From Prasinococcaceae sp. CCMP 1430 (taxonomy: Eukaryota > Plantae > Prasinodermophyta): DNA of 64,000 bases. The stretch lies in assembly GCA_013416795.1 (NCBI GenBank), contig RQSC01000005.1, positions 264,733-328,732 on the forward strand, given 5' to 3'. Positions within the stretch are counted from its first letter, which is position 1. Each line of letters begins with the position of its first letter. Both the position numbers and the translations under genes were made by a program. Below the pieces are notes generated by a model, which was not told the DNA's origin, did not search any database, and saw only the letters and a list, made by a program, of their open reading frames with translations. Shown here one piece after another: positions 1 through 64,000 of the stretch.

Positions 1-46
1 CACGACAATTGACTGCGCCTGCTGCAGCTCCCCGCCCCGCAGTGCG

Positions 47-823
47 ATGGCGGCTTCGTTGGCGGCAGCCGCGGCGGCCTCGGCTGCACAAGCGGCCGCG
101 GTTGAGGCCGAGGGGCGAAAGGCGGCGCGCGCGCGCCCGCGCCGGCGCCAAGCACAGCCCAACTACCGCATCGCCGCCCAGCGGGGGCAGCAGGGACCGT
201 CCGTCACCAAGTGCTTGCGCCGCTCCTCGAAGGGCAGGCGCGGCTCGCGCACTGCGCGCAGGTGGATGCCTCCCGACAGCGGCTCACTCCCCCTCGTCGC
301 TGCGGCAGCAGCGGAGACTGCCCCAGGAGGAAACGCGATGGCGATGCGGCAGGCTCACCTCCTCTCTTACTACGACCGCCACGGCGGCACTGACGGTGGC
401 GGCTGGGCCGAGGCAGACGGCGCACGCACCAGCCCCGCCCACCAGCAGCAGCAGGCCGAGGAGGAGGCAGGGTCGCCATTGGCGCTTCGTCACGAGGCAC
501 TCTCGCGCCTGGGGGTGGTACCTCCGCGTGCGCGCCCCCTGGGCGAGACTGCTCGCGCGCGCGCGCCCGCCGCGGCGGCTGCTGCTGCGCTGGCACAGTC
601 AACGCTGAGCAACGACTCGGTGGTGCTGTCTGCTCGGGCTGACAAGGGCGAGAGCGCACGCGTCGGTCCGAGTGCCACGCGCGAGGACGACTGGGACGCA
701 GCCGCCGGGAGCATCGTCGATAGCAGTTTTCTGCTCGGTCTGATACGCATCGGCATCCGCGGCCTCGCCTTCGGCGTGCTGCTTGGAGCGTTCGCGGGCG
801 TCATCGGCGTCGTCGCGGTGTAG
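47..823 (+). CDS. Hypothetical protein with Ala/Arg/Ser-rich N-terminus (possible transit peptide) and one C-terminal transmembrane helix
   Basis: 258-aa ATG-initiated ORF ending in hydrophobic GIRGLAFGVLLGAFAGVIGVVAV; no recognised domain. Confidence 0.4.
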   Translation: MAASLAAAAAASAAQAAAVEAEGRKAARARPRRRQAQPNYRIAAQRGQQGPSVTKCLRRSSKGRRGSRTARRWMPPDSGSLPLVAAAAAETAPGGNAMAMRQAHLLSYYDRHGGTDGGGWAEADGARTSPAHQQQQAEEEAGSPLALRHEALSRLGVVPPRARPLGETARARAPAAAAAAALAQSTLSNDSVVLSARADKGESARVGPSATREDDWDAAAGSIVDSSFLLGLIRIGIRGLAFGVLLGAFAGVIGVVAV

Positions 824-1065
824 CGGCTGCCCAAGTCGGGACGTGCTCGCACGTCCAACCACCACCGCGGACACGCACCACGCACATGACTTCTGGCCGT
901 GCACGCACAACATGGAGCACCCGCTGACATGACTTCTGCTCGAGCACAGTCTCGACCCTTCGACATTGCCGCATTATTGCATCCTCGAGCCTTCACACAA
1001 GACGACCCCTGCTCGTCATAAGCCCACCTGTACTGTGTGTATTATATTGAGATTTGTTGTTCAGC

Positions 1066-2128
1066 TCACGCAGCGCCCGCCCGCAGCGCGCCCGCGAAGC
1101 ACTCGGGCAGCCCGTCGGGGAAGGCCTCAGCGAGGTGCTGCCGCCATTCTACCAGCTGCTCCTCAGAGAGCGTGCTCCTGGCGTCGCCCACTCGGCCTTT
1201 GCGAAGGAATTCGTAGCCAGGCGCCCACTCGACGCTCTCGGGCTGGTACTGCGCGCTCGCAATGCGGCACGTGCAGTCGGCGTCAGACTCGCGGCGTTGG
1301 AGCAGCGGCTTGCGCTCGCATCGCGCGTAAGCATGCGGGCTAGCGGGGGCGCATGCGCCTGCGGGCGCACGCAAGGCGCGAAGCGGGCAGGCAGGAGCGC
1401 CTCTCCGTGCGCACCCTGTCCCTCTCTTTGCGCATGCCGTCGAAGGTGAACGGCGCGACGTCCTCGAGCGGCTCCGCGCCGATGTGCGACGCGATGCGCC
1501 GCGCGGTGCCCTCGAGGTCGCTCGAGAGCTGCTCGTACGACACGACCAGTACGCGCGGGTCATCCCCGGCGGCCGCTGCAGCGTAGCTCGCGAGGTGATC
1601 CGACCAGCGCCCGTATGGCAGCTCGCCGCGCAGCCACTCTCGCCAGAACTCGTCCAAGCCCTTGTCGTAACGGCCGGCGTCACCCCGCTGCGACGCGAGG
1701 TGATGGAAGAAGGACACGCACACGTCCGCGCCGTCGCGCACGACGTACACGATGCGCGCGCCCTCGCCGCGCGGCAGCATGGCGTGCCGCAGGTGCGTGT
1801 TGAAGACGCGCCGGCCCAAGCGGGCGTGCGCGTCCGCCGCGCGCGGCGAACCGACGTAGCGCGAGCCTCCACTGTCTGAGTCGTGCCGCCAGTGGGGGTC
1901 AATCTCATAGAAAGGAGCGACGTCGCCGACGTGCCGGGGCCTTTCGCCCCCGCTCACGAGGGCCGACACGATCGCCTGCGTCCACGTGGTGCCGCTCTTG
2001 GGGTACGACGCGATGAACACGTCGCCGTCGCCGACGTCCAGCGCGCTGCACGCCGCAAGCGTCGCCTCGCTCGTGATCGGGAGCGTCGGAAACGGGCCCG
2101 TCGCGCTCGCTGGCCGCGCCCCGGCCAT
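1066..2128 (-). CDS. Cytosolic PAPS-dependent sulfotransferase (Sulfotransfer_1 family); 2 exons, 2128-1415 and 1248-1066
   Basis: 5'-PSB motif YPKSGTTW, 3'-PB motif VYVVRDGADVCVSFFH, YEQL, and C-terminal FLRKGRVGD. A phase-0 GT-AG intron (1414-1249) joins the two ORF frames. Confidence 0.9.
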
Positions 2129-2575
2129 CGTCGAGGCCGCACCCACGCGCGGCCTCCCCTCGCGAGCGATGGCGCGGCGCGGCGCACCTCCGCCGCAGCG
2201 CGGCGCGGCTGCGCGGGGGGCGGCGGCACACACAAGGGCGGTGGCGAGCGGGGCGCTGGCGAGGTGTGGCGAACACTCTCGCTCCGCCCGTGGGACTCTG
2301 CGGCCGGCGCACCCCCGCGCTTCCGAACCGCCATCAAAATCAATCAAAATCGCTGCCGGCCCGGCAACATCCCCGCGCCTCGCGTCATCGCGGGCGATTG
2401 CGTTCGATCATACGTGCATTCGCATCGTATAAAAGTCGCCCGTGGGTGGTCTCACCGCCGAGGCGACAGGCTGCACGCGCGCGGTCGCACGCGGGGGCAG
2501 GTGGGGGGAAGGAGGAGGGGGGGGAAGGGGCAAGGGGCACAGGGGGCGCGCGCCGCGCGCGCGGGCGGCTCTGCG

Positions 2576-3257
2576 ATGTCCCGCGAGGATGCCAAGGGCC
2601 GAGCGATGGCCAACGTGCGCGCGTGGCTGTTTGGCGGCGAGGGCGCCGAGGGCGCGGCGGGCGCTGGCGGCGAGGAGGGGGCGCGGGCGCAGCTGCTGGC
2701 CGATGCGGAGGGTGGAAGCTCGGGGAGCTGCTCCCGGATGACGCCCTTCGCGGAGACGCGGCCAGCGGGCGCGGGGGCGTACCTGGTGATGCTCGCGTTT
2801 TGCGTGAGCTCCGCGACGTCCGGCGCGCTGTGGATCTCTTTCGCGCCGGTTGCGTCGGAGGCCTCGACGGCGTACGCCGTCTCTCAGGACTGGATTAATA
2901 CGCTCTCGATGACATTCCTGGCGCTGTACGCACCCGGCACCGTGATCGCAGCCATGGCGAGCCGCAGGCTCGGCCTGCGCGCGACGGTGTGCGCCGGCGG
3001 CGTGATGAATCTGCTCGCGGCGGCGGCGCGTTTGGCGTCAGCGCTGGCGCTGCCCCCGGACGGCTCGCCCGCCGCGTCGCGCCTGCCATTCGCGATGCTG
3101 CTTGGTGGACAGAGCCTCGCGGCGCTCGCCCAGCCGACCTTCACCAACATCCCGGCGCGCGTCGCGAGCACGTGGTTCGCTGGCACCGCGGAGGCCACTG
3201 CCGTCGCGGCGATGTCCAACGGCGTCGGCATCGTGGTGGGACAGGTGGTGTCGCCGC
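2576..3257 (+). pseudogene. N-terminal half of an MFS transporter (SLC49/FLVCR-like), truncated after about TM5
   Basis: LWISFAPV, WINTLSMTFLALYAPG, GQSLAALAQP and ARVASTWF match the FLVCR-type MFS pattern. Similarity stops abruptly at VVSP (~3257) and no C-terminal half is visible. Confidence 0.6.
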
Positions 3258-4479
3258 GTCGGAGGCGGCCGAGCGCGCGGCCTCGGAGCTCGCGGCGCAG
3301 GAGGCGGCGGCGGCGGCCGTCTGCGCGCAGCGCGAGGCGCGCATGGCCGCGCAGCTCGCCAAGCACCTCGAGGCGGGGCGCGAGCGCAAGGCAAGGCTCG
3401 GCCAGCGCGTGCGCAGGTGGGCCGGGGAGGCGGAGCGCATCGTGGATATGTCGGGAGGGGGGCTTGGAGGGGTGGCGGGCAATATTTCTGGCTCGACCAC
3501 CTCGGTGGCCGTCGCCGCCGCGGCCGCCGCCGCGCAGGTGCTGAAGGCGGGCCGGAGGCACTCCTCTTCTTCTGCGCGGAGCAGGGGGAGCGAGGGGTGT
3601 GGTGTGGTTGTGCCATCGTCGTCATCATCGGGAGGCGTCGGGGCGGTGGTGCTCGGGGAGCGGAGCCACAACACGACGGCGACGATGTGAGGGAGCGGGA
3701 GCGCAGAGAAGAGGGGCATTGTTGATGTTGTGAGTGCGCGGAGGGCGGAGATGTGGGAGCGGGAGCGGGGGAATAGCTTGCGCGTGTCGGCAGCGGAGTG
3801 AGCGACCTCTCGCGGACGGCGGCGGGCGGGTGTGCGAGCGCAGAGCGCGCTCGTTGTGCTCCCGCATGCGGCGCACGCGAGTAAGAAGAAGTCGTTCCAC
3901 TCAGCCGCGGTGGTTGTGTTCTCACGCGCGGAACGCGCGATGCAGTAAATTGTTCTTCTCAAAGCCCCCATAATGACGGTGGGAAGGGAGGGAGGGCGCG
4001 TGAGTGAGTGAGGGTTAGTGTTGCCCACGGCGCGCGCTCTGGTGTGCGCGTAATAGCGCGGCGGCGATTGCGCGCGCGCGGTGAGTCGGTTGGCGCCGGG
4101 TCTTCTCGTCCGGTTGGGTGGTGTGTGTGGCACACTGATGAGCTCAAATTTTGACGATCCTGCGTGGTTTGTGTGGCCGTAGTTTAAAATCCGCTTGTAC
4201 CAGAGCAGGTTAGCTATGTGGTTAGAATCTCTCGTTGTGGGCACGTTCGACGTAGACGTATCCGAGAAGACCCGGGCTCGACTTTTCAATTACGAGATTC
4301 CCGGCGGCCACAGAATTTTTTGCTCGGATCCGCAACTTTTTTGCATTACTTTGACCTGTAACCATGCATTTCACGAAATTATGACATTTATTTCACGGAA
4401 TTATAATACGAAGCGGATTCCGTTGGAATCCCATTATATCTGTGAATCCGAAGGGAACCCACGGTTCCCCGACGCACCT

Positions 4480-4719
4480 NNNNNNNNNNNNNNNNNNNNN
4501 NNNNNNNNNNNNNNNNNNNNNNNNNNNNNNNNNNNNNNNNNNNNNNNNNNNNNNNNNNNNNNNNNNNNNNNNNNNNNNNNNNNNNNNNNNNNNNNNNNNN
4601 NNNNNNNNNNNNNNNNNNNNNNNNNNNNNNNNNNNNNNNNNNNNNNNNNNNNNNNNNNNNNNNNNNNNNNNNNNNNNNNNNNNNNNNNNNNNNNNNNNNN
4701 NNNNNNNNNNNNNNNNNNN
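4480..4719. other. Assembly gap (N run)
   Basis: Run of n. Confidence 0.99.
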
Positions 4720-4819
4720 GCCGCGCCGCCAGGCGCGCGAGGACGCCGCGTGCGAGCGGCCTGCGCAGGCGGCGCGCGCGCAGCCGTGCGGCCAGCAGCC
4801 CGAGGCAGTGGCCTCAGCG

Positions 4820-6403
4820 ATGGCCTCAGCGGTGGCCTCAACGGTATCCTCTAATGCCCCCCACCCCTCGGCATCATCTCTCGAAGCGCTATCCCAGTAC
4901 GCCCATGCCCACTCCCTGCCGCCCTGCTACCTCCAGCAGCACGTGGCCGCGGTCGGCGAGGCCAACCTGACGCTCGACGCGTTCAAGGCGAGCGTGGCGC
5001 GGCGAGAGGCGAGCCTGCGAGCTGCGTTCGCGCAGGCGTCAATGGACGGCGACACGGTCACGTTCGAGGCGCTGCGCAGGGCGGCGCCGCGCGTGTGCGT
5101 GCTGGCGCCCGCGGGGGGCTGCTCGTGCACCACCGTGAGCTTTCGCGCGGACGAGGTGCAGCGGATGCTCAACGCGATGGGCAGGCGGCGGGCGGCGTCT
5201 CGCGCCAGCGACGGCGACGTGCGCGCGGTGACGTACGAGGAGTTCCGCGATTTCTTCGCTGACATGCCGCCGGACGCCATCGTGTGGGACTACTGGGCGC
5301 GCAGCAGCGAGGCGTGCCTGCTCGAGTGCGGGTGCGGCACGGTCGACGTGCAGAGCCCCAGCGCGCGGGGCGGCAACCCCTTGCGCCACCTCGTCGCGGG
5401 CGCCGTGGCCGGGGCGGCCAGCAGGACCATCACGGCGCCGCTGGAGACGATCAGGCTGCAGGCCGTCGCCGCGGCGCGGTCGTCGGCCGCGAGGGCGGTC
5501 TCCGCCGGCGCGGCGGCCGCGCCCCCGAGCCTCGCCGCCACCGTGCGAGGCATCGCCGAGCGCGAGGGCGTCACCGCGCTGTGGCGGGGAAACACCGCGA
5601 TGGTCATGCGCAGCGCGCCGCAGAAGGGCATCGACTTCTTCACCTACAACGCGTACAAGAGCGCGCTCGGCGAGCTGGCGACCCGGCTGGGCGTGCAGAA
5701 GGGGGCGGCGCGCGCCGACGGCGCCGACGGCGACGTGCTCGCCACGCGCCTGACGGCCGGGGCGCTGGCCGGCGCCACCTCGACCGTGCTGCTCTACCCG
5801 CTCGATGTCGTGCGCACGCGGCTCGCCGTGGGTGCCGTGCCCGGGCTCGAGGCGGCCGGCTCCAGGCCCGGCGGCGTGTCCGCCGTGCTGGGCGCCGCCG
5901 CCACCATCGCGCGCAAGGAGGGCGTCGGTGCGCTGTACAGGGGGCTCGGGTACGCCGTGGCGGCCATCATTCCGGAGGCCGCCGTGACCTACGGGACGTA
6001 CGACGCGCTGAGCAACCTGACGTCTGCCGCGTACCGGCGCCGGTACGGCTCGGAGCCCCCGGTGGCCCTCGGGGTCGTGTGCGGCGCGGCCGCGGCGACC
6101 ATCGGGCAGACGCTCGCGTATCCGCTGGAGGTCGTCACGAGGCGCGTGTCCCTCGGCAAGGGCGCGGTCACGGCGACCGGCGCGCGCGCGAACCTGCTCG
6201 CGCAGCTCGCTGCCGTCGTGCGCACCGAGGGGCTGGGTGCGCTCTACTCGGGCATCTCCGCGGCGACCCTGCGCGTGCTGCCCATGGGGATCGTGAGCTT
6301 CACCGTGTACGAGGCGACGAAGCGCGCGCTCGAGAGGAGCGCGCTCGCGCCGCTTCCCCCCGCCGACGCGGCGGCTCGGCCGCGCGCGCAGTGTGTACAG
6401 TAG
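4820..6403 (+). CDS. Mitochondrial carrier family (SLC25) protein with an EF-hand-like N-terminal extension, adenine-nucleotide type (BT1/APC-like)
   Basis: Three Px[DE]xx[KR] signatures (PLETIR, PLDVVR, PLEVVTRR), LWRGN and LYRG repeats, N-terminal VTYEEFRDFF. The true start may lie in the gap. Confidence 0.88.
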   Translation: MASAVASTVSSNAPHPSASSLEALSQYAHAHSLPPCYLQQHVAAVGEANLTLDAFKASVARREASLRAAFAQASMDGDTVTFEALRRAAPRVCVLAPAGGCSCTTVSFRADEVQRMLNAMGRRRAASRASDGDVRAVTYEEFRDFFADMPPDAIVWDYWARSSEACLLECGCGTVDVQSPSARGGNPLRHLVAGAVAGAASRTITAPLETIRLQAVAAARSSAARAVSAGAAAAPPSLAATVRGIAEREGVTALWRGNTAMVMRSAPQKGIDFFTYNAYKSALGELATRLGVQKGAARADGADGDVLATRLTAGALAGATSTVLLYPLDVVRTRLAVGAVPGLEAAGSRPGGVSAVLGAAATIARKEGVGALYRGLGYAVAAIIPEAAVTYGTYDALSNLTSAAYRRRYGSEPPVALGVVCGAAAATIGQTLAYPLEVVTRRVSLGKGAVTATGARANLLAQLAAVVRTEGLGALYSGISAATLRVLPMGIVSFTVYEATKRALERSALAPLPPADAAARPRAQCVQ

Positions 6404-6703
6404 CAATTCAATTATTCAGCGTGTGGAGCACTGGTCGCTGGTCCTCGCGCCATCGCACGCGGACGGCTCGCACGCGGCGCGTGGCGCGCGGGGCGTGTCT
6501 GTGACTGTGGTGCTTTACACGTCCGGCGGGCGGGGTCATCAAGGCGCGACAGCGTGGCCAGGCACCGGGCCTGCACCATCCCATGGCCTGGGAATGCGCA
6601 GCTCTAGATACTGCGATCGCTATGACGCCTCTGCATCGAACCGCGCGTGGCAGCGTCGGTTGGCGCGCACGGGCGCGTGCGGCAAGCACCGCGTCGCCAG
6701 CAC

Positions 6704-7290
6704 TTAGTAGGCGGCCGGCTTCTCCACCTCCGGCTTGTAGGGCTTGGCCAGCACGTCGGTGAACTCCTGCTGCGGGGTCTTGCCGAAGGTGGTCTCGCGC
6801 CACAGGTCGGGGGTGAGGTAGCCGTACGACGCAGCGAGCGCCGAGAAGGTGGCCTTGATGAAGTTGCCGAGCGTGCGGCGGTGGCCGCGCGAGGCGGTGT
6901 ACACGTCCTCGATGCCGGCCATCTGCAGCACCTTCTTGGGGGCCTTGGCCGCCACGATGCCCGCGCCGCGGGGGGCCGGCACGAGGCGCATGGTCACCGA
7001 GCCGCACTTGCCAGTGAGCTTGGTGGGCACGGTGTGGGGCTTGCCGATGGTCGAGCCCCAGTAGCCGCGGCGGATGGGCACCACGTTGAGCTTGGCGCTG
7101 ATGATGGCGCCGCGGATGGCGGTGGCGACCTCCTTGGCGCACTTCACGCCCAGGCCGAGGTGGCCGTTGGAGTCGCCGACGCACACGAACGCCTTGAAGC
7201 GCGTGCGCTGGCCGGCGCGGGTCTGCTTCTGCACGGGCATGATCTTCATCACCTCGTCGACGAGGCCGGGGAGGAAGGCGTCGATGATCT
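6704..7290 (-). CDS. RPS2: 40S ribosomal protein S2 (uS5), 3' exon only; 5' part lost at the n junction near 7456
   Basis: [35 protein letters not shown] and GNFIKATF; CAG acceptor before IIDAFLPG. Confidence 0.95.
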
Positions 7291-7456
7291 GATCGGCGCG
7301 AGGAAGCGACGCGGCGAGTCAGCGGCGCGTTCCAGATGAAAAGGGGAGAAGGGGGGGGGGGGAGGGCGGCCCTGCCTCTACCTCGCCCACCCAGTCCCCC
7401 CCGGCCGCGTGCCCCCGCGTCTCGTCCCGTCCCGTCCCGCCGCGCTTGCGCATCCN

Positions 7457-8935
7457 CGTCGGGGGTGGCCAGGTTGATCCAACGCGGCAGGGTGAGGTCC
7501 GTCGTGACGGTGCCGGTGGTGTCGCGGTGGATGACGATGTCCTCCTCCTCCAGGTTGGGGTCCGCGTATGCGCTCTCCATGATCAAATTGAGCACGCCGC
7601 GGAGCTCCTCAGTGGTCATCGTGCGGCCGTCGCCCACGTCTGATAGGTTGTTTCGCAGGTGGTCCTCGAGCTCGCTGCGCGTGAGAGTGTTGTTCTTGTC
7701 GTTGTCCATCTGGTGGAAGACGAGCGCCGCCGTCATTGCGTTGACGGCGAAGCGCGCCTGCCGCCGGCGCGGGTACAGACGCTCGAACAGGAACTCGCGG
7801 TACATTTTGGCCTTGTCAGCCATCGACCACGTGGCCGCCGGCCAGTACACCAGCGCGATGAGTTTCTGCACCCAGCCCTGGAAGTGCGTCGCGTAGTACG
7901 TCACGAAGGTGGTGCAGAAGCCCAGCATGAGCACGCCCTGGGTGATGGCGGCGACCAGCTGGCCGAGGTTGGGCGTGCCCATGTTGCCACCGCCCTGGAA
8001 CGTGAGCACCACGCCGTACCTGTACACGTCCACGTGGTCGAACACGTCGTCGCTCACGCCGAGCCCCATATCGGAGAGCGCGGCGCTCTGGTGGCCGTAG
8101 TGAATGCTGGGGCCCACGCTGGACCACTGCGAGCGGATGGCGTGCAGCTCCAGCACGGCCACCGTCGGCGCGTTCCTCGAGCTCAGCGTGCGCTCGCCGC
8201 CCGGCTGCAGGTCCCAGTTGTAGTAGCGAACGTTGAAGGTCACCTTGAGGCCCGCCAGGCGGTAGTGCGGCGTGGTCGGGTCCTTCGCGTCCCAGCGTTC
8301 GTCCAGGCTGACGCCCGTCCAGGTCAGCACGTCCTCGAGCGTGAGCGTCACGGCCGCCTTGCTTTTCCCGCGGTGGTCGAACTCGGCGAGGTTCTGGTTG
8401 CTGTCGGCGACCCGCACGTAGGTGTAGTCGGGCAGCTTCGTGCCCTCGGTGTGCACGTACGAGTGCGTGAAGTAGATCTCCATCTCCTCGGGGGCCGCCA
8501 CCAGTCGCGTGGTGTTCGAGCCGCAGACGCACTTCTGCGGCGGGGCCTCGATGACGTCCTCCACGCACTGCGCGGGCTTCGTGTTCGGTTTGGCGCAGTC
8601 GTACTGCCAGTACCGCAGGATCTGTTCGGACGTGATGATGGAGAAGTGCTCCTCGCCCTTGACGAGGCTCTGGTCGAAGGTGTGCAGGTCGCAGTCGTTG
8701 TCGCCCGGCTGCAGGTTCCAGAAGCCGTCACGCCAGTTGTACTCCGGATTGTTGCAGTAATCGCAGAGCCCCCTGGCGCACCGCGAGGCCTCGAACGGCT
8801 GGTTCGCGCTCGGCTGGCCGTATATCTCGCCCAGGATGAAGGAGGGCGCCGACATCATCAGGAAGCGCTGGTTCGCCACGAGGTCCCAGCCGATGTAGAC
8901 GATGACGAGGGCGGACAGGGTCCATAGCAGGACGC
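7457..8935 (-). CDS. P2X-receptor-like cation channel with a C-terminal EF-hand; 5' exon(s) unresolved, 3' end cut at the n
   Basis: TM1 (LLWTLSALVIVYIGW), Cys-containing ectodomain, YRLAGLKVTFNVRYYN, YRYGVVLTFQGGGNMG before TM2, and EF loop DNDKNNTLTRSE; CAG acceptor ending at 8936. Confidence 0.75.
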
Positions 8936-8946
8936 CTGGGAGGAGC

Positions 8947-8995
8947 GGGAGCGCGGCAGCGCGGCAGCGCGGGAGCGCGGGAGCGCGGGAGCGCA
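8947..8995. repeat. 8-bp tandem repeat AGCGCGG(C/G), about 6 copies, in the P2X intron
   Basis: Read directly from the sequence. Confidence 0.8.
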
Positions 8996-9753
8996 GAGGC
9001 ATTTGCGCGTGCGCGTGCGTGGCAAGGGACAAGGGAAGTGCGTTTTGTGTGTGTGCGGCGTGTGTGATCCGTCGCCTGTCAGCAGCACGCAGCGGGGAGC
9101 GCGGCGCGGCGGTCGGCTCTCTGAGGCGCCGCGCCGGCGAGCGCGTGAGCCCGTCGCGCGTCGCGCCAACGAGGCGTGCCCGCAGGTGCTGCCGCCTGCA
9201 GGAGCGAGGCGCGTTCCCGCGATCGCAAGCGCCGCGCCGCGCCCCCCAGCGTGGGGCGCCCACCGGCGTTGTGAATGCCAGCCTACGCCTGCGCCCACAA
9301 CGGCCACTCGCGAAAAAGACCGGGAGACCGATTGCGCGCGCGCATCGCAGGCGCAATCTGCTGCCATCGCATGCAAAAACCTTGCTCGTGCTGACCGGCC
9401 GCTCGCCCCTGTCCCATGCCGTCGCCCCGTCCTCGCGCCGCTTTTAGGGTCCGTTGCGCCGCGCGCCGCCGCCCGCCGTCTCGCTGCCGCCGCTTGCGTC
9501 GTGCGCCGTGCGCGCTGCCGCGACGAAGCGCATGCCGCGTCAGAGGCACGAAGGCTGCGCTCTAGAGCTGGCGCTGATGTGCGAACCAAAATTTCCCCCT
9601 GTTCCACCACTCGCCCGAGGCGAGGGTGACGTTCATGTCGGAACTGCCATCAACCTCGTAGGTGATTGAGTCGCCCATCGTGGTCTAGCCGGCGATGGTC
9701 TCCTAGGCAGACCCATGCGCCTCCCTCCTCCGCCCCACCCCAAAATACTCACA

Positions 9754-10396
9754 GGAGTACAACCTGCCAGAGGATGTGCGTCGATGCAGGCCCTGCTGCT
9801 GCTGTCGCGCGGACTTGCAAGCGCATGCGCGCCCGAGCCCGTGTCTGCGTTGTGCTCGGAATGGCCCATCGCGAGTTCGTGCGCCGGCCGGAGCGCGCTC
9901 GACCTCTTTGCGCCCGCGTTGTGCTCGGAATGGCCCCTCGCGAGTTCGTGCGCCGGCCGGAGCGCGCTCGACCCCTTTGCGCCCGCGCTGACTGAGGCGG
10001 CGCGCGCCAAACGCGCGTTCGCTCGCTCGCTGCGTCTCGCGCTCCATGCAGAGGGCTGCCAAGTTCATCCTGCGCGCGCTCGACAAGGCCATCGAGAAGA
10101 AGGAGCTGGCGAAGGTCGGCCAGTCGTACGACCTGCCGAAGAAGAAGGGCGGGAGCAAGACACCCTCGAAGGCTGCTGCGGCTGCGAAGGCCAAAGCGAC
10201 GCCCAAGAAGGCGGCGGCCACGCCCAAGAAGAAGGCGGCGGCCACGCCCAAGCCGCCCGCGTCCAAGGGCAAGAAGAGGTCAGCGGCCTTCATGTCGCCG
10301 CAGGAGAGGGCGGCGGCGTCCAAGAAGGCGGCGACCTTCGAGCTCGCGCCGCCCCTCCCCGCAAAGTCGTCCAGCGGGTGGTGTTCCATCATGTGA
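9754..10396 (+). CDS. Linker histone H1-like protein with a C-terminal CaaX box (CSIM); 5' exon(s) unresolved
   Basis: Micro-exon EYNLPED spliced to RAAKFILRALDKAIEKKELAKVGQSYDL (end of an H1 globular domain), then a K/A/P-rich tail with TPKK motifs; ends TGG TGT TCC ATC ATG TGA. Confidence 0.65.
9847..9987. repeat. 69-bp near-perfect tandem duplication inside the H1-like gene intron
   Basis: GCGTTGTGCTCGGAATGGCCC...CTTTGCGCCC at 9847 and 9916 with two mismatches. Confidence 0.9.
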
Positions 10397-11172
10397 GGCG
10401 TGGGCGTGGATTCTCTAACACACACACAACGCGTGGCCCGCACGCGCGCGCGGTGGGCGGCGCTGTATACTCTCTCTCTAGTCTGCACGCCTGCCGGGGC
10501 GCGCGCGCGGCTCAACGGCCGCCGGCGAAGCGGTGCAGGCCGCGCTAGCACGTGCGCCCGCCGCCCGACGGCAGAGCAGGAACAGTAACACGCAACTCGG
10601 GCGACGCCGAGCGCACCGCCCCGGTCGTGCTCGCGCGCGCAGCGCACTCCCGCCGCCGCGGGCTCTCGCCCCTCAGTGGAAGCCCTCAGTCGGCGTCGCG
10701 CGGGGCGTCCGTCCGGACCCCCGCGCGCCGTCGCTCGCTCCTCGGCGACGAGTGCGCAGCATCGCAGCCCGCTCAATGCGCATGCCGGAAGCTGTGCTGC
10801 CGAGGCACACGGACGGGGCAACCCGGTTCGTACACGCCATGCTCAGGGATTGACCAGATCAAGCATTCCCGTTATTAGCGAGTACACCCAGGGTCGAGCG
10901 GCAATATTGGTACTGAACGCTGTCTCCGGCACGCGACGCACGCACAGCCCACGCGCTCTGCTCCGGGAGCCACAGCGCGCGCCGCGGCCCTGCCGTGCCT
11001 CCTCCCCGTCCCGTCTCGTGGGCACGCACGCGCCGGCGCGCCTCCCACCCCCCCCCCCCCAACCCCCCGCCCTCCAATCGAACACACCCACACGAGCTCC
11101 AGGGCGCGCCCTCGGACGCGCGGCGGCGACAGCGGCCGTGCCCGGACTCGCGGGCGGGCCGGGAAAGCGCTG

Positions 11173-11865
11173 GTGGCAGAGCATATGCTCAGGCGCGGGG
11201 GCGCGTGCGCCGCCGTGGTGGTCGCAGCGCTCGTGGCGGCGGCCGCGACGGCCCCCGCCGCCATGGCGGCTGCGGATGGCGGGGGGAAGATTGCCATCGG
11301 CGGCGAGAGATTTCCCACCGTGGAGGTGCGACCGCGCGCGCGCGTGCGCTCGCGGCGACTGGGACGGGCGTGTCGGCCGCGCGCGGTGCGTTGGCTGATG
11401 CGCGCCGTCCTGCGCGACACCCGGTCCTCGCGCCCGCGCTACCAGGCGTCAGGTGCCGTCGACGGACACAGCTGGATTGTCGGGTTGGTAAAGGACCCTC
11501 CCGCGGACAAGGGGAGGTTGTTCAAGGCCTTGGGCGAGGCGGCGGGCGCGGCGGGTGCGTGCGCGCGCGGCCGAGCGCAGAGCCCCCCGCATGGGGTGCA
11601 CGCACAGGCCGTCTCGCCACTCGGCTCGTCTGTTCGCCCTCGTGCGCTGACGGGCGCCGCGCGGGCGCGCGGCGCCGACCTAGACCCCGCGTCGTGGCGG
11701 CCGGAGAGTGACTTGCCCACGCTTGGGATGTTTACGGCAGAGCTCTCCCTTGCGCAGCTGGAAGTGCTGGTGGGGTCGCCCGACGTCAAGTACGCCGAGG
11801 CCGACGGCAGCGTGCGAATCGCCAAGAAGGCGAGGGGCGCGGGATCGAGCGAGGGCGAGCTCTGA
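11173..11865 (+). CDS. Small secreted protein with a stand-alone peptidase inhibitor I9 (subtilisin propeptide-like) domain; 2 introns
   Basis: Signal peptide AAVVVAALVAAAATAPAAMA, SWIVGL, GMFTAELSLAQLEVLVGSPDVKYAEADGSVRI; in-frame GTGCG introns; ends EGEL. Confidence 0.65.
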   Translation: MAEHMLRRGGACAAVVVAALVAAAATAPAAMAAADGGGKIAIGGERFPTVEVRPRARVRSRRLGRACRPRAVRWLMRAVLRDTRSSRPRYQASGAVDGHSWIVGLVKDPPADKGRLFKALGEAAGAAGACARGRAQSPPHGVHAQAVSPLGSSVRPRALTGAARARGADLDPASWRPESDLPTLGMFTAELSLAQLEVLVGSPDVKYAEADGSVRIAKKARGAGSSEGEL

Positions 11866-11937
11866 GCATGCGTGCTGCCGAAAAGCATGCCGTGTGCGCG
11901 GCCCATTCATGCGAAGCCTCCGCATTCACGCTCGCAG

Positions 11938-11990
<53 letters not shown>

Positions 11991-12014
11991 CTCGCAGCCC
12001 CCCCCCCCCCCCCC
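11938..12014. repeat. Poly-C tracts (about 50 nt and 17 nt), each preceded by CTCGCAG
   Basis: Read directly from the sequence. Confidence 0.85.
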
Positions 12015-12131
12015 TTTCGCGACGCGATGGCGTGCGCCACCCCACACGCCACGCGCCACCCGAGCGCCACTCCGTGCGGGATGATATTATCTGTGAAGGG
12101 AGGTCGCGCGCGCAGGTGCGCGCGCGCGCCG

Positions 12132-13304
12132 CTATCGCGCATCGCGTGCGTCGCTCGGCGCTTCGGCCACTGCCAGCAGCGTGGTGGTCTCCAGAGTCTC
12201 CTCAGTTGCGCGCGGCGAATGCGGCGCGCCCTGGGCCTCGACGTCGCACCCGTGGGCGCCCGGCGAGTACGCGAACTCGAGACCGCTCGTCGCGTCGGGT
12301 ACTCTCTGGCGCGGCTCGCCCGCGCTAGAGTACAGCACGATCCCAAGGCACACGACGAGCGCCGCGCCGGCGTATCCGATGCCGACGAGCTGGCCAAAGA
12401 CGGTAGCCTGCACGACGACTGCCCACACGTCCGACGTGAGCAAGCTGAGGTTGAAGAAGGCAGAGCCGTCGCGCTCCAGCACCACAGGGCCGAGCGAGTA
12501 AAATGCGAGCATGGCAGCAACGAAGGCGAGCATCAGCCCCACGTCGCGCGCGCTGCTCAGGGTCGCGAGCTGCGCGGCCTGCTCGCGCTCGAGCACGGCG
12601 ACCTGCAGCGCGCTCCACGCCGCGCCGAACACGCCAAGGAACGCCAGCGTCTCCGAGCGCCCGGCTGTGGCCTCCTCGCCGCGCACGATGAGCTCCTGGG
12701 TGACATTGGAAGCCGCCATGAGCGCCGCGCCGCACAGTGCCAGCATGTCGCCCAGCACCTCGTTGTCGGCGTCGCTGCCGTCTTCCGCGTCGCTCGCGAC
12801 CAGTCCGACGATGCCCGCGACGCACAGCAGCACGCCGCCCACGTGGCGCGGCGTGTATCGCGCCTGCAGGAAGACGCGCGTCAGTAGAAGCGCACACGGA
12901 ATGGTAAACATGTCGAGCAGCGTCACGCTCGCCAGCGAGGTGTACTGGAAAGCAGTGACCACCAGGTAGTTGGCCTCGACGTCCACGAGCGCCCACGCGG
13001 CGTACTTGGCGAGCCGCCGCGCCGGTGGGAGCGCGGCGCCGCGCCGCCACAGCACCGCGCCGTGGCCCAAGCCGAGCACGGCGTACACCAGCGTCGACTG
13101 CAGCGTTGGCGCGTCGACGTCATCCCGCGCGAGCTCCGTGCTCGACGTCGACGTCACCGTGACGAGCACCGAGAGCAGCTGCCCGTACAGCAGGCTCACG
13201 ATGAGCCGCCGCCGCGACCGCTGCTCGCGCACGCCGCGAGCGGACCGCACGGCGACGGCGGCCTCGGCCGCGGGCGCGCACGCCTGCGCAGTGCCTTCGT
13301 TCAT
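12132..13304 (-). CDS. SLC35F1/F2-like (DUF914) DMT-superfamily transporter
   Basis: LLYGQLLS, ALVDVEANYLVVTAFQYTSLASVTLLD, NLSLLTSDVWAV; about 10 TM helices. Confidence 0.9.
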   Translation of the reverse strand: MNEGTAQACAPAAEAAVAVRSARGVREQRSRRRLIVSLLYGQLLSVLVTVTSTSSTELARDDVDAPTLQSTLVYAVLGLGHGAVLWRRGAALPPARRLAKYAAWALVDVEANYLVVTAFQYTSLASVTLLDMFTIPCALLLTRVFLQARYTPRHVGGVLLCVAGIVGLVASDAEDGSDADNEVLGDMLALCGAALMAASNVTQELIVRGEEATAGRSETLAFLGVFGAAWSALQVAVLEREQAAQLATLSSARDVGLMLAFVAAMLAFYSLGPVVLERDGSAFFNLSLLTSDVWAVVVQATVFGQLVGIGYAGAALVVCLGIVLYSSAGEPRQRVPDATSGLEFAYSPGAHGCDVEAQGAPHSPRATEETLETTTLLAVAEAPSDARDAR

Positions 13305-13435
13305 GAGGACACGCCCCGAGCCACCACCTCGGCCGCGGCCCGTCCCCCCCCTGCGCGGCCCTGTCGCCGCGGCCCCCGGCAGCGGCGGGCCCCGCGCGGC
13401 CTGCGAGCCGCCGCGGCAGAGGCAAAGTTTAGGGT

Positions 13436-14579
13436 TTAATTTGAGGGTTTATGTGTGATGGGCGTTGCGCGCGCTGCGCCACGTTGCTGTCGGCACGCCG
13501 GCGCGACTGGAGGCTCGGGCGTGCTGCCGGCGTCCGTTGTGGGCTCCCTGTGCTGCTCCAGCAGCGGGCCGAGCTCGGGGTGCTCCAGTAGCATCCACGC
13601 GCCTTTGTCGGGCCGGTCAGGGTCGTCGTGGCCGCGCTCGCCAGTCTGTACGCGGATCCATTCGCCGCGCCGTTGGAGGGCCTGCGACGAGGGCGCGGCC
13701 GCCAGGGTGAGCACGGGGGCGTGCGCGAGCGCGCGGGGAGCGTGCGGGTCGGATGGAAGCGTGTGTGCAGGGCCCGCGCGCGCGCGCGCGCTCGCGCAAC
13801 TGCGCCTTGCGCCCTCGCGTGCGCACCTGCACGATCGTACCGACCCGCCTGCCTCCCGCAGCACGAGCGTCTGCCCTGGGCCCGAAGCGCATCACAACCA
13901 CCGGCGCGAACATCACTTTGTATTGCACGCTCCAGCGCAACAGCTCGCAGTCCTCGCAGCCCAGATTTGAGGTCGCCTCGGGTAGCATCTCAGGCTCGCC
14001 GTCGATGCAACTCACGAGCGTGCCAAAACTCTCGTGCCTGCTCAGGATCCAGCGCTCGTTGTCGTCGCCTTTCAGTCGCAGCCATTCGCCCCACGCGCCC
14101 GTGACCTCGAAGCGCTGCTGCTGGCGCATGGTGTGCAGTAGCCGCCCGCGAATGGCGGGCACGGCGCGCACACCCACCTTCTCGTACACTACCTCAAAGA
14201 TGCAAACGGTGCCTGGAACGCCGCGGCGTCTCGGCCTCACGAGCGACGTCGTCGTCGCCGAGGCTGCGCCTGCCGAGGTACCGCCCGACGACGCGCCCGC
14301 TGTGCCTGATGCGCGGCGCGGCGCGTGCGGCGACAGACCGCTCTCGTGAGCGACCGCAGTGCTCTTGGGTGCGGGCGCAGGGAGCGGCATGAGCCCCTGC
14401 TTTGGCACGGTGTGCCAGTGGTCGTTGCCGTGGATGGCCTGGAAGAGGCGCCCGGTCTCGGGCCGCTCGACGGCCCGCACGCGAAGCATGCGACCACCGC
14501 AGCGCAAAGCGCTCGTCGCCTCGGCGCGTTCGTTCACGAGGGACTTGAGCGCATCGAGGCCAGTCACAGCCTCTCCCAT
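13436..14579 (-). CDS. Hypothetical protein with two SH3b-like repeats; 2 exons, 14579-13827 and 13681-13436
   Basis: Repeated pattern V-V-R...G-E-W-(L/I)-R...W-(I/M)-L...H...G-x-L-(V/L); phase-0 GT-AG intron. Confidence 0.55.
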
Positions 14580-14992
14580 CGCTCGCAGAGCGGCGCTGCA
14601 AGCGCGGCGGCGCCACAGCGCCGCTCCGCGCGCCGTTTGGCCCAGGCCGGCGCGGTCCACCGCGGTCTTTCCCTCCCCTTCTTTGCCCGCCCCCTCGCGT
14701 GCCCTCCGCCCTTCGCGCGGTCCGCGCTCCCCCCCCGCCTCTGCACCCCGCGGCCCGCGCCGCCGCGCGCCGCCCCGCCCCCGCTGCCCCCTTCGTCTCC
14801 CGCCGCGGGCGTGCTGCCAGGCGACACGCGCGAGTCGTAACGGCGCGCGCGGAAGGGGGAACGGAACGCGGGTTTACATAACCCTGTCACCACATACTGT
14901 AAAACCTTAAATAGCACAAAACCGAAACCCTCGTCTCGCGCCGCGCACCAGCGGGCGGCGGGGTGGCGGGCTGCTCACCACAGCGACGGCGC

Positions 14993-15964
14993 ATGCAGCA
15001 GCGCCGCCGCTGGCATGGCGGCGATCGCCGGGGTTGCCCCGGCGGCGGCACGGCTGTGGGCGCGGCCTGGGGCGCGGGCGCGGGCTCGTCCGCGGGCGCG
15101 CCCGCCGCGCGACCGCTGGTAGGGGTCCACGCGCTCGTCTTCGCCGGCGGATGGAGCGAGGCCGAGTGCCGGCGGGCAGCCGAGGGCGCGGCAGCGGCGG
15201 GCTTCGACATGCTCGAGGTCCCGCTGCTGGATCCAGCGGGCGTCGATGCCGGGATGACGCGGCGCGTGTGCGATGAGGTCGGCGTGACGCCCACCACGAG
15301 CCTCGGCCTAAAGATTGGAGCGGACATCAACTCGGAGGACGCCAACGAGGTGGCCGCGGGCGAGGCGCTCCTGAACGCGGCGCTGGATGCCACGGCCGCG
15401 ATGGGCGCGCGCGTCATGTGCGGCGTCATCTACTCGGCCCTGCACAAGTACGGTGGCGTGCAGACGCCAGCGGCGCGCGCCAACATGGTGGGCGCGCTGC
15501 AACGGCTGGCGGAGCGCGCGGAGGGCCTGGGCATCACGCTGGGCCTCGAGCCCGTCAACCGATACGAGACGAACGCGTGCAACACTGCGAAAGACTGCCG
15601 GGAGCTGTGCGAAGCTGTGGGGCCCAACGTCGTCGTGCACCTGGACTCGTACCACGCGCACATCGAGGAGTACTCGATGGCGCGGGCGGTTGCGGATGCG
15701 GGCGCGCGCCTCGGGTATGTGCACATTGGCGAATCCCACCGAGGCGCGCTCGGCGAGGGCCAGGCGGATCTCGCCGCCCTGCTCGCTGCGTTGCGCGATG
15801 CCGACTACGCCGGCCCGCTCGTCTTTGAGAGCTTCAGCCGGAAGGTGGTGTCGGCCGATCTCTCGGACGCGCTGGCCGTGTGGCGCGACCCGCCGGGCTG
15901 GACCGACTCGGACACGCTCGCAGCCAACGCGCGCGAATACATCCGCCGTCACGCCGACCGGTAG
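14993..15964 (+). CDS. D-tagatose/D-psicose/L-ribulose 3-epimerase family TIM-barrel protein, intronless
   Basis: LEPVNRYETN, HLDSYHAHIEE, GYVHIGESHRG and LVFESFS (metal ligands E, D, H, E). Confidence 0.9.
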   Translation: MQQRRRWHGGDRRGCPGGGTAVGAAWGAGAGSSAGAPAARPLVGVHALVFAGGWSEAECRRAAEGAAAAGFDMLEVPLLDPAGVDAGMTRRVCDEVGVTPTTSLGLKIGADINSEDANEVAAGEALLNAALDATAAMGARVMCGVIYSALHKYGGVQTPAARANMVGALQRLAERAEGLGITLGLEPVNRYETNACNTAKDCRELCEAVGPNVVVHLDSYHAHIEEYSMARAVADAGARLGYVHIGESHRGALGEGQADLAALLAALRDADYAGPLVFESFSRKVVSADLSDALAVWRDPPGWTDSDTLAANAREYIRRHADR

Positions 15965-16063
15965 CGCAGGCGCGCGCGCCTCGTGCTGCCGCGCGCGCAC
16001 ACAACCTACCATAGCTAGCTGGCGCCACGCATGCGCGTGCGTGTCACACACAACAAGTCACAG

Positions 16064-17023
16064 TCACAAGCGGCCGTCCGCGAGGTCATCGACCAGCGCC
16101 TGAATGGCCACGCGCCGATGCGAGAAAGCGGCTTGCTCGTCTAGCGCCATCTCGCCCATGCAGCGCCCGTCGCCCAAGCCACCATCGGGCAGGAAGGCAG
16201 GCGACCACGAGATGGCGCCGCCGTGCGTGCCCACGCCGCGCGGCGCGACGATGCGGCCGCGCAGCTCGCCCTGCGAGAGGGCGCCCCCGACGCCGGATCG
16301 TCAGCGCACCGCGCATCCGCGCGCGCATCCGCCAACAGCCGGCGCGCACGCACCGCGTACACCTTGGGGTCGGCTTCGCCGTTGCCGCCAGCGGCCACTC
16401 GCACGGCCGCGACATTGCAGCTGGCCGTGACGCCGTCCTCCCCGAGCTTTGCCGCGATTTCCGCGAGCGCCGCCGGTGCCGATGCGGCGCCGGGCTTTTT
16501 CGCGAGTGCCTGCGCGCAGCAGGCACGCGCCATGCGCGGTCGAGAGCGAGCGAGCGCGGCGCAATCGGGGCAGGGAGGTAGTCGTCGCAGCGCGTCAGCC
16601 GGGCGGCGCGCAGCGGGGCGCTCATGCAGGGGGCAGCCGCGTGCTCGTCACCTGCATCATTGCCTTGATGTACGGCCCGGGAAAGCCGCCGAGGCAGTCG
16701 AGGCCAAGCGCGGCGTCCTCTGCGAGCACGAGGTCGACGCCTTCGAGCGCGCCCGGCGAATCGCGCCGCAGGGCAGCGAGCGCAAGCCGCGCCTTCTCCC
16801 GCGCGACCTCGCCGGGTGCGGCTTGCGGCTCAGGGACTTCGACGGCGATGCCGCGCACGCTCCCCGCCGCACCCACGCCCTTGGCCCGCTTGGGTGCACG
16901 CTCTGCCTCTGGATGCCATGGCGTCGCGCAGAGCAAACACGCTTGCAAGCACGCGCGCGCCTCGCCGAGTTTGCCCTTGTTCGTGGTCGTGTATAGCACG
17001 GTGATTGGTCGCGCGTCCGGCAT
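16064..17023 (-). CDS. ITPase/HAM1-family nucleoside triphosphate pyrophosphatase, divergent; 3 exons
   Basis: TTNKGK, AEDAALGLDCLGGFPGPYIK, GELRGRIVAPRG and SHR; donor after 16652, acceptor before 16509. Confidence 0.85.
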
Positions 17024-17193
17024 CGCTGCCACGGTCCCGCTGCCACGTGCCGCGCCCACCCCCTGCGCACGCGTACGCGGGCGGCGGCGCTGTGGCGTGC
17101 ACGCGGCCGCCGCGCGGCGCAATGGCGAGGTTCGCGCCAACTGTATTTATCGACAGGATGTTGTTACTCGCGACCGGCAGCGGTGCCAACCTA

Positions 17194-19700
17194 CTACTGC
17201 CCACGAGCCGTGGCGCCGGCGGTCCTATTGCGCTGATACTCCGCCCAGAGCGCCTCCCAGTCGATGCTCTTTGAGAAGAAGTCCTGCTTGGCCACCCTGG
17301 CGTCGATGTACTCAAGGGGCACCTCGCGGCGCCCATCCAGCATCGTCTGCACGATTGACATGCGCGGACAGCGCCAGCGATGGGCGAGCGGCGGGCGCGT
17401 CCACGAGCCACGACACATGAGCTGGTACGCGAGCTTTCCGAAGTTGCCGTAGTCGCCGCCGCTCCACACGCTGCAGCCCGCGCCCGCGGCCACTGCGAAT
17501 CCCGTCAGGATGTCCACCGCCTCCTCCGTCTCGTTGCCGCCTGGGAATGGGTTCTCGAATCCGCTCTCGTACGACGAGAAGCGAGGCTTCGGCAGCCACA
17601 CGAAGGCGAGCCGCGCGTCGGACTCCTGTGTCTTCATGATATCGACGGCCTCGTCGAGCACGTCCTGGCTATCCGTCAGCAGAAAGACCGTTCGCACCCC
17701 TGCCTCATCGAGGAGGTCGCGCGCCTCCGCCACCTGCTCGCGCAGGGGGACGTAGCGCCGAATGTAGTTCTCCTGCAGCACGATGTCGCCGCGGCGTGCG
17801 TGAAAGACCGCGCACGCGCCGCCGTCGGCGCGCCCGAGCCCCGAGGTGCGCAGGAACGCGCCACTGCGCGCGCGCACCTCCTGTCGCAGCCGCCAGCGCG
17901 GTCGCGTGGCGTAGAAGTACGCGCTGGCACGCAGGCGCCCCGCGCAGCCGGGCGTATCGCACGACGTCCTATCTGCGAGGTTGGCGGTTGCCTCGGCGGC
18001 CGCGGCAGCGTGGAGGCGGTCGCCGCGCAGCGCGCGCTCGGCGGCCTGGCGCGCGCTCGCCGCGAGCGCGGCGAAGAACCCCGCGGGGAGCGTGCTCGTG
18101 TCTGCGCTCTCACGATTCCAATTCGCGGCGTTGAGCCTGCCGATGATGCGGCTCAGCTCCGACGACGAGCGTCCGGGGGTCAGGTGAGCCGTGCCCGCCT
18201 GATCCTGCCCTGCACGCGCGTCGCCCTCGTCACTTCCCGGGCGCTTCGTCTGAAGGAGGCGCTCGCTCCCGCCGTCAAACAAGCCCTTGCGCGCGACGGC
18301 CAAGTCGCCGAGGCGATGCTTGATCTCGCGCTCAAGCTCGAGCTCGTCCTCACCCTCGGAGGTTCTGTTGTTGAGCCGCGCGAGCACCCCATCGCGCTGT
18401 GCCACCCAGTCCACGGGGAGCGGCAGCGCGCACGGCGAGGTGTCGAGGAACAGGCAGCGCGAGTCACCCCGAGGGCACTGCGCCCCCCTGCCTCCAGCAA
18501 CGAGCCCGCGCGCGTAGTGCCAGCTGCACTCGGTGGTGACGTTTGCCTCGGTCACGCCGCCGCTGGTTCCCAGCAGGTACTCGCGCAGAGACTTCCCGAA
18601 GCATGCCTGCGGTGGCGCGACCGCGCGCCACGGGGCACCCACGTACGCGCCTTGGACCAGGCCGAATGCGAAATTGCCCCACAGGTCGGCACCCCAGCCG
18701 CTGTTGTAGAAGGGAGCGAAGGCCTCGATGCTCGACGAGTCGTCCGGGCCATCGCACGCATTGCCAGAGAAGTGCAGCGCGTCCAGCGTTCGCAGGAAGA
18801 CCATCTCGGCGGGCGCCACCGGCGCGACGCGGACGAGCCACATGCGCTCCTGTGTTCGATCCCCGAGCACGTGGGCGCCGGCGCGGTCGTGACCGGCGTC
18901 GGCGCTGCTCTGCGCCAGCGCCCCGCTGCTGGCGCCGGCGCCCTCGGATGACGCGAAGAAGGCCTCTTCGGCGGGCTCGTGCACGAGCTCGAGCAGCGAG
19001 TGCGGCGTCAACAGCTCGTCGACGGCATCGGCCGCCGCGGGGTACGGCATGCCCGGCTCGGCGTATAGCGCCAGCGTCGGTGGCTCGGGTGCGTCCAGCG
19101 CGTACGCCTTGGCGCCCTCCACGCCGTGCGACCAGGCCTGCCTGAGGTACGGCGCCGCTGCCAGTGCGTCGCGCTCCAGCGCGAACAGCACCTCGTCGGC
19201 CACTTCGCGGCTGGCGACGAGCGTCGCAATGCGTGCGCTGCGCTGCACGCCCGTGGTGGCCAATCTTCGCGCCGCCGTGCTCCACGGCGGCGCGGCGCCA
19301 TCACCACCCCCATCCGCGCCCGATCCGGTGCCAACACCCAGAATCGCGGCCTCGATGGTGTGCGCCACCTTCTCGATGGGATCGGTGAGCACCGCAGACA
19401 AGTTTCTGTGCGGGGATTGCGCGCCGCCAGTGCGGTCCTCCTCGGCGACGCTCGCAGTGGCGGTGCTCGTATTTGTGCGGTCGCTGGTCCGGCGCGGCGG
19501 CATCCGATGGCGGATGCGCTCCAGCAGCTGCTGCGTGATCTCGTCCGCGGGCACGGCCTCCGCCATTTGGAGGGGGGCGCCGGACGCGAGCGAGGACGAC
19601 GCCGAGCTCACGGCGACTGCCAGCGCGACGGCCGTCAGCGCGAGGCCGCGCAGCGCCACCGCTTGTCGATGCCGCGCGCGCACAGCGGCCGCGCGGCGGT
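17194..19700 (-). CDS. Type II membrane glycosyltransferase, alpha-1,6-fucosyltransferase/NodZ-like (GT23-like); start uncertain
   Basis: Signal anchor ALRGLALTAVALAVAV, SGWGADLWGNF, FHARRGD (HVRRxD-type) and VFLLTDS. Confidence 0.6.
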
Positions 19701-20307
19701 CGGTCCCTCCCCTGCGTGCGGCGCCCGCGGCGCCATGTGTCGTCCCCCGCCCTCGCGGGCCCCGGAGCCGGGCGCGCCGCCGCGCCGCGCTCGCGCTGTG
19801 GCGCGCGAGCACTTCAGTCAGCCCAACGTCCCTCCGTCCCCCACACCCAGCACGGGCCGCGCGACGCACCCCCGGCGCGCTCCATACCCAAACCAAAAAT
19901 GCACGCGTTTCGCCGTCATGCCGAACACGAAAACGCGCAGTCCATAGAAAGGGTAAAATATGTAGGGTTTATTTTATATCAGAATGCATGGCTTCTTCGG
20001 GGTGCGGGGCGGCGCGCCCGCGTGGCGCCCGCCCGTCGGGACGCGCGCCGATACCACGAATTTCCTTGAGTTTTTGTAAATCAAAAGAAAAAATCAACGA
20101 CGCCGCACGCGCGCGCGTCATGCGGTGTGCCGGGCTACCGGCCCCTCGTTGCGCGTTGATGTGCGCGCGCGAGTCGCGCGAGCGAGCCGCGCGGCGTCCC
20201 ATCCCCTCACGGCCTCACGGCGCCGGCGAGCCGCGCGGCCGGCACGGGGCGCGGGCGCCTACCGTGCGAGCCTCCTCGCTCAATTCAGGCCGTTACTGCA
20301 GTAGTAT

Positions 20308-21811
20308 TCAGCCTTCGCGCAGAAAGGACCTGATCCTCGCGTTGGGCGACGCGCGTATGGCCGCGGCCACCTGCTCGTAGTTGTGGAGCGTGTTTGCATG
20401 GGGTGCGAGTGGCCGCTCGCCCCAGCCGTGCTCCATGAGGTCCTTGCGCACGGCCGTCGTGTTGATGGCCTCGACCCCGAGAGACTTGAGCAGCCTGGTC
20501 CACGCGTCGACGCTGCGCTCCAGCTGGTCGCGGCTGTGTTCGAAAGCGGCGAGGTCCTCCACGGGAATCGTCTCGAAACCTGTGAAGCCCCAGCGTTGCA
20601 GCTTGAGGGGCCGCCTCGAGTCACGCACCAGCCCTTGCTCCAGGACCTGCACAATGTCAGCCGGGTTGAACCCAACCTTGGTGAGCTCGCGGCGCGCTCG
20701 CCGCTTGTCGGCGAAGGTGGGCCTGCTCACGCCGTCGCTGCTGTACGACCTCAGAGCCCAGTTACTCGCCTTGCCGCACACCGACGAGGTGGCATCGGTG
20801 CCGTTATCCTTCCAGACAAGACTCGCAGGGTATTTGCTGTGGCGAGCGCCAGAGCGTCAGCCCCTGTGCCCGTGTCACGGGTGCGCCGCGCGTGCGCTCG
20901 TGGCATGGCGTGGCAACACTGGCACGGCGTGTGCCCTGTAACAGAGCTCGCTCACGCGCAGCGCGGCGGCGCCCCTTACATGAAGCAGTCTCTCAACATG
21001 CATGCCTTAGGCGTCCATAGACAGTTGCACGCGTCCCGAGCGACAGGGCCAGTGCGCGCACGTCAGCGACGGCACCTCGCTGAGTGCATGAGTGAGCGAA
21101 CGGGCCACGGCGCGGCGCAGGCTGCATCAAACGAGATAGCACGCACCTTGTGGTCGAGAACGTTGGAGCTGTACACGTTCACCACCTTCGCGCCGCGTCT
21201 CACCAAGTCGCCCATCAAATCGAGGTTGGAGCCGCATTTCTTGCACGTTTCCCATCCCCACGTTTCCAGCTTCGTTACGACCCACCGTCCCGCCGCAGTC
21301 TCCTCGTCGAGCATGCGCGCCATACCGGCCGGGAACGCCTCATCCATCGGCCGCCCTTTGGCGACCTCCGCTTGGACCCACTTGTTCTTCCAGGGATTAA
21401 ACGCCTCGAAGTCCACCCAGCCCGGCGTGCGCCCGTGCGCGTCCATAAGGCGCCATCTGTGCTTGTAGCGACGCAGCGCGTGCGCGGACTATCCATGTCA
21501 GTCACCGATTGGCGTTTGCGCTGGCGCAACAAGCCGTGCGCATGCACGAACGCGCACACACACACGAGGCGCGCGCACACGCACGTCACAGACTGAACCC
21601 ACGTGCTCGAGCCGCATGGAGCCGCATAGATGAGGCTTGGGTGCGGGCCCGTGTCTGCGGCTGCTGCCAGCCCGCCGCCACCGCACAGCAGCGCGAACGC
21701 CAGTACTGCCACCGCAGCCGCTCTGGCGGCGGCGGCGGGCGCAAGCGCTGCGGAGACGCGCGGCGCCGGGCCGGTCGCCCCGCCGCCCCCGCTGCGGCGA
21801 CGAGCGCCCAT
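20308..21811 (-). CDS. Secreted or membrane P-loop sulfotransferase-fold protein (Stf0/NodH-like); about 4 exons including a 26-nt micro-exon (21005-20980)
   Basis: N-terminal hydrophobic anchor, PCGSSTWV, spliced NVLDHK-ACMLRDCF, C-terminal LHNYEQVAAAI; exons join in frame. Confidence 0.5.
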
Positions 21812-22432
21812 CGTCGGTCGGATGGCGGTGCACTGCTCCGACGGCGCACGCACTCCCCGCGCCGCGCCACAGCAAGCCCCACCCCGCCCTCCCTCCCTTG
21901 CAAGGGCGCGTCGCATGTGCGGTGTGGCCACCGCGAGCCGCGCACTCTCGGGTCCGCACATTTCCCGCGCACTTTTTCCGCTCCGCTCCGTCGGGAAAAA
22001 AAAACATGCGCGCGAACAGCCCGCCGAGAAAAAAACATTGTGCTTTGCTGCCTTCGCGTGCCCGCCAATTGGAATTGGATTTGCGCCGGGAATTGGCGTG
22101 CGAATCGGGCTGCGCGGAGCGGAATTCGCGGAAATCCGTCGCCCATTCCGCCGACCGACCGACCGACCAGAGCGCGGATTGCGCGAAGCTTCACATGTGG
22201 ACCCTCTTGAACGGCGGTCCTGACCCCAAGTCGGACCATCGATCGATCGAATGAGGCGACGCAAAGCAGCGACGACGACGCTCTTTGCCGTCCGTCCGTT
22301 GGAAGGCGCACCTCGCCTTCAATTGAAGTCTGGGTCCATTTCTCGCCCGTGCGAGGCGTCTCGAGCACTTCTTTCGAATGAGCCCGGATTTGGATCCAAA
22401 ACCTGAACCCCGCCCAACCCCGCCCGGCTGCC

Positions 22433-22443
22433 TCTGTCTGTCC

Positions 22444-22505
<62 letters not shown>

Positions 22506-22524
22506 GTGTCTGTGTTCTGTCTGT
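22433..22524. repeat. (TCTG)n microsatellite
   Basis: Read directly from the sequence. Confidence 0.95.
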
Positions 22525-22799
22525 TGGTTGGTTTTTTGTTGATGGTGCAATTCTTTGCCTGTGGTCTCTGCTCTTTTGCGCCGCCGCGCCGCCGCCGTCC
22601 CGGCCCGGGGCCGGCCCGGGGCCGCGTGCGTGCGTGCGGGCGCGCGTCGCCATCAGAACGCATGCGTTGATGCGTTCGGGGCGGTGAGGTCTTTCGGTCC
22701 GGGGGAAAGGGCGGCCGCACGGCGGCTCGCGGAGCGCGCGGGCGGCGGGGGAGGGGGAGGGTGTGTGCGCGCGCGCGTGTGGGTGGGTGGGGGGGGGGG

Positions 22800-23250
22800 N
22801 NNNNNNNNNNNNNNNNNNNNNNNNNNNNNNNNNNNNNNNNNNNNNNNNNNNNNNNNNNNNNNNNNNNNNNNNNNNNNNNNNNNNNNNNNNNNNNNNNNNN
22901 NNNNNNNNNNNNNNNNNNNNNNNNNNNNNNNNNNNNNNNNNNNNNNNNNNNNNNNNNNNNNNNNNNNNNNNNNNNNNNNNNNNNNNNNNNNNNNNNNNNN
23001 NNNNNNNNNNNNNNNNNNNNNNNNNNNNNNNNNNNNNNNNNNNNNNNNNNNNNNNNNNNNNNNNNNNNNNNNNNNNNNNNNNNNNNNNNNNNNNNNNNNN
23101 NNNNNNNNNNNNNNNNNNNNNNNNNNNNNNNNNNNNNNNNNNNNNNNNNNNNNNNNNNNNNNNNNNNNNNNNNNNNNNNNNNNNNNNNNNNNNNNNNNNN
23201 NNNNNNNNNNNNNNNNNNNNNNNNNNNNNNNNNNNNNNNNNNNNNNNNNN
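22800..23250. other. Assembly gap flanked by G and C runs
   Basis: Run of n. Confidence 0.99.
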
Positions 23251-23756
23251 NCCCCCCACCCACCCTTCCCTGCCAATTTTGCGAACAAGAAAGTGAGCGC
23301 GCACTGCACGGTAAAATAACGAGTACATGTACGAACGCGAGCGTGCGAGGAAACCGCTTCGCGCGCTTGGCTTCTACATCATCGTCCGCCTTGTATCCGG
23401 CACTCTTTGACCCTTCCACGGCTGCACATTGATCATTGCCTAGGTCGGTGGTCTCTTCGTTCGTAGATATTGGAGGGCTCTCTTCGCTGCGCCACGCCGT
23501 AGCGTGGGCATCCCTACTGCACGTCTGACATCACCACGGGGGGCGCACGCGCGCTTGTGCGCGCGCACTTAGCAGGCGAGGGGTCCGGCGAGGGCGACGC
23601 GACCGCTGCAGCGCCGTGCGGGCCGAGAAGAATGCTCTCCGCGCTCCTGACGAGGTTTGCGTGCGCCTCGCGAATGCGCTCGCGCGCTGCCCTTTCGGCG
23701 CTGCGACGAGCGGCCTTGGCCTCCCGCGTGCCTGCAGTGCGGAGCGATTCCAATAG

Positions 23757-24563
23757 TCGCTGCGCGACCTCGAGCAGCGGCTCCGGCGGGCGATGCGCTC
23801 GCTGCACGCGCGCTTCGCGGACGCGGCGCCGCTCGTGCAGATGTGGGTGCCGCAGGACGTGGCGTGGCTGCCCGCGGACGAGGCCACGTGTCGCGTGCCG
23901 CAGCAGCTCAGCACCGACGAGTGCCCGTTCTGGATCGCCGACGGCGAGCTCGCGCCGTTCCGCGAGACGAGCTGCAGCCACACCCTGCCGCGCAACCGCG
24001 GGCTGCCCGGCCGCGCGTGGGGCACCGGCGCGCTGCAGGTGGTGCAGTGCATGACCGAGATGCCCGAGGATGAGTGCCCGCGCAAGGACGCCGTGCCCTG
24101 CCTCGTCAACGCCGGCGTCACCAGCGCGGTCGCGGCGCCCGTCTTCGCTGGCGGCAGCTCGCCCGTCGCGGTCATCGAGCTGTTCGTGCGCGACCCCGTC
24201 GATTGCTCCGACCGCATGATGGAGATCGTCGCGGGCGTCGCCGAAGTCTTCGAGGCGGAGATGCTCGCGCTCGGCCCGCCCGAGCACAAGACCGTCGAGC
24301 AGACGCGCGCCCTCAACAGGGCGCTCGAATTCCGCGGGGCGACCCTCGGCGGCGCGCAGCGGCAGCTCGTGTGGACCGCCGCCTCGCGCGCGCCCGAGCC
24401 AGGGGACGACCGCGCCGAGTGCGGCTCCTCGCGGGGCGACGACATGGTCGAGGAGGCCCCGTCGACGCCGCCCGGTTCGGTGGGGGCGCACCTGGGCAAG
24501 CGGCATCGCTCTTACACGCGCGACCTCTGCGATCTCGGCGCGGAGGCTGATGGCAGCGCATGA
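23757..24563 (+). CDS. NIN-like protein (NLP) N-terminal GAF-like domain protein without RWP-RK; 5' exon uncertain
   Basis: LEQRLRRAM, LVQMWVP, LSTDECPF, FRETS, GLPGRAW, AAPVF and VIELF follow the NLP GAF pattern. Confidence 0.7.
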   Translation, partial: SLRDLEQRLRRAMRSLHARFADAAPLVQMWVPQDVAWLPADEATCRVPQQLSTDECPFWIADGELAPFRETSCSHTLPRNRGLPGRAWGTGALQVVQCMTEMPEDECPRKDAVPCLVNAGVTSAVAAPVFAGGSSPVAVIELFVRDPVDCSDRMMEIVAGVAEVFEAEMLALGPPEHKTVEQTRALNRALEFRGATLGGAQRQLVWTAASRAPEPGDDRAECGSSRGDDMVEEAPSTPPGSVGAHLGKRHRSYTRDLCDLGAEADGSA

Positions 24564-25839
24564 GCTCGCGCGCGAGCCGGCCGCCCGCCGGAGTTTTTCG
24601 CCCCTCGCGCACGGAACCAAACACCTAATACACGCCCTCGCCGCGACGCGGGAGAGGCGCGGGGACTCGCTGCTGCGCGTGCGCCGCGCCCCTGCGGCGT
24701 GCCGCGCATTCGCTAGTCCCTCCTGTAGCGTAACGTAATCACTGTACGAGTACCTCTGGCTCCTCCTCGGAGACACCGGTCATGCTCGGGGAGGACTGCC
24801 ATTGCGCGGCGCGCGATGAGCGCGATGGAGCGCACACTGCGGCGGCGCGCTCCGCGCGATGGCTGGCCAGCACGTGGCGTCGTGGAGCTGCAGCAGCTGC
24901 TACGACATCACCCCGAGCGACGGCATCGAGCTCAGTGCGCTCTCCCCCACCGAGCGTGCGTGGCGAGGCGCGACGCGAGAGGTCGCTGGCCACGGCTCGT
25001 TGGCACGCCTTGCCGCCGAGGGCGGGTCGCCTCCTGGCGCGCGCGTCGCGGCCGCGTGCGCAGCCATCGTCTCGCTCCCGCCGGCCTGCGCTCCCGGCTG
25101 TCCCTCCGCGCCCCTCTCGCCCCCGGTCGCCCGCCATCGCCCCCCCCCCTCCTTTCCGCCCCACTCCCACTCCCCCCGCTCCCGGTCCCGCCGGCCCTCC
25201 CTGTCCGTCGGCCGGTCGGTCGGAGGACCGCCCAATTCGGCCCCGCGGGACGTCGTCCCCGCCTGCGTTTCCGCAGGGCCGCCGCGCGCGCGAAACTCCG
25301 GGAAAATCCCGCGCAGGCGAAGGGGAGCGCGAGCGAGAGCGAGGACCCCGACGAAGTGCGCGCGCGCGCGCCCGCCCGCCACCTGCGCTTCTCCGCCTCC
25401 GCGTTGGGTTTAGGTTTGGATTATTTGCGGTCAGCCAGGGAATCAGGGTGCGCGCCTTGGGCGCGCGCGCGCGCGCGCGCATGCGCGTTGATGGGGCGCC
25501 GGTTGGGCGCCGGCATGCTCTCTTTCTGCACTCAAAAGTTCTTTACGTGTACTTTTGATTCGAACCTCTCCACACATGCGCGCGCTGATGACGAGGATGC
25601 ACCTGTCGTCCGACGAACGTCATCAGAATACACTCTATTTTGTGATCGGAACGGAAATGGGAAATGCGAATGCGGTATGGTGGGGCGCATGCATGCGCGA
25701 GTGGTTTAGGTTTGTATTGTTTGCGGTTGGCTCGTGGGGTAGGGTGTAGCGGACATTGGCTGGCGCATGCGCGTTGATGGCGGCGGCGGGGCCCCGCGCG
25801 CGCGCGCGCGCGCGCGATCCCCAACGAGCGGCCCGCGCG

Positions 25840-25903
25840 CNNNNNNNNNNNNNNNNNNNNNNNNNNNNNNNNNNNNNNNNNNNNNNNNNNNNNNNNNNNN
25901 NNN
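25840..25903. other. Assembly gap in the 5' region of the beta-carotene hydroxylase gene
   Basis: Run of n. Confidence 0.99.
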
Positions 25904-26820
25904 CGGGTGTGCCGCAGCGGCGCGCTCGCCGCGCCCGGTGCGCGGCGGTGCAGGCGTCGCCGAGTGGGCAGCAAAACAGGGCGCCCGAGGGCGTGCCCGC
26001 GTCGGGCAGGGCGCGCGGAGAGGAGCGCGCGGTCGTCGCGCGCGCCGTCGCGGGCATCGATGCCCCCGAGGTGGCGCAGTCGGCCGCGGAGACGATGGCG
26101 GCCGAGGAGCAGAAGGCGGCGCTCCGCGCGAAGCGCGCGGAGCGCGCCGCGCGTCGCAAGACGCAGCAGAACGCCTACCTGGGCGTGGCCGTCGCGTCCA
26201 CCGCCGCGATGACGCTGGCAGTGGCCGGGGTGATCTGGTGGCGGTACACGCGTGAGGGACTCCACGGCGAGAGCGGCGTTGAGCAGTGGGTGGAAATGTT
26301 CGGCATATTCGGCCTTACGTGCGGCGCGGCGTTCGGCATGGAGCTGTGGGCGCAGTGGGCGCACGACAAACTGTGGCACAATTCGCTGTGGTCGTACCAC
26401 GAGAGCCACCACAAGCCGCGCGAGGGCATGTTCGAGAAGAACGACGTCTTCGCGCTGGTGAACGCCCCGATTGCGATCGCGCTCGCGGCCTACGGCTTCC
26501 TCAACGACGGCTTGGGGCCGGCCATGTGCTTCGGAGCGGGTATGGGCATCTCGCTCTTCGGCATGAGCTACATGTTCGTGCACGATGGCCTCGTGCACAG
26601 GCGCTTCCCCGTCGGCCCGCTTGGCGACGTCCCATACCTGCGCAGAGTGGCGCTCGCGCACAAGATGCACCACTCGGAGAAGTACGGCGGCGTGCCGTGG
26701 GGCCTGTTCCTCGGCCCGCTCGAGCTCGAGGCGGTGGGCGCCAAGGAGGACCTCGACCGCATGATGGCTGCGCAGACGCGAGGGGACAGCAAGGAGGTCG
26801 ACCGCATCGCGGGGCTTTGA
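25904..26820 (+). CDS. BCH: Beta-carotene 3-hydroxylase (non-heme di-iron), plastid-targeted; 5' end in or near the gap
   Basis: WAHDKLWH, HESHH, NDVFA, YMFVHDGLVHRRFP and HKMHH histidine boxes. Confidence 0.95.
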
Positions 26821-27042
26821 TGCGACGAGGCGCGTGGGCGGGTGTGGGGTGTGCGATGGGGTGCAAGGTATTCATAATGAACGTTCGTGCGTTTGTCCGA
26901 CCCGCCCGCCCATCGGCGGCTGCTGCACCGCCATGCGCCACCCGCGAGCCGGCGCGCCACACCTCGCGCAAGCAGAGCGCGCACTCACGTCGCCCGGATA
27001 GGATGGTAGCGCCTCCTTTTATACACAAGCTGCCGGCGACGC

Positions 27043-27352
27043 TTACTGGCCGATCGAGAAGAGCGCCTCCACCGCGCCCTTGCCGTTCTTCAGGCCCTGG
27101 ATGCTGATGCCCAGGAACGAGATCATTGCGAGGCGGGAGTGCTTGATCTCCGCGGTCTTGAGCGAGAACGCCTTCTCGGGGTCCGCAGCGAGGTTCAGCG
27201 GGTCGAAGGTGCCGCCCGGGTAGCAGCGCTGTGTGGAGTTGAGATTTCGAGCGCGCGGGGTCGCAACGGTACAGGCGCTCGAGGGTCAGCGCAGGCGTCG
27301 AGGGGGGGGGGCCTTCCCTAATTACCGGGCGGCGGGGATGTCGGCGCTGGCT

Positions 27353-27403
<51 letters not shown>

Positions 27404-28438
27404 CGATCGGCTCGCGCGCTCTCGGCGCCGGATCGACAGGGCGCACGCGCGTCGGGCACGCGACCCTTCTCGCTTTCTTTTCCCCTGGGAGGGGAAACTC
27501 TGTCGTGCGCACGCGCGCGCGCGCGCGGGCGGAGACGCGCAAAGCACGACCGCGCACGCCCCGGAGCAAAGCGTGTGGTGGTTGGGCATTGGCACCCCAC
27601 CGCGCGCGAAGGCAGCAGCGCTACGCACCAGCTCGGGGTCGGTCTGCGTGTTGCGCGCGACCTCGATGTAGCCCATGAGGAGGACCTCGATGATGCTGAG
27701 CTGCTTGATGGTGAAGGGGAGCTCAAGGCCGGCGTAGTTGACGTTGTCGATCTCCCTCGCGCCGATCTCGAGCCACGTCTGGCCGGTGGTGTTCTCGGCC
27801 GTGACCACGCCGAGCACGGCGAGCATCGCCCAGCGGCCGTGGATCACCTCGCACTCGCGGAAGCGCTCGATGCCGAAAACCTCATCGTACGGCTGGAACT
27901 GGCTGTCGGCGTCGACCTGCACCTTCTTGTTCTGCTTGATGAAGCCGATCGGCTCGCCGGTCTTGTTCACCGCCTTGTTCTGGTCGAGCTGGTCGACGGA
28001 GAACTGCAGGTACTCAACGGGCTTGGCAAGGCCGAAGGGGTCGCAGCCGACGTCGCCCGGGAGCGAGCCTGTCCAATGGCCGGGCAGCAGAGCCAAAGGG
28101 GACGGGCACCGACAGAGCGCATGGGGCGACGCGAGACCACGCACGATCGAGGCAATCGCGGCGGGCGTGGCGCGGGCGGCGCAAGGCAATCGCACAGGCA
28201 GAGATGTCGGCGGCGCAAAGAGCACAGAGCGACGTGGGTGCGCGTTCGCGGTCAGCATCGCGCAGCTGTCGCACTCGACCGCAGGCACTCACACAAACGG
28301 CTGCGCGTCGCGGTCGCGCCCGCTGTGGCTGGCGCTGGTGCGATTCCGGCGCGGGAGAAATCCGGCCAGGCAGGTTGGCGCGCGGCGGGCACGTAGGCGA
28401 GGGGGAGGAGAGCGGGGAACCCCCCCCCCCCCCCCCCC

Positions 28439-28473
<35 letters not shown>

Positions 28474-28829
28474 AGGCTTGGCAACACCGTAGGCATCCAG
28501 CCGCGCCCCCGCCGCGTGCGCCCCTGGCGGCGCGCACCGCTTGGGTGCGCATCGTGGCGGCGGCGGCTATCGCTCCACGCCCTCCCCCCCCCCCCTTTTC
28601 TCCCACCCACACCCACCCCATCGCCACGCACAAAGGCCCGACGCAGCTCTGCGCGCGCACACGCACCGTCGAGCCACGGCGGCGGCACGGCGCCCGGGAA
28701 CCACACGGGGCGGTCGGCCGACGCGGTCTTCTTCGGCGCCACCTTCTTGGTGCCGAAGCGGCCGCCCTTCTTCGCGCCGACCTTCTTGGTGGCCGCGACG
28801 GTCGCGGCGCGCTTGGTGGCGAACGCCAT
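27043..28829 (-). CDS. LHCB4: Chlorophyll a/b-binding protein CP29; exons 28829-28667, 28068-27629 and 27228-27043
   Basis: RPVWFPG, the CP29-specific EYLQFSVDQLDQN insert, QPYDEVFGIERFRECEVIHGRWAML, YPGGTFDPL, EIKHSRLAM. Confidence 0.95.
27353..27403. repeat. Poly-G tract of about 50 nt in LHCB4 intron 2
   Basis: Read directly from the sequence. Confidence 0.9.
28419..28472. repeat. Poly-C directly followed by poly-G (self-complementary) in LHCB4 intron 1
   Basis: About 22 C then about 32 G. Confidence 0.9.
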
Positions 28830-30163
28830 CTTGTCTGGTCTGGGGATGCGGCAACTGCGCAGTGTGGCACGCGCGGCGCCCGGCCGCCGTCCCACCCCAC
28901 CTCCTCCACTCCCCCCCCCTCTCCGCAACGCCCCCTCCCCCTCTCCCCCCGCTGGCGCTGGCGCGAGCGGCGAGCGCAGCCGCCACGGCCGCCGCCGCCG
29001 CGGCGGCGGCCGTCACAAACCGCAACCCTCACATTATGGTTATTTGTATAGGGTTTATTTATACATTTTACAAACCCTGATGATCTCATCATACAGAAAC
29101 TCCAGTGATGTGTCCGATTCGAACGTTTCGTTCGCGCAGCCCCGCAGCGAGGTTGAGCCACGCCTCACGACGTGCATCACCGCGCACCTCATCACGGAAT
29201 GTGCACGCATCCGCGATGTGCGCATCGAACTTTAAAAAAGTCGGGAGCATCGCGCAGGAACCGTGGATCAAACCCGGAAAACGACCGCAGCGCCTGATGT
29301 GTGAGATGACTGAACCAAAAAGGCATTTGGTTGACAGCTACGGTCGGCCAAAAGGAAAAAGCACGTGTGCTCGGGCTGTCGGGGCGAGAACACGGAATGC
29401 GGCAGCTTCCCGCTTCGGTCGGTCGGCTGTCCGCAGCGCAGCTGCGGCGGGGCTCGGATGTTTTCGTGGGTTCGGCCTGCGCGTGGGCCCGGGGCGGTTG
29501 TGGGGCCTGGTGGCTTTCTTCTGGCGCCTGGCTGGCGCGAGCGCGCAATGAGAGGGGCGCGGCGCGGCGCGTGCGCGCCACAGCGCCTCGGCGCGGCGCG
29601 GCGGGCTGAAGGACGGGGGGTGTTCGCGCGCGCGCCCGAGCGCGCGGCTCGGCCGGCCGGATCAAAACCCCCCTGCGGCCCGGCGCGCTCCCTCCGCCTC
29701 TCCCACGCGCCCGGCCTGGATCCACGATGCACCCCTCCCAGCATATGATCTGATGGTACCATTTGTGCGCGCTCGGGTTGTTGCGTCCGTTTCTTCTCTC
29801 GCCTCGACGGTTTTCGCGCCCGTTTTTGGCGTTAGATCGCGCCAGGCTCGTGCCCTCGAATTTCGCATCCCGCATTTTCTCGGTCCGCTCCCCTTCCGCG
29901 TGCGCTCCGAGCAGCGGGCGCGCGCGCGGCCGCGCGGAGGATTCGGATTTCGCGCGGCGAACCCGCGCTTTCGTCCGCGCGCGCGGGCGGGCGCCCGGCG
30001 CGCGCGCAGATATTTCCATATTTGTCGCGAGCGCGCCGCGCTCCGCATTCGTTTTGACCTGACTCGCGGTGCAATCTCATGCTTCGGTCGGGGCAGTCGT
30101 CCACGCACGCCTGCACTTTGATGAACTTTTTTTTTCATATGAAAAAAGGTATGATCAAAGTGC

Positions 30164-31287
30164 ATGTTCGACGGGCGCGCGAAGTGCTCCCCCCAACCGG
30201 TTGCGCGCGCCGCTTTTGACGCGCGCGAGGAGTAACCAGCCGCCGTGGTGTGCTGCCTGCGAGGCGCGCGGCGCGGGGCGGCAGGGCAGGCGACGCACGC
30301 GCGGCGTCGGCCGCGCTGCCGCGCGCCGCCGCGTGCGCGCCGGCCAACAGCAGGCAGAACCGCTACTGCGACGTGCTGCCGTTCGACGCGAACCGCGTCG
30401 TGCTGCGCACGGACGACGAGAGCAGCGTGGGGCGCGGCGGCGACGCGAGCAGCTCGGGAGACTACGTGAACGCCTCGTGGATCCGCCCGCGCCGCGCCGC
30501 GGCGGCCGGGGTGCCGCAGGCCGCGGTCGACGCGCTGCCGGACGCGACGACCAGGGCGGCGCTCCAGGCGGCACTGCCTTCGGAGTACATCGCCTGCCAG
30601 GGCCCGCTGCCGCACACCACGAGCGCGTTCTGGCGCATGGTGTACCAGACGCGCTCGAGCGCCATCGTGATGGTCACGGGGTACGTGGAGGGTGTCACGG
30701 ACAAGTGCGCCGTGTACCTGCCGCTCGAAGTTGGCGCGACCGAGGTGCACGGCAACCTGGCCGTGCGGTGCGTGGGAGTGCACGAGATGGCGCTGCAGGG
30801 CGAGGGGGGTAATAGCGGCGGTGGCAGCGTCGAGGAGGTCATCGCGACGGAAGTCCAGCTCGAGGTGGCGCCGGCGCAGCAGGGGGCGCATGGCCAGGGC
30901 AAAGCGCTGCGCGTGTCGCAGTTCCACTTCCGCGTGTGGCGCGACCACGACGTGCCCGACGAGCGCTACCTGCCCGCGCTCGCGCGCTTCTCGCGCCGCG
31001 TGCGCTCGCACGCGGTCGCAGCCGGCGGCCCCGTCGTCGTGCACTGCTCTGCGGGCATCGGCCGCACGGGCACGTACATTGCCATGGACGCCATCATCGG
31101 CGAGGCCATCGCGACCGGCAGGCTCTTCGAGCTGTCCGGGCTGGTGGGCTGGATGAGGACGCAGCGCGTGGGCATGGTGAAGAACGCGCAGCAGTACAGG
31201 CTCGTGGCCAAACTGCTCCAATCGGAGCTGCAGCACCTCGAGGCACACCGGAGAGTCTTGCTCAAGGGGCGCGCGGGGGCGAGATAG
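30164..31287 (+). CDS. Classical protein tyrosine phosphatase (PTP1-like); probable short first exon from 30164
   Basis: NRYCDVLP, YVNAS, YIACQGP, FWRMV, KCAVYLP and HCSAGIGRTG; variant WRD loop and Q-loop. Confidence 0.9.
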
Positions 31288-31442
31288 CAGCGCCGGTGCG
31301 CGCCCCATGTTGTGAACACGCCGAAGCAGCAGTTTTACACGTTGATTGAACCAATCGACGCTGCCACGAGGATAATGGTACAGATGGGCCCAGGGCGAGC
31401 GGGGCGCCGGCACGGCTGCCCTCAGCCCGCATGCCTCTGGGA

Positions 31443-31445
<3 letters not shown>

Positions 31446-31482
<37 letters not shown>
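31446..31482. repeat. (GT)n microsatellite
   Basis: Read directly from the sequence. Confidence 0.95.
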
Positions 31483-31484
<2 letters not shown>

Positions 31485-31505
31485 ATGCATGCGCGCGCAA
31501 CAATC

Positions 31506-32265
31506 CTATGGCTCGCCGGCCGCAGCAGCCTTCTCGATGGACAGCTTGTTGAGGACCATCTCGACCTCCTGCCAGCTGTGCACCACGGTGACGTTTTCGT
31601 GCAATGGAGTCGCTGGCTTGCTCCACGGGTAGCTTCCCTCGAAGTCGAACAGCAGCACCCGCATCCCGGCCTGGGCACAGTCCATCGCGTAGCCGACGTT
31701 GTCGTCGATGAGCACCTCGGCGCCGATGTCCTCGCATATCTCGCTCTTCTTGCGGCTCGGCCCGGACATGGCCCAGTGGTTGCCGAAGTGCACCGCCTCG
31801 AATATGCCGTCGAAGTGCATGTCGATCCACTCGCGCGTGTCGTCCTCGATGACGTGCTGCCTGCTCGTCACGATCTCGAGCTCGATGCGTCCGCTGGCCT
31901 TCATGCGGGTCAGCGTGTGGAGCGCACCAGCCACCGCGGGGATCTTGACGAAGTGGTGCGACTCGAAGAAACTGTGCACGCGCGCGTTCGACTCGTCCTG
32001 GTCGCACCCCCACACAGTCTTGAAGTCGTACTGAAGGTAGTGCTCCACACCATAGCTCTCGCCGTACTCGTCGTGCACGTACTTGTTGAGCTGCGGGACA
32101 AAGTGCCCGAGCACCTCGTCGATGTCCACCGCGACCTTGAGGTTCGCGCTGCCATCGCCGGGCTGTGAGGCCGAGTGCAGGGGCGGCGTGAAGGTCGCGC
32201 CATCGGTCGTGGCGGCCTCCGTCGCCCGCACCTTGCGGCCGCGCGCGGCGCCGGACGGGCGCGCC
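31506..32265 (-). CDS. HAD-superfamily 5'(3')-deoxyribonucleotidase-like protein; upstream exon unresolved
   Basis: VAVDIDEVL, IVTSRQ, KKSEIC, LIDDN and HSWQEV. Confidence 0.88.
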
Positions 32266-33589
32266 TGGGGGGCATGAGAAGAAGAGCGTAGAGGTGTGCC
32301 CCGGGGGGGGGGGAACACACCGCGAGACGCATGTGCGTGCGTGTGCGCCGCGAGGGGGGAGGGGTGGGCAGGAGCGGGGGTGGCGAATGGGGGGGAGGCG
32401 TGCGGAGGGGGTCACAGGGATATGACCCTCGTCGTCAGCTCGCGACGCCGCCGCACACCGCGGCGGCGCGATGCGCGCCGCTGCGCGCGGGTAGGGGCGG
32501 CGGTTGACGCGCGCGCATTTTCGAATTCAGCGATCCCCGCCAATTTCGCGCACACGCACGCACGCGTGGCGTGCCACGCACGCGTGGCGTGCGACGCGCG
32601 CCGAGGCGTGGCGCGCGTGGCGGTGGCGCCTCCCGCAGAGAGGGCGGAGAGCGGACGCTGGAAGGCCGCGGGCGCGCGCCCCGAGGCCAAATACCTCAGT
32701 AGGGACACGGCGCAGCGCGGTGGCACGCGCGCCGCGGCCGCCTGCGGGCGCGCAGCCGTTGTGCGCAACCGCAGCAATGGCTGTTCGGCTGCCAGCGCGA
32801 GGGATCCGAACGATAGGTGGTGGGTGGGGTGGGGTGGGGTGGGGTGGGGTGTGCTCGCTCGCGCTGTGTGGCGCGCACGGCCGCGGCACGAGCAAGCTGC
32901 CGCGGGCGCCACGCGCGCGCGCCGCCAACCCCAACCTCTCCCCAGAACTCCACATCAAAATACACTCGAACCCATCCCAAATTGTGAACCCTACCTTAAA
33001 TCCCAATCACTCATTGGCAGGCGATTCGCCACTCATTCGCGGCCGCGCTCGCGCGCGCGCAGACGCGCGCGCGCTCAAAAAAAAAAAAACGCTCGCGGAC
33101 GCGCGAAACTCCGGCGGATCAAACGCGCGCAGTGCGCGCGCGCGTGCGCGCGGTCGCAGTCACACACGCGCGCGCGCGAAAACGCGGCCACACACAGACC
33201 AAAAAACAAATCCAAAAAAACGCGCGCGAAACTCGGCGCGGCGAGCGCGTACGCGCGCGATCTTTTTTTTTGGTTTTGCCGTTTGTGTTCGGCGCGCGGG
33301 CGCGATCGGCGCGCGCGCGTTCGCGGTCGGTGTGTGGCTTTGCTATGCGCCCGCGTTCGGCAAGCGCGCGCAGAAAGCGCGGAAACGGTTTCGAAGCGTG
33401 CCTCATCCGGGAAACGGACCCCCCTTCGCCCCGCTCCCCCGTGCCCGTTCCGGTTGGGGAACGGGGAGAGCGGATGGATGGGGGGGGGGTAGAGGGGGGG
33501 GAGGGGTGGAGCGAGCGAGCGCCGCGCCGCGCCGCGCCGCGCCGTGCCCAGCGGTGCGATGCGCCGCCCGCGGACGCCTATTAACTACG

Positions 33590-36588
33590 CTAGGGCGCCT
33601 CGTGCGCGCGCCTCGGCGGCGTCGCGCGGCCTTGGCCGTCGTCGCCGCTCTCGTCTTCGTCCAGCGCCGGCAGGTCGGCCGGATGGAAGTGGCGCGACTT
33701 CATCAGGTGCTGCATGAGCTCGCCCGCGAGCGCCTTGCCGCCGGCGCCCGTGAGCGTGAGACTGCTGGTGTCGCTCGAGCGAGGCGACGGGCCGTCGTCA
33801 GCTGCGCTGTCGTCGTCGGTGCCGATGGCCTCGCTGGCGGTCACCTCTTGCGGGCGCCTCGGCGGCGTCGCATTGCCCTTCCCCTTTGGATCCTCGCCGT
33901 CGTCGCCGCTCTCGTGTTCATCGAGCGCCGGCAGGTTGGTCGGATGGAAGTGGCGCGACTTCATCAGGTGCTGCATGAGCTCGCCCGCGAGCGCCTTGCC
34001 GCCGGCGCCCGTGAGCGTGAGACTGCTGGTGTCGCTCGAGCGAGGCGATGTGGGACTCTGAAGGCCATCGCCGGCTGCGCCTTCGCCATCGGAGCCGACG
34101 GCCTCGCGAGCGGCCACCGCGAACCTCGTCCGCCCGGTCAAGCTGCTGTGCTCGCTTTGGGTGTGTTTGAGGGGCCGCCGCCTCCGCCGGCCCACGCCCG
34201 CCCCCGGCGGCACCAGCGCCGTGCCGAAAATCCTCATCTCCATCGCACGGCGCGCGGCCGCGCTGCCACTGAAGAGGGAATCGGTAGTCTGCTCGGCGTC
34301 GCGCCGACGCTTGGCACGCTGCTCGTCTCTGGCCTGCGTGAGCGCTTCGAAGAGCCGCTCGTCTCTGCTCGATGTCAGGTTGCCCTCGAGGTTCAACATC
34401 GAGTCCGTGCGTCTGAAGCGCGAGCGCATGCTCCTGCTCGAGGACGATATGCGCCTCACTGAGGCGGATCCGCGCGGAGACGCCAGAGGAGAGTCGTTCG
34501 ACCAGTGCTTCCCCTCGTCTTCGCTCGAATGGTGCGCGGCCACTGCAGCGGCTGTGGCGGCCGCCGCTGCAACCGCGCGCTTGGCGCTCTCAGGCAGGTC
34601 GCGCTGGTTGGGAAACGCCTCTGCGAAGAGCTCCTCCGCCTGGCGATACGCCTCGTCGTCGTCGTGCGTGCAGTCGTCCTCATCCAGGGCAGGCCGCCAG
34701 CGCGTGACGCGGACCTCGCCGCGGTCTTGGTCAATGCCGACCGCTTCGGCCTCGCCAGCCTCAGCACCCGCGGCGGGGTTGGGCTTGCCCTCGCCAGGCG
34801 CGGCCACTCCACAGATCTCGCGGAGCATGGCGTCCAGCCGCGCAACCCTGTCCTCGATGGCGGTCACATACGACGCGCCAGGCTCGTCCTCTCCAAGGGG
34901 CGCCATCAGCGAACGGTCCCGCAGCGCGAGCTCCACGAGGCTGGTGTTGCCCGAGCGGTGAATGCGGAAGTCCAACAGGTCCACGCCCGAGTCCTCCTTG
35001 TGCAGGCCGGACGTGATGTTGTCGGTGAGCCCCCACGAGCCGCGGCACTGCACCGAGCAGCTGTAGTACACGCGATGCAGCGTGCGGCCGTTGAGGGTTC
35101 CCTCAATGCCAGCGCCGCCACCTTCGATGACCGGCCCGCAGCACAGGTACTTCCGGCGCGCACCTCCCGGCTCCGAGTCGCACGCTGCCTTGGTCAGGAA
35201 GGGCGAGTAGATGGCCGACAGCAACACTGCAAGCACCACCGCACCGTAAGTGTCCGAGTCAAGCGTGCCCGCCTCCCGCGAGGCCGTCGCCACGATGAAG
35301 GCGAATTCACCCCACGCGCTCATGGCGAAACCAATGATCTTCGCCGCGCGCAGCTCGAAGGGCTGAGCAAAGGCACCGGTGGCGACCTTGCCGAACGCCA
35401 CCAGCAAAAACACTGCGGTGCGCCCCAGCACGCGCCCGTTCCACAGGTCACGGATGGGGACCTCGAAGCCGATGGTGCACGCAAAGAAGATCCTCACGAG
35501 CCACCCGAGAATGTGCTGCACCCGACTCTTCCAGACGTGCTCCACACTGGCCAGCGTGCAAAAGCATAGTCCGCCGAGGAATGCGCCCAGCAGGTGGCTG
35601 CTGCGGCCGTAGTAGCACGCCGCCATGATGCCATACCCTGCGGCCAACACCATCAGGAGCAGGGACCCCTCCACAGCAGTGGCAGGGATGCGCGGGACGA
35701 CCACGTTCGCTAGGAAACCCGGCACTATCCTGATCGCGGCGAAGCCAACGCCGAGAATGAAGGCTGCAGAGGCGACCACCGGCACGATGAAGTTGATGGC
35801 GGTGGGCTCCTCGAGCGCCTCCAGCTCCGACAGCAGGACCAGCGCGATGACATCGTCAATCACCGCTGCGGCGATGATCAGCTGGCCCGTAGGAGTAGAC
35901 AACACCTGCGCGTCCTGCAGTACCTTGAGTGATATTCCCATCGACGTGGGCGCCAGGCTCGCACCCACCGCCAGCGCTGTCTTTGTGGCCATGCCAAAGA
36001 AAATTTTGGACAGGCCGAAGCCCAGCACAAGAGGCCCTGCGGCACGCGCGCCGTGCGGTTGCATCCGGTGCCCGAGCGCGCACGCGCGCGCGGGCGGTGG
36101 CACGTGCGATGGTGTCAGCCGCGTGGCGGACGTGGAATTCGTGGCATTCGGCCGCGTTTTCTTTGGGGGGTTCGTACGAGCGCGCCCTCGCGCGCGCTCG
36201 GGCACGGCGGCGCTCACGCACCTAGCGAGCCTGCTACCGCGACCATTACCCCTCGCTTCCCCACCAGCGCGAGCTGGGCGAGGTCCACCTCAAGCCCCGC
36301 CTCGAGCACCATCAATATGAGGCCCAGCTCACCGATGAGCATGAGCGCGACAGGCTGCGGCGCGAGCTCAAGGCCGTGCGGCCCTACGAGGATGCCCGCA
36401 AGAATCTCACCCACGAGCGCGGGCAGGCCTACGCGCGCGGCCATCATCCCACAGAGCACCACGGCAAAGACTGTCGCGCCGAGCGCGAGCACGTCCTCAA
36501 ACGTGAAGCCGTGGCCGCCGGAGTGGCCGTCCCCGTGGTCTGCGGCATCAGCAGCAGCCGCGAGCAGCCCCCGCGCGAGCGACGCCAT
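33590..36588 (-). CDS. Monovalent cation/H+ antiporter (CPA2, Na_H_Exchanger) with a long C-terminal tail; exons 36588-36222 and 36036-33590
   Basis: LVGEILAGILVGP, LGELGLILMVLEAGLEVD, APTSMGIS, AAVIDDV and MSAWGEFAFIVA; phase-1 intron joins in frame. Confidence 0.9.
33600..34045 (-). repeat. In-frame intragenic duplication with a 261-bp (87-aa) period in the antiporter tail
   Basis: SPRSSDTSSLTLTGAGGKALAGELMQHLMKSRHFHP occurs twice; matching DNA at 33681 and 33942. Confidence 0.9.
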
Positions 36589-37306
36589 TGCCGCAGGAAG
36601 GACAGCTCGCGGGTCAGCGCGCGCGACGCGCGCGCGCGCGCCCCTCGCGTGCGCCCTCGCAGTGGCGCCGCACGCGCTGACACGACGGTGTGCAGCGCGC
36701 TCCTCACTCCCTCTGGGCATGAGCTCGTGCTGGCCGCGCTGCCGCGCTCGCCTCGCCGTGAAGGCCCGCATTTTCGCGGATTACAATTTTTCCGTGATAT
36801 TCTCAAAGCACATCAACTATTGCAGTTCGGTCTACAAAATTAGAGCGGTACCGTTCGCCGTTCCCCCCGCGCGCCGGCCCAGCCGCCGCGGGTGCACGCG
36901 GGGCTCGGCCGCGGCGCGGCCAGCCGGCGCGCACTTTTCATTCGGGGCTGCCAGCCAGTAGTCTACCGACGCCACACACCCCACGGCAACGCCACCCTAC
37001 GCGTCTCCCAGCGTACCAGGGACAGTCTCACGCCCGAGGCGCCCCCCCCACTTTGGCGCCTTCGTCCCCGTCCCCGTGCGAGCGCTCCGTCGCACGTCCC
37101 CCTGGCTGCGCGAGCTGCGCCAGGAAGAAGCCCCGCCGCGTGCTATCGAGGGTTGGCGAACGGGCGCGCTGCGAACGGTTGCCGGGGCGCACGCACGCGC
37201 CGGCACCCGCTCCCCCGCGCCGCGCCGAGCGCATGCCAGTTCGCGCGCCGCTGCCGCTTGCCACTTGCCGCTGCCGCGGCCGCCGCCGCGGCCGCGGCCG
37301 CGCGCG

Positions 37307-38618
37307 ATGCTCGCGCTCGACGACATCAATGCTGACAGCGGCGGCGAGAGCGATGAGATCACGGGGGAAAGGTCGGTTGTGAAGCCGGCGGAGGAGGCGC
37401 CGCTCGGGGAGCTCTCGGACGAGCACGAGCGAGCGCAGCTGTGCGCGCGCTTGCGTGCCGGCGGGTACGCAGTGCTGCGCCGACCTGCTGCTGCAGGTGA
37501 GGAGCGTGCGCGCGCATGCGCTCGCGCGGGCCGTCGCCCGTTCACTGACAGCCGAGGGCATTCGCCGACCTGAGCGGGCGCACACACTCGTGCACACGCC
37601 CGCAGCGTCTGCAGTGCGCGCGCGCGAGAGAGTGGGGAAAATGTTGCAGGCGGCGCCACGCGAGTTGCTGGCACGCTTTCACGGAGCAGGCCCAGGGCCC
37701 GGGCAAAAACACGGCTACATGGATTTCTCCGAGGAGGGCTTCGAGGTCTTCGAGGGTGCGTGGACGTGCGCGCACCCGCGCGCCTCCGCCACGCCTGCCG
37801 AATACAGATTGTCTGAACGCCCGTCGCTATCACTGACGCGCCTGCTCGAATCCGCGCATTGAGCCCTCTCTCGCGCACATTTCCTGCCGCGCGCTCCCGT
37901 ACGTTCAGTGCGCGACCACTTTGATGGCCGTTTCCAGTGGCCAAACGTTCCCGGTCTGCGCGACGCGGTCGAGGGCGCGCGCGCGGCGCTGCGTGCCGTC
38001 GCTCTCGAGACGCTCGTGGCGGTGCTTGTGAACGAGCGCGTCGACCCGTCAGACGCGGTGCTCGCGCGGCTGCTCGACAGGCCAGTCCCGCCCACATCGA
38101 CAGGGAAGGCGACTCCGAGTGAGCTGGCTGAATGCAGCTCGTCAGGAATGCGCATGCTGCGCTACGACGGCAACAGTGGTGCCGGTCCCCGCAATGGCTC
38201 ACCACACACCGACAACACGTTGATCACAGCCGCGCCGCGCGCGGACGTGCCCGCACTGCAGCTCGCCAAGAGGGCTGAGGGGGGTCGCGAGAGCGTGTGG
38301 GAAGCTGTAGAAGCGCAGATGGGTCCCGACGATGTGCTGGTGTTCGCAGGTGACGCGCTCTGCGCGCTTACGCGCGGACGCTACGCCGCTGGCCTGCACC
38401 GTGTGCCGCCCGGCGAATACGCCGGCAAGTGGCGAATGTCGACGCCGTACTTTTTGAGGGCGCGGCCAGGGGCCGAGCTGGGCATGCTCACGCAGGACGA
38501 ATTGGAACGAAACGTGCGCAATTGCCGGCGCTCACGGCCATGGATGCGCAGCCGCGCGGACGCGGAGTGGTACGCGCAAAGGATCGAACTCCTGCGAAGC
38601 ACCGAGTCCCAGCACTGA
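37307..38618 (+). CDS. 2-oxoglutarate/Fe(II)-dependent dioxygenase (IPNS-like); about 3 exons
   Basis: MLRY, PHTD (HxD), VFAGDAL, GLHRV and RMSTPYF (RxS). Confidence 0.85.
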
Positions 38619-38733
38619 CCCACACAAACACACACCGAGCAAGGCCATCAGGAGTAATAGGCAGTCGACGGGTAGGACAGGTTGTCGTATCTGCGTCGTG
38701 TGCGCTTACGTGTGCCCACGCGCCGCGGCTGCA

Positions 38734-40332
38734 TCAAGCGCGCGCGCGCTTTCGCGCGGCGCCGTCAGCGGCAGCGGCGCCGTCGACAGCAACGAGCGCA
38801 GAGTGCTGCCCGCCGAAGCTCACGCAGGTGACGCGCTTGCCCGCCATCCGCTTGCCACCCTTGACTTGGTACGGCGTGATCTCGTCATCATCGGCGTTAG
38901 GCGCGCTCTTCGGCTTGCCAAGCTGCATGCTCGTGTTTGAGCCCCAGGTCCAGCAGCGACCGTCCCTCGAGATCGCGGCACTCGTGGACAGGCCGCACGC
39001 GACAGCCACGACCCCGTCGATACCCGGCACCACGCCAGGCGCCCACACGGGGTCGTCCGACTCGGGGTCCACGTCAGTGCGCCCCAGCCTGCCGTACGTC
39101 GGCCTGCCCATGGCGAGCACCTGGCCCTGGCTTGTAACCGCCAGCGTGTGGTGCTCGCCACCGTGCAGCGTGCACACCCCTTTGCCGCTCAGCGCGTCCA
39201 CCCGCACGGGCTCGTACTTCTCGCGCCCCTCTTGCTGCACGCCCTTGCCGTCTCCGAGCTCGATCCCCAGCTGCGAGTAGTTGTTCAGCCCGAAAGCAAG
39301 CACGTCCTCGCCACACACGACGAAAGAGCAGAACGCGCCTGCAGCGATCGCCGTCGGCCTCCTGCCACCGAGAGGCACCACCGTAGGGGTCAGCGTGACC
39401 GGGAGCAGGCCCTTCACTTGGTCCTTGTCCTGCGTGTCCGAGTCCGCCTGGCTCACGCGGCCGAGGCGGCCTTTCTCCGGGCAGCCCCACGACAGCACCT
39501 CGCCGCCCGCGGTCAATGCGAGCACGTGATCGGCGCCGCTGGCGACGTCGACCACCCGGTCCGTGGCGGGGCTGGCCTTAGGGCCCGCAGTCACGATGGG
39601 GGCCTTCGCCACCTTGGTACCTGGAACGAAGCCCATCGGCCCGGACGAGTTGCGATACGTGCCCCAGCCATACACGCAGCCGTCGGCGCAAAGCGCGATC
39701 GAGTGAGAGTCGCCCGCAGTGACCTTGAGCACAGTGCTGCCGGAGGCGATCGGCACCTCCCCCGGGGTCTCCTCCGAGCCCTCGACGTCCTTGTTGGCCA
39801 CGCGGCCCAGCGCGCCCTCATCGTTGATGCCCCAAGAGTACACCACACCAGCAGAGGTTAGCGCCAGCGTGTGCATGCCACCGCACACCATCTGCGTGAC
39901 ACCGACCTCGGCGAGGGCGCCGACAGTGCGCGGCAGGTACGACTCATCGACGTCATCACCAAGGCCAAGGATGCCAAAATCACCGGTGCCGAAGGTCATC
40001 GCCTGACCCTCCGCGCCGATCTTTGCTCCCGCGCCCTCGTCCGCAGCACCTGCTACGCCGTCCACCGGCGCCTTCGCCTCGAGGGCGACGTCGGCGTACT
40101 CGGCACGCAGCTCGCGCATGTAGCGCATGTAGTCGCGGCATCCCGCCTCCCACGAATCGTGCGCTGTGTCGGCCCCACGCTGCTGCGCGCTCACCCATGC
40201 GAAGAATTGCGCATTGAGCGATCCCACCGCGCGCTTGAGCGCCGCTGCGCGCCGCGCTTCCCTGTCATCGCCGGCGGCCGCGCCGGCCGCCGCCGCCGCC
40301 GCCTTGCGTTTCGCGCCGCGAGTGCCAAACAT
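38734..40332 (-). CDS. RCC1: RCC1 (Ran guanine-nucleotide exchange factor) with an N-terminal Nup50/Nup2-like helical motif
   Basis: YSWGINDEGALGR, VTAGDSHSIAL, WGTYRNSSG, YGRLG and VSFGGQHS typify RanGEF RCC1; N-terminal LNAQFFAWV...RDYMRYM. Confidence 0.88.
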   Translation of the reverse strand: MFGTRGAKRKAAAAAAGAAAGDDREARRAAALKRAVGSLNAQFFAWVSAQQRGADTAHDSWEAGCRDYMRYMRELRAEYADVALEAKAPVDGVAGAADEGAGAKIGAEGQAMTFGTGDFGILGLGDDVDESYLPRTVGALAEVGVTQMVCGGMHTLALTSAGVVYSWGINDEGALGRVANKDVEGSEETPGEVPIASGSTVLKVTAGDSHSIALCADGCVYGWGTYRNSSGPMGFVPGTKVAKAPIVTAGPKASPATDRVVDVASGADHVLALTAGGEVLSWGCPEKGRLGRVSQADSDTQDKDQVKGLLPVTLTPTVVPLGGRRPTAIAAGAFCSFVVCGEDVLAFGLNNYSQLGIELGDGKGVQQEGREKYEPVRVDALSGKGVCTLHGGEHHTLAVTSQGQVLAMGRPTYGRLGRTDVDPESDDPVWAPGVVPGIDGVVAVACGLSTSAAISRDGRCWTWGSNTSMQLGKPKSAPNADDDEITPYQVKGGKRMAGKRVTCVSFGGQHSALVAVDGAAAADGAARKRARA

Positions 40333-40559
40333 CGCGGCGCCCGCCCGCCCTCGTGCGCGCGCGCGCGCGCGCACACCCTCGCCCGGGGAGGACGCCTGGG
40401 GGAGGAGCGATAGAAGGCGCGGGGGGACGATCGCACGGCCGAACAATCCGCCGCGCGTCGGGCGCCAGCGGGCGCTCCCGGCCCCTGGCCTGCCCGGCGG
40501 CCGCCGCGGGCTCGCCCAGGCACGCGCGCGCGCGCGGCGAGGGAGATTTCGGACTCTTT

Positions 40560-40760
40560 TTCCCCTCCTTTTTTTTTTGTGTCCCAACCGCAGCGCAACG
40601 TCTCTTGATGATGGCATCCACCGGGACCGGGGCGAAAACAAAATCAAATCAAAATCAAAATCTGTACGCACAATACCATCATGATGGTAATTAACCCTAA
40701 TCCTAGTACCTAACCCCAACCCTGATATGGACCCTATCGCTTTCAAACGCATGGGATTCC
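40560..40760. promoter_or_regulatory. AT-rich bidirectional promoter island between RCC1 and NUP188, with AAAATC repeats and a telo-box-like AACCCTAA
   Basis: AAAATCAAATCAAAATCAAAATC near 40639 and TAACCCTAATCCTAGTACCTAACCCCAACCCT near 40692, between divergent starts. Confidence 0.5.
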
Positions 40761-40967
40761 GGGGGCAATTTTTGGCGGGCGCGCGGGCGGCCGCCGCGCC
40801 ACACCGCGGGCCGCGGGGGGGCGTGCGCGCTCGCGCGCGCGCAAGCGCAGCGCGCCTCGCGAGCCGCCGCGCGGGGCACCGGCGCGAGGCCTTGGTCCCT
40901 CCCCCATCCTCCTCCCTCGCTCGCTCTCTCGTGCTTGTGCCCGCGCGTGCGCGCGTGAGGGTAGGCC

Positions 40968-43900
40968 ATGGCGGGCGTTTTCGGCTTCGGCGCCACACCG
41001 ACGGGAAAGGAGACGCCGGCGCCGCTGTTTGGCGGAGCGGCGACACCGCCTGCTGGAGGTGCAGGCGCAGCACCGCTGTTCGGTGCGGCAACGGCAACCC
41101 CTGCAGCGGCGACGACGACGACGCCCAGCGGCGCTGGCGGGGCAGGCGCAGCGCCGCTGTTCGGTGCGGCTTCGGCGGCCCAAGCTGGTCCTGCGGCTGC
41201 GCAAGCTTCAAAGGCTCCTGCCACTGTGCAAGCTGCGTCGATCAGCTTTGGTGGTGCTCAGGCAACAGGCACTGGCCCTAGCAAAGAGCCGGCCGCCGCT
41301 ACCCCCGCTGCGGCTGCTGCGGCCAACAACACCGCCGCTTCCACCCAGCCGCTGGCCGCGGCCGCTGCAAACACTGCCGCCGCGGCGCCCGCGGCTGGGA
41401 CAAACGCACTCGCCGTTCCTGCTGGGTCTGTGGGGCAGTCGGGCGCGCTGTATGATGCAACTAGTCTCTGGTGGGATCCGTTCCACCGGCTCGCAGTTGC
41501 GCTCGAGGAGGCCGTGCGGGGGCTTCGCGATGAGGTGTCTCTGCGCGCTGAGCTCGATCGCTTCGCTCGATTCCTCGCCGATCCGGCCTCTGCGTTCAAG
41601 CCGCCCTCCTCGGAGGCGCGCGCTGCGATCGCAACGACGGGCAAGTTTGGCATCAACGGCAAGGCGAAGGCGGTGGCACCAGGGCTCCGCGACGCAGCGC
41701 TGGCTGTTTCGGAGCATCTCGAGCTCAATGAGGTGCAGGCGTACGTACTGGTCGTGAGATGCTACCGCAATGGGGCCGATGGCCTCCCGAAGAGCGATCC
41801 AAGCATGCCAGAGGAATGCGCTCGTGTACCAACCCGTTGCGAGAGTTACTACTACACCGAGCGCAGGGATCTGCTCTTCGCGATATTCAACGTGTTGCAG
41901 CTGGCAAAGATGCGGACTGACATGACTGAGGCTGCGGCTGACGTTGCGGAGGACGAGGGGCGTGACGGTGACGCCCACCACAGCGCCGCGGCTGAAAATC
42001 TGGCGGCCTGCGAGGCATGCGCAGACGCCGTCGCGAAGGCGCGCTCTGCGGGCCTCGAGGCGAACTTGGCGTCCGCGCTGAAGGCGGCGCTGGGCGGACC
42101 CCCGGCGGCGCGCGCAATGGCGGCCATGGCGGGGAGTCTCCTCTCGCGTGGTGTTACGGCTGGCGTGAACGCAGCTGCTGACTGGGCTCGTGCTGCACTG
42201 CGCGAGCAGTGCCAGTTGCTTGAGATTGTGTATGCCGTTGGGCTCACGGGCCAGGACAATCTGCAGGAGATGCTCGACACGCTCGGCGCCCACGTTTTTG
42301 GAGTAGATACAAACATCGAGAGCCGTACGAGCCAAACTGCCGCTGCGGCCGCGCTCGCAGCCGCTGAAGGCGAGGCGCGCGCGTACACCGAACGCCGTGA
42401 AGCGCTGGCTGCGTGCCTGTCGTTGCAGCTTATGGGCTTTGACTCTCTCATATCTCGCATCGGCGACGAGCAGACGGGGACCTGGGAGCGAAATGTGCTT
42501 GCAGGCGCTGGTGCTGCCAACACCTGCCGTGCTGTCACCGAGGTTGTAGACATGATCGCCGAGGCAGTCTGCGACGCGGCCGTCCGCACTGGGGCGCACG
42601 CCCCCCCCCAAGCACGCGCAGTGGTCTGTTTGGGATGGGCGTGTGTGCTGCACCTGATCGAGCAGCTACCGGAGCCATTGGCGGGCCCGTTGCCAAGTCT
42701 TGAGAAGTGCGTAGAGGCTGCAACACGAGGCAGAGCGCTCGAGTGGGTGACGTCGGCATTCTCGGCTGGTGGCGCCCTGAGCACCGGCGCTGCTGGTGTT
42801 GGGGCGGGAGCGCACGAGCATTGCATGTCCGAGGATGCCCGCTGGATGATGCGCAGCGTGCTGTCGGCACACTTGGCGTCGTTTGTGATTCCAGCACCGA
42901 TCGGCGCGTTGCTCCAGCCTTGGTCTGAAATCTCGCGGACTACTGCTGCGCTGGCTGCTGTGTTGGACGGCGCTGTCGAGATTTCAGAGGACATCATGGT
43001 GGACAATAACTCTGCACCCATCAATCAACCCATCAACGCCCTGCTGCAGCAAGCACTCCGACCCTTCCCAGAAGACCCGCGGCCGATCTGCACCCTCCTT
43101 CGCTCGATGTGTGCTTCGGAGCGCTGTGCGATGGACGTCGTCTTGTATCTCGATCGCGCGCCGACACTGGCTTTGCGACATCATGTGTCCGACGGCACCA
43201 TCACCGTATCGGCCGCAGGCGGAACCGCCACTTTACTTGAGACGGTTGATGCACAGCTGGCGCCGGGAATGGTCATGCGCTTGGAGGCTCAATCGCAAGG
43301 TACCCTTCTGGGCGTCCCAGACTCAAACTCAGGTGGCAGCGCGATCGTCGCATGGAACTACCCCCAGCGGGGCATTGCTGTGCTTCTTGCCCGCCTGGCT
43401 GGTGTGATCGCTGCCATCGTCGAGGCCCGCCGAGGTGGGCATACACCGGCGGGGGAGACCGTGGAAAGTGCCTTGGTGATGGTGGACCTGCTCGAGCGCG
43501 CCGCGGGCCACAATATGGTGGTTGCTGGCCAGCTTGTGGACTGTGCGAACGCTTGCAACGTGCCTTTCGCGGCCATGATTGCATCGCTGGTGGCAACAAC
43601 TTGCGAAAGCCTGTCGACTCCCTTCCCGGGCTGCCTCGAGCTGCTCAGCGCAGCTCTCCGGCTAGCGAGTGCGCTGTCCGAGGTCGGCCCATCGAACGCG
43701 TTCGCTGCACTGACGGCCATGCCCGGCCTGATGACTCAGCAGACCGGGACGGCGCCCACCCCTCCGGTGGTGCTCATGTCCCTTGCTGCACTCGAGAGAT
43801 CCATGGGTGGGAAGTACCTCGGCACAATCGCATTTCTTGATGCCAGTACCAATGCTATGCTTAATGGTCACCGCGTCGCAACGGATGGGAGCGCGCATGG

Positions 43901-46900
43901 GGATGCGTACGCCCCTGCCATGGGCTGGGCTGCATTTGCAAACCACGTATTGAGTGCATACGCGCGCTGGCCGCACGGGCGCCGCGCGACTCGCTGGAAG
44001 GTGGCCGCCGCAGCCGTGAGATGCCTGCGCGTGGCCCTGCAAGTCGCGCCCGGTAGGGGCGACGAACTTTCGTCAGCGGCGCAGCAAATGCTGCATCCAG
44101 ATGGTGCTGCAGGGGCCGCACTGGCGGAGCTGCTCTCCGCCAAGGGAGTCGAGACCGCCGCTGAGCACGCGCTCGGCGATGGCGCTGGAGTCGCGTTCGA
44201 GGCGACCATTTGTGAGGCCCTCAAGCTGTGGACTGCACTTGCGAATGCCGCTCCTGAGGGGGCAGTCGTCGCCCCTGCCGGCCATGCTTCTGAGCGCGCT
44301 TTCGCTGCGTGCGTTGAGCATATCGCCGGGCGTTCATACGAACTCAAGGCCGCGGCGGCAAGTGCCCTCGTGAGGCTCGCGGAGCGCGCGCCTCAACGCG
44401 CAGCGCTGGCGTGCGACGCCACCAAACTCGCCGGGGAGCTGAGCGAAGCAGTCAAGGGGGGTCGCTCAACGCCACGCGCGCGGCTGTCGGCCTTTGTGCT
44501 CGAAGGGCTCCTGGACGCACGCTCCCCGCTCGCCTACAAACTTCTCTCCCCGCCTGCTGGGCCGCGCACGGCGCTGGATGCAACGGAGAGCGATGTCAAG
44601 GCTGCCAATGCTGACGCAGCTGAGGCTGCCACCTTGGCGAGGGCCGCGAGGCGAAGCGAAGCAGAGGCGCACGTGCTTCCGGCCGTGTGGGACGTTGCGC
44701 GAGGCGCTAGCGATGGTCGCGATCGCAATCTGCAGGCACGGATGCTGAGGATAGCCCTTCTATTGTGGCTCCAGGGTGACAGCAGCACTGGGGCCGCTCT
44801 GTGGATATCAAAGCAGGAGGGTGCGTGGGACAAGCTGATCGAGGCCGTCGGCCTCTCCGCGGCTTCTGCGGGCTCTCAAAACGATGTTGACAGCATTGAC
44901 GGGCGGCTGGCCGTAATGGAGGCTGCCGCTCTGCGCATTCTTGGCGCTGAGGCGGCACAGCGCCCCCTCGGTGCCAGGAATCCGACCGGGGTCCTTTCAC
45001 GCACGCTGGGCGCCTGGGGCGAAACAGGCGTCGGAAAGCTGCTCACTAGGTACCAGAGCCAGCAGCCCATTCTGGATGCCTGCGAGGCGCTGGCAACAGC
45101 TCGAAGCTGTGCGCGTTGCGTCGCGCACATGCTCGTTCCCAATGCCTTCGCCGCACGTGATGCTGGGTCGACAGGCGCGGGTCCCTCTATCCGCCCAGAC
45201 GTCGCCAAGGACCTGGTCGAGGCTGCTGAAGCGGCGTGCAAAGATGCCGGCGTCGCGCCAGGTCGCACTCGGGATTTGGCGTGCGCAGCGACTCGAGCAG
45301 CCCACGAGGGCGCTATTTTCATGGCGCAGTCGGACGTCGCCGCACGCTGGGGGTCTGAGGTTGCGGGCTACCTGAATGCGGCCAAGAGCGCGTCGCTCGA
45401 GCATGTCTTGTTGCGACCGCCGCGACGCAACGCACGTATCAGCCTCACGCCCGAAATGTACGTGTACGACATCGGGTGGCTTGAGGATGCTCTGAGGGCA
45501 TGTCACGTCTATTCTGCCGGAGCTGCGCTGGCGGAAGCTGCTAGCCTCGAGCCCGCAGAGGCGGACCGCGAGCTTGCCACGGCCGCCACCAAGGCAATCG
45601 AGGCCGCCGAAGCCGCAGGTCATGCGGCGTCGCTGGCGGACGCTCGCACGGACGCGCTCGGCGCAATGCGTCTGCTGGTGGCAGCCGCCTTGCCCATGAC
45701 TCGCTCCGGCATCGAGCCCTCCGTCGCGGACGCTGCGAACGCCTGGACGTGGGAAAAAGACGAAGCTCTTGCGCCGCTCGTGTTGCGGCAGGTGGCTGCT
45801 GCCAGCGAGGCCTGCGCCGCCGCCGCCAAGGACCCTGGGCCAATGCGGGACGCCCAGGCCATCGAGAACTCACACCTCGCCTCGCTCTTCGTGCGTGCAC
45901 TCAACAAGGAGCTGCTGTCGTCGAAGGTGTCTGCAGCGTGTGTGGGGGCGTTTGCGACAGCACTTGGCCCGCCCGAGGCGCCTGCACGTGCGCTCGATGC
46001 CCTCGCTGCCGCCACATCATCGGCTCTTGGCGTCTCACCTGCTCCGTCGCTGGAAGCTTCTGTGCTCGCGGAGTCGCTGCGCCAGCGCAGCGTCGCCAAG
46101 AGCGCAACGGACGGGGCTGGCGGCACTGGTCGCACGTTGAGCCCCGCGCTAGCTTCGTGCGTGAGCGCCATGCTTGGCGGCGGCGGTGGCGGCTCCTTGC
46201 TCGCCCTGGGGCTCGAACAGCGAAGGGGCGAGATGGGTGCTGCTCTGTCGCCGGCCCAGCGCATGCTGCGCATCAGCCGTGCGGTCGCCGTCGCGGCGTC
46301 GCGCACGATTGAAGCGGGTGACCCCTCCGCGACGGCAGCCTGGTTCATGTCCCCTGCGTGGAGCGAAGCGCTCTCGGCGGCCGCCGCGCTCGTCGTTGAG
46401 CACGCTGCTGTGGACGACGCACTCCTGGAGGAGGCCACAAGCTTCGCCGCCGCCGTTGCTGGTGGTGTAGCGTCGAGCCTGCGCATATCAGGGTGGCTCC
46501 AACGCCAGCACTACCAGGACAGTGCGTCTGCGCAGGAGTCGAAGGCAGCACACGAGGCGACGTGCAGGGCGTGCAGGCTCCTCGCAGCGATGGCGCCGTT
46601 CGCCGGACGCTGGGCGCTCCGCGCCCCAGAGGCGCTCAAGCTGGTGTCGACCGAGGCGGTTGCGCTTGTGGCTGACGCCGGCGCGGCGCCAATGCCAGCC
46701 CAATTCGAGGTGGGCACCACGGTGTGGGCGGCGCGAAAGGACGGGTGGATTGAGGCATCGGTCGTGCAGGTGGGGTCGGACAATCGCCCCCCGACCTACA
46801 CGATGCGTGCCACTGGTGCGGCGGGCGACGAGTTCGAAGTTGTGGCGTGTGAGGCGCGCGCGCGCGTGTACGGCCCCAACGGTGCCGTGGTGACCCCACA

Positions 46901-47354
46901 GGTGGCCAGCGCGGCCAGTGCGACCGCGCTGGCTGAGCATTGGCGTAGGGCGGCGGCCGCTGCCGATTCTGCCGTGGGCGCTGCGTGCGTGTTCCTGGCG
47001 CGGCTAGCCGCGCGTAGTGCCAAGCACAGGGCCTTCAGCGATGTGCTTGGCGCTGCACCCAAACCCGACGCACTCGAGCGGGTCGCGCGCGCTCTGAGTG
47101 CGCGCGTTGTGCTGCTGGCAGGAGGGGGCGGAACGCAAGGGGCAGCGCTCATGCCCAGCGCAACCGCAGTCGCTCGCTCGCTCGAGGCCGCCGTGGCTCT
47201 CGTGATTCCACACTCGCGGGAGGGCACTGTCGGAAGGAGTCGTTCGAGCACGATTCGCGACGCCGTCGAGGCAGCCGCCAAGGCACTGGAGGGTGCCGGT
47301 GGAGAGGGGGGACAGCTCCCCGCGCAGCTGCGAGCGACGGTAGATGCGCTCTGA
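40968..47354 (+). CDS. NUP188: Nucleoporin Nup188-like scaffold (2128 aa, apparently intronless) with N-terminal FG repeats
   Basis: SLWWDPF, FKPPSSEAR, ALAVSEHLELNEVQAYVLV and YYYTERRDLL match the plant Nup188 N-terminus; the length fits. Confidence 0.8.
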   Translation: MAGVFGFGATPTGKETPAPLFGGAATPPAGGAGAAPLFGAATATPAAATTTTPSGAGGAGAAPLFGAASAAQAGPAAAQASKAPATVQAASISFGGAQATGTGPSKEPAAATPAAAAAANNTAASTQPLAAAAANTAAAAPAAGTNALAVPAGSVGQSGALYDATSLWWDPFHRLAVALEEAVRGLRDEVSLRAELDRFARFLADPASAFKPPSSEARAAIATTGKFGINGKAKAVAPGLRDAALAVSEHLELNEVQAYVLVVRCYRNGADGLPKSDPSMPEECARVPTRCESYYYTERRDLLFAIFNVLQLAKMRTDMTEAAADVAEDEGRDGDAHHSAAAENLAACEACADAVAKARSAGLEANLASALKAALGGPPAARAMAAMAGSLLSRGVTAGVNAAADWARAALREQCQLLEIVYAVGLTGQDNLQEMLDTLGAHVFGVDTNIESRTSQTAAAAALAAAEGEARAYTERREALAACLSLQLMGFDSLISRIGDEQTGTWERNVLAGAGAANTCRAVTEVVDMIAEAVCDAAVRTGAHAPPQARAVVCLGWACVLHLIEQLPEPLAGPLPSLEKCVEAATRGRALEWVTSAFSAGGALSTGAAGVGAGAHEHCMSEDARWMMRSVLSAHLASFVIPAPIGALLQPWSEISRTTAALAAVLDGAVEISEDIMVDNNSAPINQPINALLQQALRPFPEDPRPICTLLRSMCASERCAMDVVLYLDRAPTLALRHHVSDGTITVSAAGGTATLLETVDAQLAPGMVMRLEAQSQGTLLGVPDSNSGGSAIVAWNYPQRGIAVLLARLAGVIAAIVEARRGGHTPAGETVESALVMVDLLERAAGHNMVVAGQLVDCANACNVPFAAMIASLVATTCESLSTPFPGCLELLSAALRLASALSEVGPSNAFAALTAMPGLMTQQTGTAPTPPVVLMSLAALERSMGGKYLGTIAFLDASTNAMLNGHRVATDGSAHGDAYAPAMGWAAFANHVLSAYARWPHGRRATRWKVAAAAVRCLRVALQVAPGRGDELSSAAQQMLHPDGAAGAALAELLSAKGVETAAEHALGDGAGVAFEATICEALKLWTALANAAPEGAVVAPAGHASERAFAACVEHIAGRSYELKAAAASALVRLAERAPQRAALACDATKLAGELSEAVKGGRSTPRARLSAFVLEGLLDARSPLAYKLLSPPAGPRTALDATESDVKAANADAAEAATLARAARRSEAEAHVLPAVWDVARGASDGRDRNLQARMLRIALLLWLQGDSSTGAALWISKQEGAWDKLIEAVGLSAASAGSQNDVDSIDGRLAVMEAAALRILGAEAAQRPLGARNPTGVLSRTLGAWGETGVGKLLTRYQSQQPILDACEALATARSCARCVAHMLVPNAFAARDAGSTGAGPSIRPDVAKDLVEAAEAACKDAGVAPGRTRDLACAATRAAHEGAIFMAQSDVAARWGSEVAGYLNAAKSASLEHVLLRPPRRNARISLTPEMYVYDIGWLEDALRACHVYSAGAALAEAASLEPAEADRELATAATKAIEAAEAAGHAASLADARTDALGAMRLLVAAALPMTRSGIEPSVADAANAWTWEKDEALAPLVLRQVAAASEACAAAAKDPGPMRDAQAIENSHLASLFVRALNKELLSSKVSAACVGAFATALGPPEAPARALDALAAATSSALGVSPAPSLEASVLAESLRQRSVAKSATDGAGGTGRTLSPALASCVSAMLGGGGGGSLLALGLEQRRGEMGAALSPAQRMLRISRAVAVAASRTIEAGDPSATAAWFMSPAWSEALSAAAALVVEHAAVDDALLEEATSFAAAVAGGVASSLRISGWLQRQHYQDSASAQESKAAHEATCRACRLLAAMAPFAGRWALRAPEALKLVSTEAVALVADAGAAPMPAQFEVGTTVWAARKDGWIEASVVQVGSDNRPPTYTMRATGAAGDEFEVVACEARARVYGPNGAVVTPQVASAASATALAEHWRRAAAAADSAVGAACVFLARLAARSAKHRAFSDVLGAAPKPDALERVARALSARVVLLAGGGGTQGAALMPSATAVARSLEAAVALVIPHSREGTVGRSRSSTIRDAVEAAAKALEGAGGEGGQLPAQLRATVDAL

Positions 47355-47458
47355 GCTCCAGCTGGAGCCGCATGCGTAATTCCAGCTCTCGTCCTGATGG
47401 TACTCGTACATTTATGGTCTTGTTTATGCGATTCTGCGTGCGCGGCGCCAGCGGCGCC

Positions 47459-48691
47459 CTACGCCTCAGCTGGCGGGGCCATCGCGGCCGGTGAAGCCAC
47501 CTTCGGCGGGGTGCCGGCGGTGCCGAAAGCGTTGGTCTGTGCGAGCTTTGAGGTCACCTTGGAGAACTTGGTCATCTTGAAAGGCGCGGTCTTGTTCGCG
47601 CTCGCAGCCTTGGCCTTGGCGCCGCTGACCGCGTGCCCCTGCGTGGCCCGCGTGCTGCGCGGCTCGATTTTGGCGCTCGCCCTGTTGAACGCCTCCTTGC
47701 GCTGCTCATTAACGTTCACCCAATCGTGCATGAACTCGCCTTGCACGATGTGCTTGATGTTGGGCGAGTCGCCGAACATGCGCTCCTCCTCAATTGTGCG
47801 TTTGGCGCTTGGGCGGCCGAATGTGTGCTCTGGGTTGTCGTCCGAGGGCAGGGGCACGCGGGTCTTGTCCATGGCCTGCGACGCCGGGTCGATCTTCTTC
47901 AGGCGAATGTCGTTGGTTTCGCGGAACTTGCGCACCTCGCTCGGACTCTTGCACGCTGCCGCGAGCTTGTTCATCGCCAAAAAGTCCGGCCCGGTTTTGT
48001 CGTCTTGCTTGCTTTTGTGCGCCACCCACGTCATGGTCACCTCGCGCGCACCCTCCGGGTCCTTTGGCTTAACGAGGCCATACGCAAAATCCTTGTCGGG
48101 CAGCTTGTGCGTCACCTTCTTCACCTGTAGAGAGGAAGCGCCAGCGACGAAGATGAGAGCGCAGACATCGGCGCTGAGGTGTTAGGTACTGCCAGCTCAC
48201 GGGTAGCAAAGTTCGGCAGCGGCGCGCTGGACTCCATCTCTTCTCTTCCCCCTCCGCCTTTTCTGAGCCAGTGTGCGTAGGCGCACGCGAGGCGCTGGGC
48301 GCGCGCGCGGGTGGAGAAGGGAAGCGCCTCCGCGCGCACGGCGGGGCACCCCCTTGCGCGTGGCGCCCGGGACGACTCCTCACATGTCTTGTCGCAGCCA
48401 ACGCCGCACCGCCCGCGCCGCTCGCGGCGAGCGAGGCGCTGGTGCGCTGGGGGAACGCCCCTCTCCCCCGCGCGCGCGCATCCGCGGGACCAAAAAAAAA
48501 AACATTGGGAGGACCAGCACGAGCGACGCCCGGGGGCGGAGCGCCCCGCCCGCGCGTCACTTAGCGGCGCCCGCCTCTCCCTCCTCCCCCTACAGCGCGC
48601 GCGCTCTCACCTTGCCGATCTCGGCACGGATAATTAGATCGTTCTTCTCGAACGTCTTGCGCACCACGCCCATGCGCTCGTCGGTCGCCAT
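47459..48691 (-). CDS. CFAP77: Cilia/flagella-associated protein 77 (DUF4483); exons 48691-48611 and 48124-47459
   Basis: NDLIIRAEIGK|VKKVTHKLP, FAYG, DPEGAREV, WVAH, DFLAMNK and FRETNDIRL. Confidence 0.75.
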
Positions 48692-49225
48692 GGCCGCCGC
48701 CGGCCGGGGCGCGGGCGCGCGCGCTGTGGCGCTGCTGCGCGCGGCGGAGGCAAAGTCGCGCGCTCGGGGAACGGAACCCGCGATGATGGAACCTCAACTC
48801 GATTTCAGGAGTCCACTGTTTTAAATGCTCATTCTCAGGCGGTCGGATATGTGAATATTGATATGATATTACGGATATATCAAAATATTAACATTTCACC
48901 GTCGAAATTTGAACCGCGCAGCGCCCCTTCGGCCAAAAAACGCAACGACCGGCAGAGGCAACAACCAAAAAAAAAAAAAAGGGGGGGCGCGCTCGGTGCA
49001 CGCTTTGGGATATATGGACCCTAGATAGTAAACCCAAATAGTGCCGTTAACGGCGCTGAACCTTAACCCCTTGGCGCCAGGTCCGCACGAAAGCGGGGAA
49101 ATTTCGCGGGCGACGCGCTCGGGACGCTCTTCAACAAAGAGGCACTGCTGGGTGCGCTCGTGGTCCGGCGGGCGGCGCGGACGGGCTCGGCGGGCGGCGC
49201 GGGGCGGCGCGGGACGGAGGCGGCC

Positions 49226-52200
49226 ATGGATGACCAGTACGACGAGTTCGGCAACTTCCTGGGCGAGCTCAGCGACGGCGAGGGGGGGCTTGATGATGGA
49301 TTCGACGACGATGGCGGCCTCGCCGACGAGGAGCTCGACGAGATGGAGCGGCGCGCCGCAGAGCGCGACGCTGGCGGCGACCTAAACGCGGGCGACGAGG
49401 GCGCCATGGAGGTTGATGCCGTGGCGAGCACGGCAGTGGTGCTGCACGAAGACAAACAGTACTACCCTACAGCCGAAGAGGTCTATGGCCAGGGTGCGTT
49501 GCGCGCGCGCCAGCGCGCCAGCGCTGCGATGCGCCTCGCAGCGCCTCGCAGCGCGGCGCTCGGGCGGGGCCGGCGTGCTCTGGGCATGTGCACTGTGGTG
49601 CGACACTGCCGCCATGATCGCGTGCACGAATGCTCTGCGCTGCACTCGCTCGCCAGCGGGGCCGAGCAAACGCCCAGCTTTGGCTCCCTCGCGGTCGGCG
49701 TTTTGCGATCTGGTGCTAACGCCGCCCACTCGCCCATCCTCACCTCACGGCTTGCGGCCTTGCGCGCCCTTCGTGCGCAGGCACGGAGGCGGTGTACCAC
49801 GACGAGGATGCGCAGGACCTCAATGTGCCTCTGCTCGCGCCGAAGAAGGAAGCCGCGACCACCAAGATTGCCGCGGCCGCGAAGGAGACCGCCGCTGAGG
49901 ACGACGGGGCCGCCGAGGATGAAGAGGACTTTCCGATGGTGTGCAACGCCAGCTTTCTGCGCGGGCTGAGCTCCACACCGGCGGTGTGCCGCAACGTGGC
50001 CTTCGTGGGGCACCTGCACCACGGCAAGACTGCGGTGCTTGACATGCTGGTCCGCGAATCGCACCGAGCCGATGCACTGCCGCCGGGCGGCACAGGTGCG
50101 GATCCGCTGCCAATGCGCTACACCGACGCGCGCGAGGACGAGCGCGCGAGGCGGATGAGTGTGAAGCTCACGCCCATCACGTGTGTGGCTGAGGGCGGCA
50201 GGGGAAAGAGCTACGCGCTTACGGTGCTCGACTGCCCCGGCCACGCCGATTTCTCGGACGAGCTGGCGGCGGCGGGCAGGATCGCGGACGGCGCGGTGGT
50301 GGTGGTCGACGCCGCGGAGGGCGTGATGCTCAGCACAGAGCGCGCGCTGAAGGCGGCAGTGCGCGAGGGGCTCAAGGTGTGTCTCGTGATCAACAAGCTC
50401 GACCGCCTGGTGACCGAGCTCAAGCTGCCTCCAAACGATACTTACTTCAAGATTAAGCACACCATCGAGGAGGTCAACGCCATCCTGGCGGGATGCACGA
50501 GCGGTGTGTCGGGGGACGGGGTGACACAGCGCGTCGACCCTGTTGTCGGCAACGTGTGCTTCTCGAGCGCGTCGTACGGCTTTTGCTTCTCGTTGCTGTC
50601 GTTCGCGCGTTTGTACGCCGACGTGCACGGCATGCCCGTTGACGCTAGGGCTTTCTCCGCACGACTTTGGGGGGACATGTACTACAATCCGGCCACGCGC
50701 GGCTTTCGGAAAAAGCCCCCTGCCGAGTCCATGGAGCCCAAGCGGTCGTTCGTCGAGTTCGTCCTCGAGCCCATGTACAAGATCTTCTCGCTCTGCGTTG
50801 GTGAGCACCCCAAGTCAGTCGCGCGCGCGCTCGAGACGCTTGGTGTGAACCTCCCCCCAGCCGCTTACAAGCAGGACGTGCGGCCACTCCTGCGCGACGC
50901 CTGCGTGGCCGTCTTCGGTGACATGTCGAGCCTTGTCGACATGATGGTGGAGCACGTGCCTGCGATTGACGAGGGCGTCGCTGCCAAGGTGGACCTGCAG
51001 TACACTGGACCCTCCGAGGGGGTTCTCGCCACGGCAATGCGCAAGTGCGACCCGGCGGGCCCGCTAGTAGTGCACGTGACGAAGCTCTATCAGCGCGGCG
51101 ACGGCTCGTGCTTCGATGCGTACGGCAGGGTCATGAGCGGCACGCTGCGTACCGGCGCGGGCGTGCGCGTACTGGGCGAGGCGTACTCACCCGAGGACGA
51201 GGAGGACATGGCGGTCAAAACGGTGGAGGCTCTGTGGCTCTATCAGGCACGGTACCGAGTGCCTGTGAGCGAGGCACGTGCGGGGCAGCTGGTGCTCATC
51301 GGTGGCGTGGATGCCACCATCTCGAAGACCGCGACAATCATCGCAGAGGAGAGCGAGTTCGATGAGGAACCATACATCTTCCGGCCGCTGCAATTCGACG
51401 CGCGCTCGGTGGTCAAGGTGGCCGTGGAGCCGCTCAATCCGTCGGAGCTGCCCAAGGTGGTGGAAGGCCTACGCTCTGTGAACAAGAGCTACCCGCTGGC
51501 TGTGACCAAGGTGGAGGAGAGCGGGGAGCACACCATTCTGGGCACCGGCGAGGTCTTCCTGGACTCGGTGATGCGAGATCTGCGCGAGATGTATTCCAAC
51601 GTCGAGGTCAAAGTCAGCGACCCCGTCACGTGCTTTCGCGAGTCGGTCGCGGAGACGAGCTCGCTCAAGTGCTACGCCGAGACGCCCAACGGAAAGAACA
51701 AGCTCACCATGGTGGCGGAGCCGCTCGACCGCGGACTGGCGGAGGACATCGAGGGGGGCGCAGTGAGCCTCGACTGGCCGAGGCGCCGCCAGGCGTCTTT
51801 CTTCACCGAGAAGTACGAGTGGGACGCCCTTGCAGCGCGCTCGGTTTGGGCGTTCGGCCCCGAGCCCGCCAACGGCCCCAATGCCTTCCTTGACGACACG
51901 CTACCGTCCGAGGTCGACAAATCGATGCTCAACGCCATCAAGGACAGCGTGGCGCAGGGCTTTCGCTGGGGTTCGCGCGAGGGCCCGCTGTGCGACGAGC
52001 CTGTGCGCGGCGTCAAGTGGCGGCTGCTTGACGCGGTGGTGGCGGATGAGCCCATGCACCGCGGCGGCGGCCAGGTGATCCCCACGGCGCGTCGCGCGAT
52101 CTACTCGTCGTTCTTGACTGCCGCCCCTAGGCTGATGGAGCCCGTGTACCACGTGGAAGTGCAGACGCCCGCGGATTGCCTGAGCGCCATCTACACCGTG

Positions 52201-52572
52201 CTCTCCAAGCGGCGCGGCCACGTGCTGGCGGACACGCCCAAGCCAGGCACGCCCGTGTTCTCGGTGAAAGCTTACCTACCGGCAATTGAGAGCTTTGGCT
52301 TCGAGACGGACCTGCGGGTCCACACGCAGGGGCAGGCCTTCTCGCAGATGGTGTTTGACCACTGGGCGCTGGTCCCGGGAGATCCGCTCGACAGGGGCGT
52401 CGTGCTGCGGCCGCTCGAACCCCAGCCCACACAGCATCTCGCGCGCGAATTCACCGTCAAGACGAGGCGGCGCAAGGGCATGGCCGAGGAAGTCAGCGTG
52501 TCCCGTTTCCTCGACGACCCAGCTCTGCTCGAGCTCGCGCGCGCCGACGAGACGCTCGCGAGCATCTTGTGA
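49226..52572 (+). CDS. EFTUD2: U5 snRNP 116-kDa GTPase Snu114; exons 49226-49493 and 49781-52572
   Basis: MDDQYDEFGN, VVLHEDKQYYPTAEEVYG, GHLHHGKT, DCPGHADF, INKLDR, TDLRVHTQGQAF and KTRRRKG. Confidence 0.97.
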
Positions 52573-52663
52573 CGCTTCGCGGTAATTTCAAAAGTATACA
52601 TTTATGAACATGCTCACCCCTCGGTGGCAGCGCGGGTGCGCACCCGAGCTGACCCGGATGGTC

Positions 52664-53896
52664 TCACAGCGGCACGTGCTGGAGCACGTCCGAGCTCTCG
52701 ATTCCGTCGGCGAGCTCGCCGACGGAGATGGCGTAGAGCGTCGAGTTGTTGTATCGGCGGATGACGTCGAAGTTGGCGCAGCCGAGGTAGCCCTCCTCCG
52801 ATCCCGGCCCGTCGGGCACGACGAGCTTGCACGCCGCCTCGGCGGGCAGCGCGAGCGGGGCGTCGTCCGCGGCGCCGGCTGCTCCCTGGGCGGCGAGCGG
52901 CCGCACGCCTGCGGCGTACCACTCGGCGGCCGTCCTGCGCTCGGCGGGGGCGGCAGTCCCGCGCATCGACTCGGGCACGCGCACGCGCGTGCCTACGCAC
53001 TCGCCCGCCCGCCAGCCGTTCGCCTCCAGGTAGTTGGCGATTGAGGCGAGCGCGTCGGCGCGGCTGCGCCAGATGTCCTTGCGCCCGTCGCCGTCATGGT
53101 CCACCGCGTACGCCTCGAACGAGCTCGGCATGAACTGGCACTGCCCCATCGCGCCCGCCCAGCTCCCGAGGAAGCCGCGCAGGGGCGCGTGACCCGCATC
53201 GATGATGCTCAGCGCGCGCACGAGCTCCCTCCGAAAGTACGCCGCGCGCACCTCGGACGTGCTGTCGTACGCGAGCGTCACCAGCGCGGGCACCACCGCG
53301 TGCGACCCCTGGATGCGCCCGTATGCGCTCTCCACCCCCCAGATCGCCGCGATCACGCCGCGCGCCACGCCGTACTTGTCCTCCAGCTCCTGCAGAAGCG
53401 GGCGCACCTCGGCGCCCGCGGCTAGGCCGTTGCGCAGGCGAAGCGTGTAAATCGCCTGGCGGTCGAGGTACTCACGGGTGGTGAGCGTATACTCCGGCTG
53501 CGATTTGTCGAGCTCTTTCACCGCCGGCAGCGGCTTGAGGCCCTTGAGCGCCGCATCGACCGTGCGCGCCGACACGCCCGCATCACGCGCCTCGCGCGAG
53601 ACGCCGTCAAGCCAGCGCTCGAACTTGCGGCGCTCGCGCCGGTCGAGCTCGGGCGGCTCGCCGCCCGGGTAGGCGTACGTCGAGCCGCGCGCGTCGGGGA
53701 CGAGGTCCTCGCCGCGCGGGCCCACGCTCGCACGTGCGTACCCGCAGGCCACCGCAACACCGGCAACACCCGCGGCGGCCGCGGCCGCGTCCGCGGGGCA
53801 GCAGGAGCAGGGAGGAGGCGAGCAGCACCACCGCCACACCCACCACCGCCCCCGCCCGCAGCGCACACACGCGCGCGCATTCGCGCGAGCGCGCAC
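52664..53896 (-). CDS. mltB: Bacterial-type lytic murein transglycosylase (MltB/Slt35, SLT_2 family); 5' end ambiguous
   Basis: QPEY, IWGVESAYG (catalytic Glu), GSWAGAMGQCQFMPSS, AVDHDGDGRKDIW, ASIANYL and NFDVIRRYNNSTLYA. Confidence 0.92.
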   Translation of the reverse strand: MRARANARACVRCGRGRWWVWRWCCSPPPCSCCPADAAAAAAGVAGVAVACGYARASVGPRGEDLVPDARGSTYAYPGGEPPELDRRERRKFERWLDGVSREARDAGVSARTVDAALKGLKPLPAVKELDKSQPEYTLTTREYLDRQAIYTLRLRNGLAAGAEVRPLLQELEDKYGVARGVIAAIWGVESAYGRIQGSHAVVPALVTLAYDSTSEVRAAYFRRELVRALSIIDAGHAPLRGFLGSWAGAMGQCQFMPSSFEAYAVDHDGDGRKDIWRSRADALASIANYLEANGWRAGECVGTRVRVPESMRGTAAPAERRTAAEWYAAGVRPLAAQGAAGAADDAPLALPAEAACKLVVPDGPGSEEGYLGCANFDVIRRYNNSTLYAISVGELADGIESSDVLQHVPL

Positions 53897-54499
53897 TTAT
53901 TCATTTCGAATTCCCTCTCGCCGCCGACGCGCATTCCGGGCGACTCGAATCCGAATCCGAATCCGCGCGCGCGCGGCGTAGACCCGGTCTCCGGGCGCTG
54001 CGTACCCCGTCTACGCCAACGAAGGAACCGTCTGCGCGCCGGATTACACCCGGTCAAACGAAATCGGACCGGGGTCGACTGAGGCCATCCCATCGAGAGT
54101 GTGTACGTACTGTAGTACTACACGCGTCCATAGCTTGCATGTGTGACGGGCCGCGGGGGGGAACAAGCACAACTTGGGCAGCCCCGGCCGTTCCCCGAAC
54201 ACCGCCTTTTGAACGCGCGGGTGCACGCGCGGGTGCGGGCGAGAGGCGAGCGGGCCGGGGAAGGGGAGGAGGGGAGGGGAGGGGAGGGGAGGGGAGGGGA
54301 ACGAGCGAGCGAGCGCCGGTCGGGGGGATGTGTACGTGCGGTGTTGCCGTGCCGTGCCACTCTGCGGCGCTCAGCGCGAACCACCACCTCGGCCGCGCGT
54401 CCGGGCAATTCTGCGGCGCGCGGGCGGCGGCGCATCTCCCGGCGCGCAGGGGCGCGTTCTCGGCGACGCGGCGGGCAGCGCGGAGGGCGCCGCGATTCG

Positions 54500-56705
54500 A
54501 TGGTCGCCGCCGGCTGGGCGCGCGTGCCGCCGCGCGGCGCGGCCGCGGCTGTGGACGCTGGACAGGTGCGCGCGCGGATGGGGCTGGCGGACACCGCGCG
54601 CGCCAGAGCTCGTACTTCGCGCGCGATCTGTGCACTAACACAGCTGTGCTCACACCCCGGCCTCCTCGCGTGCGCGCTCTTCCAAACGCGTTTTCTCTCT
54701 CTCTCTCGTTCGCTCGCGCGCGCGCGTGCAGTCTGGCGAGGTCACTCTCGCCGCGCTGGGCCTCGAGGCCTTCTGTGACGGCGGCGGTGCCTCCGCGTAT
54801 GAAGTAGGCCCGGCACTCACCAAAGGGGCGTATGGCAGCGTGCACCGCGCCGTGCGCGTGAGCGATGGCGAAAAGCTGTGCGTCAAGAGGGTGGACATGG
54901 CTAAGGCGACCTCAGCCGAGCGCACGGAGGCAGCCAACGAGGTGCGCCTGCTGGCGGCGATGCGTGGCTGTCGGTACGTGGTGCGCTTCGTTGACTGCTA
55001 CTGCGAGCGCACGTCTCTGTGCATCGTGATGGAGTACGCGGGCGGTGGCAACCTCAGCGACTACCTCGCATCGCGCGGCGGGCGCCCGCTGCCAGAAGCG
55101 CGCGTGTGGCGTATCTTCGCGCAATGCCTGGTCGCGCTCGCGCACTGCCACGCCCGACGCGTGTGCCATCGGGACGTGAAGTCGATGAACGTCTTCCTCG
55201 CGCTGCCCTCGGCATCGGGGGACGACCAGGCCGAGGTGCGCCTGGGCGACCTGGGCGTCGGCAAGCGCCTCAAGGCGCGCACCGCGATGGCGTCTACCTT
55301 CGTGGGCACGCCATACTATTTCGCGCCGGAGATGATCAAGCGACAGGCGTACGGCTACAAGGCCGACGTGTGGAGCCTGGGCGTGCTGCTGTACGAGATT
55401 GGCGCACTGGCGCATCCCTTCGATGCGGCATCGCAGGACGCCCTCTTCCGGCGCATCACCACGCAGCCACCCAGCTGGTCGAGGCTCGAACAACGCTACT
55501 CGCGCGAGCTCTGCGAGGTGTGCAAGGCGTGCCTGCAGAAGGATCCCACCTGCCGTCCAGACGCCTTTGCGCTGCTCGAGAGCCCACTGCTGCGCCGTAA
55601 GTGCGACGAGCTCGGCGTGGTCGTGCCGGCAGTGGAGGCGCTTCAGACGATGTCCATGACGCTCTCCAGGCCCCCTCTGGAGGCCGCGCAGGCGGGCGCT
55701 GCCGTGGCGGCCGCAGGTGGCGTGGGCGACGACGATGCCAACGAGTTGGACGTGGATACGGCGGAGGCAAAGGCGGCAGAGGCGGAGGCAGCAGCGCTGC
55801 GCGCGGAGGCCGAGGCGGCTCGGCTCGAAGCCGAGGCCTCGAGGCTGGAGAGCCTGGCACTCACGCGCAGAGCGAACTCATTGCGCGACGCACGCGATGC
55901 GCGGGCGCGGGCGGGCGCAGGGAACAAAGCGCACACCAGCGGCGCCAGAAAGGTGCTGGAGGAGAGCAACCGTGTGGCCCCTTCAGACAGCTTAGCTTCC
56001 GCATGCGACACGCGCGAGCCCGCGCTGGAGGCCGCGTGGAAGCACGAGTGGGAGGGCGGGGCGGCCGATGACGACGCCAGCCTGCGCTCAATGTCGGATC
56101 ACGAGGAGGACAGCGACGCGGGCGCGCACATGGGCGAAACCGAGCGTCGTGCGCTCGCGGGAGGCGCACGCGTTGAGGTGTACAAGCGTACATCCGCGCC
56201 TGCCCAGGCGAGCTCGCGCGGAATGGTGGGGGCCATGGGCGGCGATAGCTATGCGGGCGACACCCACCTTGGCGATGGCGCGCGAGGCAGCAAGAAGCTG
56301 TCAGTTGCGGAAGAGGCCGCGCGCACGCTGGCTGGCAAGACCGCTGGCGGTGACAGGGTACCTGTGGGCTCGGCGTACCGTACGAGTTCGCAGATAGTGG
56401 GCTCATTCGTGGGGAAGGAGATCGGGAGCCTGTACGGTAGCGGCGCATCGTTTGGTCGCAAGCGCTCCGACCTGATATTCGTTCCCGACATCCGCAGCGC
56501 CTCGCGGCCATCGAGCGCCGCACAGGGCGGTCGCGCGGCGGCGGGCGTGCGCTTTGCACCTGGGGCGCCTGGAGGCGGCAACCCTCTAGCGCCACGTGGC
56601 GCCGCGCGGCCGAGCAGCGCACGGCCAGCGATGGGCGGCGGCAGCTCGGCGATGAGCTCCTCGCGCATGAGCTCACAGATGTACTCCGGTTCGAGGCCCT
56701 TCTGA
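54500..56705 (+). CDS. NIMA-related Ser/Thr kinase (NEK/CNK/FA2-like); probable exons 54500-54565 and 54732-56705
   Basis: CVKRV, NEVRLL, IVMEYA, HRDVKSMNVFL, GDLGVGK and TFVGTPYYFAPE. Confidence 0.9.
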
Positions 56706-57166
56706 GCGAGCCCTTTCTCGCTCGGGGGGGATTCGGGGACAGGGCGTGATGGTGGTGCGGCGCGCACGTGTGGTTGGTGATGTGTGGGTGGGCTTGGGTG
56801 GGTGGGTGGGGGGTGGGGGGGAGGAAGCGGTCCATTGCCGCTGCTGTAAGAACCCACAGAAGACTTGGCGAACGTGTCACCCAAGTTTGGGGCAGGCTGA
56901 GGCGGGTAAATGCCACGCATGCGCTCCGGGCGCGTTGAAAGAAGATAGTTGTTACAAAAATGTTAGGTGCACACCGGGTGGGGGGCGGCGGGGGAGGGAG
57001 AGAGAACACATGTACCAGCACGCGCGGCACGATCTTGTGCCGCGCGGCACGCTCAAGAGACACACCCGCGCCTCGCGCTCGGCTGAGTGCGCGCACCCGT
57101 TCCGCCCGGCAGCTGCGGCCGCTTGCCCAGCACAGCCTGGCCCTTCGCGTGCCCCGCGCGCCGCGC

Positions 57167-58540
57167 CTAAGCGTACGTGGAGCGCGGGGTGGAGCCCTTG
57201 ATTCGCGCCTCGAGCTCGGGTCGGAAGTGGCGGATAAGGCCCTGCACGGGCCAAGCCGCGGCGTCACCAAGCGCGCAGATGGTGTGGCCCTCGATCTGCT
57301 TGGTGAGCTCCTGCAGCATGTCGATCTCCTCGAGGCGCGCGTCGCCGGTCTTCATGCGCTCCACCATGTTCCACAGCCAGGTCGAGCCCTCCCGACACGG
57401 CGTGCACTGGCCGCACGACTCGTGTTTGTAGAAGTAGCTCAATCGAGCGATGGCGTCGACGATGTCTGTCGACTTGTCCATCACGATCACCGCGGCGGTA
57501 CCCAGGCCCGACTGCGCCGCCTTGAGACTGTCGAAGTCCATGAGCACCTCCTCGCAGACGTCCTTGGGGATGCACGGCACCGACGAACCGCCCGGAATGA
57601 TGGCGAGCAGGTTGTCCCAGCCGCCCTTGACGCCGCCGCAGTGGCGCTCAATCAGCTCCTGCAGCGGGATGGACATCTCCTCCTCCACGGTGCACGGCTT
57701 GTTGACGTGGCCGCTAATGCAGAAGAGCTTGGTGCCCGCGTTGTTCTTGCGGCCGAACGACGAGAACCACTCTGGCCCGCGGCGCAGGATGGTGGGCACC
57801 ACAGCCACGGTTTCCACGTTCGTCACGGTCGAGGGGCAGCCATACAGGCCCACATTGGCCGGAAAGGGAGGCTTGAGGCGCGGCTTGCCCTGCTTGCCCT
57901 CCAGGGACTCGATGAGCGCGGTCTCCTCTCCGCAGATGTACGCGCCCGCGCCGTGGTGCACCACTATGTCGTACGAGTAGCCGGAGCCGCATGCGTCCTT
58001 GCCGAGCAATCCCGCCTTGTACGCCTCTGCAACCGCCTTTTCCAGGCTCTTGCGCTCGTTGACGTACTCGCCGCGGATGTAGATGTAGCAGTACCTCGCG
58101 CCCATGCCGACGCCCACCAGCAAGCAGCCCTCGACGAGCTTGTGCGGGTCGTGGCGCATGATCTCGCGGTCCTTGCACGTGCCTGGCTCGGACTCGTCCG
58201 CGTTGATTACGAGGATGTTGGGCCGCCCGTCCGCGGCGTCCTTGGGCATGAAGGAGTACTTGAGCCCCGACGGGAAGCCCGCACCGCCGCGCCCGCGCAG
58301 GCCGCTCGCCTTGATCTCGCTGATGATCCAGTCGCGCCCCTTCTGCACGAGCTCCTTGGTCATGTACCAGTCGCCGCGCTTGAGCGCGCCCTTGAGGAAA
58401 GGATCGCGCGTGCCATACAGGTTGGTGAAGATGCGGTCCTGGTCGGACAGCCCGCCGTGGTGCCGCTCGATGGGCGCCGCCTCGGCCGCGTACGCCGCCG
58501 CGGGCGCACGCGCCGCCACGTACACGTAGTCGTCCTCCAT
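57167..58540 (-). CDS. NDUFV1: Mitochondrial complex I 51-kDa FMN subunit; start uncertain
   Basis: [40 protein letters not shown] and [12 protein letters not shown]...ICALG. Confidence 0.97.
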
Positions 58541-58833
58541 GACGGAGCGGTGTGTGGCGCGGCCACGAGGCGCTGCCCCCCCCCCCCTCTTCCCGGACTC
58601 CATCACTCGCCCCCTCGCTCGCCCTGCCCCCAACGCGCCTCGTTGGCACCGGCGAGCTGCTGCTGCGTGACGCGTTTTTTTCTCCCCAAAAAATATGCCA
58701 AAATGGGCCAACAAAAAAATGCCGGGCGTGCGGCGGCCGCGTGCGGCCGCCCGGGGGGCGCGTGCCAGAGCGCGCGCAGCGCCGCTGCCCAGCCCAACGC
58801 CCACCCGCCCCGCCGAGCGCCGGCGGCGGCGCC

Positions 58834-59653
58834 ATGTTCAAGCGTTTCACGTATGACGACGTCTCATCGGTGTCGCAGGTCAAGTCGTCGGTCGCGCGCG
58901 GCATCCGCGCGAAGATCGCCGCGCAGTTCCCGAACCTCGAGCCGGCGCTCGACGATGTGCTGCCCAAGGTGCGTCTGGGGTGGGGCGGGGGCGAGCGCGC
59001 GCTCCGCGCACCTCGCTCGTTCCCTCCTGCGCGCGCGCGCGCGCGCACGCTCGTGCCCGAGTCGCGCGCGTATGCGGACGCATGCACGCAGGCATGGGCG
59101 AACGCCGGCGAGCGCACGGCACGCACGAGGAGGCAGCCGCCGCCCCTCCCCAGAGCGCCGGTGGCGCTGACACGCGGTCGGACCCTCCATCCTGCGCTCC
59201 GCGCCCACCGCCTCGATTGATCCTTCGCGCATGTTCTAGGGAAAGGACACGCCTATGATGATCGGCAAGTGCACAGACCGCATAAGCCTCGTGGTGGTGC
59301 GCGACGAGCCGCTCTTCTTCCAGTTCCGCGACGGGCCGTACTACCCGACGCTGCGATTGCTGCACCGCTACCCGAGCATGATGCCCGTGCTGCGCGTTGA
59401 CAAGGGCGCCATCAAGTTCGTCTTCAACGGCGCGGACATCATGTGCCCGGGGCTCACGTCGCCCGGGGCATCGATGGACGACGTGCCCACTGACACCGTG
59501 GTGGCCATCTACGCAGAGGGCAAGGAGCACGCGCTCGCGGTGGGGCTCACCACCATGTCGAGCGCTGACATCCGCTCTGTGAACAAGGGCACCGGCGTTC
59601 AGAACGTGCACGTGCTGAACGACGGTTTGTGGAAAATGGAAAAGGTGGACTGA
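58834..59653 (+). CDS. MCTS1: MCTS1/Tma20 PUA-domain translation factor; exons 58834-58968 and 59240-59653
   Basis: [45 protein letters not shown] and LNDGLW. Confidence 0.93.
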
Positions 59654-59920
59654 GGCGCGCCGGTCAGGAGAGAAGGGCGTGCGCGCGCGCGCGGCAGGTG
59701 GGAGGCGGAGGCGTAAAGATCACGGGTAATGACTTGCAGGCCGGCGGCTGGGCGCCGCGGACGCTGCTGGCCTGATGGATGGGGCACGCAGCGCAGACGC
59801 GCGCATCGTTCGCGCGCATCCCGCGCATCGACCGTGTGCGCGAGCGAGCTGTGTTACGAATGGCGGCGCCCGCGGAAGAGCGCGCGCTCAGCCCACTGTG
59901 CGCCACACCCCGCCGGCACC

Positions 59921-60830
59921 CTACTGCGTGGAGATGAGCCTCGCGATGGTCTCGGAGGGGAGCGTGACGCGCACGCTGTCACCGGCAGCCGGGGCTGCGT
60001 TGGACTGCGACGCCGGCACCTTGATAGTGCCATCAGCGGCCACCTCCCAGCCAGGGAAGCTGGCCGACAGGAAGCCCTTCACCTCGCCCTCCGTGAGGTT
60101 GAGCACGGCGGCGACAGCCGCCGTGTCAGTGTCACGGAACGTCGCGCCGATGCAATGCGCGCCGTAGCGCCGCACGGCGTCCTCGAAGCCGGTGACGCCC
60201 GAAGTCAGCTCGGCCACGCCGCCCGCCTTCGCCCAGAAGCCGGCAAAGTCGGCCGTCTCTGTTGTGGGTGCGCGCGGTCAATGCAGGAGCGCGCGTCAGA
60301 GATGCGTGCATCGGCGCACGTGTGCCTGCACCATCGGCGCGCCCGCGCTACGCACCGAGGCACCCGCTGAGCTGCGCGAGCGTCGCGAACGGCTCCTGCC
60401 GCATGACGCGCGCAGGCAGCATCCCCTGGCACAGCTTGAAGTCTGGGCCGGGGAGCGCCATGAGCGCCTTCACCAGGACGTTTGCAGCCACGGGAATCTG
60501 CGTGGGCAAACGCGTGCGTGGGCGTACGGTCGCAGGCGAGCGCGGGCCATGTGCATGCACGCGCGTCAGCGCAAGCGGAGGGCGCGCACGCGCGCTCGGG
60601 CCGTCCGGTACCCCTGCGCCCCCTCGGCACGCGCGCTCGCGTGCGCGCGCTCTTGCCGCGCGGCGTACGTTGAGCTTGTCCGGGTACATCGCGTACAGCC
60701 TGAGCAGCGCGAGGTTGGAGTCGAGGTCGTACGCGTCGACGCCTCCCACCGCCGAGGCGTTCGCCGCCGCCTCCATCTGCGGGATCGACGCCGGGTCGAA
60801 CGCCGCCGCGGCGCCGCCCATCGCCGCCAT
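59921..60830 (-). CDS. eIF3k: Eukaryotic translation initiation factor 3 subunit K; about 3 exons
   Basis: YDLDSNLALLRLY, LVKALMALPGPDFKLC, FAGFW and GFEDAVRRY. Confidence 0.85.
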
Positions 60831-61144
60831 GGCGCCTGGCGCGCGGCAGCACGCCAGGCGCGCGGGTTATGGCATGCCCTCAGGGGCCCGCCACTCCTGT
60901 CAGCTTCGAGACCAACCGCCGCCGGCGCCCCCCTCCCCTCCCCTCCCCCTCCCCCCCCTGTGCGCGCGCGCGCACCCTAGCCCCCGATCACCAGCCGCCG
61001 CGTGCGCCCCCGTGCCGCGCACGCGCGAATTCATATCCGTCTTTCCCATACCTCGCATATCTCATTAATATGACATATATTTTTACCCACGGGCGACTTC
61101 ATTCACGGATGTGGGCAGGCCCGCGCCCACACGCGGTTCCGACG

Positions 61145-62427
61145 ATGGCCGGCGGCAAAAAAAAAAAAAATAGGTACGAAAGCTCGAACGCCACACTGCC
61201 AGCGGAAAAGGAGGAGACGCGAAAGGAAAAAAAAAGGGGGCCTCGAGCCATCACAATCGATGCGGGGGGGGCGGGCTCCGCGGCGGCAGCATGATGGCCG
61301 CGCATGAGGTCGAACAGATCGCGCGCATCCAGTACGCGGCCACGCACCAGCGCGGCGCGTATCACGAGGACTACTACGCGCTCGCGCTGGCGTCCAAGAG
61401 CGGCGGCCAGCGGCCGGGGCTGTTCGCGCCGGCGGTGCTGCGCGACACGCAGGCGGAGGGCGCCAACGGCGCGGCCGAGAGCGGCCTGAGCCAGCGCGGC
61501 GCGGCCGTGTCCTACGTGGCGCTGGACGGCCTCGGCAAGATCGCGTACTCGTCGATCACCAAGCCGAAACCCATGCTGGAGATCCCGCCGCGCGAGGGTG
61601 AGGGCATCAGCGTGGACGCCGAGGATGTGGGCGGCGATGAGGACGAGGTGCGCCCGCTTGAGCAGGAGCCGATGCTCGCGGCGAGGCAGCTCATCGAGGA
61701 CGGGCACAATCTGCTGCTCGACATCGACGACATCACCCGCATCCTCGAGACCCCGCCGGCGCCAGCGGACGGCGGCGCAATGCTGCGCGGGCGCCGCGAC
61801 AAGATGCTGGACATGCTCATCGCGAGTATGCGGCTGCCGCCCCCGGGCGCGTCGCTCGCCGAGCATCTGCCCCCCGCGTCGACGCCCGCCGACCGCGTGC
61901 TGGCGCGTGTGGGCGCGGTGCACAAGGGCCGCTCGCTGCTGGTGGGTGCGCTCAAGCGCTTCCCACCCACCGCCACCGCCGCCTGCTCGCTCACCGTGGC
62001 CGCCTGCCGCAACCTCGGCCCGCTGCTGGGCTCGCGCCGTGGCAAGTGCCCGGCTGCCACGCAGCTGGCCCTGGCGTGCGCGTCGTGCGTGACATCCATG
62101 GGCGTGTCGGACAGGCCCATGCTGGTGGCGTGCCTCGCGGCCATGAATCCGCGTGGGCTGTGGGCCAAGGAGAGCGCGGGAGGCGACAGTGCCCCCCCTC
62201 CACCCGGCGAGGTGCTCATGCTGGCGCTGCTGGCGTGCGGCACCAACGTCACGGGCGACGCCGCGAGCGCGCCTGCGTGGTTGGGCGCCATGGAGAGATT
62301 CGTGGCGGCGCTCGCGCAGCTGCCGGCGCCGGGCGCCCCGAAGCGCGTGTTCGAGGCAGCGCTTATCTCGGCGGAGGGCACCGCGGCAGAGGCCCTCAAG
62401 GCGCTCGCCGCGCGCGCCACATGGTGA
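61145..62427 (+). CDS. PAT1: PAT1 mRNA decapping activator, middle and C-terminal domains only; probable exons 61145-61173 and 61290-62427
   Basis: MAAHEVEQIARIQ, YHEDYY, GLGKIAYSSITKPKPML and LEQEPMLAARQLIEDGHNLLLDIDD match plant PAT1. Confidence 0.85.
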
Positions 62428-62488
62428 AGAGGCCAGCGGAGGCGAGCGTGGCCGAGGAGCCACCGCAGCGTTCGGTTTCGTAACACCT

Positions 62489-62493
62489 TGTAA
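62489..62493 (+). terminator. TGTAA green-algal polyadenylation signal after PAT1; also at 56845(+), 56952-56956(-) and 31335-31339(-)
   Basis: TGTAA lies about 60-210 nt downstream of the stops of PAT1, NEK, NDUFV1 and the HAD gene. Confidence 0.55.
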
Positions 62494-62557
62494 CAAGACG
62501 CAAAACGTCACACCATTCTCACAACGCGAGTAGTCGAATGCGCGCGCGAATTTACTC

Positions 62558-63916
62558 CTACCCCTCATCGCTGTCGGTGGGCGTCTCGACCATGATCTCC
62601 GCGACGAGCTCCTCCAGGTGGCGTTCCTCGACGGCGAATCCGTGCACACTCTTCTCGAGGAGTTCCACGGCGCACGCGTCGGCGTCGTGCAGCCGGACGA
62701 AGCGGCCGAAAGACAGCGGGCGGGCGGCCACCTCCTCGCGTGGCCACAGCGTGCGCGCGTAGTTGTCTGAGAGCTTGAGCATGAGCGGGTCCGAGCAGGC
62801 GCGCAGCTCCTCCATGATCAGCGGCGGAATTATGAGGCTGTCGCAGCCCGCCAGTTCGCGCACCTCGTGGATGTTGCGAAAAGACGTCGGCGTCACCATG
62901 GAGGGGACGCCCTCCTGGTGGTAGAGCGTGTAGAGGCGCTTGGTCCTGAGCACACCTGGGTCCTCGTGTGCGGGGTAGTGATCGCGAGCGTGCTCGGCCC
63001 TGTGCCAGTCGAGCGTGCGTCCGACGAATGGCGTCACGCGGCTCGCGCCTGCGTCGGCGCATGCGATGCCCTGCGCGAGAGAGCACACGAGCGTCATGTT
63101 GCACTGAACACCCTCCTTCTCGAGCGCCTCGCACGCCTGGATACCCTCCCAGGTCGCGGGCATCCGCACGCACAGCTTGGACGCGGCGTCCACGCCACGG
63201 CGTTCAAGAGCGTCCGCGAGCCCCATCGCCGCGTTGATTAACTCGTGCGTATCGAAGCTCAGCATCGGGTCCAGCGGCACAAGTACGCGGCCGTCGGCGG
63301 GCAGCACCGCCGCGAGGTCCTCTGCGAGGTCGAGCGTGAGCGCAGCAGCGATGGCCGCAGGCGACGCGCCAGCCTTGGAGGCGGAGCGCACCGCCTGGAC
63401 CAGGCGCGTACGCAGCTCGCCCTCGTCATCGCCCTCAAGCACGTCCTTGAGGTGCAAGGCGCCCTCACCGAGCTGGTGAGCGATGTCGTTGTGCTTGAGG
63501 CGCAGCTCGGGCATGGCCGCGGCGCAAAACTCCGCCAGTACGAGCGCGGGGTGTGCGCACGCGTCGCGCACCAGCCGTCCGCCATCTGGCGCTGCGAGTT
63601 CCTTCACGAGCGCCACATCGGCGGTGTTCGCGACGAGGCGCGAAGTGGTCGCCAGCGCCTGCAGCTGGTTGCTCGCGCCCGGGAGCGCCACACACGGCGG
63701 AGACGGCTCGAACGGATCGCACGCGTCCACGCGAGACGTTGCGGGCTCGGACGGCAGCGCCGGCTCAGAGCCCGCCGCGGCTGCGATGTGGCCGCGCGCA
63801 CGCGGGCGGCGCCCCCCCGGCGGATCGCCACGCGGGTGGTGCTTCCTCGGAGCTGGCACCGCCGTCGCTGCCGCCGCCGCCCGCGAATGAGTTAGGAGGA
63901 ACGCCGCGTGCGCCAT
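62558..63916 (-). CDS. Plastid-targeted transaldolase-like protein with substituted catalytic residues
   Basis: ATWEGIQAC, CNMTLVCS, PFVGRTLDW, DPGV, SFRNIHEV and LAGCD; N-terminal transit-peptide-like extension. Confidence 0.85.
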   Translation of the reverse strand: MAHAAFLLTHSRAAAAATAVPAPRKHHPRGDPPGGRRPRARGHIAAAAGSEPALPSEPATSRVDACDPFEPSPPCVALPGASNQLQALATTSRLVANTADVALVKELAAPDGGRLVRDACAHPALVLAEFCAAAMPELRLKHNDIAHQLGEGALHLKDVLEGDDEGELRTRLVQAVRSASKAGASPAAIAAALTLDLAEDLAAVLPADGRVLVPLDPMLSFDTHELINAAMGLADALERRGVDAASKLCVRMPATWEGIQACEALEKEGVQCNMTLVCSLAQGIACADAGASRVTPFVGRTLDWHRAEHARDHYPAHEDPGVLRTKRLYTLYHQEGVPSMVTPTSFRNIHEVRELAGCDSLIIPPLIMEELRACSDPLMLKLSDNYARTLWPREEVAARPLSFGRFVRLHDADACAVELLEKSVHGFAVEERHLEELVAEIMVETPTDSDEG

Positions 63917-64000
63917 TCCCGGCTGCGCAGCAATGTCGCGCGCACGAATATAATCTCCAACAAGCGGCGCCCCCGCGCGTCCCGCCGATAGCGGCTGCGG

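Follow-up and report, generated by a model that had tools for sequence, protein, structure and literature searches.

A basic, linker-histone-like protein with a C-terminal CSIM box encoded in the marine green alga Prasinococcaceae sp. CCMP 1430

How green algae keep chromatin at the periphery of the nucleus is an open question, since lamins and NMCP/CRWN proteins are both missing from them. For the Chlorophyta the lack of both lamins and NMCPs has been reported (PMC11604088), in agreement with the premise on lamins of a sequence-only reading of the locus described here. That reading proposed that a linker-histone-like protein ending in Cys-Ser-Ile-Met (CSIM) might tether chromatin to the inner nuclear envelope. 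The locus lies in a stretch of 64,000 nucleotides, referred to below as the window, from contig RQSC01000005.1 (positions 264,733 to 328,732) of assembly GCA_013416795.1 of Prasinococcaceae sp. CCMP 1430. The questions are whether the gene is real, whether its product is a linker histone, and whether the C-terminal Cys would carry a lipid.

The window has a G+C content of 68% and has relatives in Tara Oceans samples. The best named matches of its Snu114 gene (49720-52569) are at about 60% identity and are spread across green plants and green algae. P. coloniale has a G+C content of 69.8%, and its best matches are split evenly between chlorophytes and streptophytes (PMC7455551). This context would suit a marine green alga that diverged early and is of the Prasinoderma type. 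A stramenopile origin, raised by the first ESM Atlas match, was rejected, as all best Snu114 matches are green plants or algae.

The coding part of the last exon, exon 3, is located on the plus strand at 10052..10396 and comprises 114 codons and a TGA stop. It is supported by GC content at third codon positions (GC3), by constraint and by contigs from RNA runs X1 and X3. The plus-strand frame opens past a stop at about 9992 and ends at TGA 10394-10396. Within it the ORF at 10046-10396 (+) reads ...KFILRALDKAIEKKELAKVGQSYDLPKKK, followed by a Lys/Ala/Pro tail. A CAG acceptor lies immediately 5' of 10052 and from there exon 3 reads RAAKFILRALDKAIEKKELAKVGQSYDLPKKK. The first segment of exon 3 (RAAKFILRAL...KVGQSYDLPK, 10052..10141, +) was assigned to helix 3 and the wing, from an AlphaFold2 helix and from likeness by eye to helix 3 and the hairpin of H1. 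It has no amino acid variation among haplotypes. The Lys/Ala/Pro tail (10142..10279, +) contains CDK-type sites and a KGKKR basic cluster. Three of the sites are full, TPSK at 10160 and TPKK at 10199 and 10220. Repeats of 21/24 nt inside the tail encode ATPKK(K)AA. Residues 20-76 have a net charge of +17, and AlphaFold2, given only the exon 3 product, predicts the tail to be disordered. A non-basic C-terminal stretch of 34 residues (SAAFMSPQER...PPLPAKSSSGW, 10280..10381, +) comes next as a flexible linker ahead of the Cys. The CaaX box Cys-Ser-Ile-Met occupies 10382..10393 (+), with the Cys codon at 10382-10384 and the stop directly after the Met.

The locus holds a genuine gene, which is read in the Lys frame and evolves under purifying selection in natural populations. 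GC3 of exon 3 is 92% in the Lys frame, compared to 53% and 58% in the other two frames. The verified Snu114 exon in the same window has a GC3 of 85%, and that of exon 1, described below, is 100%. Relatives of the exon 3 ORF formed a 90% cluster of five protein haplotypes on twelve Tara Oceans/Logan contigs (L001-L012). The alignment to the window comprised ten contigs and at least five haplotypes, with L002-L004 left out. Four of the 345 exon 3 columns were variable in this alignment; two were synonymous and two changed a tail proline to serine or alanine. The protein haplotypes differ solely at these two prolines. An RNA contig of X1 added one more synonymous site. The 21-nt micro-exon upstream had no variable columns (0/21) and was invariant in all six contigs covering it, while its flanks varied. 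About 58 of 950 intron columns (approximately 6%) carried substitutions in the same ten-contig alignment, together with many indels. When the window was compared to L001 alone, divergence was 0.58% in exon 3 versus 3.1% in the introns (Fisher P = 0.0045). The last 36 codons specified identical residues in the ten contigs, with a single nucleotide change, at 10360 (L010), which is silent. The sole residue polymorphism in 10280..10381 was Pro to Ala at 10298. CSIM was identical in every haplotype of the ten contigs.

Transcription was also detected. A 281-nt contig of RNA run X1 spans 10136-10416 gap-free and continues through the stop codon. X1 was taken to be genuine RNA because another of its contigs, from the next gene, looks spliced. 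A contig of metatranscriptome X3 covers 10116-10266. The flanking introns and the downstream spacer were uncovered in both X1 and X3, and no junction-spanning RNA for the gene was obtained from the runs examined. An X1 contig matching 10072-10090 and 9455-9472 was discarded, as these are chance matches of 18-19 nt and the contig belongs to another gene. Two other readings of the protein were also rejected. The 116-aa ORF starting at ATG 10046 is not the whole protein, as this ATG is GTG in the L001-L005 haplotype and the frame upstream of it is broken by indels between haplotypes. The 202-aa P0001, a prokaryote-style ORF call on same-species Tara Oceans contigs, reads through intron 2 and is open in some haplotypes only.

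No exon able to encode the first two helices of the globular domain was found in the window. Such an exon was found on Tara contigs L001-L004 and L007, the last being a different haplotype (L001 80-195, L007 94-209). Its ATG lies about 760 nt upstream of the micro-exon on these contigs. Exon 1 encodes Met, SAPKTP, SHPGY and a helix/Gly-Lys/helix segment ending in ...EIVQFAK, and a GTGCGC donor comes next. Read from its sequence, the product corresponds to the first half of a winged helix of the H1 type, comprising two helices. Exon 1 is the same in both haplotypes and the intron diverges from 7 nt beyond the donor.

The upstream 300 nt of the Tara contigs, including exon 1, occur nowhere in the window. 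The window apparently lacks a segment at a junction within 8937..9097, where Tara, X3 and X7 contigs diverge from it. Contigs L001-L004 and L007 match the window from 9088 rightward only. The X3 contig matches 8859-9097 and diverges afterwards. A same-species transcript, X7, extends the minus-strand P2X-like gene past its exon end at 8936, and the continuation encodes KLGIIKDWRL, the letters for which do not occur in the window. A short GGGGAGCGCGG-type repeat is present at both breaks. Most simply, a segment with the first exon of each of the two divergent genes is missing from the assembly at 9081-9097. The strain that was sequenced could also have a true deletion. An assembly gap is preferred to a deletion because the P2X-like 5' exon, which is transcribed, is missing at the same point.

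The remaining part of intron 1 (9088..9754, +) is collinear with L001 302-853, the start of the intron and exon 1 being outside the window. Substitutions in it range from about 2 to 16 per 100 nt with a minimum around 9300-9500, and indels between haplotypes are frequent. A stretch of about 115 nt (9610..9724) is present in the window only and is absent from L001, L005, L006, L007 and L011. An unrelated X7 transcript contig of 680 nt ends in a sequence identical to positions 9687-9733. Intron 2 (9776..10051, +) has 27 variable columns out of 278, with frame-breaking indels between haplotypes, and contains a 69-nt tandem duplication at 9847-9987.

The micro-exon (9755..9775, +) lies between the two introns, with CACAG on its 5' side and GTGCGT on its 3' side. 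The position of this 21-nt block between the two sites accounts for the start at 9754 in the sequence-only reading. Translation in phase 0 gives EYNLPED, and entry from exon 1 in phase 2 would give (R)STTCQR(M). The exon 1 donor (AAGAG/GTGCGC) is the same in both haplotypes and ends exon 1 two bases into a codon. To be read as EYNLPED, the micro-exon would have to start at a codon boundary, and the canonical sites are one base short of this. An in-frame alternative with canonical sites throughout translates the micro-exon as (R)STTCQR(M) and joins exon 3 at 10054. Entry at 10053/10054 uses a weak GAG acceptor just behind the strong CAG. Codon usage slightly favours EYNLPED. Use of the four strongest sites puts exon 3 in an Arg-rich +1 frame with a stop at 10417-10419; this frame was rejected, its GC3 being only 53%. 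The GTGCGT and CAG site types are right for this genome because the verified Snu114 intron in the window has a GTGCGT donor and a CAG acceptor.

As read from the sequence, helix 2 joins helix 3 directly when the micro-exon is omitted, and its inclusion restores winged-helix spacing. With the micro-exon, the conserved Ile in helix 2 and the wing are separated by a distance presumably within one residue of that in plant H1. The EYNLPED frame also places a Tyr at what we take to be the position of the conserved Tyr in H1 domains. Every viable gene model retains the Lys frame of exon 3, and hence CSIM.

The modelled protein including exon 1 has about 160 residues, a mass of about 16.6 kDa and a pI of about 10.35. 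Lys makes up 19%, Ala 22% and Pro 9% of residues. Our best explanation of the locus, held tentatively and at somewhat below an even chance, includes a three-exon gene for a basic protein with the layout of a short linker histone. The layout would be an 8-residue N-terminal tail, a winged helix of about 70 residues, the TPKK tail, the flexible Ser/Gly/Pro stretch and CSIM. The winged helix would be split over exon 1 outside the window, the 21-nt micro-exon and the start of exon 3. What the sequence-only reading observed in this region was confirmed, and its interpretation was supported in part. The Lys/Ala/Pro tail with TPKK sites and the end SSSGWCSIM-stop agree with the sequence, the 92% GC3, the constraint and the RNA. 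The proposed RNA check of the 3' end gave a contig continuous through the stop, with the terminus not spliced out there, and the 5' exon that was to be sought was located on Tara contigs L001-L004 and L007.

The protein is best termed H1-like and is a candidate member of the H1/H5 family. Read from the sequence, it has the tripartite architecture of linker histones H1/H5, with a Lys/Ala/Pro tail and (S/T)PxK sites. The globular domain begins at residue 9 with SHPGY. When the two halves of the domain were scored separately in a Pfam scan, there was no match at E <= 10, PF00538 included. Sequence searches of the PDB with the half-domains returned no H1/H5 structure. The architecture agrees with an H1-type globular domain, and SHPGY in exon 1 strengthens this reading; the suggested linker-histone profile search, made with the separate halves, gave no match for either.

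Protein-language-model comparison gave winged-helix and linker-histone neighbours, as a lead only. For exon 3, 92 of the 100 nearest ESM Atlas clusters carry Linker_histone, with scores of 0.87-0.89, below the trust level of the tool. The Lys/Ala/Pro tail probably helped to bring in these look-alikes. The nearest clusters for exon 1 were N-terminal winged-helix (HARE-HTH) fragments. From the exon 3 product by itself, AlphaFold2 predicted a helix at residues 2-25 (pLDDT 85-94) with no hairpin and a second, short one at residues 83-91, the remainder being disordered. The 3' UTR had no Rfam match to the histone 3' stem-loop and no significant fold (z = -0.76).

Relatives were sought outside the species. 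A phmmer search of exon 3 against 1.84 billion representatives gave 0 matches, the gene itself being missed as well; the query is mostly low-complexity, which makes this a weak negative. A word-indexed search with exon 3 returned only the same-species ORF call P0001, and the same search with exon 1 gave no candidate. No exon 3 relative was found in JGI metagenomes, and a synteny route via the neighbouring EamA/SLC35F gene also gave no match there. The Cys was identical in ten contigs and at least five haplotypes of one species, a conservation that is trivial among such near-identical sequences, and these searches gave no orthologue outside the species.

The translated frame ends in SSSGWCSIM, with the Cys exactly four residues from the C-terminus. 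The box agrees with farnesyltransferase-type rules, with Ile in the a2 and Met in the X position. CSIM is also the end of prelamin A, a validated farnesyltransferase substrate. Because the box is of this type and equals that of prelamin A, the Cys is a putative farnesylation site, and its farnesylation is likely provided that the modelled protein is produced. No prenylation enzyme is encoded in the 64-kb window. The residues PPLPAKSSSGW ahead of the Cys have no predicted secondary structure, as AlphaFold2 placed none past residue 91 (pLDDT approximately 60). The Lys nearest to the Cys is at position -10 from the C-terminus and basic residues are not adjacent to it. CaaX-like ends were found at 3 of 607 six-frame ORF ends in the window (0.5%), and Cxxx ends at 4.1%. 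By chance a CaaX-like end would occur in about 0.5-1% of proteins, which is uncommon per protein and amounts to dozens per proteome. No description of a prenylated linker histone H1 was found in the searched literature, in line with the remark in the sequence-only reading that none was known.

A farnesylated H1-like protein with membrane association, the second part of our best explanation, is plausible and falls slightly short of an even chance. Its steps would be farnesylation of the Cys, trimming of the SIM tripeptide and methylation of the Cys. The basic tail would direct nuclear import and DNA binding. The inner nuclear membrane could then retain the protein together with its nucleosomes. 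The likely release switch would be phosphorylation of the TPKK tail by mitotic CDK. The complete lamina-substitute model, in which such a linker-histone variant would be the direct tether of nucleosomes to this membrane in an alga with neither lamins nor NMCPs, is unlikely as a whole.

Four other explanations were weighed against a farnesylated H1-like protein. The gene could be decaying or wrongly modelled, with exon 3 out of frame with exon 1 or the locus non-functional in the strain. The four strongest canonical splice sites, which lead into the Arg-rich frame, speak for this, as do the absence of exon 1 from the window and the missing junction-spanning RNA. We give it a very small chance, since few or no positions differ in exon 1, the micro-exon and exon 3, in contrast to the variable introns, and the 92% GC3 singles out the Lys frame. 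The loss of a transcribed neighbour's 5' exon at the same point also suggests an assembly gap. It is improbable that the domain lies outside H1/H5 as a generic winged helix of, for example, the HARE-HTH type, in which case a basic-tailed DNA binder of another kind would be encoded, with or without the lipid. SHPGY starts the domain right behind a short N-terminal tail, a KVGxSYxLP-type wing adjoins the TPKK-rich tail, and the helix spacing read from the sequence is H1-like once the micro-exon is included. These features stand against a generic winged helix even though the half-domains match neither Pfam Linker_histone nor a PDB H1, HARE-HTH clusters are the nearest named ones in the Atlas for exon 1, and the Linker_histone likeness of exon 3 may be driven by the tail.

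The other two explanations concern the lipid and its effect. That the protein is a soluble H1-like variant with an incidental CSIM, either unmodified to a useful extent or with a Cys serving in a disulfide or in acylation, is somewhat unlikely. About 0.5% of ORF ends of such composition are CaaX-like by chance, the Cys is without cross-species support, the polybasic stretch is not next to the Cys, and the searched literature holds no prenylated H1. Against these points, the end is the exact box of a validated farnesyltransferase substrate and follows a Ser/Gly/Pro linker predicted to be disordered. In addition, the 34-residue non-basic extension is atypical of H1 tails and is invariant among haplotypes except for one Pro-to-Ala change. 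Alternatively the protein could be farnesylated and not act as a nuclear-envelope tether, the lipid serving at the ER or plasma membrane, or else in protein contacts or nuclear import, as reported for farnesylated nuclear proteins of other kinds. A strongly basic tail plus a CaaX box is compatible with this, as in K-Ras a polybasic stretch and a farnesyl direct the protein to the membrane. Plant NAP1;1 and AP1 are farnesylated nuclear proteins without a membrane-tether role. This explanation is decidedly improbable. The winged helix and H1-type tail predict strong chromatin retention and the KGKKR-type basic clusters favour nuclear import. Farnesylated nuclear proteins are also reported to bind the nuclear membrane directly (PMC2947476).

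If the tether proposal were true, one polypeptide would serve as a minimal substitute for the chromatin-anchoring role of the lamina in an early-diverging green alga. A linker histone bearing a lipid anchor itself would be as simple a tether as can be conceived. It would also represent a kind of histone modification undescribed in the searched literature, and such a protein would be a compact tool for artificial chromatin-membrane tethering. If the Cys is incidental, the gene would encode a divergent H1-like variant of local interest.

Of the known systems, linker histones H1/H5 (PF00538), including short plant and algal variants, share the tripartite layout. The likeness covers a winged helix of about 70 residues with an HP-x-Y start and a K-V-x-x-S-Y/F-x-L wing, an (S/T)PKK tail, and an intron within the region coding for the globular domain. 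The present protein differs in that its half-domains are too divergent for profile matches and its tail is short, at about 46 residues. It adds a 34-residue non-basic stretch and a CaaX box, found in no H1 of the searched literature. Unlike histone genes with a 3' stem-loop, this gene had none detected by Rfam.

NAP1;1, a histone chaperone, and APETALA1, a MADS factor, are nuclear proteins of the green lineage with a functional CaaX box. They belong to other families than the present protein and, to our knowledge, their farnesyl does not tether chromatin to the envelope. With prelamin A the protein has its last four residues in common, and the outcome expected from prelamin A and the B-type lamins is the same, a farnesylated inner-nuclear-membrane protein touching chromatin. 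Unlike the lamins, the protein lacks a coiled-coil rod and an Ig fold and has no potential to form filaments. Exon 3 had no lamin or intermediate-filament match in Pfam, and its only predicted helices are at residues 2-25 and 83-91. A protein of about 16.6 kDa could tether chromatin but not form a lamina.

A further parallel is with Kugelkern of Drosophila, a farnesylated non-lamin nuclear protein reported to bind the nuclear membrane directly (PMC2947476), and with the lamin-like NE81 of Dictyostelium. For these farnesylated nuclear-envelope proteins, an NLS and a CaaX box are reported to suffice for localization to the inner nuclear membrane, the farnesyl contacting the bilayer itself (PMC2947476, PMC3258179). 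Neither is known to have a histone-type DNA-binding domain, whereas in the alga chromatin binding would sit in the same small polypeptide as the lipid anchor.

The last exon of the H1-like gene, which ends in CSIM, is read in a lysine-rich coding frame with a GC3 of 92%. The +1 frame is also open throughout 10052-10419 and would give a protamine-like, arginine-rich product ending at a TAA codon at 10417-10419. This is the frame chosen if the four strongest canonical splice sites are used. Its GC3 of 53% speaks against it as the coding frame and it was rejected. An (AC)n run lies at 10417-10428, 20 nt past the stop codon of the lysine-rich frame, and its length differs by one AC unit between haplotypes. 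The sole RNA contig to cross that stop codon stops at 10416, directly 5' of the run.

Intron 2 (9776-10051) contains a 69 nt tandem duplication at 9847-9987 with copies 97% identical. The environmental haplotype P0123 has only one copy. Indels at 9847-9987 create or close spurious long ORFs, which metagenome gene callers listed as "proteins" of 154 to 202 amino acids.

Intron 1 contains a block of low variability at 9300-9609, with 9 substitution columns in 300 nt compared to 10-16 per 100 nt nearby. A metatranscriptome contig of 220 nt from run X2 maps to 9396-9609 and has neither an ORF nor an Rfam match. The block could be an intronic RNA or a regulatory element, or the contig could be no more than unspliced RNA or DNA carry-over. 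Approximately 115 nt at 9610-9724, also within intron 1, are present only in the window; five environmental contigs lack them. Read on the minus strand, this segment is ORF-like (MGDSITYEVDGSSDMNVTLASGEWW). The stretch 9687-9733 matches, without a mismatch, one end of a 680 nt transcript contig of the same species that is otherwise unrelated, so that 9610-9724 may have arisen as a copy of part of a gene or as the insertion of a small mobile element.

A segment seems to be missing from the assembly at 8937-9097. This interval holds a short GC-rich repeat, and the match to independent contigs breaks off on each side of it. The 5' exon of the P2X-like gene (minus strand), coding KLGIIKDWRL, was found in a transcript contig from run X7 and was not found anywhere in the whole window. 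Exon 1 of the H1-like gene was likewise not found in the window.

Summed RNA depth was very high at 11035-11077 in three RNA runs, reaching 2,262. This depth is made up of many contigs of 31-33 nt with three mismatches each, on a low-complexity stretch rich in proline codons. It is probably cross-matching from other organisms and not expression of the locus.

The Snu114/EFTUD2 gene, encoding the U5 snRNP GTPase, is located at 49226-52569. It has one verified intron at roughly 49493-49780, with donor G|GTGCGT and acceptor GCGCAG|G. A relative, P0003, is present in Logan/ENA assemblies at 71% identity, indicating that a sister species is represented in public data.

What the first reader, a model, noticed from the sequence alone, without database searches (positions are those of the whole stretch)
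38734..40332. RCC1 fused to the Nup50 motif reported to bind and activate RCC1
Seen: MFGTRGAKRKAA...LKRAVGSLNAQFFAWVSAQQRGADTAHDSWEAGCRDYMRYMRELRAEY (~40085-40245) in frame with a full RanGEF-type RCC1 propeller. Known, from recall: LN..[FV]..W[IV]...DY..Y[LM] is the conserved central motif of Nup50/Nup2 and of plant Nup50-like RanBD proteins, and vertebrate Nup50 uses this region to bind RCC1 and stimulate its GEF activity. Inference: a Rosetta-stone fusion giving a self-activating or pore-tethered RanGEF.
Basis: partly seen in the sequence, partly recalled or inferred. Interest (0 to 1): 0.88.

Follow-up and report, generated by a model that had tools for sequence, protein, structure and literature searches.

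The report
RanGEF RCC1 carrying Nup50's pore-docking hairpin
This green alga's RCC1, the enzyme that loads Ran with GTP, carries at its front end the small two-helix module that the nucleoporin Nup50/Nup2 uses to dock on the nuclear-pore basket (not the piece of Nup50 that activates RCC1), and it lacks the arginine that normally anchors RCC1 to nucleosomes, so RanGTP may be made at the pore rather than on chromatin.

Summary
Window 38734-40332 (-) encodes one intron-free 532-aa protein: an N-terminal LN..F..W...W..DY..Y segment, a disordered linker and a complete RanGEF-type RCC1 propeller. RNA-derived contigs cover it as one piece.

The segment is truly Nup50-like. A profile of RCC1 N-termini finds RanBD proteins of Nup50 architecture at E down to about 1e-15 among 1.84 billion proteins. 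hhalign between the two classes gives E 6e-28. The predicted hairpin's three best Swiss-Prot structural matches are worm, human and fly Nup50, the human one at residues 149-214.

Holzer 2021 maps RCC1 binding and stimulation to Nup50 G25/F27 and K36/R38 in the N-terminal PF08911 region, which is not detectable here. The conserved central motif is the pore-localisation, Nup153/ELYS-binding element; yeast Nup2 has a Nup60-binding motif in the matching region.

The fusion defines one RCC1 clade: Prasinoderma, Chloropicon, Pycnococcus, Pyramimonas, Cymbomonas and a cryptophyte. That clade also lacks arginine at the columns of human R214 and R217, the nucleosome acidic-patch anchor, and usually has a C-terminal KRxR tail.

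Best reading: a basket- or ELYS-tethered RanGEF. It is a new variant of a known kind, apparently undescribed. Localisation and binding are untested.

The parts
38734..40332 (-). Whole CDS, 532 aa plus stop. A single exon.
   Evidence: ORF and translation. RNA-derived contigs are colinear, without joints. An identical 532-aa protein is called on two TARA metagenome scaffolds.
40303..40320 (-). N-terminal basic cluster RGAKRK (aa 5-10), a candidate NLS or importin-alpha site.
   Evidence: Read from the sequence. M-x-KR-type N-termini occur both in RCC1s and in Nup50-type proteins, so the cluster does not point to either family.
40069..40257 (-). Nup50/Nup2-type helical hairpin (profile match aa 26-88). 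Conserved residues are L39, N40, F43, W46, W61, D67, Y68 and Y71. Helices are about aa 23-52 and 62-78.
   Evidence: Profile search. hhalign E 6.2e-28 against RanBD-type hairpins. AF2 model pLDDT 88.9. Foldseek top hits are NPP-16, human NUP50 [149-214] and fly Nup50. All invariant and nearly invariant columns are present in the window protein.
40009..40098 (-). Ala/Gly/Glu-rich flexible linker (aa 79-108).
   Evidence: In the full-length AF2 model, aa 86-99 have pLDDT below 50 and the 10-residue blocks covering aa 81-100 average 56 and 41. Length and sequence are not conserved among orthologues.
38782..40008 (-). Seven-bladed RCC1 beta-propeller (aa 109-517) of the RanGEF type. It keeps GDSH (D208), GADH (D268), GGEHH and a beta-wedge-like YRNSSGPM (aa 226-233).
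   Evidence: Pfam. Alignment to human RCC1. 38 columns invariant across 40 RCC1s are kept. pLDDT is mostly above 90.
39403..39456 (-). Loop aligned to the RCC1 'switchback' loop (aa 293-310, VSQADSDTQDKDQVKGLL). T300 and K303 stand where human RCC1 has R214 and R217. There is no arginine in the loop.
   Evidence: HMMER alignment to human RCC1. MAFFT columns over 120 RCC1s. Human R217 is the acidic-patch arginine anchor (PMC12448860).
38737..38757 (-). C-terminal basic tail ARKRARA (aa 526-532), a candidate NLS.
   Evidence: Read from the sequence. The tail is disordered in the model. A KRxR-type C-terminal tail is present in 9 of 14 hairpin-bearing RCC1s. It is also in 12 of 96 others, most of which look like N-terminally truncated members of the same clade.
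40333..40967 (.). 635-bp intergenic region shared head-to-head with the 2128-aa ORF at 40968-47354 (+). It holds a GC-rich repeat at 40337-40385.
   Evidence: ORF map. Read depth is 0 at 40375-40445, and the tool reports a skipped repeat at 40337-40385.

Best explanation
The gene encodes the alga's canonical Ran guanine-nucleotide exchange factor, in a form that carries a localisation module borrowed from, or shared with, the nucleoporin Nup50/Nup2.

Shown here:
- aa 26-88 form a two-helix hairpin homologous to the conserved Nup50/Nup2 motif.
- A disordered linker of about 30 residues joins it to an intact RanGEF-type propeller.
- The whole is one transcript-supported ORF.
- The architecture is conserved in one RCC1 clade spanning several green-algal classes and a cryptophyte.

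Inferred: in vertebrates this motif is necessary and sufficient for pore localisation and for Nup153 and ELYS pull-down. In yeast, Nup2's N60BM lies in the corresponding region (the MAR domain that aligns with it) and directly binds a C-terminal helix of the basket protein Nup60. By transfer, the hairpin would dock RCC1 on the nuclear-basket FG-nucleoporin (Nup153/Nup60/Nup1-type) and/or on ELYS, so that Ran is loaded with GTP at the nucleoplasmic mouth of the pore and at pore-assembly sites.

In the same clade the switchback-loop arginines that anchor canonical RCC1 on the nucleosome acidic patch are absent. The long basic N-terminal tail is replaced by the hairpin, and an NLS-like KRxR tail sits at the C-terminus. 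This suggests the protein's anchor has partly or wholly shifted from chromatin to the pore. Nup50-type proteins with near-identical hairpins exist in related picoalgae, so RCC1 and Nup50 would share or compete for the same docking site.
For: Homology:
- The profile of 10 RCC1 N-termini finds land-plant and algal proteins of 350-530 aa with the motif at about aa 50-110 and a C-terminal RanBD, at E down to about 1e-15. Of 90 hits of at least 200 aa, 44 carry Pfam Ran_BP1, 4 RCC1 and 2 NUP50.
- P0341 has PF08911 (E 6e-7), the motif at aa 242-292 and a weak RanBD-like C-terminus (Pfam E 0.18, below threshold). It is hit at E 6.8e-8.
- hhalign between RCC1-type and RanBD-type hairpins gives probability 99.8% and E 6.2e-28.
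- The AF2 hairpin has pLDDT 88.9. The three best Foldseek matches among 550,129 Swiss-Prot models are C. elegans NPP-16, human NUP50 [149-214] and Drosophila Nup50 [189-242]. AFDB clusters give NUP2/50/61-domain, RanBD1, Nup50 and nup61 entries.

Function of the motif:
- PMC8634129: the 46-aa region is required for NPC localisation and binds Nup153 and MEL28/ELYS; a D-to-Q change at position 177 abolishes pore binding.
- PMC8836807: Nup2 aa 83-136 is sufficient to bind Nup60 aa 505-539, and deleting it delocalises Nup2.
- Precedent for a RanGEF at the basket: yeast Prp20 binds Nup60, Nup2 and Nup1 directly (PMC2196189).

Architecture: the linker has pLDDT below 50 between a confident hairpin and propeller.

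Clade and correlated changes:
- The propeller tree puts all hairpin RCC1s in one clade (SH-aLRT 95).
- Arginine at the human R214 column is found in 82 of 91 other RCC1s and 1 of 29 in the clade. At the R217 column the counts are 49 of 91 and 0 of 29. R217 is the acidic-patch anchor (PMC12448860).
- C-terminal KRxR tails.

Transcript support.
Against: - No localisation, binding or activity data exist for any member of this clade. The function of the hairpin is transferred from vertebrates and yeast across a very large distance.
- The link to metazoan Nup50 rests on structure search with weak E-values (0.56-2.2) and on proteins of Nup50 architecture, not on a direct sequence alignment to vertebrate Nup50 or yeast Nup2.
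- The algal docking partner (a Nup153/Nup60/Nup136-type helix, or ELYS) was not identified.
- This genome's own Nup50 was not found.
- Loop alignments are uncertain. Some clade members have another Arg or Lys in the loop, so loss of nucleosome binding is only suggested.
- The three correlated changes arose in one clade and count as one evolutionary event, not three independent ones.
- Whether the hairpin packs on the propeller could not be read from the model output.
Confidence: 0.6

Rival explanations
1. Self-activating RanGEF. The fused Nup50 piece binds the protein's own propeller and stimulates nucleotide exchange in cis.
For: Nup50 does bind RCC1 and roughly doubles its GEF activity (PMC8634129). 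The hairpin sits on a flexible tether that could fold back. An environmental RCC1 fragment (P0330) carries, upstream of the hairpin, a weak PF08911-like segment with GxF and RxR (E 0.061). Fusions that include the true RCC1-binding element may therefore exist elsewhere.
Against: The RCC1-binding residues G25/F27 and K36/R38 lie in the N-terminal PF08911 region, and aa 1-114 suffice. The central motif was mapped to pore binding, and NPC-binding mutants still supported NPC assembly. The window protein shows no PF08911 match even at E<=10 on aa 1-110 and has no GxF..AS..R.R string.
Confidence: 0.07
2. The hairpin is homologous to Nup50's but serves another partner in this clade. It might bind chromatin-bound ELYS only, or importin/Ran-system proteins, or mediate dimerisation, with no stable residence at interphase pores.
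For: In Xenopus the same 46 residues pull down MEL28/ELYS as well as Nup153, and the two could not be separated. Nup50 and Nup2 are mobile and also act on chromatin. The D of the DY pair, nearly invariant in RanBD-type hairpins, varies in RCC1-type ones (D, E, Q, S). That hints at relaxed or altered specificity.
Against: Hairpins of the two protein classes are interleaved in the motif tree. They are most alike within related lineages, for example the window's AHDSWEAG against P0326's PHDSWEAG, and Chloropicon RCC1 against P0202. This pattern fits a shared partner. The window protein keeps every conserved position, including D67-Y68.
Confidence: 0.25
3. Chance resemblance, or an annotation or assembly artefact: a low-complexity N-terminal extension with no relation to Nup50, or one not part of the mRNA.
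For: Pfam gives no hit on the segment. The genome is 70% G+C, so long spurious ORFs are common.
Against: Profile E-values reach about 1e-24 among RCC1 fragments and about 1e-15 among RanBD proteins. hhalign gives E 6e-28. Scores are bimodal among RCC1s, 27-90 bits against below 1 bit. The fold is confident. RNA-derived contigs are colinear. The segment is conserved in named species.
Confidence: 0.02

Closest known systems
Canonical RCC1 / Prp20 / Pim1 RanGEF (human RCC1, PDB 1A12, 1I2M, 8UX1)
   Same: A seven-bladed propeller about 38% identical to animal RCC1 over aa 108-517 (E 3e-63). It keeps the residues invariant among 40 RCC1s, the GDSH/GADH/GGEHH motifs and a beta-wedge-like segment.
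   Different: The N-terminal basic tail is replaced by a Nup50-type hairpin. GRLGR stands in place of GQLGR. T300 and K303 stand at the positions of human R214 and R217 (the arginine anchor), in an acidic loop. There is a C-terminal KRxR tail.
Nup50 (vertebrates) / Nup2 (S. cerevisiae) / Nup61 / NPP-16 / plant Nup50-like RanBD proteins
   Same: They share the LN..F..W...W..DY..Y helical hairpin. In vertebrates this is the NPC-targeting, Nup153/ELYS-binding region (Xenopus aa 144-189). In yeast, Nup2's Nup60-binding motif (aa 83-136) lies within the MAR domain that aligns with that region.
   Different: There is no RanBD and no FG repeats. There is no detectable PF08911 N-terminal region, the importin-alpha- and RCC1-binding part. 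The hairpin is followed by a RanGEF propeller instead.
Non-covalent RCC1-basket contacts: Nup50-RCC1 (Holzer 2021), Prp20-Nup60/Nup2/Nup1 (Denning 2001), Nup2-Prp20 (Dilworth 2005)
   Same: All place the RanGEF at the nuclear basket or with Nup50/Nup2.
   Different: Those are interactions in trans through other surfaces. Here the basket-docking element itself is part of the RCC1 polypeptide.

Membership tests
RCC1 RanGEF (orthologue of human RCC1 / yeast Prp20) | Seven RCC1 repeats forming a full RLD propeller | tested here: met
   PF25390 E 3.9e-98 over aa 111-512 and PF00415 with 7 stretches. The AF2 propeller spans aa 109-517 with pLDDT mostly above 90.
RCC1 RanGEF (orthologue of human RCC1 / yeast Prp20) | Closest solved and named relatives are bona fide RCC1, not UVR8, HERC or RPGR-type RLDs | tested here: met
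   Human RCC1 chains score E about 1e-63, against UVR8 at 1e-37 and HERC at 1e-37. Named database hits are 'regulator of chromosome condensation'.
RCC1 RanGEF (orthologue of human RCC1 / yeast Prp20) | Residues on the Ran-binding face (human D128, D182, H304 region) and the beta-wedge | tested here: met
   D208, D268 and the GGEHH motif align with human D128, D182 and the GGQHH motif. YRNSSGPM aligns with the human wedge FRDNNGVI. The roles of these human residues come from my own knowledge of Renault et al. 2001, not from a tool.
RCC1 RanGEF (orthologue of human RCC1 / yeast Prp20) | Nucleosome acidic-patch arginine anchor in the switchback loop (human R217) | tested here: not met
   K303 aligns with R217 and T300 with R214, and there is no Arg in aa 293-310. 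The anchor's identity comes from PMC12448860. This feature concerns chromatin binding, not GEF membership.
RCC1 RanGEF (orthologue of human RCC1 / yeast Prp20) | Nucleotide-exchange activity on Ran | not testable with these tools
   Needs a MANT-GDP exchange assay.
Nup50/Nup2 family (whole-protein membership) | C-terminal Ran-binding domain (PF00638) | tested here: not met
   No Ran_BP1 hit; the C-terminal part is the propeller.
Nup50/Nup2 family (whole-protein membership) | N-terminal PF08911 region (importin-alpha binding, with the RCC1-binding GxF and KxR) | tested here: not met
   No PF08911 hit at E<=1 on the whole protein or at E<=10 on aa 1-110. PF08911 maps to the N-terminus of true Nup50-type proteins.
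Nup50/Nup2 family (whole-protein membership) | FG repeats | tested here: not met
   Only the N-terminal 'MFG'. A relative, P0247/P0376, does have GFGGFGGFG ahead of the hairpin.
Nup50/Nup2 pore-docking hairpin (domain-level membership) | Significant profile similarity to the motif in proteins of Nup50 architecture | tested here: met
   (hhalign E 6.2e-28).
Nup50/Nup2 pore-docking hairpin (domain-level membership) | Same predicted fold at the position of the mapped NPC-targeting region of metazoan Nup50 | tested here: met
   Foldseek ranks 1-3 are NPP-16 [9-77], human NUP50 [149-214] and fly Nup50 [189-242], with TM by query 0.69-0.75 and probability 0.82-0.97 but E 0.56-2.2. The mapped Xenopus region is aa 144-189.
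Nup50/Nup2 pore-docking hairpin (domain-level membership) | Binding to Nup153/Nup60-type basket nucleoporin or ELYS, and nuclear-rim localisation | not testable with these tools
   Needs pull-down and imaging.

The most novel reading that the evidence does not exclude
In a whole clade of RCC1s, found in early-diverging green algae and cryptophytes, the RanGEF has exchanged its nucleosome anchor for Nup50's basket-docking hairpin. It would then be, in effect, a resident or semi-resident nuclear-basket component. The RanGTP gradient in these cells would be generated at the pores, and at ELYS-marked pore-assembly sites, rather than on bulk chromatin. RCC1 and Nup50 would occupy the same docking helix as a paired RanGTP source and user. 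Relatives carrying FG repeats (P0247) or a PF08911-like RCC1-binding segment (P0330) ahead of the hairpin would be further steps towards a 'nucleoporin-RanGEF'.
Probability: 0.25. Interest if true: 0.82.

Novelty: new variant of a known kind. Interest (0 to 1): 0.68.

Why it matters
RCC1's position defines where RanGTP is made. The textbook picture is chromatin-bound RCC1. Contacts between RCC1 and basket nucleoporins (Nup50, Nup2, Nup60, Nup1) are known only as weak interactions in trans whose meaning is debated.

A conserved natural fusion of RCC1 to the basket-docking element of Nup50, together with loss of the nucleosome arginine anchor, would be a natural experiment. It would show that a pore-localised RanGEF can sustain a eukaryotic cell, and it would give a direct handle on what RanGTP production at the basket does. 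The handles are a small hairpin, defined point mutants and tractable picoalgae.

The work also shows that the Nup50/Nup2 docking hairpin is a widespread autonomous module. The profile found 316 cluster representatives, some with tandem copies. Pfam does not model it, which is why these fusions are annotated only as 'regulator of chromosome condensation'.

Tried and rejected
- Pfam scans of the whole protein, of aa 1-110, of aa 25-85 and of ten orthologous N-termini gave no NUP50 hit. This was rejected as evidence against homology once PF08911 was shown to map to the extreme N-terminus of true Nup50-type proteins.
- PDB sequence searches with the motif profiles A2 and A4 gave only chance hits at E 0.06 or worse. 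No solved structure contains this motif.
- The ESM Atlas feature search on aa 1-100 returned only RCC1 clusters.
- Two searches with the Prasinococcus Nup50-like protein P0289, whole and motif region only, were meant to find this genome's own Nup50 and named Nup50s. Both returned only the query.
- P0326/P0375 is a Nup50-type protein whose hairpin loop shares HDSWEAG with the window protein. Its contig has 60% G+C against 69% here, so it belongs to another organism.
- A tree of the 63-column hairpin alignment is too poorly resolved to say whether the RCC1 hairpins arose once or by repeated transfer from Nup50.
- The N-terminal M-x-KR element was considered as a second Nup50-derived piece. It was rejected as non-diagnostic because motif-less RCC1s also start that way.
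- A direct sequence alignment to vertebrate Nup50 or yeast Nup2 could not be made, because no tool returned those sequences. The human sequence I recall was not used as evidence.
- Literature searches found no description of an RCC1-Nup50-motif fusion.
Full report
**Observation**

The window is about 70% G+C, and the reading frame stays open upstream. Three things fix the start at 40332.
- Orthologues begin at or just before the same motif, and one relative also starts MFGT.
- A transcriptome contig covers 38763-40329 with no differences, gaps or joints.
- Metatranscriptome contigs reach 40336. Depth is zero at 40375-40445 in all four runs. It is also zero at 38600-38670 in all four, and only one run has any depth before 38742.

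The N-terminal segment and the propeller are therefore one unspliced message. The closest relative (70% identity) clusters with a Prasinoderma singulare protein. Together with the G+C content, this makes Prasinoderma coloniale the likely source.

**The propeller**

Pfam gives the RCC1-like domain at E 3.9e-98 over aa 111-512 and seven RCC1 repeats. The best solved relatives are human RCC1 chains (E about 3e-63, aa 108-517). They lie well ahead of UVR8, HERC and RPGR. The residues invariant in 40 RCC1s from algae to animals are kept. D208, D268 and GGEHH align with human D128, D182 and GGQHH. A wedge-like YRNSSGPM aligns with FRDNNGVI. This is the organism's canonical RanGEF.

**The N-terminal segment**

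Pfam finds nothing in it, but that says little. On true Nup50-type proteins, PF08911 maps to the extreme N-terminus (P0341 aa 22-64, P0343 aa 4-53), not to this motif.

The same LN..F..W...W..DY..Y segment precedes the propeller in RCC1s of these organisms:
- Chloropicon primus and C. roscoffensis
- Pyramimonas obovata
- Cymbomonas tetramitiformis
- Pycnococcus provasolii
- the cryptophyte Baffinella frigidus
- several unnamed marine picoeukaryotes, one of them with an intron after the motif

A 63-position profile of ten such N-termini was searched against 1.84 billion representative proteins. It gave 316 hits at E<=1e-3 and 90 at E<=1e-10. Apart from RCC1 fragments, the hits are land-plant and algal proteins of 350-530 aa. 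They carry the motif near residue 50-110, FG-rich middles and a C-terminal RanBD.

Of 90 hits of at least 200 aa, 44 carry Pfam Ran_BP1, 4 RCC1 and 2 NUP50. Sources name them 'RanBD1 domain-containing' or 'PH domain superfamily' proteins. P0341 shows the Nup50 layout and is hit at E 6.8e-8. It has PF08911 at the N-terminus (E 6e-7), the motif in the middle (aa 242-292) and a weak RanBD-like C-terminus (Pfam E 0.18, below threshold). Profile-profile comparison of 18 RCC1-type with 26 RanBD-type motifs gives probability 99.8% and E 6.2e-28.

**Link to animal and fungal Nup50/Nup2**

No tool returned vertebrate or yeast sequences, so this link was tested by structure. AlphaFold2 with a 122-sequence alignment folds aa 22-92 into a two-helix hairpin (pLDDT 88.9). 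Among 550,129 Swiss-Prot models the three best Foldseek matches are C. elegans NPP-16 [9-77], human NUP50 [149-214] and Drosophila Nup50 [189-242]. E-values are weak (0.56-2.2), as expected for 60 residues. Probabilities are 0.82-0.97 and TM by query is 0.69-0.75.

The human range coincides with the region that Holzer et al. mapped (Xenopus aa 144-189). The AFDB cluster library adds entries named NUP2/50/61-domain, RanBD1, Nup50 and nup61. No PDB chain contains the motif.

**What the motif does in Nup50**

Holzer et al. 2021 (PMC8634129) show the following.
- The conserved central 46 residues are required for pore localisation and bind Nup153 and MEL28/ELYS.
- A single D-to-Q difference at position 177 separates the pore-bound mouse paralogue from the non-pore one.
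- RCC1 binding and the roughly two-fold GEF stimulation belong to the N-terminal fragment aa 1-114/120.
- That activity is abolished by G25A/F27A or K36A/R38A, residues in the PF08911 region.

In yeast, Nup2 aa 83-136 (the Nup60-binding motif, N60BM) suffices to bind a C-terminal helix of Nup60. Deleting it releases Nup2 from pores (PMC8836807). It lies within the Nup2 MAR domain, which Holzer et al. align with Nup50 aa 144-189. The window protein has the docking hairpin but no detectable PF08911 segment.

**Anatomy and correlated changes**

In the full-length model the hairpin (helices 7-51 and 57-78, pLDDT 81-90) is separated from the propeller (aa 109-517). The segment between them includes aa 86-99 at pLDDT below 50. 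The hairpin thus looks like an autonomous module on a flexible tether.

Among the 120 nearest RCC1s the hairpin is bimodal: 14 score 27-90 bits and the other 106 score below 1 bit. A propeller-only tree puts all hairpin-bearing sequences in one clade (SH-aLRT 95). Six models of near-identical relatives that lack the N-terminus fall in the same clade. It is distinct from the core-chlorophyte and animal clades.

That clade has three further signatures.
- It has GRLGR instead of GQLGR (29 of 29).
- It has a C-terminal KRxR tail (9 of 14 full models), and its N-terminal tail is less basic.
- It lacks arginine in the switchback loop. At the column of human R214, 82 of 91 other RCC1s have Arg, against 1 of 29 in the clade. 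At the column of R217 the counts are 49 of 91 and 0 of 29.

Human R217 is the arginine anchor that inserts into the nucleosome acidic patch (PMC12448860). The window protein has T300 and K303 at these positions, in an acidic, arginine-free loop. These changes arose on one branch and are not independent. Loop alignments are also soft. Even so, they point the same way: away from the canonical chromatin anchor and towards the pore.

**Mechanism proposed**

The hairpin docks the RanGEF on the basket FG-nucleoporin (Nup153/Nup60/Nup1-type) and/or ELYS. The flexible linker lets the propeller load Ran with GTP at the nucleoplasmic exit of the pore. Basic clusters at both ends (aa 5-10 and 526-532) serve nuclear import.

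Yeast gives a precedent for a RanGEF at the basket: Prp20 binds Nup60, Nup2 and Nup1 directly (PMC2196189). Nup50-type proteins with very similar hairpins exist in related picoalgae. Examples are P0202 beside the Chloropicon RCC1s, and P0326 sharing HDSWEAG with the window protein. The two proteins may therefore use one docking site.

I put 0.95 on the homology of the hairpin and about 0.6 on basket or ELYS tethering as its function here.

**Limits**

- This genome's own Nup50 was not found.
- The docking partner in algae is unknown.
- Packing of the hairpin on the propeller could not be inspected.
- No direct sequence alignment to vertebrate or yeast proteins was possible.

**Novelty**

Full-text searches found no description of an RCC1 carrying this motif. 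Database names for the members are plain 'regulator of chromosome condensation'. I rate it a new variant of a known kind, of good interest to the nuclear-transport field and directly testable.

Noticed in passing
L001:98-574 (protein P0330, environmental contig of 631 bp): This RCC1 fragment carries a weak PF08911-like segment upstream of the hairpin (GNFNRASGSDIARRRIV; Pfam E 0.061). It includes the GxF and RxR positions that Holzer 2021 found necessary for RCC1 binding. If real, it would be a true Rosetta-stone fusion of RCC1 with Nup50's RCC1-binding element. The contig is short and low-coverage, and the ORF runs into a probable intron.
   Followed up: partly
Proteins P0247 / P0376 (environmental, ENA/MGnify): This RCC1 relative starts MFGT like the window protein. 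It then has FG repeats (SSGGFGGFGGFGSGGF) ahead of the hairpin and propeller, a more nucleoporin-like N-terminus.
   Followed up: no
window 40968-47354 (+): A 2128-aa ORF lies head-to-head with RCC1, 635 bp apart. Its N-terminus has PLFG/LFG repeats. Other notes of this scan call it Nup188, but Pfam gives no hit at E<=0.01, so that name is unverified.
   Followed up: partly
window 37908-38618 (+): A 236-aa 2OG-Fe(II) oxygenase (PF03171, E 3e-8) lies tail-to-tail with RCC1. The same neighbour follows the gene on two TARA metagenome scaffolds (L002, L003).
   Followed up: no
Proteins P0199, P0200 (Volvox-type), P0201 (Striga), P0229 (Picozoa), P0342: These proteins carry two tandem copies of the hairpin. 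P0229 has no RanBD and a weak F-box-like hit, below Pfam's threshold (E 0.0014). The hairpin seems to be a mobile module used beyond Nup50 and RCC1.
   Followed up: no
Pfam PF08911 (NUP50) against the hairpin: PF08911 models only the extreme N-terminus of Nup50. The conserved docking hairpin has no Pfam model and no PDB structure, although the profile found 316 cluster representatives.
   Followed up: yes
window 40337-40385: A GC-rich repeat lies just upstream of the start codon. RNA-derived contigs break there, and the read tool skipped it as a repeat.
   Followed up: no
Protein P0004 against P0183 (unnamed picoeukaryote): In this lineage the RCC1 hairpin is followed by what looks like an unspliced intron. 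Gene callers start the protein at an internal Met (445 aa) and lose the hairpin. Several 'motif-less' members of the clade (P0011-14, P0016-18) are probably truncated in the same way.
   Followed up: partly

Follow-up and report, generated by a model that had tools for sequence, protein, structure and literature searches.

Within the window (the whole 64,000-nucleotide stretch of DNA analyzed here, from a marine green picoalga), a single open reading frame encodes a large protein of the Nup188 family in which the conserved start of the family is preceded by a low-complexity tail carrying FG motifs (see the table). The same architecture is found in two other proteins, namely, P0001, which is 99% identical to the window protein, and P0002, a 56%-identical orthologue encoded on a Tara Oceans metagenome scaffold from an uncultured relative. 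The Nup188 gene on the plus strand is arranged head to head with an RCC1 gene on the minus strand, and the same pair is present on the P0002 scaffold (L001:725-9379), which indicates that this arrangement is older than the split of the two species. Two simple-sequence elements lie in the promoter region common to the two genes: an (AAATC)n microsatellite at 40637-40662 and, at 40689-40723, a degenerate CCCTAA-like run that resembles a telo-box.

Features of the FG-tailed Nup188 gene (positions in the window)
Feature	Position	Strand	Basis
5' untranslated leader, ATG-free	40901-40967	+	run X1 contig starts at 40901
Nup188 open reading frame, 2128 aa	40968-47354	+	open reading frame list; no introns, no internal stops
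FG-repeat cluster, aa 1-95, six FG: F5, F7, F21, F38, F65, F94	40968-41252	+	
Two 49-nt direct-repeat copies, 86% identical, 81 nt (27 codons) apart, each encoding a AGGAGAAPLFGAA unit	41052-41100, 41133-41181	+	
FG-free Ala/Thr/Pro-rich spacer, aa 96-166, ~70 residues, from FG cluster to folded domain	41253-41465	+	composition; pLDDT <50 to residue 158
LWWDPF motif, aa 167-172, conserved start of plant/algal Nup188	41466-41483	+	
Nup188 N-terminal alpha-solenoid domain, aa 159-900 (modelled part)	41442-43667	+	AlphaFold, Foldseek
Beta-strand insert, aa 733-797, inside the solenoid	43164-43358	+	seven strands in the AlphaFold model

The tail (residues 1-166) consists to ~79% of Ala, Gly, Thr, Pro and Ser, and 6 of its 166 residues are charged (3.6%, versus 19% in the core). 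The five motifs listed in the first-pass annotation of this DNA are all in frame, VFGFG at residues 4-8, PLFGG at 19-23, PLFGA at 36-40 and again at 63-67, and ISFGG at 92-96, and so is the downstream SLWWDPF (residues 166-172, nucleotides 41463-41483); the low-complexity tail indeed lies ahead of this motif but ends at 41465, slightly past the originally assigned boundary at 41430. The motifs are of the PLFG/SFG type, in addition to VFGFG, and are separated by nearly uncharged spacers of Ala, Thr, Pro and Gly; GLFG motifs do not occur in the tail. The association of phenylalanine with glycine is far tighter than in the remainder of the protein: Phe is followed by Gly in 6 of 6 cases in the 166-residue tail versus 2 of 31 in the 1962-residue core. 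When the residues of the tail were shuffled 200,000 times, no shuffle contained more than five FG, and the tail is the only stretch with six FG per 100 residues in the six-frame translation of the entire window. Several FG dipeptides within a low-charge region that is predicted to be disordered are a feature of FG nucleoporins, and the tail displays this combination. The Pfam Nucleoporin_FG models yielded no match to the tail at E <= 10, and the 6-8 motifs in 95-140 residues are few compared with canonical FG nucleoporins and fall short of the repeat number and length typical of FG domains that form the barrier. The 49-nt direct repeat marks a local duplication of one PLFGA unit, and the tail as a whole has probably grown by local duplication of FG units.

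A second FG-dense stretch, at ~26299 (five FG, the sole runner-up), was rejected as an FG domain: it belongs to a membrane protein similar to beta-carotene hydroxylase, with the FG dipeptides located in hydrophobic segments. The corresponding open reading frame (25756-26820, plus strand), which resembles membrane proteins of the beta-carotene-hydroxylase type (HDGLVHRRFP...HKMHHSEKYGG), includes a run of N (25840-25905) that represents an assembly gap.

No Pfam match of the protein scored above threshold, so the family assignment was derived from searches of PDB sequences and from fold comparison. Neither Nup188_N nor Nup188_C exceeded the gathering score in searches with the full-length window protein, with three segments thereof or with the tail, and P0002 produced a sub-threshold Nup192 match alone (E = 2e-4, 19 bits versus a cut-off of 28.7); the sequence is too diverged and too compositionally biased for the curated Nup188 models. 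A phmmer comparison of the window protein alone with PDB sequences yielded the Arabidopsis pore chain 9sob_B (E = 1e-12) and Xenopus Nup188 (E = 0.002); Nup192/205 chains were absent from the matches at E <= 10. An orthologue profile constructed from the N-terminal 900 residues of the window protein and 13 plant and algal relatives matched 9sob_B (E = 0) and, over ~730 residues, human NUP188 (E = 2.8e-67), and Dictyostelium Nup188 was also among the matches, whereas Nup192/205 chains reached only 2e-5 to 6e-5, over ~100 residues. The ESM Atlas feature search returned clusters of the Nup188/Nup192 clan alone, at 0.90-0.91, which is under the recognition level for strong evidence.

The predicted structure points in the same direction. 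The AlphaFold model covers residues 1-900 (pTM 0.63, from a shallow alignment) and consists of helices from residue 159 onward. In a Foldseek comparison of this model with the PDB, ranks 1 through 11 are all occupied by Nup188 (E from 2e-20 to 3e-9; Arabidopsis, Xenopus, human, Chaetomium, Dictyostelium, S. pombe, Myceliophthora and S. cerevisiae), with Nup192 appearing from rank 12. The beta-strand insert is predicted to occupy the site expected for the Nup188-specific SH3-like domain, an insert that Nup192 does not possess (Andersen et al. 2013, PMC3679522). Over residues 1-150 of the tail, the mean pLDDT is 23-27 and there is no secondary structure, and the values remain below 50 through residue 158; the tail is accordingly predicted to be intrinsically disordered. 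The original identification of the protein as Nup188 is thus upheld by phmmer, the orthologue profile, the AlphaFold model and Foldseek, all of which agree, and we classify it, on the strength of sequence similarity and predicted fold, as a Nup188 orthologue, with the caveat that the curated Pfam models fall short of it. A Tudor/SH3-like domain that seemed to be inserted at residues ~1917-1970 was dropped: in the alignment, this region corresponds to the conserved 'SKHGWF' loop of plant Nup188. The respective beta-looking segment (46716-46877; TTVWAARKDGWIEASVV...) is retained in P0002, has an invariant Trp in common with plants and is longer in the alga than in plants.

Among the matches listed, the close relatives are P0001, which comes from another sample, and P0002. 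The P0002 tail comprises 193 residues, with all 8 of its 8 phenylalanines in FG (LFG, PLFG, PAFG, PTFG, PSFG, VSFG twice, and PLFG), and the sole Met ahead of its LWWDPF motif directly precedes the first FG. The alignment of orthologues, which had been proposed as a check on the hybrid, turned out in its favor: the tail is present in this 56%-identical protein, the reading frame and the FG motifs are kept, and the FG positions align with those of the window protein while the spacers diverge in both sequence and length, a pattern characteristic of FG nucleoporins. At the strain level, comparison of the window with the P0001 contig identified 5 synonymous and 4 non-synonymous changes in the tail, with no indels and no FG residue affected; the ratio is similar to that in the core (27 synonymous and 21 non-synonymous changes), and there are 6 changes in the 130 bases upstream. 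The pattern of these substitutions suggests that they are not neutral, with counts too small to prove selection.

To assess the spread of the tail, we surveyed 30 further relatives, comprising sequences of land plants, of algae (streptophyte and chlorophyte) and of metagenomes; non-plant Nup188 are too distant for a survey of this kind. Word-based protein searches, which are rich in low-complexity matches, produced at least 2 relatives with the single sequence and at least 8 more with the profile; a full HMMER scan, run over 1.84 billion representatives, produced 23, and the conserved start falls within residues 2-25 in all of those that include the N-terminus. None of the 30 green-lineage relatives has an FG tail ahead of the conserved N-terminus, and none exceeds 2 FG per 100 residues. 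In those of these proteins whose LWW-type motif is identifiable, it falls within residues 7-27; in Arabidopsis Nup188 (9sob_B), SSLWWDPF starts at residue 9. As far as the searches reach, the FG tail appears to be specific to a small clade that consists of this alga together with P0001 and P0002. The premise of the first-pass annotation that scaffold nucleoporins normally carry no FG repeats is borne out by the 30 green-lineage relatives and is in line with the statement, in a study of Tetrahymena, that Nup205 and Nup188 'do not have FG repeats', but the Nup308 protein described in the same study is a published exception (PMC5450191).

Several lines of evidence bear on whether the tail is part of the mature protein. 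The ATG at 40968, in the context GCCATGG, is the sole ATG in 40850-40968 and is preceded, two codons upstream, by an in-frame TAG (40962-40964). The next Met is residue 280, with none ahead of LWWDPF, so that initiation downstream would eliminate more than 110 conserved N-terminal residues, including positions that are invariant across relatives. The RNA evidence consists of contigs, not reads, from four RNA or RNA-like runs over the region 39800-44800. In run X1, which comes from the same organism and has a transcriptome-sized assembly (its label, 'RNA?', is a guess), contigs extend over the RCC1 neighbor as far as 40329 and resume at 40901 (40901-41088, 41117-44026 and beyond); no joints are reported, and the 570-bp intergenic region (40330-40900) is represented by no real contig, just by low-complexity pieces of 19-21 nt. 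This pattern fits RNA, with the 5' end at or before 40901 and the tail unspliced and continuous with the core. Codon-position GC provided no useful separation of the tail from intergenic DNA. It is very improbable that the FG part is an artefact of the gene model, lying outside the mature Nup188 as untranslated leader, as intronic sequence or as a small transcript of its own. Such an artefact could be suspected from the reliance on contigs, from the 28-nt contig break inside the tail (41089-41116) and from the lower depth of the 5' contig (6 versus 20). However, the break lies between the copies of the 49-nt direct repeat and is probably an assembly break caused by that repeat; there are no joints, and P0002, at 56% identity, preserves both the frame and the FG motifs. 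A downstream start and a separate transcript, the two outcomes that the first-pass annotation had named as incompatible with a hybrid, were looked for as far as the contigs allow, and neither was found: the tail resides in the same open reading frame and the same transcriptome-like contig as the core, and there is no alternative start before the conserved N-terminus. With high probability, then, the FG-Nup188 hybrid is real.

A translated tail might still have little or no role in transport if it were one of the many Ala-rich low-complexity extensions of a GC-rich genome. The genome is indeed very GC-rich and its proteins Ala-rich, such extensions are common, and the core itself is 23% Ala; furthermore, the FG motifs are few (6-8), the Pfam FG-nucleoporin models do not match, and the spacers evolve fast. 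Nevertheless, the complete coupling of Phe to Gly in the tails of both species, which no shuffle of the window tail reproduces, the retention of the FG positions despite changing spacers and an overall identity of 56%, and the lack of a comparable extension in GC-rich chlorophyte orthologues (for example, P0004, P0025 and P0030) all argue against this interpretation, which we regard as rather unlikely. A different possibility concerns the target of the tail: the FG motifs could act in cis or between neighboring copies, by docking onto the transport-receptor-like FG-binding surface of Nup188 itself or onto the cradle that accommodates the Nup98/Nup145N linker, and thereby regulate assembly or keep free Nup188 soluble. 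The N-terminal domain of Nup188 has a hydrophobic cradle that binds a Nup145N peptide with Phe/Leu residues, and the 70-residue spacer would let the tail fold back; in addition, fungal Nup188 and Nup192 bind FG repeats directly and cross pores in the manner of transport receptors (PMC3679522). The AlphaFold model, in contrast, includes no docked segment, with pLDDT below 50 throughout residues 1-158, which is a weak counterargument given the shallow alignment. On balance, we regard such docking as unlikely.

The interpretation that we consider probable is that the Nup188 of this lineage gained a disordered N-terminal FG extension of ~160 residues, which would add weak receptor-binding sites in the inner ring. 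The human pore contains 16 copies of NUP188, which are peripheral in the inner ring and lie between the Nup155 layer that coats the membrane and the FG trimer of the channel (bioRxiv 10.1101/2021.10.26.465796). In the algal pore, each Nup188 copy would hold, at such peripheral inner-ring positions, a short FG brush on a tether of ~70 residues, and at the human stoichiometry of 16 copies, this would raise the number of FG motifs per pore by ~100. Transport receptors would find weak sites on the brush, which would also cohere with neighboring FG domains, so that it might locally thicken or anchor the barrier and knit the scaffold to its FG neighbors rather than form the barrier. Judging from the 6-8 FG per chain, the contribution of the tail to the barrier would be small. 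A broader proposal, which we find doubtful, is that this early-branching green lineage endowed pore proteins that normally have no FG with such motifs, whereby the scaffold joined the permeability barrier, and that the Nup188 tail may bind its own receptor-like FG-binding surface and thus couple scaffold and barrier.

Proteins of the nuclear pore are usually sorted into a rigid scaffold and a disordered FG barrier, and Nup188 is a textbook scaffold component. A natural Nup188 with an FG tail would be the second, independent case of a scaffold protein gaining barrier sequence, after ciliate Nup308, and two independent gains of this kind suggest that pores take this evolutionary route repeatedly. 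Transport is probably affected only modestly, and the finding opens no major question; six FG motifs on a 70-residue tether do, however, make a small, defined natural construct with which the FG-binding surface of Nup188 could be probed in the assembled pore.

By sequence and predicted fold, the algal protein belongs to the same family as the Nup188 of plants, animals and fungi (9sob_B; human 7r5j and 7r5k; Chaetomium 7mvw; Myceliophthora 4kf7). It has in common with these proteins the N-terminal alpha-solenoid ring and the SH3-like beta insert (both predicted in the alga) and, with plant Nup188 in particular, the conserved LWWD start motif; the overall length is also similar, with ~1950 residues following the tail. 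The difference is at the N-terminus: the known Nup188 start at the folded domain, and none of the green-lineage relatives has an FG cluster, whereas in the alga an FG tail lies ahead of that domain. We found no report of an FG-bearing Nup188 in the literature, nor a paper linking this alga to nuclear pores.

Among established FG nucleoporins, Nup62, Nup58 and Nup54 of the Nsp1 complex have uncharged FG regions rich in Ala, Thr, Ser, Pro and Gly, with an FG every ~15-30 residues, and are anchored via Nup93/Nic96, adjoining Nup188 and Nup205. Unlike the algal tail, these proteins are attached by coiled coils and contain many more repeats. The Plasmodium protein called 'Nup205' was considered as a precedent and set aside: it is an FG nucleoporin named by mass and not an orthologue. 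Nup308 of Tetrahymena thermophila, a 2675-residue protein, combines GLFG repeats (residues 1-570) with a Nup205-type solenoid (Iwamoto et al. 2017, PMC5450191); it was pulled down with Nup93, and the authors suggest that it compensates for FG-poor Nup62 and channel nucleoporins. The design is the same as in the alga, namely, a disordered N-terminal FG domain placed on a solenoid of the Nup188/Nup205 family within the Nup93 complex. The two proteins differ in that Nup308 groups with Nup205 whereas the algal protein is Nup188, and in that the FG domain of Nup308 spans ~570 residues of the GLFG type compared with ~95 residues and six PLFG/SFG-type motifs in the alga. Given that the ciliate and green algal lineages are unrelated, the FG tails were gained independently. 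The only similar case that we found is this ciliate protein, Nup308, from the sister family Nup205.
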